A stretch of DNA of 32,000 nt, from positions 37,004-69,003 of the forward strand of contig NZ_JAVRBS010000017.1 of the NCBI RefSeq assembly GCF_034531155.1. Reading direction: 5' to 3'. This stretch comes from Nostoc sp. ChiVER01 (lineage in GTDB: Bacteria > Cyanobacteriota > Cyanobacteriia > Cyanobacteriales > Nostocaceae). A program made the position numbers and the translations under genes. Shown one piece after another: positions 1-32,000 of the stretch (its first letter is position 1; each line of letters starts with the position of its first letter). The notes beneath the pieces were generated by a model that was not told where the DNA came from, made no database searches, and was given only the letters and a program-made list of their open reading frames with translations.

Positions 1-9392: not shown

Positions 9393-9474
9393 GTTTGCGT
9401 AGAGAGAAGTCTGAGCGCCGACTTCCGGCGTTCAGAACTTTAAAGCTGACTTGTCTGCTCCCCACTACGCGAAC
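9393..9474. repeat. Palindromic MITE-like intergenic element
   Basis: Outer arms are GTTTGCGTAG (9393-9402) / CTACGCGAAC (9465-9474). Inner arms are AGAGAGAAGTC / GACTTGTCTGCT and CGCCG..CGGCG. It resembles the small dispersed palindromic repeats of Nostocales genomes. Confidence 0.45.
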
Positions 9475-9582
9475 GTTTGTGTAATAGCGAATTAAATTCG
9501 CCCAAGACTCTTCAAATATCCTTTAAGGTTTGTATTTACACTTATGCTTTAAGAGCTATGTGCTGCTAATAATTATCCAATC

Positions 9583-10413
9583 ATGGGTAGTAATTATACT
9601 AAATATAGTTTTTTTAAGATAAAATATATGAACAATGTTAGTGAATTGGCGCTCAATTATTTACAACGTTATAACTGCCAAATTCTTGAAGATTATCAAA
9701 GTGTTTTAAGACAGGCTTGTGAAATTCATCCACCACCACACGGTATGGCATGGTACGGTAATTCCTATCGTCAGTTTGCTCGTAATGCTGAGTGGTTCTC
9801 TAATTCCCTGGTTACTAACGTCGTTGAAGAAGGAACTGGTTCTAAACAAGTTTGGCAATTCTCTGAGCAGATCAAAAATCAGGAGTTTGCCCAGTTGGTG
9901 AGAAATCACTCGATTGATGAGTCACGACACTCACTAATGTTTGTAGCACTGTTGAATATTATTTTTCCGACGAAAATAGAAGCAGATTTCCGCACACAGT
10001 TGAAAGCTTTTTCTCCGCAATACTATCACCACAAGCATCCGCCTCTAGTACCTATTTCTTCAGCTAAAATAATGGATGATTTGTTGGTGATGGATGAGAT
10101 TATCCAAATCAATCTCTTAGAAATTCGGGCATTGATCCTACAATTATTGTTGCGTCCAGTACTGCAAGCATATTCTACACCTAAGGATTTAGCAAAAGTA
10201 ACTCGAATGTCTGATTTGTTGATTTTCGATGAAACTAAGCATATTGAGTACTCTGGTTACTGTATTGGTAAGTACATGGAGCAAGGTCATGGCTCTTGGG
10301 TGCGGGAAATGATGATTTACCGTCAAAAAACTGTTAATGAAATGTTTTTAGAAGATATAGAATTAGCAGATTCTGTTGGCACTACTATTTTACGGACACA
10401 AGATCGCTCGTAA
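9583..10413 (+). CDS. Ferritin-like diiron oxygenase family protein (AurF-like pattern)
   Basis: 276 aa. The carboxylate/His ligand pattern is E (VVEEGTG) ... DESRH (ExxH) ... E (LLEIRAL) ... DETKH (ExxH), typical of four-helix-bundle diiron enzymes. An alternative start is at MNNVS (9628). Confidence 0.6.
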   Translation: MGSNYTKYSFFKIKYMNNVSELALNYLQRYNCQILEDYQSVLRQACEIHPPPHGMAWYGNSYRQFARNAEWFSNSLVTNVVEEGTGSKQVWQFSEQIKNQEFAQLVRNHSIDESRHSLMFVALLNIIFPTKIEADFRTQLKAFSPQYYHHKHPPLVPISSAKIMDDLLVMDEIIQINLLEIRALILQLLLRPVLQAYSTPKDLAKVTRMSDLLIFDETKHIEYSGYCIGKYMEQGHGSWVREMMIYRQKTVNEMFLEDIELADSVGTTILRTQDRS

Positions 10414-10460
10414 CTTCTTAAGTTTACCTAGCCCAACAAATGAGTTTCCACAGTAGTTCT

Positions 10461-10478
10461 GAGCGGCTTTCGCCGCTT
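10461..10478. terminator. Small GC hairpin between convergent genes (diiron gene and actP)
   Basis: AGCGGC (10462-10467), loop TTTC, GCCGCT (10472-10477). It lies between the stop at 10413 (+) and the stop at 10503 (-), and the flanks are moderately T-rich. Confidence 0.35.
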
Positions 10479-10502
10479 AGACTTGTTTATGCTTTGACAA
10501 AA

Positions 10503-12071
10503 TCACATGCCAGAACCAATATGGATGCGATCTTCAACTTCCGCAAACTTTTCCTGTGCCTGCTGTTCAGTATTCAATAGTGAAACGACGATCGCTACAA
10601 TAAACGCCAGTGGGATACTGATTAATCCAGGATTTTTCAACGGAAAGGGTGCAGAAGCGTGCTTGAGAATCGTTACTTGAATACTGGGTGACAAATAAAT
10701 CAGCACTAAAGAGGAGATAGTACCCACTAATATACTCGCAACCGCACCGTTGGTCGTGAAGCGTCGCCAAAGCATGGATAAGAGCAATGCTGGGAAGTTT
10801 GCACTAGCAGCGATCGCAAATGCTAAACCTACCATATAAGCCACGTTTTGCCCTTTAAACAAAATGCCCAGGAATATCGCTACTAACCCCAAAAGCATTG
10901 TTGCACCGCGAGCCACCTTCAACTGTTCTGACTCGTCAGCATGACCTGATCGCACCACATTCACCCACAAATCGTGAGACAATGCAGCTGCACCTGAGAG
11001 TGTCAACCCAGCGACAACTGCCAAAATAGTCGCAAAGGAAACAGCAGCAATAAAGCCTAAGAAAGCATCACCACCGAGAAATTCTGCCAACATCGGCGCA
11101 GCCATATTACCACCAGTACCAATTTGCTTGATGGCATCTTGACCTACTAATACCATTGCTCCAAAGCCTAAGATGAAGGTAAGGAGATAAAAAATGCCAA
11201 TAATAGCTGTGGCGTAAGTAACAGAAAGCCGCGCTGCTTTGGCATCGGGTACTGTGTAAAAACGCATTAGGATGTGGGGTAATCCAGCAGTGCCGAACAT
11301 CAACGACATCCCTAAAGAGATCGCATCCAAGGGATCAGAAACTAGTTTCCCTGGAGCTAATACACCTGTATACTTTTCAGATGCAGCAGCGAAAAGAGCG
11401 ATCGGGTTAAAACCAAATTGTGCCAGTACCAAGATAGCTAGCAAAATCGTTCCGCCAAGCAACAAAACTGCTTTGATAATTTGTACCCAAGTGGTGGCAA
11501 TCATCCCGCCAAAAATCACATAAGCCATCATCACACAACCGACGATGACCACAGCTAATTCGTAATCAAAGCCAAACAATAGTTTGATTAGCTCACCAGC
11601 GCCTACCATCTGGGCAATTAAGTAAAAGCTAATCACTACCAAGGTTCCAATAGCAGAGGCAATACGTACAGGTTTTTGCTGTAAGCGATAAGCTACTACA
11701 TCAGCAAAAGTGTATTTACCTAAATTACGTAATGGTTCTGCAATTAAGAACATCACAATCGGCCAACCCACCAAGAAGCCGATAGAATAAATTAAGCCGT
11801 CAAAGCCGTTGAGTGCCACCAGCCCAGCGATACCTAAAAAGCTAGCTGCACTCATGAAGTCTCCTGCTAGGGCCAGCCCATTTTGGAAACCGCTAATCTT
11901 ACCGCCAGCTGTATAGAACTGTGCCGTATTTTTGGTGAGCTTTGCCGCCCAATAGGTAATGCCTAGAGAACTTACAACAAACAGAAAGAAGAAAGCGATC
12001 GCCAACGGGTTAAACTTACCAAGACTGGTAATATCCGCCGCTAGTGGCAGATCCAACCACACACTATTCAT
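10503..12071 (-). CDS. actP: Cation/acetate symporter (sodium:solute symporter family)
   Basis: 522-aa polytopic membrane protein with an SSS-family look (about 13 TM segments). It sits directly downstream of a DUF485/YjcH-like gene, the canonical yjcH-actP pairing. Confidence 0.85.
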
Positions 12072-12125
12072 GCTTTTTTTGGTTTAATATTTTGGATTTG
12101 GGACTAGAAATTGCTAATAGCTAAT

Positions 12126-12401
12126 TTACTTGCGTGTCAGCCTTGCGATTTGGTCATCGTAACTACTATTTGCCCAACGCACATAGATAAAAATTAATAC
12201 CCATGCTGAGACAATTACCAATGCCCCCAGTAAAATTCCCAGGCTAAGACCAGGAAATACTAATGACCCCAACAGGGGCTTATTGAATGCGATTAATAGG
12301 ATAAAGCCAAAGTAAATAAACATCATGGCTCCACTGAGAATCAGGGATACGCGCCAGCGTTCAGCTGCGAGAGCCTGGAGAGCCTTTGTGCGATCGTTCA
12401 T
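12126..12401 (-). CDS. DUF485 (YjcH-like) inner membrane protein
   Basis: 91 aa with two TM helices, sitting 55 nt upstream of actP on the same strand. Confidence 0.8.
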   Translation of the reverse strand: MNDRTKALQALAAERWRVSLILSGAMMFIYFGFILLIAFNKPLLGSLVFPGLSLGILLGALVIVSAWVLIFIYVRWANSSYDDQIARLTRK

Positions 12402-12911
12402 GTCTTCCTTTAGGTTGAGAAGATTAGGTCAGATTGTCTCATTGAAGTTGATTTTTGCATAATTTTCTTAAAGATTATTAGTAAATCTATTGCCATATCA
12501 AGTAATAAAACTAACTTTGCCTGATATACCAAAATAACAAGACAATAACGGCTCTGTTTTGAGTCAGAGAAACAAATTAGGCACAAAAAAGGCTCATCTA
12601 TCTGTGCTTTGTGAAAATCACAAAATATAGTGCTTAATTATACTTTAACAATAAATTAATATTTAATAAATTAAATTTTTAGATACTAAAAAACAAAATA
12701 AATACGTAGTTATTCCCAGGTTTTAAAATTTTTAAAGTGTTATAAACCGATTTTTTTAAGCTATCAAATCAACTGAGATTAATAAAAGTAGCAAATTTAA
12801 ATTTATAAAATATACCAAAAATTACAGTAATAGCTAAGTAATATTTTTAATAAAATTTATACCAAAAGATTGTTATTACACAGATAGGGAATTACCAAAA
12901 TTTAGTAACGT

Positions 12912-13520
12912 ATGTTTATCGAAACACTAATCACAAACCCGATTCATTTTTTCAGAATCGTTGTAATTGTCATATTCTCCATTACTTTGCATGAACTTGC
13001 TCACGGCTGGGCTGCGATGAGTCAGGGAGATAACACTCCCCAACAAACTGGTCATCTGACGCTTAATCCTGTAGTTCACATGGGTAAAGAATCGCTAATC
13101 TTTCTCTGTCTTATGGGTATAGCTTGGGGACAAATGCCCGTCAACCCATCTAAGTTTCGTTCTGGTAAACTAGGCAATATTTTGGTATCAGCCGCAGGCC
13201 CCTTGTCGAATCTGGCTTTAGGCATTCTATTTATTGTATTGCTCAAACTTTTCTTTAACCCTAGTCTTTCAGGACTCTTTAGTGTCGAATTTCTTTACCT
13301 AGCGGCTCGGATTAATTTAACGTTATTTCTATTTAATCTGCTGCCAATTCCACCACTCGACGGCTTTCATGTCTTCAGTGAAATTTTTCCTCAACTAAAG
13401 CCACTACAATATAGTCAATTCGGACTCTTTGCCATGATGCTCCTATTTTTAATTCCAGGTTTGGGAAGAGGGCTTGGTAGTATCGCTGATTTATTTATCC
13501 GGTCAGGTTTGGGGATGTAA
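12912..13520 (+). CDS. Site-2 protease family (peptidase M50) membrane metalloprotease
   Basis: 202 aa, multi-TM. It has an HExxH motif (LHELAHG) in the first TM region and a conserved NLLPIPPLDG motif. Confidence 0.85.
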   Translation: MFIETLITNPIHFFRIVVIVIFSITLHELAHGWAAMSQGDNTPQQTGHLTLNPVVHMGKESLIFLCLMGIAWGQMPVNPSKFRSGKLGNILVSAAGPLSNLALGILFIVLLKLFFNPSLSGLFSVEFLYLAARINLTLFLFNLLPIPPLDGFHVFSEIFPQLKPLQYSQFGLFAMMLLFLIPGLGRGLGSIADLFIRSGLGM

Positions 13521-13730
13521 ACAGTAAATTTTCAGGCAAATTTTTAATAAAAATTTAAAAGCCATTTACTACAGTCTTTTTTTATTATTGTCTTTACAGA
13601 TTATAGCCAGTTTTATTAGAACTATGTCTTCATACACAAGTCCAATTAATTCTGCGATACGCCCAAACTCTAGCTTTATTTCAGGAAACCCATAGAATTG
13701 CTATAGCAATCCTGAATCATCCGTAAGAGA

Positions 13731-13761
13731 CAAAAACCCCGACTTATTTGAGCAGTCGGGG
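13731..13761 (-). terminator. Rho-independent terminator of the 468-aa orphan gene
   Basis: Stem CCCCGACT (13737-13744) / AGTCGGGG (13754-13761). On the minus strand it is followed by TTTTTG, and it lies about 45 nt downstream of the stop at 13808. Confidence 0.6.
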
Positions 13762-13807
13762 TTCTACTTATTGCGTATACCAATCTTATTTAATTTGTAT
13801 ATACAAT

Positions 13808-15214
13808 CTAATTCTCTACACCAACAGAAATAAGTTTGCTATAATATTCAGTTTTGGCATAGATACTGATAATACTATCACCAACTGCAAAAAAATTACC
13901 TTGTTGCTCATCTTTAGAAAATTGCAAATTGGGATATTTAATAGCAGCTTCTTCAGCAGTCATAGATTTTGCTTCCATCTTATTTGGCAATACTCCAATA
14001 CAACCAATATAAAATACTAAGGGAGAAATTTTGTCATGGTAAATTTTTTCTACATATTGTTCTAGCTTATTATTTGCCGTTGTCAAAGCTGCAATCATTT
14101 CCTCCTTGCTGATCTGTTTTCCAGCTTGTTTATCTTGCAATAACTGCGCCAAACTATCAGCATCAACTTTCTTAAGAATATTTGCGACTATGCCATTTTG
14201 CTCAAGCCCCAGAAAATCATCAAAAATTGGTTTCATCAACTCGTCAACTTTTGTAATCTTGGTGCGTGATGATAGTAGCCTGTGCCTAACAGCGAGATTT
14301 TCATTCAATGCGATCGCAAAACTAGGCTTGATGATAATTTCACCAGTAATTTTATCATAAAGACGATACATTTTACTTAAAAACTTGTTAGCAGAAGGCA
14401 ACTTACTCAAATTCAGAATATTTTGACTGCCGATGTCAATTTTATAACTAATTTTTGACTCAATAGTACCATTAACTAAGGCTTCATGGATGTCAGTATA
14501 TTCGTTCGTTGTAGGGAAATTGATGTAAACATTTTTAGAGAGATAGTGCTTTTTAAACTCATCTAATTGTCCTGCTACAAATACATCTGACTCCTTTCTT
14601 AAGTAAGCAGAAATAATACTAGTCAGTACTTTAATTTCTGCAAGCTCATTGAATAGTCCATCAATACTGCTATAATGACTATTTGCAGCTACAAGCGGCA
14701 AGTTATTTAACTCAATGGTATACTCAGCACGGAAGTCAAAATCTTCTGCATCCAACACACCTTTTTCTTTGAGCAAATCAAAGGCTTTTTTACTGCTGAT
14801 TTTGACTTTTAAGGACTTGACATTTATTTTGCCGTCACTAACAATTGTGTAATTATTAAAGCTATTTAGGTCATTTACTAGTAAACCTGCTACCTCAATA
14901 GTGGGGGTTTTATCTTCAAATTTTGCTAGTTTGACTTTACGTTTGATAAGCATATTGATAGTAGCGGTATTGCGATTAAATTGAAACTCGCCCATACCAA
15001 CATACTCAACATTATCGATATTTTCTGTTCGTAACCAAGGCTGAAGTAGTTCTCCATTTTCGTTTCTCACACCTTTAACGCGCTTGATACCTGTTCTTTG
15101 ATAATGTTCTTGTAGGTGCTTGATATTGACGATAATATTGTCGCGATACTGTGCAAAAATTTGGATTAGTTCTACGAGAGAAATTTTATTATTCGTCATA
15201 TTGCTACCTTCCAT
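13808..15214 (-). CDS. Hypothetical protein, no recognisable domain, AT-rich orphan
   Basis: Uninterrupted 468-aa ORF in visibly AT-rich DNA. The more likely start is the second ATG (15199, MTNNK...), preceded by GGAAGG with a 7-nt spacing. It has its own terminator. I found no P-loop, no TM segment and no catalytic motif. Confidence 0.7.
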   Translation of the reverse strand: MEGSNMTNNKISLVELIQIFAQYRDNIIVNIKHLQEHYQRTGIKRVKGVRNENGELLQPWLRTENIDNVEYVGMGEFQFNRNTATINMLIKRKVKLAKFEDKTPTIEVAGLLVNDLNSFNNYTIVSDGKINVKSLKVKISSKKAFDLLKEKGVLDAEDFDFRAEYTIELNNLPLVAANSHYSSIDGLFNELAEIKVLTSIISAYLRKESDVFVAGQLDEFKKHYLSKNVYINFPTTNEYTDIHEALVNGTIESKISYKIDIGSQNILNLSKLPSANKFLSKMYRLYDKITGEIIIKPSFAIALNENLAVRHRLLSSRTKITKVDELMKPIFDDFLGLEQNGIVANILKKVDADSLAQLLQDKQAGKQISKEEMIAALTTANNKLEQYVEKIYHDKISPLVFYIGCIGVLPNKMEAKSMTAEEAAIKYPNLQFSKDEQQGNFFAVGDSIISIYAKTEYYSKLISVGVEN

Positions 15215-15373
15215 ATATAGGTTAAGAATTTTTTAAAGGCTGTTAAACTGGGCAAAATTGAAGGGCAAACCCACAATAAATTGACGCCAAAATGCTAAAT
15301 TTGGCATATACCACACAACTATTGTGTGTTCATGATTGCATTCACGAACTAGCTAATATTGAGTTTATCTACC

Positions 15374-15464
15374 AGGACTTACGCAAAAACTCTCTGAAAC
15401 TCTTATTCCTTTGTGTCCTTTGCGTCTTTTGCGGTTCGTTTTATCATGATTTTGCGTAAGTCCT
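15374..15464. mobile_element. 91-bp MITE-like element with perfect 15-bp terminal inverted repeats
   Basis: AGGACTTACGCAAAA (15374-15388) ... TTTTGCGTAAGTCCT (15450-15464). It has no coding capacity. The same GCGTAAGTCCT core occurs in the hairpin at 5330-5359. Confidence 0.5.
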
Positions 15465-15595
15465 ATCTACTACAAACTTTGGGCATCGCCTAGTAAACTT
15501 TGCGTTGCATACTCACCAGATATTCTTTGATAGTACAATTGTATCACAAAAACTCCAAGCTGTGTAGGCGTGGCCTGTCATAGACATCGCCCTGC

Positions 15596-15780
15596 AATGA
15601 GGTGGGGAGCAATGCGATTTTGTGAGGTGGGCAAGCAGGGAAGGCAGGGGAGGAAAAATAAATTAAGTGTATTTTGAAGTATTTATAGTAGCGCATGTTA
15701 CTAAATTCTCTCTTTACTCTCCCTGCTCCCCCTGCTTCAAAAAGCGATGATCTCACATTTTCGCGTTGCTCCCATGAGGT
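15596..15780. repeat. About 180-bp imperfect inverted-repeat element
   Basis: GGGGAGCAATGCGATTTTGTGAG (15604-15626) faces CTCACATTTTCGCGTTGCTCCC (15752-15773). Inner G-rich GCAAGCAGGGAAGGCAGGGGAGG faces CTCCCTGCTCCCCCTGCTTC. The 70-aa ORF called here is probably an artefact. Confidence 0.4.
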
Positions 15781-15845
15781 GTATGGTATTGCTGAAGGTC
15801 AGAATAGATGCTTTCTAACCTTTGCACCCATTATTTTTTTCAAAT

Positions 15846-17516
15846 TTAGGCTCCGGGTTTGAAATAATCGAAGAGGCGATCGCCTGAATCTGCGCGAATT
15901 AATGCTACAACTACATCTGGTAAGGCAGTTAAACTGGGGTAAACCAAATAACGTGGTTCCCAACGGGGGCGGAATTTCTCTCTGTAGGCGTGCAGTCCCT
16001 TAAAATTGTAGAAGCGATTCAAATGCCCGTATAGATAGTGCAATACTTTCTCCAAGCGGCGTGATTCTGGGTTGTCTCCAACTCCCGCAAGGGCAGAAAG
16101 GCCAAAATTAAAGCTGTCGTAGCCACCCTCTTTAAAATGTTGAAGCAGGGAAATAAATAGAAAGTCCATTGTGCCATTTTCGAGGGACGCGCGATGTCGC
16201 ATCATGTCAATAGTGGCTTCGTTAAGTTGGTACTCCCGGAGAATGTTGGCAAAGGCGCTGATGTTACCTTCAGAATTATGCACTACAGCAATCTCACACT
16301 CTCGCAAGTAAGCTTCGTCAAACCAACCCAAAGAAAAATGTTTTTCCGAACCCTGTACCATCTTCAACCATTCATCACTTACAGATTTGAGTTGGTGCAA
16401 TAAATCATTGGCAATGGGTGGTTGGTAAAACTCGATTTGGTATCCTAGTTTAGTTAAACGACTGATTGATGGTCTAAAGTTCTTACCAGCTTTACCTTGT
16501 AACGTAAAACTTTTCAGGTCAACGATCGCTTCTTCTCCAATCTTAAGTACCTTAAACCCCAATGACTTGTAAAGCTCAACATCATCGGGCAAAGTTTGAT
16601 AAAAACCGGGATACCAGTCATTACGTTGGCAAAACTGTTGGAAAGCAACAATTGTCTCTTTGCGGTCTTCAATGGGGCCGATGGGATCTCCTAATGCGAT
16701 CGCACCCCTTCCCTTGGGAACATAAGCAATTAAACTATTACCGGAAGGACTAAAATAATAACTTTTATCATTTAAGAGTGTGAATGCTGCTAAAGAAGAA
16801 CATCCATATTGCTCGACAATTTCTTTAGCTCTTTTTCGCTCATTTGGCGTTGCTAGATTCCGCCAAAATACAGGTTGCAAGAGCATTACCATTGCATAGG
16901 TAATAGTAACTGCGGCTATAATATATATCGAATTAGCAAAAAATTCTCCAAATTTGCTTTTTGGTTGCAGTCCCCAATTATCCTCAGTGAAGAACATCGC
17001 CAAAGTCTGAACTATGGCTTCACGCCAGTTAAAATTCTCTGAGAACTTGCCGTCTAATAAGTAAAATCCAATAGTTCCGTATGCCAGGGTAAATAATAAA
17101 GCGCCTATCAGCGCTCGAACTCCCCGTGCGATCGAAGGACGGTCTGATTGCGCCGTAAAATAATGGCGCATCAAGATTAATTGCACCAGCAAAACTCCAG
17201 AGAGTAGACTTTCTTCATAGTCCAGTCCCTTCAGCAAGTGGCTGAAAATGGAAATCACTAGTAAACCAATGGTAAGTAACCAGGCTATTCTTTTGCGACG
17301 TAATAAATTAGTCGCAAGTGCTAGTAAAACAAACCCAGTCAGGGCTGCAAAGATATGACCACTGGCTCGGATTTCAAATGGTAAAAATTCTTTCAACCAG
17401 TGATTTCGCCCATATAAGTTAGGTGTCACTGCTGATAACAAATTTACTACTCCGACTAAACCTGTAAGCAAAGCTGCACTCCAAAGTCCAATCTGAGTTT
17501 TTAAATTATTGGTCAT
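15846..17516 (-). CDS. Aminoacyl-phosphatidylglycerol synthase (MprF synthase half: about 6 TM plus DUF2156/LPG_synthase_C domain)
   Basis: 556 aa. The N-terminal ~210 aa are hydrophobic. The C-terminal soluble domain looks MprF-like (ALGDPIGP..., FSLGWFDE..., YNFKGLHAYREKFRPRWEPRYLVY). Confidence 0.8.
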   Translation of the reverse strand: MTNNLKTQIGLWSAALLTGLVGVVNLLSAVTPNLYGRNHWLKEFLPFEIRASGHIFAALTGFVLLALATNLLRRKRIAWLLTIGLLVISIFSHLLKGLDYEESLLSGVLLVQLILMRHYFTAQSDRPSIARGVRALIGALLFTLAYGTIGFYLLDGKFSENFNWREAIVQTLAMFFTEDNWGLQPKSKFGEFFANSIYIIAAVTITYAMVMLLQPVFWRNLATPNERKRAKEIVEQYGCSSLAAFTLLNDKSYYFSPSGNSLIAYVPKGRGAIALGDPIGPIEDRKETIVAFQQFCQRNDWYPGFYQTLPDDVELYKSLGFKVLKIGEEAIVDLKSFTLQGKAGKNFRPSISRLTKLGYQIEFYQPPIANDLLHQLKSVSDEWLKMVQGSEKHFSLGWFDEAYLRECEIAVVHNSEGNISAFANILREYQLNEATIDMMRHRASLENGTMDFLFISLLQHFKEGGYDSFNFGLSALAGVGDNPESRRLEKVLHYLYGHLNRFYNFKGLHAYREKFRPRWEPRYLVYPSLTALPDVVVALIRADSGDRLFDYFKPGA

Positions 17517-17711
17517 AACTTTAAAAATATTAATTAGGAGTTAGGAGTTTTGGCTCTACGACTCTCTTTAGGGGCTAAAATAATAAACAGACAAGTTTTA
17601 TCGGCTGTGTTAATTATACAGATTAAGTTTTAATTTTTTTAATTTTCTCCATAACACCTTAATTTTAAGGCCATAGCACAGTTAGAGCAATAGAACCTGA
17701 GTTTTCAAATT

Positions 17712-18620
17712 TTAACTCTTAACTCCGAATTTTTTAAACTGTTCCCCTACATAAGAGAGGGAATCTTTAAGATGCTTGTGGAAGTAGTTCCAGCCTATAT
17801 CAGCACCAGACAAACCATGACCTCCTGGAAAGGCATAAAATACGTGAGCAATACCTAATTTGTTTAAGGTATCGTTGAAATCTTTGGTAGAAGCCAGCAA
17901 ATTAGTATCATTCAAACCCGCATCTAAGTAAACACGCAATCGCTTCCTATCTTCAATTGGTAGCTGTTGCACGATTTGTTGGGGGCTATTTTGCGAACCG
18001 CTATTATCGGTAAAATAACCGCTATGACTAAACAGAATGTGGAAGTTGTTGAGATGGCGTAACCCGATATTAAAAGCCCCCCATCCTCCAGAAGAAAGAC
18101 CTCCCAACGCCCAAAACTGGGGTTCTTCTAAAGTGCGGTAGCGTGACTTGACAACTTGCACTAGTTCTGAACCAATTAAAGTCCCAACTTTACCATTCGG
18201 CCCATCAAAATAATCGGGGTCGTATAAAGGACTAGAACCCCGATTATCATTACCATCAGGTGTAATTACAATCGATGGCGGTAATTTTCCACTTTTATAA
18301 AGTTCATGCAATACATCTAAGATGGCATATTTATCAGCGTAAGCACGGGCATCATCATGACCACCGTGTAGTAATAATATCACAGGATACCGCTTTTGTT
18401 GATTTTTATTATAACCAGGCGGCAAAATCACGCCATAGTTGCGGACTGCACCCATCGCTTGGGAGTTAAAGCTTGCTAATTGAAACTTTAGCCCAGTATT
18501 TGCCTCTTCTTGAGGTGGGTCTAATTGTGGCGCACCTAAGATGAATACATAATAATAACCAGCAGTAGTAAGGAGTGCGATCGCTCCTACTAAACTAATT
18601 AAAAATTTAGAAATCTTCAT
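17712..18620 (-). CDS. Membrane-anchored alpha/beta hydrolase (putative esterase family)
   Basis: 302 aa with an N-terminal TM anchor. Motifs are YPVILLLHGG and the nucleophile elbow GGLSSGGWGA (GxSxG). By eye it is a roughly 60 percent identical paralog of the next gene. Confidence 0.8.
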   Translation of the reverse strand: MKISKFLISLVGAIALLTTAGYYYVFILGAPQLDPPQEEANTGLKFQLASFNSQAMGAVRNYGVILPPGYNKNQQKRYPVILLLHGGHDDARAYADKYAILDVLHELYKSGKLPPSIVITPDGNDNRGSSPLYDPDYFDGPNGKVGTLIGSELVQVVKSRYRTLEEPQFWALGGLSSGGWGAFNIGLRHLNNFHILFSHSGYFTDNSGSQNSPQQIVQQLPIEDRKRLRVYLDAGLNDTNLLASTKDFNDTLNKLGIAHVFYAFPGGHGLSGADIGWNYFHKHLKDSLSYVGEQFKKFGVKS

Positions 18621-18770
18621 ATTAATTTAACGTTTAAAAAATCACCCCCACTAGAACTTACTATAGTTAATTTGCTGAAAAATTGCAGCTGAGTTTTCCA
18701 CATTGATGTTTAAATATCAAAGGATTTATAAAATCTATGCTACATACAATATGATTTTTACTGCGAATTG

Positions 18771-19733
18771 CTAATGATTTTGACTTTTGACTTTCTCAAA
18801 GGCCGTTCTATGCGCTATTTCAGAAACTCGAAATTGTTCTCCCACAAATGTCAACGAATCGGATAAATGTTCTCGCCAGTATTTCCAAGTGTGGCTACCA
18901 GGAAACTGACGAAACAAATTATAAACTTTTAGCTTATCTAGTACTTGGCTAAACTTTTGAGCTTCGTCGATTTCTTCAATATCTGATGTACCAGAATCTA
19001 GATAAATTCGCAATTTTTTTTGAGTTTGTAAAGGAATAGTTTTGATATAACTTATTGGGCTATTCATTGGGCCACTTTTATCATGAAAATAACCGCTATG
19101 ACTAAATAAAATCGAGAAATGATCTAGGTTATGTAATCCCACATTCATTGCTCCCCAACCACCAGAAGATAAACCACCTATAGCCCAAAAATCTGGATTG
19201 TTTATTGTACGATAACGGCTTTGCACAACTTTTACCAATTCATCCCCTACGGCTGTAGAGACTTTACCATTAGGGCCATCAATATATTCGGGATCTCGGT
19301 AAGGGCTAGAGCCACGTTTGTCGTTACCATCTGGTGTGATAATAATGCTGGGTGGCAACTTACCTTTAGTATAAAGTTGTTCTACAGTTTTAAGAGCTTG
19401 TCCTTTACTCTGAATAAACCAATCACTGGGATTACCATGTCCACCGTGGAGGAGAAATATTACAGGATAGCTTTGTTTTAGGTTTTTTTCATAACCAGGG
19501 GGTAAAGAAACGCCATAGGTGCGACTTGCGCCCATTACCTGACTATCGTAGGTTTCAATTTTGTAGGTTAGGGGAGTAGTTGAGTCGCTAGTATTGGAAT
19601 GAGTTGGAAGAACGGAAGGCTTTGTTTGTAAATCCTGTTGTGGTGGTTTTGCTACGGTACTTTGGGAGAAATTACAGCCAACAAGAGTTAATACTAAAAC
19701 TAGTAAGAGAATTTTAGATTGTTTGTAGTTCAT
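18771..19733 (-). CDS. Lipoprotein alpha/beta hydrolase (putative esterase family), paralog of 17712-18620
   Basis: 320 aa. The signal peptide has the lipobox LTLVGC. Motifs are YPVIFLLHGG and GGLSSGGWGA. It is collinear with the neighbouring esterase. Confidence 0.8.
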   Translation of the reverse strand: MNYKQSKILLLVLVLTLVGCNFSQSTVAKPPQQDLQTKPSVLPTHSNTSDSTTPLTYKIETYDSQVMGASRTYGVSLPPGYEKNLKQSYPVIFLLHGGHGNPSDWFIQSKGQALKTVEQLYTKGKLPPSIIITPDGNDKRGSSPYRDPEYIDGPNGKVSTAVGDELVKVVQSRYRTINNPDFWAIGGLSSGGWGAMNVGLHNLDHFSILFSHSGYFHDKSGPMNSPISYIKTIPLQTQKKLRIYLDSGTSDIEEIDEAQKFSQVLDKLKVYNLFRQFPGSHTWKYWREHLSDSLTFVGEQFRVSEIAHRTAFEKVKSQNH

Positions 19734-19858
19734 TTATTGGGTAGCCGATATTTGCTTTACAAAAGCTTATGCAAATGATATGTCAATGCTGTGTCAACAG
19801 GATGGAAAATTTACGACTGGTTGTAAATTAAAAGTCAAGAGTTAGGATAAGTTTCTTC

Positions 19859-20812
19859 ATGATGCTTAAAAAGCTGCGACTCAATTTCAGTTCTTTGTTT
19901 GGCTTGTTGTTGCTGGTGCTTTGCGTGTGGGCGATCGCTAACGAATTGCATGAGTATAATTATCGTGATATCCTCAACTCCCTTGCAACAATTCCCAAAA
20001 GTCGCTTAAGCTGGGCAATTTGGCTGACAGCGTTGGGTTATCTTGTGATGATTGGCTACGATATCTTAGGTTTTAGCTACATTAATCGCTCCTTAAGTTG
20101 GAACAAGATTGCTCTAACCAGCTTTATTAGCTCTGCATTTAGTAATACCATCGGTTTTGCCTTGCTAACTGGCAGTGCTATCCGTTATCGATTTTATGCT
20201 AGTTGGGGAGTTTCAGCAGTTGCGATCGCTCAAGTAATTGCTTTTGCTAATTTTACTTTTTGGTTGGGGATGTTTGCCGTTGCAGGTTTCTTGTTTCTCA
20301 TCAACCCACTCAAAATTCCCACTCAAATACATTTGCCTTTTACTACTGTGCGTCCCATCGGCGTGATTTTTTTGCTATTAGTCGCTATTTATTTAATTGG
20401 AAGTCTTTTTATTAAACAACCGTTAATAATTCGTGGGCAAGAATTTCGATTTCCTTCTTTTAAAATATCCCTGGCTCAAATAGCAATTTCTAGTTTTGAC
20501 TGGATTTTGGCAGCAGCAGTTCTTTATGCTGTGCTTCCTAGCAATATATCTTTGTCTTATCTAGACTTCTTGGGAATTTATTTACTAGCGATGTTTGCAG
20601 GTGTGGTTAGTAATGTCCCTGGTGGTTTGGGAGTATTTGAAACTATAATTTTGCTGATTCTTTCTTCTAAAGTTTCGGCTGCGGCAATTTTGGGATCAAT
20701 GTTAGCTTATCGCGGAGTCTACTATTTCTTACCTTTGCTAGTAGCAGCAGGTTTGCTAGGAATTTATGAAATTAGATTTAGAGTTGGTAATTTAAAAAAT
20801 ATTGATAAATAG
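19859..20812 (+). CDS. UPF0104 / LPG_synthase_TM family membrane protein (MprF flippase-type domain)
   Basis: 317 aa with about 8 TM helices. The pattern is typical of stand-alone lysyl-PG synthase transmembrane (flippase) domain proteins. It is divergent from the esterase-synthase gene string. Confidence 0.75.
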   Translation: MMLKKLRLNFSSLFGLLLLVLCVWAIANELHEYNYRDILNSLATIPKSRLSWAIWLTALGYLVMIGYDILGFSYINRSLSWNKIALTSFISSAFSNTIGFALLTGSAIRYRFYASWGVSAVAIAQVIAFANFTFWLGMFAVAGFLFLINPLKIPTQIHLPFTTVRPIGVIFLLLVAIYLIGSLFIKQPLIIRGQEFRFPSFKISLAQIAISSFDWILAAAVLYAVLPSNISLSYLDFLGIYLLAMFAGVVSNVPGGLGVFETIILLILSSKVSAAAILGSMLAYRGVYYFLPLLVAAGLLGIYEIRFRVGNLKNIDK

Positions 20813-20845
20813 TAAATTTCAGTTTCAGTATGAGTACGAACAATA

Positions 20846-20878
20846 AGATCCCCGACTTCTTCGATAAGTCGGGGATCT
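20846..20878 (+). terminator. Strong 13-bp hairpin downstream of the flippase-like gene
   Basis: AGATCCCCGACTT (20846-20858), a 7-nt loop, then AAGTCGGGGATCT (20866-20878). The trailing T-tract is weak (GAGCCTTTTGAT). Confidence 0.5.
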
Positions 20879-21041
20879 GAGCCTTTTGATATCTTCACAA
20901 AGAATAGCGATAAATCATAATTTTTGCTGAGGCGATCGCTAATTTAATCCCATAACAATAGTAACAGTTAGGGAAAATTTTTCAACTAGATTTCCATAAA
21001 TCATCAAAATCCCGTTTTATTGTTTGAGGATAGAAAGAATC

Positions 21042-21431
21042 ATGAAAAATAAAGTATTGTTTGGTGCTATTTTCATGGCAACTTGGGTAGGAACATTGAT
21101 TCCAAGTGCTTTTGCTGCTTCACCCTGTTCTGTAGGACAAAAGGCTGAGGTTCTTTGGAAGGAAAAATGGTATCCGGCAACGGTACTTAAGGTTAATAAT
21201 GAGAAATGCTATATTACCTACGATGGTTATGATAGTTCCTGGAATGAATGGGTTGGCACTACACGCTTTCGGGCATCATTTCAAGTTGGCGATGCAGTGA
21301 GAATTTTGTGGAAAGGAAAATGGTATCCAGGGCAGGTTTTAGAAGTTAGTAACGATCTTTATAAAATTACTTATGATGGCTACGATAGCTCTTGGGATGA
21401 GTGGGTTGAACCTGCAAGGGTAAGTAGATAG
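21042..21431 (+). CDS. Secreted protein with two tandem Tudor-like (SH3-fold barrel) domains
   Basis: The ATG at 21042 (MKNKVLFGAIFMATWVGTLIPSAFA) gives a signal peptide. Two repeats follow, of the form G-x-x-V-x-(I/V)-L-W-K-x-K-W-Y-P-x-x-V-L-x-V-x-x-x-x-Y-x-I-T-Y-D-G-Y-D-S-S-W-(N/D)-E-W-V. The ORF track starts at TTG 21024. Confidence 0.7.
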   Translation: MKNKVLFGAIFMATWVGTLIPSAFAASPCSVGQKAEVLWKEKWYPATVLKVNNEKCYITYDGYDSSWNEWVGTTRFRASFQVGDAVRILWKGKWYPGQVLEVSNDLYKITYDGYDSSWDEWVEPARVSR

Positions 21432-21456
21432 GGAATATTTCACTTTTATAAGTTTA

Positions 21457-21500
21457 AAGGGACGATTTCACTTGTTGGAGTCGTCCCTTAAATTGTTTTA
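21457..21500 (+). terminator. Rho-independent terminator of the Tudor-like gene
   Basis: AAGGGACGA (21457-21465) / TCGTCCCTT (21481-21489), followed by AAATTGTTTTAT. Confidence 0.6.
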
Positions 21501-21506
21501 TCAAAA

Positions 21507-21534
21507 CAGAATTCAGGAGTCAGGAGTCAGAATT
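21507..21534. repeat. STRR-type heptamer tandem repeat (CAGAATT/CAGGAGT x4)
   Basis: cagaatt caggagt caggagt cagaatt read directly. The same family occurs in inverse orientation at 30518-30552. Confidence 0.8.
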
Positions 21535-21613
21535 AAGAATGAATTTTGTACAACTGGTAAGAGGCTGCTAAACTGAGAGCCATAAGTAAAATCTCGTATA
21601 CTTTGGCAAACTT

Positions 21614-22066
21614 ATGGAGCCAGTATCGCTGACAGCAGGTGCGATCGCAACCTTGGTAATCGTCAAAGCCTTTGAAAAAACTGGGGAAATCATCGGTGAA
21701 AAGGCTTGGAATGAAGGCGAAAAGTTGTTAGTTCTGCTGAAGCGCAAGGAACCTAGCACGGCGAAGGTTATCGAACAGGCTAAAACACAACCTTTAGATT
21801 ATGGTCAAGCTTATCTCATTGGGCAGCAGGTAGAGGAAGCGGCAAAGAAAGATCCTGAAATTGCCCAAGCTGTGGAAGCTGTAGCTAATGAGGCACAAAC
21901 GCAGATTAATCAAATAGTTATAAAAGGAATTCTGGTAAAAGGTAAGGCTAAAGTCGGCAATATAAATTTGTCAGCCACAAGAGACGGTTCAGTGAATCAA
22001 GAAGCGGTGGTTGATTCTCAATTTGGCGGCGATCTTGACCTTGGTAATGTGGACATGAAAGCCTAA
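21614..22066 (+). CDS. Bell-like helical effector with a C-terminal double 21-aa amyloid-type motif
   Basis: 150 aa. The N-terminal helix MEPVSLTAGAIATLVIVKAFEKTGEIIGEKAW is hydrophobic/amphipathic and the middle is helical. The tail is NQIVIKGILVKGKAKVGNINL, an 8-aa linker, then NQEAVVDSQFGGDLDLGNVDM. Its stop is 4 nt before the NLR start. Confidence 0.7.
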   Translation: MEPVSLTAGAIATLVIVKAFEKTGEIIGEKAWNEGEKLLVLLKRKEPSTAKVIEQAKTQPLDYGQAYLIGQQVEEAAKKDPEIAQAVEAVANEAQTQINQIVIKGILVKGKAKVGNINLSATRDGSVNQEAVVDSQFGGDLDLGNVDMKA

Positions 22067-22070
22067 AATT

Positions 22071-25000
22071 ATGAGCAAAAATCACAGCCCAGAAGAAATT
22101 TTACAGAGCATTCTCCGAAATGTTCAAGTAGGCGGCAATCTGACTACAGGCGATATTACCCAAATCCTGAATTTACTGGTTATTATTCAACAGCCAGACG
22201 TTTTCAAACCAAAGGAAATTCCTCAAAATATTCCTCGTGGTAGCGTAGTCAAGTTTGTCGGACGTGCTGAGACTTTAGTGAATCTGCACGAAAGGCTACA
22301 ACACAGTTCTCAGGTGGTGATTGCTGCAATTGAGGGTATGGGAGGAGTCGGAAAAACAGAGTTAGCAACTCAGTATGCACTGATTCACCTACTACTCAAC
22401 ACTTACCCCGGTGGTATCTGTTGGTTACGCGCTAGAGATGAAGATATTGGGCTTCAGATATTGCAGTTTGCTATAGCTAAGTTAGGATTAAAACCACCAG
22501 AAGATTGGGATTTACCACAGCAAGTTGATTTCTGTTGGTCACGCTGGCACGATGGGAATGTGTTGGTAGTACTGGATGATGTCAACGATTACCCCAAAGT
22601 AGAACAATATTTACCACCACAATCACCCCGGTTTAAGCTGCTAATTACCAGCAGGTTACAGTTAGATTTTCCCCAGTCATTTACTCTAGATGTTTTAAGT
22701 GAGTCCGCAGCACTAGAACTTTTACAAGAGTGGGTGGGAACAGAAAAAGTTGCACAGGAATTAGAAGATGCGAAAGAAATCTGTCAGCGTTTAGGTTATT
22801 TGCCTTTGGCGCTGAATTTGGTGGGGAGGTATGTGAAAAAGCGGAGACTCTCTTTAGCAGAAATGTTGCGGCGGTTAGAAGAAAAAAAGTTAACTCATGA
22901 ATCTTTAGCACGGGATGAAAAAGACCGCGCTTGGACGCTGAATGTTAAACGAGGTGTTGCTGCTGCTTTTGAGTTAAGTTGGGAAGAATTAAATGATTAT
23001 GCCAAGGAGTTAGGTGTTTTACTGAGTTTATTTGCTTTAGCTCCTATTCCCTGGAGACTGGTAGAAAGTGTAGAAACTGGGAAAAATACTACACAGTTGG
23101 AAAAAAGTAGAGTTGATTTAGAAGATTTGCATCTGCTTCAAGGTGAGGATAGCTACCAACTACATCAACTCATTCGGGAATTTTTTCAACTCAAGCAAGC
23201 TGAGTTCAATCAAGTGGAGGAATTAAAGCGATCGCTTTGTGGAGTAATAATAGTAGATGCCAAGAAGATTTCTGACTCGCCCACTCTTGAGCAAATCACT
23301 GCTGTTTCCCCCACCATACCTCATATAGCTGAAGTAGCGAATCATCTCATTCAATACCTCAGCAATGATGATTTAATTTGGCCTTTCCTCGGCAACGTTT
23401 GGTTTTACAAGGGTCAAGGTTTATATAACCAAGCTTTATTCTGGTGTAAACAATGTCTAGAAGTCACTAAAAAGTGCTTAGGAGAAGAACATCCAGATGT
23501 CGCCCAAAGCTTCAACAACCTAGCGTTACTCTACCGTAACCAAGGCAGATACAGTGAAGCCGAACCCCTTTACATCCAAGCTTTGGCACTTAGGCGTCAG
23601 CTGCTGGGAGAACTACATCCAGATGTCGCACAAAGCCTCAACAACTTAGCGGAACTCTACCGTTACCAAGGCAGATATAGTGAAGCCGAATCCCTTCACA
23701 GCCAAGCTTTGGTACTCAAGGTGCTGTTGCTGGAAGAAGAACATCCAGAGGTCGCACTTAGCCTCAGCAACCTTGCGGGACTCTACTATTACCAAGGCAG
23801 ATACAGCGAAGCTGAACCCCTTCTTATCCAAGCTTTGGCACTCAGGCGTAAGTTGCTCGGAGATGAACATCCAGATGTCGGTGTTACCCTCAACAACTTA
23901 GCGGAACTCTACCGTTCCCAAGGTAGATACAGCGAAGCCGAACCCCTTTACATCCAAGCTTTGGCACTTATGCGCCAGCTACTGGGAGATGCACATCCAG
24001 ATGTCGCCACTAGCCTCAACAACCTAGCGGAACTCTACAACTCCCAAGGCAGATACAACGAAGCCGAACCCCTTCTTATCCAAGCTTTGGCACTCAGGCG
24101 CAAGCTGCTCGGAGATGAACATCCAGATGTTGCCACTAGCCTCAACAACCTAGCGGGACTCTACTATCACCAAGGCAGATACAGCGAAGCCGAACCCCTT
24201 TTTATCCAAGCTTTGGCACTCATGCGCCAGGTGCTGGGAGATGAACATCCAAATGTTGCACTTAGCCTCAACAACCTGGGGGAACTCTACCGTTATCAAG
24301 GCAGATACAGCGAAGCCGAACCCCTTTACATCCAAGCTTTGGCACTTATGCGCCAGGTGCTGGGAGAGGAACATCCATCTGTCGCACAAGGCCTCAACAA
24401 CCTTGCAGAACTCTACAACTCCCAAGGCAGATACAGCGAAGCTGAACCCCTTTACATCCAAGGTTTGGTACTTATGCGTAAGTTGCTCCGAGAGGAACAT
24501 CCAGATGTCGCTACTAGCCTCAATAAACTAGCGGGATTCTACGAATTTCAAGGCAGATGCAGCGAAGCCGAACCCCTTTTTATCCAAGCTTTGACACTCA
24601 CGCGTAAGTTGTTCGGAGATGAACATCTATCTGTCGCTAATAGCCTCGATAAACTAGCGGGACTCTACCGTTCCCAAGGCAGATATAGCGAAGCCGAACC
24701 CCTTTTTATCCAAGCTTTGGCACTCACGCGCCAGGTGCTGGGAGAGGAACATCTATCTGTCGCTGCTAGCCTCAACAACCTCGCGTTACTCTACCGTTCC
24801 CAAGGCAGATATAGCGAAGCCGAACCCCTTTTTATCCAAGCTTTGGCACTCATGCGCCATCTGCTGCCAGAAGAAAATCCATCTGTCGCCCGATGCCTCA
24901 ACAACCTCGCAGAACTTTACCATTTCCAAGGTAGATACAGTGAAGCCGAACCCCTTTTTATCCAAGCTTTGGCACTCATGCGCCAGCTACTGCCAGAAGA

Positions 25001-26081
25001 ACATCCAGATGTCGCACTTAGCCTCAACAACCTCGCAGAACTCTACCATTCCCAAGGTAGATACAGCGAAGCTGAACCCCTTTTTATCCAAGCTTTGGTA
25101 CTCAGACGCAACCTGCTTGGAGATGAACATCCATCTGTCGCTGCTAGCCTCAACGGTCTAGCAGAACTCTACAACTCCCAAGGTAGATACAGCGAAGCCG
25201 AACCCCTTTTTATCCAAGCTTTAGCACTCAGACGCCAGCTGCTTGGAGATGAACATCCTTATGTCGTCCAAAGCCTCAATAACCTAGCGTTACTCTACAC
25301 TTGCCAAGACAGATACAGCGAAGCCGAACCCCTTTACATCCAAGCTTTGGCACTCAGACGCAAGCTGCTTGGAGATGAACATCCAGATGTCGCCACTAGC
25401 CTTTACAATTTAGCGGGACTCTACACCTGCCAAGGCAGATACGACGAAGCCGAACCCCTTTACATCAAAGATTTGGCACTTACGCGCCAGCTGCTAGGAG
25501 AAGAACATCCTTATGTCGCCCAAAGCCTCAACAACCTTGCGGGAATCTACTGTTCCCAAGGCAGATACCGCGAAGCCGAACCCCTTTTTATCCAAGCTTT
25601 GGCACTCAGACGCAACCTGCTGCCAGAAGAACATCCAGATGTCGCCCAAAGTCTCAACAACCTCGCAGAACTCTACACCTGCCAAGGCAGATACAGCGAA
25701 GTCGAATCCCTTTTTATCCAAGCTTTGGCACTTATGCGCCAGATGCTGCCAGAAGAACATCCTTATGTCGCCCAAAGCCTCAACAACCTAGCGGGACTCT
25801 ACCGTTCTCACGGCAAATACAGCGAAGCCGAAACCCTTTACATTCAAGCTTTGGCACTCTACCGCAAGCTGTTAGGAGAAGAACATCCTTATGTCGCTAC
25901 TAGCCTCCACAACCTAGCGGGACTCTATAACTGCCAAGGCAAATATAGCGAAGCTGAACCCCTTTTCATCCAAGCTTTGGAAATTGCTGAACTTAGTTTA
26001 GGGGTAAATCATCCCAATACAATTACTTTCCGTGAAAATCTGAAATATTTGCGCGATCGCCTCCCCCCAAATCCAGAATAA
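22071..26081 (+). CDS. NB-ARC (STAND) ATPase with an N-terminal amyloid-type motif and a 21-unit TPR sensor (NLR-like)
   Basis: 1336 aa. The N-terminus carries LQSILRNVQVGGNLTTGDITQ. NB-ARC motifs follow: FVGRAETLVNLHERL lead-in, P-loop GMGGVGKT (22335-22358), Walker B VLVVLDDV (22560-22583), LITSR and GYLPLAL (GLPL-type). These are followed by about 21 x 42-aa TPR units of the kinesin-light-chain (TPR_10/12) type. Confidence 0.9.
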   Translation: MSKNHSPEEILQSILRNVQVGGNLTTGDITQILNLLVIIQQPDVFKPKEIPQNIPRGSVVKFVGRAETLVNLHERLQHSSQVVIAAIEGMGGVGKTELATQYALIHLLLNTYPGGICWLRARDEDIGLQILQFAIAKLGLKPPEDWDLPQQVDFCWSRWHDGNVLVVLDDVNDYPKVEQYLPPQSPRFKLLITSRLQLDFPQSFTLDVLSESAALELLQEWVGTEKVAQELEDAKEICQRLGYLPLALNLVGRYVKKRRLSLAEMLRRLEEKKLTHESLARDEKDRAWTLNVKRGVAAAFELSWEELNDYAKELGVLLSLFALAPIPWRLVESVETGKNTTQLEKSRVDLEDLHLLQGEDSYQLHQLIREFFQLKQAEFNQVEELKRSLCGVIIVDAKKISDSPTLEQITAVSPTIPHIAEVANHLIQYLSNDDLIWPFLGNVWFYKGQGLYNQALFWCKQCLEVTKKCLGEEHPDVAQSFNNLALLYRNQGRYSEAEPLYIQALALRRQLLGELHPDVAQSLNNLAELYRYQGRYSEAESLHSQALVLKVLLLEEEHPEVALSLSNLAGLYYYQGRYSEAEPLLIQALALRRKLLGDEHPDVGVTLNNLAELYRSQGRYSEAEPLYIQALALMRQLLGDAHPDVATSLNNLAELYNSQGRYNEAEPLLIQALALRRKLLGDEHPDVATSLNNLAGLYYHQGRYSEAEPLFIQALALMRQVLGDEHPNVALSLNNLGELYRYQGRYSEAEPLYIQALALMRQVLGEEHPSVAQGLNNLAELYNSQGRYSEAEPLYIQGLVLMRKLLREEHPDVATSLNKLAGFYEFQGRCSEAEPLFIQALTLTRKLFGDEHLSVANSLDKLAGLYRSQGRYSEAEPLFIQALALTRQVLGEEHLSVAASLNNLALLYRSQGRYSEAEPLFIQALALMRHLLPEENPSVARCLNNLAELYHFQGRYSEAEPLFIQALALMRQLLPEEHPDVALSLNNLAELYHSQGRYSEAEPLFIQALVLRRNLLGDEHPSVAASLNGLAELYNSQGRYSEAEPLFIQALALRRQLLGDEHPYVVQSLNNLALLYTCQDRYSEAEPLYIQALALRRKLLGDEHPDVATSLYNLAGLYTCQGRYDEAEPLYIKDLALTRQLLGEEHPYVAQSLNNLAGIYCSQGRYREAEPLFIQALALRRNLLPEEHPDVAQSLNNLAELYTCQGRYSEVESLFIQALALMRQMLPEEHPYVAQSLNNLAGLYRSHGKYSEAETLYIQALALYRKLLGEEHPYVATSLHNLAGLYNCQGKYSEAEPLFIQALEIAELSLGVNHPNTITFRENLKYLRDRLPPNPE
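23418..26063 (+). repeat. Tandem array of 126-bp coding repeats (21 TPR units)
   Basis: GGCAGATA(C/T)AG(C/T)GAAGCCGAACCCCTT recurs with an exact 126-nt period (e.g. 23544, 23670 ... 25938). Many stretches over 50 nt are identical between units. The antisense and out-of-frame ORFs called here are repeat artefacts. Confidence 0.9.
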
Positions 26082-26184
26082 GCTAGTTTTGTACAAAGCG
26101 TACCGTGATAAAACTGAAAAGCACCTTAGCGATCGCGGAGCGTCTCGTAGAGAAGCTCACCAAAGGTATCGCTTATACTCAAAT

Positions 26185-26228
26185 TCATATTCAATAAGTA
26201 AAAATGCCTGATTACTTATTCAATATGA
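26185..26228 (+). terminator. AT-rich 16-bp-arm hairpin about 100 nt downstream of the NLR stop
   Basis: TCATATTCAATAAGTA (26185-26200), a 12-nt loop, then TACTTATTCAATATGA (26213-26228), with one mismatch. It is followed by GCTTTTACTTCTTC. Confidence 0.35.
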
Positions 26229-26530
26229 GCTTTTACTTCTTCAAAAGCAGCTTTTAATGTCGCATTTGAGTGTTTTCCACAAACAAAAGCAGCTTTTACT
26301 TCTTCAAAAGCAGCTTTTAATGTTGCATTTGAGTGTTTTCCACAAACAAAAGAAGCTTTTGGTTTTTCATTTTAGTGTTTTACGCAAGCAAAAGCAGCTT
26401 TTACTTTCTCAAACCCCAGTTTGCTTTCTTATTTTAATGTTTTCCGCAAACAAAAGCAGCTTTTACTTTCTCAAAAGGTGCTTTTAGTTACTCAAACCCC
26501 AGTTTGCTTTCTCATTTGAGTAATTCACGC
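26229..26530. repeat. Degenerate tandem repeat, five units of about 63 bp
   Basis: Unit starts (GCTTTT...) are at 26229, 26292, 26355, 26397 and 26459. Units 1 and 2 are nearly identical (gcttttacttcttcaaaagcagcttttaatgt(c/t)gcatttgagtgttttccacaaacaaaag). Unit 3 is shortened to 42 bp. Units 4 and 5 diverge by sharing aaaccccagtttgctttct. Confidence 0.8.
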
Positions 26531-26776
26531 ATTCTCTGACTCCTTCTGATTAATCTTGGATAACAGTCTTATGCTCAACATAATTTTTATCAATATCAAA
26601 AGCTCTAGCATGAAACAGCAAGTAGGTGTATAGTAGGATGCTAGTTGATAGCAATGATATTTCATCAAGCCAAAATTGTCGGTTATAGGCAAAAGGAAAA
26701 GTTAAAGGTTTATTCCTTTATCTTTTCGGTTTACCTTGCCAAAGTAACTTGGTGAACTATTAGGTATGGAGGAATA

Positions 26777-26953
26777 GTGTTTAAACGTCGCACGATATTA
26801 TTCGGTCTACTTGCATTTGGCTTAACGTTAGCATTTAGCACACAAGTCTATGGACAATCCACTGCTGGGCCAGAAGCTTGGCAGACAGTCTACAATCAGG
26901 CGGTTGCTTCGGCAACAACGACAGTTACAGCTTCGACCTTTATAGCCCACTAA
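26777..26953 (+). CDS. Small secreted peptide (58 aa), possible
   Basis: GTG start at 26777 preceded by GGAGGA (26768-26773). It reads VFKRRTILFGLLAFGLTLAFSTQVYGQSTAGPEAWQTVYNQAVASATTTVTASTFIAH. The signal peptide resembles that of the next gene. It falls below the ORF-track length cut-off. Confidence 0.35.
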   Translation: MFKRRTILFGLLAFGLTLAFSTQVYGQSTAGPEAWQTVYNQAVASATTTVTASTFIAH

Positions 26954-27154
26954 AGTTTTTCAATTTGGCGGGTTTTTGGAATGCTTAGACCTTTGGCTAG
27001 AAAAAGTTCTGAGTAGATTTAGCTTGAGAATCAAGAGTAAGGAATTGTGATTTTTTGGTAATTCCTACGCCTGCTCCCCACCTGACTATATCTCTAACTC
27101 GTTAACTCCGATTCTGCCGTAACCAAATATTTCAAACACCGTGAGGAGTTTTTC

Positions 27155-28450
27155 ATGTTCAAACCTCGCGCAATTTTTAGCGCCTTAGCTGCAATTATCC
27201 TTGCACTTGTCATAGGTACACAGGTGCATAAACAACCCGCCGTTGCTTCTGGAGGAGGGTGTAATCCAACTTCACATAACCTACCTATATGCCCAAGCAC
27301 AGCACCGTCAAAGTCAGCTAGTTTCCTTGATCCTACTGCGACAATCATCAATCCAACAAATATTCGCTTGGGTAAAAAAGTCTACGTAGCGCCATTTGCC
27401 AAGTTAGACGCTACTATTGCCCCCATTAGCATCGCGGATGATTCTAACGTCCAAGACCAAGTGAGAATTATAGCTTCGGGAACGGGAGTGGATATTGGGC
27501 CGCGAGTAATTATGGCACACATGGCCACTATCAAAGGTGCAGCCAAAATCGGGACTCAAGGCTCAACCGGGCCTTTTAGCAACCCGATTACCAATGCTCA
27601 GTTCAAGAACGATATTCCAGAGACATTTCTCAGCTTCAACTGTGAAGTAGATGGTGCAACTATAGAAAGCAACACGGTAGTCAACTTTCTCTCGCGGGTT
27701 GGCCCTGGTGTTACCTTACCTGCTGGTAAAGTTGTCCTGCCAGGTAAAAACGTCACAACGAACCTAGAAGCTACTAGCGGTAGTTTAGGGAAGGTGGCAA
27801 ACCTGACAGAAGCCGACGTTGCATTGCTTGAAGGCATCATTGAAGTCAATGAAGCATTTGCCAAAGGTTACACAGAATTGGCCAGAATAGACTTGTCAAA
27901 TGTACAAGGCATAAATTTCGCTCCAGTCACATCTTTTAACCCCGGAGGTCTGCCGCAGATAGGTGGGGTTGTAACTCGCGATTTTACCTTCCGTAATCGC
28001 ATCATCGGTAATGTCGTTCTGGAAGATTCTTTCGCAACCCTGAATGACAAAATAGGCCTGACTGACAAAATAGGTAATGGAATTTCCCTGCGTGCTGATG
28101 AGGGTCAACCTTTTAATGTCGGGAAAATTGCTGGGATGGCAAACGATGTTGTCTTTCACGCTTTAGCAACAACTAGCTTGACTCTCGGTGATAATATTGG
28201 CTACGGGCCTCGTGTTCTAGTTCATGGTGGTAGACAAGTTGTCAATGGTGTTGCTAATGGCCCTCAAACCAGGATAGATGATTCCGTAGGGCTAGCACCG
28301 AACTCCGTTATATTCCGCTCAGTTATTGGCAACAACTCAGCAGTTGGGGAAAAAAGCGCAGTCTTTAATTCTACAGTAGCTCCGAGAACGGCTATCGGTT
28401 CTCGAACAATCTATGCTGACAACGGCAAGATTTCATCTGTGGAGTGGTAA
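27155..28450 (+). CDS. Secreted protein with hexapeptide-repeat / left-handed beta-helix-like segments, function unknown
   Basis: 431 aa. GAGGAG SD lies upstream and the signal peptide is MFKPRAIFSALAAIILALVIGTQV. The segment LDPTATIINPTNIRLGKKVYVAPFAKLDA..ISIADDSNVQDQVRI...IGPRVIMAHMATIKGAAKIG follows the gamma-carbonic-anhydrase/LbH periodicity. A second similar block lies near the C-terminus. Confidence 0.65.
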   Translation: MFKPRAIFSALAAIILALVIGTQVHKQPAVASGGGCNPTSHNLPICPSTAPSKSASFLDPTATIINPTNIRLGKKVYVAPFAKLDATIAPISIADDSNVQDQVRIIASGTGVDIGPRVIMAHMATIKGAAKIGTQGSTGPFSNPITNAQFKNDIPETFLSFNCEVDGATIESNTVVNFLSRVGPGVTLPAGKVVLPGKNVTTNLEATSGSLGKVANLTEADVALLEGIIEVNEAFAKGYTELARIDLSNVQGINFAPVTSFNPGGLPQIGGVVTRDFTFRNRIIGNVVLEDSFATLNDKIGLTDKIGNGISLRADEGQPFNVGKIAGMANDVVFHALATTSLTLGDNIGYGPRVLVHGGRQVVNGVANGPQTRIDDSVGLAPNSVIFRSVIGNNSAVGEKSAVFNSTVAPRTAIGSRTIYADNGKISSVEW

Positions 28451-28470
28451 GCAATAACTTTTGCATAATT

Positions 28471-29019
28471 ATGAATTTGAAAATCTTGCCGCTAGTGCAA
28501 TTACAGTGCCTACGATTGATTCTGCTGTTTACTTTGATATTCGGACTGATGCTAAGTCTTGATGACGGTTCATCTATAGCCGCACAGAAGGTTGGGAAAC
28601 CTGGATTTGACCTTGTAAATGCTGACATCACTTCTAATCAGGTTCAGGTGGTAGAACCTCCAATCACCGGACTTACTTCTACATTGTCGGATGAGGTCAA
28701 GGAATTACCTACAGAGTTAATTCGCTGGTCAACTTACTGGCAACTTTGCTGGCAACCATATCCCGAAGCTAAAGAGTACGAACTACAAGCGGTGTTTATG
28801 GAAGGCAAGTCTCCAAAATTGCGACGTCAAAGCGATCGCTGCTTTCGTATCCAAGCTGCATCTAATGAAAACCAAAAATCACAAGGACTTCTCAACCGTG
28901 AATTAATCTTGTTGATGCATAAAATTCAGCTTGGTTATCGAGTCCGAGCGGTCTTAGATGATAACCATGTAAGTCAATGGTCTGAAGTTATGGCGGTTGG
29001 TGCAACTAACGTTACTTGA
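28471..29019 (+). CDS. Membrane-anchored or secreted hypothetical protein with a possible FN3-like C-terminal domain
   Basis: The ATG at 28471 (MNLKILPLVQLQCLRLILLFTLIFGLML) gives 182 aa. The ORF track uses GTG 28444, which overlaps the upstream stop. The C-terminal pattern W..W.......YELQ......Y.VRAV......S.WSEV is FN3-like. It is likely co-transcribed with 27155-28450. Confidence 0.55.
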   Translation: MNLKILPLVQLQCLRLILLFTLIFGLMLSLDDGSSIAAQKVGKPGFDLVNADITSNQVQVVEPPITGLTSTLSDEVKELPTELIRWSTYWQLCWQPYPEAKEYELQAVFMEGKSPKLRRQSDRCFRIQAASNENQKSQGLLNRELILLMHKIQLGYRVRAVLDDNHVSQWSEVMAVGATNVT

Positions 29020-29063
29020 TATTATTCTCAGGGCAACAGAGGCGATCGCACCTCAGTCGCTAC

Positions 29064-30368
29064 TCAGCTGCTAGGCAAGTGGGGTAGTTTACATAACTGA
29101 CGTGCATAAGCGATCGCCTCTGTTGCTGTTGAAACTTTCCCCTCAGCTTGTGCTACGCCAATTTCTCTCAACAGTTGGCCGATAATTGGCGAAGCTGGAA
29201 TATCTAATGCTATAATCAACTCCTTCCCGCTCACTAGTGGAGTGGGATGAGCGACCAGATCATCAGGGTTCAGGTAGCGGTTGATCAAAGGTGCTAAAAC
29301 TTGGCAGCATTTTGCTTTGGTTTCCACTGCTGTGTGTAGTGGCTTGTCACCAGACATCGCCTCTACCAAAATATCAAGTGCTACAGCTAAGACTGCCATA
29401 GCGGGAAACACAATATCTGCGTCATGAAAGAAAAAATATTGTTCTCGCAAGGACATATCAACTACTTGAAGCTGTGGTAACAGTTTCAAGGCAGTGGTTA
29501 CACCCCGAATTTCGGCACGACTATAAGTTAGTTCCTGTAGTTCTATTTCTGCTAACTCTGGCGCTGGGTTGACAAGACAAGCAAGTTTGGCAATACCTAA
29601 CCAAGTAGTTTTAACACTATCGCGGACATATTCTTGCAGTTTTTCCCCTAATTGTTGCCAATTTTGGCTGAGTAAAGCTGCTGCTTCGTCAACTGCTGCT
29701 AGTTTTATCAAGCTTTCACGAGTGGCATTTTTGAAGAAAGGCGCAAGTAAACCATCTTCCCAAGCACTTGTAATCCAAGGAGTACCCTGAGAATTTGCCA
29801 GCAGATAGCCAATTTCTACCCTAACTCGTTCGGCTGCAACTTGGCTGATATGTGATGCTAAAGAACGAATTGCGGCTTGGGTAGCTGGCTCAATAGTAAA
29901 ACCTAGTTGGGCGGCTTGGCGATAACCTCGCATTAGCCGTAAAGGGTCATCTTCTAGGTTTGCAGGTGATACCATTCGCAAAATGCCCTGTTGCAAGTCT
30001 GCACAACCTTGCAGAGGATCGATGATTTCTTGGGTATGGGGATTATAAGCGATCGCATTTACTGTAAAATCCCGTCTGTGCAAATCAACATCTATACTAT
30101 CTCCTTCCTGCTGGGCAAAGTCAGCCGTAGCGTGGGGAAAAACCACACGCGCAATTTGTCGTTCTGCATCGAGTAACACAAAACCAGCTTTGTAATGATG
30201 AGCGATCGCTCTCGCTACCTTTACCGCCTTAGATGGTATAACAAAATCTAAATCCAGATATGCGCGAGTTCTGCCAAGGATAGCATCTCGGACAGCGCCA
30301 CCTACCATGTAAGCTGGTTGTGGTAAAAATTCCAAGCTGAAAGGCCAATTTTCGGGAGCTAATACCAT
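29064..30368 (-). CDS. cca: CCA-adding tRNA nucleotidyltransferase (PolyA_pol family)
   Basis: 434 aa. Motifs are GGAVRDAILGR...DLDFV, RRDFTVNAIA and DPLRLMRGYR, typical of class II nucleotidyltransferases. Confidence 0.85.
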   Translation of the reverse strand: MVLAPENWPFSLEFLPQPAYMVGGAVRDAILGRTRAYLDLDFVIPSKAVKVARAIAHHYKAGFVLLDAERQIARVVFPHATADFAQQEGDSIDVDLHRRDFTVNAIAYNPHTQEIIDPLQGCADLQQGILRMVSPANLEDDPLRLMRGYRQAAQLGFTIEPATQAAIRSLASHISQVAAERVRVEIGYLLANSQGTPWITSAWEDGLLAPFFKNATRESLIKLAAVDEAAALLSQNWQQLGEKLQEYVRDSVKTTWLGIAKLACLVNPAPELAEIELQELTYSRAEIRGVTTALKLLPQLQVVDMSLREQYFFFHDADIVFPAMAVLAVALDILVEAMSGDKPLHTAVETKAKCCQVLAPLINRYLNPDDLVAHPTPLVSGKELIIALDIPASPIIGQLLREIGVAQAEGKVSTATEAIAYARQLCKLPHLPSS

Positions 30369-30517
30369 TTTGGATTTTAGATTTTAGATTGTGTACTCCT
30401 ACGGTAAAGCAAGCTAAGAGTAGCATCTTGTAGAGAAGAGTAGAGGCTACGCTGTCAGTGGCAGGTTTAGATCCCCCACGCTGTTGATTTTGACCAAAGG
30501 CGGACTTTCCTTGCTCT

Positions 30518-30552
30518 ACTCCTGAATTCTGACTTCTGAATTCTGAATTCTT
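30518..30552. repeat. STRR-type heptamer tandem repeat (ACTCCTG/AATTCTG/ACTTCTG x5)
   Basis: actcctg aattctg acttctg aattctg aattctt. This is the reverse complement of the CAGGAGT/CAGAATT family seen at 21507-21534. It lies in the divergent spacer between cca and ycf34. Confidence 0.8.
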
Positions 30553-30648
30553 CTTCAAGCATTGTAATAAAAATCAACCCAGCAACTCATGAATAACAGT
30601 TGGGCTTACGTTAGATTAACAATAAAGGCCCCTGGAGTTGGTTCTATT

Positions 30649-30897
30649 ATGTGTATTTGCGTGAATTGCCACTATGTAGACCGATGTGTTACCTATCATG
30701 CTGTAGAAGGGCAGCACCAACAGCCTCATTTGACCGAAACACCAAGTTTTGATCCGAATGAACCTTCCATCAATGTCAACATTCGGACTAAAGATGATGT
30801 CATTGAAATGGAATGGGATGTTGTTGGTTGTCTGAGCTTTAAGCGAGAAACGGGTAAATGGTCGAAGTTGCGTCCTGGTGAATTAGTGCCGACTTGA
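30649..30897 (+). CDS. ycf34: Ycf34 (cyanobacterial/plastid iron-sulfur protein)
   Basis: The start at ATG 30649 gives MCICVNCHYVDRCVTYHAVEGQH..., the canonical Ycf34 N-terminus with its Cys cluster. GGAG lies 11 nt upstream. The ORF-track start at 30589 is probably too early. Confidence 0.85.
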   Translation: MCICVNCHYVDRCVTYHAVEGQHQQPHLTETPSFDPNEPSINVNIRTKDDVIEMEWDVVGCLSFKRETGKWSKLRPGELVPT

Positions 30898-31268
30898 CAG
30901 AAAATGATTGGTGTATCTTACAGCTATTTTCAGGTAAATAGACAGGCGGTAGGGGCACAGCAATGCTGTGCTCTTATGTCAGATGTGGTTCAAATACATG
31001 AAAACTACTGTAATGAAATTTTATTTATCAGCGAATTTATGGTAAAGGGAGGAGATGTCAGGAAAGCGATCGCTATTAGAAAGTGAACAGCAAGTGAATA
31101 TTTGCGATCGTTTTCGACGGGTGTTTGCTCCATTGTCTTCTAATTTTGTTGAAATAGTAAGACCTTTGCCATGAGACTTCTTTCTGTAGTCTATTTAATT
31201 AAGAACCGCTATGTTATATATTTAAATAAATAAGGTTAACTTTATAAAAATAGATATTTTAAATAATT

Positions 31269-31928
31269 TTGACAACGGAACTAAAAGACCTTGCAATAAA
31301 TAAATACGCTTTAGGACTACATACCACCACACCAGAATTAGGTTTGGCAATTAGTAACTTTGCTGGTGAAAATCGCTCTCAAATTTGGAATTTAGGGCGT
31401 GAATTATCAAGCTTAGTGCATCAATATTTAATTGAATTTATCAAACCGCAAACTTGGGCAGATTTGTCCTTTATCGCAGTTGCAAAAGGGCCTGGCGGCT
31501 TTACAGGAACTCGAATTGGTGTTGTCACTGCTCGGACTTTAGGGCAACAGTTAGATATCCCCGTGTTTGCAATTTCAACTTTGGCTGCGGTAGCTTGGTC
31601 AGAAGCAGGCAAAAGTCAAAATATAAAAACTATTGCTGTGGAAATGCCAGCACAACGAGGTCAAATTTTTGCTGCTATTTATCAGTTTGAGCCAGATGTT
31701 TCTAAACTAAAAGCGTGTTTGTCAGATAGAGTGTTGACACCAGAAGCATGGCAGGAAACTTTAGCTAATTGGAACACTAATTATCAGTTAATTCAAGCTC
31801 AATCTGGGTTAGCAGAGACGGTGATAAGTATTTTAGAACTAGCTAATCTCGATTGGCAAGAGGGCAAGTGTCCTAATTGGTCAGAGGCTCTACCATATTA
31901 TGGGCAGCATCCAGTACAAGATACATAA
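31269..31928 (+). CDS. tsaB: tRNA threonylcarbamoyladenosine (t6A) biosynthesis protein TsaB (YeaZ family)
   Basis: 219 aa with a TTG start. Motifs are ALGLHTTTPELGLAI and FIAVAKGPGGFTGTRIGVVTARTLGQQLDIPVF, typical of TsaB. Confidence 0.8.
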   Translation: MTTELKDLAINKYALGLHTTTPELGLAISNFAGENRSQIWNLGRELSSLVHQYLIEFIKPQTWADLSFIAVAKGPGGFTGTRIGVVTARTLGQQLDIPVFAISTLAAVAWSEAGKSQNIKTIAVEMPAQRGQIFAAIYQFEPDVSKLKACLSDRVLTPEAWQETLANWNTNYQLIQAQSGLAETVISILELANLDWQEGKCPNWSEALPYYGQHPVQDT

Positions 31929-32000
31929 TACTTCTAATGAACTTTCAACTAAAAAAATATCCCATTACTTTGGCGAGCTGGCGTTGCAGGGGAGGAAGAA

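Follow-up and report, generated by a model that had tools for sequence, protein, structure and literature searches.

A Bell/BASS4 Effector and NB-ARC/TPR Receptor Gene Pair in Nostoc as a Probable Amyloid-Signalling Module

Introduction

Two adjacent genes in a 32,000-nucleotide stretch of DNA from Nostoc sp. ChiVER01 (hereafter the window) raise the question of whether a small helical protein and an NLR that carry the same short motif act together in cell death. In bacteria, pairs of a Bell/BASS effector and an NLR correspond to fungal HET-S/NWD2 and to RHIM signalling in animals, and they are relevant to the ancient origins of cell death that is controlled by NLRs and switched by amyloids. 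Cyanobacterial Bell/BASS4-NB-ARC/TPR pairs were reported by Dyrka et al. 2020 (bioRxiv 10.1101/2020.01.06.895854; J Mol Biol 432:6005). According to the field's own authors the function of Bell/NLR pairs "remains to be elucidated", and the wording of a 2026 review is "suggest".

Organization of the Gene Pair

The effector gene (21614..22066, + strand) is an ORF of 150 aa with an ATG start and a TAA stop. The NLR gene (22071..26081, + strand) is an ORF of 1336 aa, also with an ATG start, and its product consists of an N-terminal BASS4 motif, an NB-ARC domain and a TPR array. The TAA of the effector and the ATG of the NLR are separated by the 4-nt spacer AATT (22067..22070, + strand), which implies translational coupling, and the ORF coordinates confirm the original prediction of two tightly coupled plus-strand genes (stop at 22066, ATG at 22071). 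Tight coupling is kept in all of the 14 BASS4 pairs examined. The gap in the other pairs is likewise 4 nt, the exception being locus L085, whose two genes share 4 nt. Of the collinear pairs in the published set, 57% lie no more than 10 bp apart (Dyrka et al. 2020).

The Bell-NLR unit is bounded on its 5' side by the intrinsic terminator of an upstream Agenet/Tudor-like gene (21457..21489, + strand; 14-bp stem, 5-nt loop and T-run). The sequence CTGAGA-18-TATACT (21573..21602, + strand) is a weak candidate for a sigma-70-like promoter of the pair and matches the consensus at 9 of 12 positions. Sigma-70-like sites are no more numerous in the region than in shuffled sequences, and a promoter role for this candidate is speculative. 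The genes flanking the pair are housekeeping genes and do not constitute a defence island, and no second Bell gene was found within the window.

The Effector and Its Bell Domain

The effector has an exact match in the public collection, where it is annotated as "hypothetical protein" with no individual description, and its 214 homologs are nearly all from Nostocales. Scans of the 150-aa protein against Pfam, NCBIfam and PADLOC return no family, so Bell membership is established through homologs and published tables. The effector matches the cluster that contains OYD94771.1 (E=2.4e-25, 44% identity, 100% coverage) and scores 153 bits with a Bell-family HMM. Another member of its 90% cluster is RCJ41357.1 from N. 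punctiforme NIES-2108, a strain that Dyrka et al. 2020 used for their Bell alignment. Judged by its homology to proteins that those authors classified as Bell, the effector is a Bell domain protein. No homolog was found in phage genomes, and a phage origin of the effector is rejected on that ground.

The Bell domain was described as an all-helical domain of ~100 aa, predicted to be a five-helix bundle, in proteins of 120-140 aa (Dyrka et al. 2020). The effector is longer because its tail is doubled. Its helical domain extends from residue 1 to ~97 (21614..21904, + strand), with AF2 helices at residues 8-21, 29-45, 47-58, 63-79 and 81-109 (pLDDT ~58-80). These five predicted helices, spanning residues 8-109, agree with the helical middle that had been proposed for the protein. 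The tail has a pLDDT below 40 and is left disordered in the monomer, and the model is thus a prediction of a disordered tail on a helical domain. This disorder of the monomer speaks neither for nor against an amyloid state of the tail. Overall confidence in the model is low (pTM 0.46) and its tertiary packing is unreliable. A Foldseek search of this model against the PDB returns nothing significant (best E=0.63; Rx-CC domain E=1.9) and, given the pTM, is uninformative as to whether the fold is HeLo-, MLKL- or CC-like. A PDB sequence search finds only designed coiled coils (E>=0.05), and neither sequence nor fold searches link the effector to a solved pore-forming domain.

The N terminus contains a "MEPIS-type" motif and hydrophobic helix 1, MEPVSLTAGAIATLVIVKAFE (21614..21676, + strand), recognized by near-invariant residues and hydropathy. 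Motifs of this type have been described for Bell, Hell, Bab and Avast2. In the effector family M1, E2, P3, L6, T7, I11, A12, T13 and L14 are near-invariant, and the window effector, which begins MEPVSLTAGAIATLVIV, carries the acidic residue expected at position 2 or 3 (MEPVS). Kyte-Doolittle hydropathy peaks at 2.03 over residues 3-17 while every other segment is at or below 1.0, which supports the hydrophobic N-terminal helix first noticed in the sequence. Helix 1 is presumed to be the membrane-inserting helix of the effector.

The NLR: NB-ARC and TPR Array

The NB-ARC NTPase domain occupies residues 69-274 of the NLR (22275..22892, + strand; Pfam PF00931, E=1.3e-16) and contains a P-loop (GMGGVGKT at 89), a Walker B motif (LVVLDD at 165) and GYLPLA at 242. 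An MHD-like LHQL follows the domain at residue 364. TRF resolves the TPR sensor array (23481..25980, + strand) into 19.8 copies of a 126-nt unit, which are 83% identical and free of indels. The array encodes ~20 TPR_10/TPR_12 units (TPR_12 E=8.8e-299), and the variation among these 42-aa units, measured as per-position entropy, peaks at positions 5, 12, 14, 22, 25, 35 and 36. The Pfam search thereby verifies both the NB-ARC and the TPR assignment, and the domain scan detects these two alone, with no GreA/B or PIN domain. On its motifs and domains the NLR is classed as a STAND NTPase of the NB-ARC-TPR type.

BASS4 Motifs in the Two Proteins

The tail of the effector carries two pseudo-repeats. 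R1 (residues 99-119, NQIVIKGILVKGKAKVGNINL; 21908..21970, + strand) is a Lys-rich, degenerate BASS4 repeat that scores 3.4 bits with the Bell-side profile. It is followed by the 8-residue linker SATRDGSV (21971..21994, + strand) and by R2 (residues 128-148, NQEAVVDSQFGGDLDLGNVDM; 21995..22057, + strand), a canonical Asp-rich repeat that scores 32.5 bits over residues 123-148. The NLR carries a single motif at residues 11-31 (LQSILRNVQVGGNLTTGDITQ; 22101..22163, + strand) that scores 39.9 bits with the NLR-side profile (residues 9-31). The profiles were built from the motifs of the published Table S2 with the close homolog pair left out, and they place the motif of the window pair in BASS4. The positions of the three 21-residue motifs and their spacing had been predicted exactly. 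The further claim that all three copies share one signature applies well to R2 and the NLR motif and poorly to R1.

Compared two by two in register, R1, R2 and the NLR motif show 5-6 identities in 21 positions (24-29%), and the ungapped BLOSUM62 scores are 23, 23 and 26. The two best offsets of the NLR 21-mer across the whole effector are R2 (26) and R1 (23), the next being 13, and conversely R2 and R1 find their best offset across the 1336-aa NLR at residue 11 (26 and 23; next 12-13). The Bell-side profile has a single match on the full NLR (residues 12-31, 18.7 bits, p<=5e-4); the NLR-side profile has no significant match on the effector (p=0.11). In a comparison with shuffled sequences, which the original prediction had proposed as a check, a Smith-Waterman alignment of the effector tail with NLR residues 1-60 gives p=0.05. 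The same alignment of the R1 region with the R2 region gives p=0.005. The motif similarity is thus only moderate inside the single pair and significant at the family level.

R1 is conserved in both BASS4 lineages, and register positions 13 and 15 are K in R1 and D in R2 family-wide. The effector tails are 75-85% conserved between lineages whose Bell domains share 24-27% identity, which indicates strong constraint on the motif. The effector tail contains no Pro, and the composition and periodicity of BASS4 (G, N, Q, V, I) are typical of beta-arch motifs.

Family Membership and Co-variation

Table S2 of Dyrka et al. lists the Nostoc pair OYD94771.1/OYD94772.1 as bass_04, with motifs KSNETINQIVLKGVEVKGKAKVGDINL and ILQSILQNVQVGGNLTTGNITQ and genes 6 bp apart, and it aligns the R1-equivalent position of OYD94771.1 with the NLR partner. 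The window pair is of the same genus and motif family and has near-same motifs on both sides, a ~150-aa Bell protein followed by an NB-ARC/TPR NLR, and collinear genes (4-6 bp apart in the two pairs). This homolog pair and the profile matches substantiate the identification of the two genes as a Bell/BASS effector-NLR pair. The window pair differs from the OYD94771-type pair in that its Bell domain belongs to another subfamily (24-27% identity in global alignment of the domain alone; 42-46% in local alignment of the whole protein) and in that it lies at another chromosomal locus. It is a further member of the class published in 2020, a kind already catalogued. The pair extends the set of well-formed BASS4 examples by one, from a lichen-associated Nostoc, and leaves existing knowledge unchanged.

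Effectors and NLRs switch motif class together. In a permutation test on 12 two-gene pairs from three motif classes, the true partners score higher than the permuted ones (p=1e-4), and with 7 non-redundant representatives the exact p is 0.006. One and the same chromosomal locus is occupied by a BASS4/BASS4 pair in some strains and by a BASS5/BASS5 pair in others. Co-variation, which had been put forward as a test of the pairing, is thus seen between motif classes but not at fine scale within BASS4 (r=0.05), where the test is weak because effector tails are near-invariant and NLR motifs drift with phylogeny. In two loci, L056 and L058, the partner motifs score at chance level and the pair is intact.

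Comparison with Known Systems

The HET-S/NWD2 system of Podospora anserina consists of HET-S, a HeLo pore-forming domain with two 21-aa HRAM repeats, and NWD2, a NACHT-WD40 protein with one R0 repeat. The window pair resembles it in having adjacent genes, an effector with a presumed membrane-targeting N-terminal helix and a helical bundle, two 21-residue pseudo-repeats in the effector tail with charge complementarity between them, and one repeat at the NLR N terminus. The HET-s-like layout that caught the attention of the original prediction is real and not new, as the two-repeat Bell side of BASS4 had already been pointed out as HET-s-like, and HET-s is the closest grammar match of BASS4 (PMC8086366). 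Unlike the fungal system, the window NLR is of the NB-ARC/TPR and not the NACHT/WD40 type, the linker between repeats is 8 residues long and not ~15, and the genes form a bacterial operon whereas those of the fungus are divergent. The Pfam scan of the effector gives no match to HeLo, Helo_like_N, SesA or RHIM at E<=1. The relation to HET-S/NWD2 is one of analogy and not of family membership.

Ibarlosa et al. 2024 (bioRxiv 10.1101/2024.11.07.622273) showed that Bab/Agp of E. coli ECOR25 is an amyloid-controlled Abi system in which the Bell-like domain moves to the cell periphery. Bab/Agp has a single BASS11 motif, whereas BASS4 is doubled in the window effector; its effector is shorter ("Babybell", ~80 aa), and its host is a unicellular bacterium that carries the system in the defence island of a prophage. 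By motif and sensor, the window pair falls outside the Bab/Agp (BASS11, TGP sensor) type. The BASS3 (RHIM-like) pair of Nostoc punctiforme is a cyanobacterial Bell/NLR pair like that of the window, with another motif family. Its NLR motif turns the Bell motif prion in Podospora and the BASS3 motif forms fibrils in vitro, the tests being heterologous or in vitro throughout (Dyrka et al. 2020). The original prediction that no cyanobacterial pair had been characterized does not hold for this pair. It does hold for BASS4, as a literature search for amyloid or prion formation by BASS4 found no report. Amyloid formation and cross-seeding have been demonstrated for BASS1, BASS3 and BASS11 only, and pairs that cross-seed share 43-56% motif identity compared with the 24-29% of the window pair.

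Proposed Mechanism and Alternatives

The pair probably resembles an operon and codes for an amyloid-signalling cell-death module of the Bell/BASS4 type. From the analogy with HET-S/NWD2, BASS1/BASS3 cross-seeding and E. coli Bab/Agp, we infer that BASS4 forms amyloid, that a templating step and an attack on the membrane take place, and what kind of signal acts as the trigger. The ~20 near-identical TPR units would be the sensor of the NLR, and binding of a ligand to the array would cause oligomerization through NB-ARC. The most plausible ligand would come from a phage or otherwise signal non-self or danger. Oligomerization would gather the NLR motifs into a cross-beta fold, and this nucleus would template the disordered tail of the co-expressed effector, with Lys-rich R1 and Asp-rich R2 stacking as complementary rungs in a HET-s-like manner. 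Folding of the tail may destabilize the five-helix Bell bundle so that the N-terminal MEPVS helix enters the membrane. Insertion would kill or permeabilize the cell, resulting in abortive infection or the altruistic death of one cell of a filament.

This module is favoured because of the gene coupling, the intact NB-ARC, the localized variability of the TPR units, the BASS4 identity and the Bell hallmarks, and also because of the motif-class co-variation, the same-locus BASS4/BASS5 pairs and the R1/R2 charge complementarity. The conservation of the tail between lineages with divergent Bell domains, the precedent of Bab/Agp and the grammar match to HET-s count in its favour as well. The module is weakened by the low in-pair identity, the weak R1, the non-significant NLR-side profile on the effector, the missing fine co-variation, the chance scores of L056 and L058, the low pTM and the housekeeping neighbours. 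Given its intact NTPase and its repetitive, locally variable sensor, the pair would be a sensible choice for a first test of Bell/NLR function in the native host.

The same amyloid module may have a role other than defence against phage, either in self/non-self recognition of the het type in Nostoc or in developmental death of filament cells. This is unlikely, though it accounts for several observations: the locus is strongly polymorphic among Nostoc strains, with the Bell domain kept and the motif cassette and NLR swapped as in fungal het loci, Bell/BASS systems are confined to multicellular prokaryotes, the flanking genes are not defence genes, and no homolog was found in phage genomes. However, an anti-phage receptor would be just as likely to show polymorphism and hypervariable sensor repeats, and Bab/Agp, the sole functionally characterized bacterial Bell-like system, is anti-phage. 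Lineage-B BASS4 pairs, moreover, adjoin PIN toxin-antitoxin, PD-(D/E)XK and XPB/DUF790 genes in a defence-island-like setting.

It is somewhat less likely again that the shared motif serves as an ordinary stoichiometric contact, such as beta-strand augmentation, that recruits or sequesters the effector with no prion-like templating. Such a contact would fit motifs of so little identity, an NLR-side profile with no significant match in the effector tail, and the L056 and L058 pairs that stay intact after their motifs have diverged to chance similarity. Against it, all BASS families tested (1, 3 and 11) form amyloid and cross-seed, the composition, periodicity and Pro-free tail of BASS4 are beta-arch-like, and a K/D-complementary double repeat is natural for a two-rung solenoid and hard to reconcile with a 1:1 contact. 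The idea that the resemblance is coincidental and the 150-aa ORF an unrelated small helical protein upstream of an NLR, which could appeal to the single-pair p=0.05 and to an effector with no curated family, is very improbable and effectively refuted by the family-level sequence tests (the profile match at p<=5e-4 and the joint switching of motif class), besides the reciprocal best offsets across both whole proteins, the close coupling conserved in 14 pairs and the independent earlier cataloguing of the pair type.

Locus Polymorphism and In-Frame TGA in Related Loci

The order of genes at the locus is esterase, MprF-TM, Agenet, Bell and NLR. Across Nostoc strains the Bell domain is conserved and the locus occurs in BASS4, BASS5, BASS7-TGA and NYGG-TGA variants. 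The TGA types are found at the same locus in other Nostoc strains and number 53 cyanobacterial loci in all. In them an in-frame TGA-CTA, strictly conserved, closes the Bell-BASS ORF. The NLR frame continues past the TGA into NB-ARC, and the NLR has no motif and apparently no start codon of its own. The window itself has neither this arrangement nor a TGA-context element.

An NLR start codon in the TGA-type loci is unlikely, since 38 of 48 have no in-frame ATG ahead of the P-loop and the first TTG or GTG occurs at non-conserved positions 51-105 nt downstream, in some loci within the conserved FVGRE region. Selenocysteine at the TGA was rejected, because the site lies in a variable linker and has no Rfam match, either to SECIS or to any other family. 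A junction-spanning search among close relatives found no sense-codon fusion at the site. The TGA-CTA context suggests programmed UGA readthrough in these loci. One ORF would then yield two products with an identical amyloid motif, the Bell-BASS effector in abundance and the Bell-BASS-NB-ARC-TPR receptor only rarely. The balance tips slightly towards the window pair being one allele of a hypervariable Nostoc locus whose sister alleles make both partners by UGA readthrough, the two-gene and one-gene designs being interconvertible.

No report of the readthrough design was found in the literature, and this lead is more consequential than the window pair. If true, the readthrough receptor would represent a novel genetic solution for amyloid signalling. 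It would also join the rare instances of conserved programmed readthrough among bacteria, and it would explain many Bell-BASS proteins that seemingly have no motif-bearing NLR partner in pair-based screens. One protein with Trp at the TGA site (P0187) is a gene-caller artefact, its DNA having TGA. In the TGA-type loci, a covarying hairpin is often found 3' of the TGA-CTA.

The Two-Gene Unit and Its NLR

The effector gene (21614..22066, + strand) encodes a protein of 150 amino acids and ends in TAA. The ATG of the second gene (22071..26081, + strand), which encodes a 1336-amino-acid protein, lies four bases past that stop codon. The original prediction had described two tightly coupled ORFs on this strand, and its coordinates and lengths agree with these. 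The Bell-NLR pair is a separate unit because a strong intrinsic terminator at 21457-21489 ends the upstream gene.

The large protein belongs to the NLR-type STAND NTPases. Residues 69-274 match Pfam NB-ARC (E=1.3e-16), with about 20 TPR_10/TPR_12 units following toward the C-terminus, and its NTPase motifs are preserved (P-loop GMGGVGKT, Walker B LVVLDD, GYLPLA, and MHD-like LHQL). The TPR array is built of 19.8 copies of a 126-nt unit, which are 83% identical and free of indels. Amino-acid variation in the 42-residue unit is clustered at seven positions, a pattern that would be expected of a diversifying ligand-binding surface. Several ORFs of 60-116 amino acids within the array (23646-25791; minus and alternative plus frames) are by-products of the 126-nt repeat and not genes.

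Family and Predicted Fold of the Effector

Scans against Pfam, NCBIfam, and PADLOC gave no hit for the small protein, whose public record is WP_322649487.1 ("hypothetical protein [Nostoc sp. ChiVER01]"). A homology search with this protein found 214 relatives, almost all in Nostocales; their N-terminal domain (MEPVSLTAAAIATLVITKAFEKTGE...) is conserved, whereas their C-terminal tails are swapped and of several kinds. The Bell domain was defined by Dyrka et al. (bioRxiv 10.1101/2020.01.06.895854; J Mol Biol 2020) as a helical domain of ~100 amino acids that has a hydrophobic helix at its N-terminus, an acidic second or third residue, and a predicted five-helix bundle. The same study defined ten BASS motif families, each common to Bell C-termini and adjacent NLR N-termini. 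The bass_04 entries of its Table S2 include the pair OYD94771.1/OYD94772.1 from a Nostoc lichen cyanobiont, whose genes are 6 bp apart and whose motifs, KSNETINQIVLKGVEVKGKAKVGDINL and ILQSILQNVQVGGNLTTGNITQ, are almost identical to those in the window. The window effector matches the cluster containing OYD94771.1 over its full length (E=2.4e-25). These matches support the earlier reading of the genes as a Bell/BASS-type pair.

AlphaFold2, run on a 47-sequence alignment, predicts five effector helices (residues 8-21, 29-45, 47-58, 63-79, and 81-109) at a pLDDT of about 58-80 and leaves the tail disordered from residue 99 onward, where pLDDT falls below 40. Residues 3-17 are the sole strongly hydrophobic segment of the effector. 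Its start, MEPVS, corresponds to the "MEPIS" region that is common to Bell, Hell, Bab, and Avast2 and needed for activity (Ibarlosa et al.). The window pair belongs to both the Bell and the BASS4 class, whose defining sequence features were looked for and found; it adds a member to an already known class.

Motif Similarity between the Effector Tail and the NLR

The three proposed 21-residue motif copies were located at effector residues 99-119 (R1, 21908-21970) and 128-148 (R2, 21995-22057) and at NLR residues 11-31 (22101-22163). In-register identities in the window pair are 5-6/21, and Smith-Waterman comparison gives p=0.05 for the effector tail against NLR residues 1-60 and p=0.005 for the R1 region against the R2 region. 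When the NLR 21-mer is slid along the whole effector, the top ungapped scores are 26 at R2 and 23 at R1, and no other offset exceeds 13; conversely, R1 and R2 each match best at residue 11 across the whole 1336-residue NLR. Judged from the window pair alone, the similarity is only moderately convincing.

Profiles of BASS4 were built from the Table S2 motifs of Dyrka et al. with the near-identical Nostoc pair left out. The Bell-side profile matches the window NLR at residues 12-31 (18.7 bits, p<=5e-4 versus shuffles), its only match in the full NLR. On the effector it scores 32.5 bits at R2 and only 3.4 bits at R1; the NLR-side profile is not significant on the effector (p=0.11). At the family level, the sequence profiles thus make the case for a shared motif clear. 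Because of these scores, R2 and the NLR motif are taken as canonical BASS4 and R1 as a degenerate, Lys-rich copy, so that the signature proposed for all three copies holds for two of them and is weak in R1.

Register positions 13 and 15 are occupied by Lys in R1 and by Asp in R2, and this holds family-wide as read from the sequences. A two-rung solenoid held by salt bridges between its layers would require such complementarity, which could also account for the departure of R1 from the canonical profile. The two repeats of HET-s(218-289) are arranged in this way in its structure.

Co-variation of Partners

For 80 fetched genomic loci of relatives, each effector was extracted with its downstream gene. 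Twelve two-gene pairs represent three classes of motif (BASS4, BASS5, and BASS7), and true partners far outscore permuted partners (p=1e-4); the same permutation on seven non-redundant representatives gives an exact p=0.006. Co-variation was also compared within BASS4 (14 pairs, two lineages). The BASS4 tail is 75-85% identical between the two lineages while their Bell domains are only 24-27% identical, and the NLR motif correlates with Bell-domain phylogeny (r=0.76) but not with the tail (r=0.05). Fine-scale compensation of the motifs was not found in these 14 pairs, in which tail variation is too small for power. The predicted co-variation of partners is therefore borne out across motif classes but not within BASS4, where the test has low power.

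Proposed Mechanism and Comparison with Known Systems

In the proposed mechanism, binding of a ligand by the TPR array would lead to oligomerisation through NB-ARC, and the clustered N-terminal BASS4 motifs would form the nucleus of a cross-beta fold. This fold would serve as template for the effector tail, upon which the Bell bundle would open and helix 1 would attack the membrane. We infer by analogy that such an amyloid cell-death mechanism is plausible for the window pair. Dyrka et al. (2020) showed that NLR-side BASS1 and BASS3 motifs, including those of a Nostoc punctiforme pair, turn their Bell-side partners prion in Podospora and that fibrils form in vitro. The in-pair motif identity of the window pair (24-29%) is lower than that of the pairs shown to cross-seed (43-56%). 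Bab/Agp of E. coli is a demonstrated amyloid-controlled abortive-infection system (Ibarlosa et al.). The field's own authors write of Bell/NLR pairs that their function "remains to be elucidated", and a 2026 review still words it as a suggestion.

The window pair would work like HET-S/NWD2, yet it is not in those families; neither HeLo nor NACHT/WD40 was matched by Pfam in the window proteins. Its two effector repeats and one NLR repeat reproduce the layout of HET-s, and the original prediction was correct in calling this strikingly HET-s-like.

The Chromosomal Locus and Its Polymorphism

The neighbours of the pair in the window are housekeeping genes, encoding SMC, a split MprF, two esterases, an Agenet/Tudor-like protein, and the CCA-adding enzyme. 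The esterase, MprF-TM, and Agenet flank also lies upstream of a Bell gene in some 30 further Nostocales genomes, most of them from Nostoc. At this shared locus, L003 and L085 carry a BASS4 pair and L055 carries a BASS5 pair, while the remaining genomes have an arrangement of BASS7-TGA or NYGG-TGA type, that is, a Bell effector with another tail class, an in-frame TGA, and an NLR frame. Across 18771-26081 of the window compared with L003-L029, L038-L048, L055, and L085, the Bell domain is 70-90% identical and the cassette and NLR type differ. Since the cassettes vary among strains at one position, the locus is polymorphic for amyloid cassette and NLR. This cassette swapping is reminiscent of fungal het loci.

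The second BASS4 lineage is sited elsewhere, beside PIN toxin-antitoxin, PD-(D/E)XK, and XPB/DUF790 genes; its pairs in L081, L083, and L086 have defence-island-like surroundings, in contrast to the housekeeping context of the window. Distant paralogs are present on Nostocales plasmids, and none were found in a search of phage genomes. Several Bell/BASS4 homologs on Nostoc plasmids (H6, H7, H9) are misannotated as "Fis family transcriptional regulator".

The MprF-like lysyl-phosphatidylglycerol synthase (15846-20812) is apparently split into opposite-strand genes, the C-terminal synthase (15846-17516, minus strand) and the TM/flippase-like part (19859-20812, plus strand), with two esterase genes between them. 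A 135-amino-acid protein (21024-21431) resembles a signal peptide at its N-terminus and carries two Agenet/Tudor-knot-like repeats in tandem with the pattern WKxKWYPAxVL...YDGYDSSW[ND]EWV. Such a domain is unusual for a secreted bacterial protein, and the gene is kept directly upstream of Bell in many Nostoc. Just 3' of the NLR gene, an AT-rich intergenic block (26212-26496) contains tandem and interleaved repeats with periods of 21, 42, and 62/63 nt and a near-palindromic core, CAAAAGCAGCTTTTA.

In-Frame TGA Codons at Related Loci

In 53 fetched loci, an arrangement absent from the window was observed: the Bell-BASS ORF shares its frame with the ORF downstream, from which it is split by a single stop that is always TGA. 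Examples among related loci L004-L080 are L004:6373-6375, L022:6379-6381 of N. punctiforme NIES-2108, and L044:6388-6390; metagenome loci of this type are L099, L100, L102, L104, L119, L124, L129, L130, L132, L136, L137, L152, L158, L159, L161, and L165. Two-gene pairs with a motif-bearing NLR use TAA or TAG in 15/16 cases (Fisher p=3e-14 versus the TGA type, uncorrected for phylogeny). Directly after the TGA, 47/53 loci have CTA, a codon that accounts for only 7.9% of the Leu codons of these genes. The frame is open through into NB-ARC in all 47 analysed loci, and the other two frames have stops in 47 and 42. No in-frame ATG precedes the P-loop in 38/48 loci, and the first TTG/GTG is at non-conserved positions. 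At these loci the NLR part itself lacks a BASS motif. The translated linker after the TGA (..PERERVKLNPP..IPQNLPLSG) is homologous to the motif-to-NB-ARC linker of genuine two-gene NLRs, and its lowered synonymous divergence (dS 0.38 versus 0.66-0.70 in the flanks) indicates constraint at the nucleotide level.

Eight nt after the TGA is a 5-bp hairpin, GCCCG-8 nt-CGGGU (columns 24-28/37-41 of A3, the alignment around the TGA site; e.g. L004:6384-6401). Pairing is intact in 150/150 cells of a 30-sequence alignment, with compensatory C-G to U-A changes at two pairs in the BASS7 and NYGG tail classes alike. None of 500 shuffles reaches the observed values, slid controls reach 39% or less, and RNAalifold found the identical hairpin independently. 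The hairpin is absent in eleven loci with a shorter linker, and the site has no Rfam match.

No sense-codon fusion at the TGA site was found among close relatives in 5.8 billion proteins. The database protein P0187 (L091:169-765), an apparent Bell-NB-ARC fusion with Trp, is an artefact of TGA translated under genetic code 4. A reverse scan for the TGA DNA element in metagenome contigs gave 79 matches; the conserved downstream linker occurs only in the 17 with a Bell-profile upstream ORF, plus one truncated case. These Bell matches have at least eight tail types. BASS7 is one tail type of the TGA-type loci; another, NYGGNVGN..QTFNF, does not appear in the pair table of Dyrka et al., as expected if no separate NLR-side copy of this tail ever occurs.

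The Bell/BASS papers make no mention of the stop codon, readthrough, or an in-frame arrangement, and no report was found in the literature. The simplest reading suggested by these sequences is programmed UGA readthrough, which would yield a short effector and a rare effector-NLR fusion with the same motif. This lead merits separate follow-up.

About 5 kb downstream of one TGA-type Bell/NLR locus, in a Potamolinea MAG, are three evenly spaced sub-threshold CRISPR-DR28 matches (L066:11693-12044; 32.9 bits versus a gathering score of 35). In L075, L077, L078, and L080, the Bell-BASS tail is followed by TGA-C and then by an in-frame Pro-rich single-pass membrane protein with no NLR; this downstream ORF has an ATG of its own.
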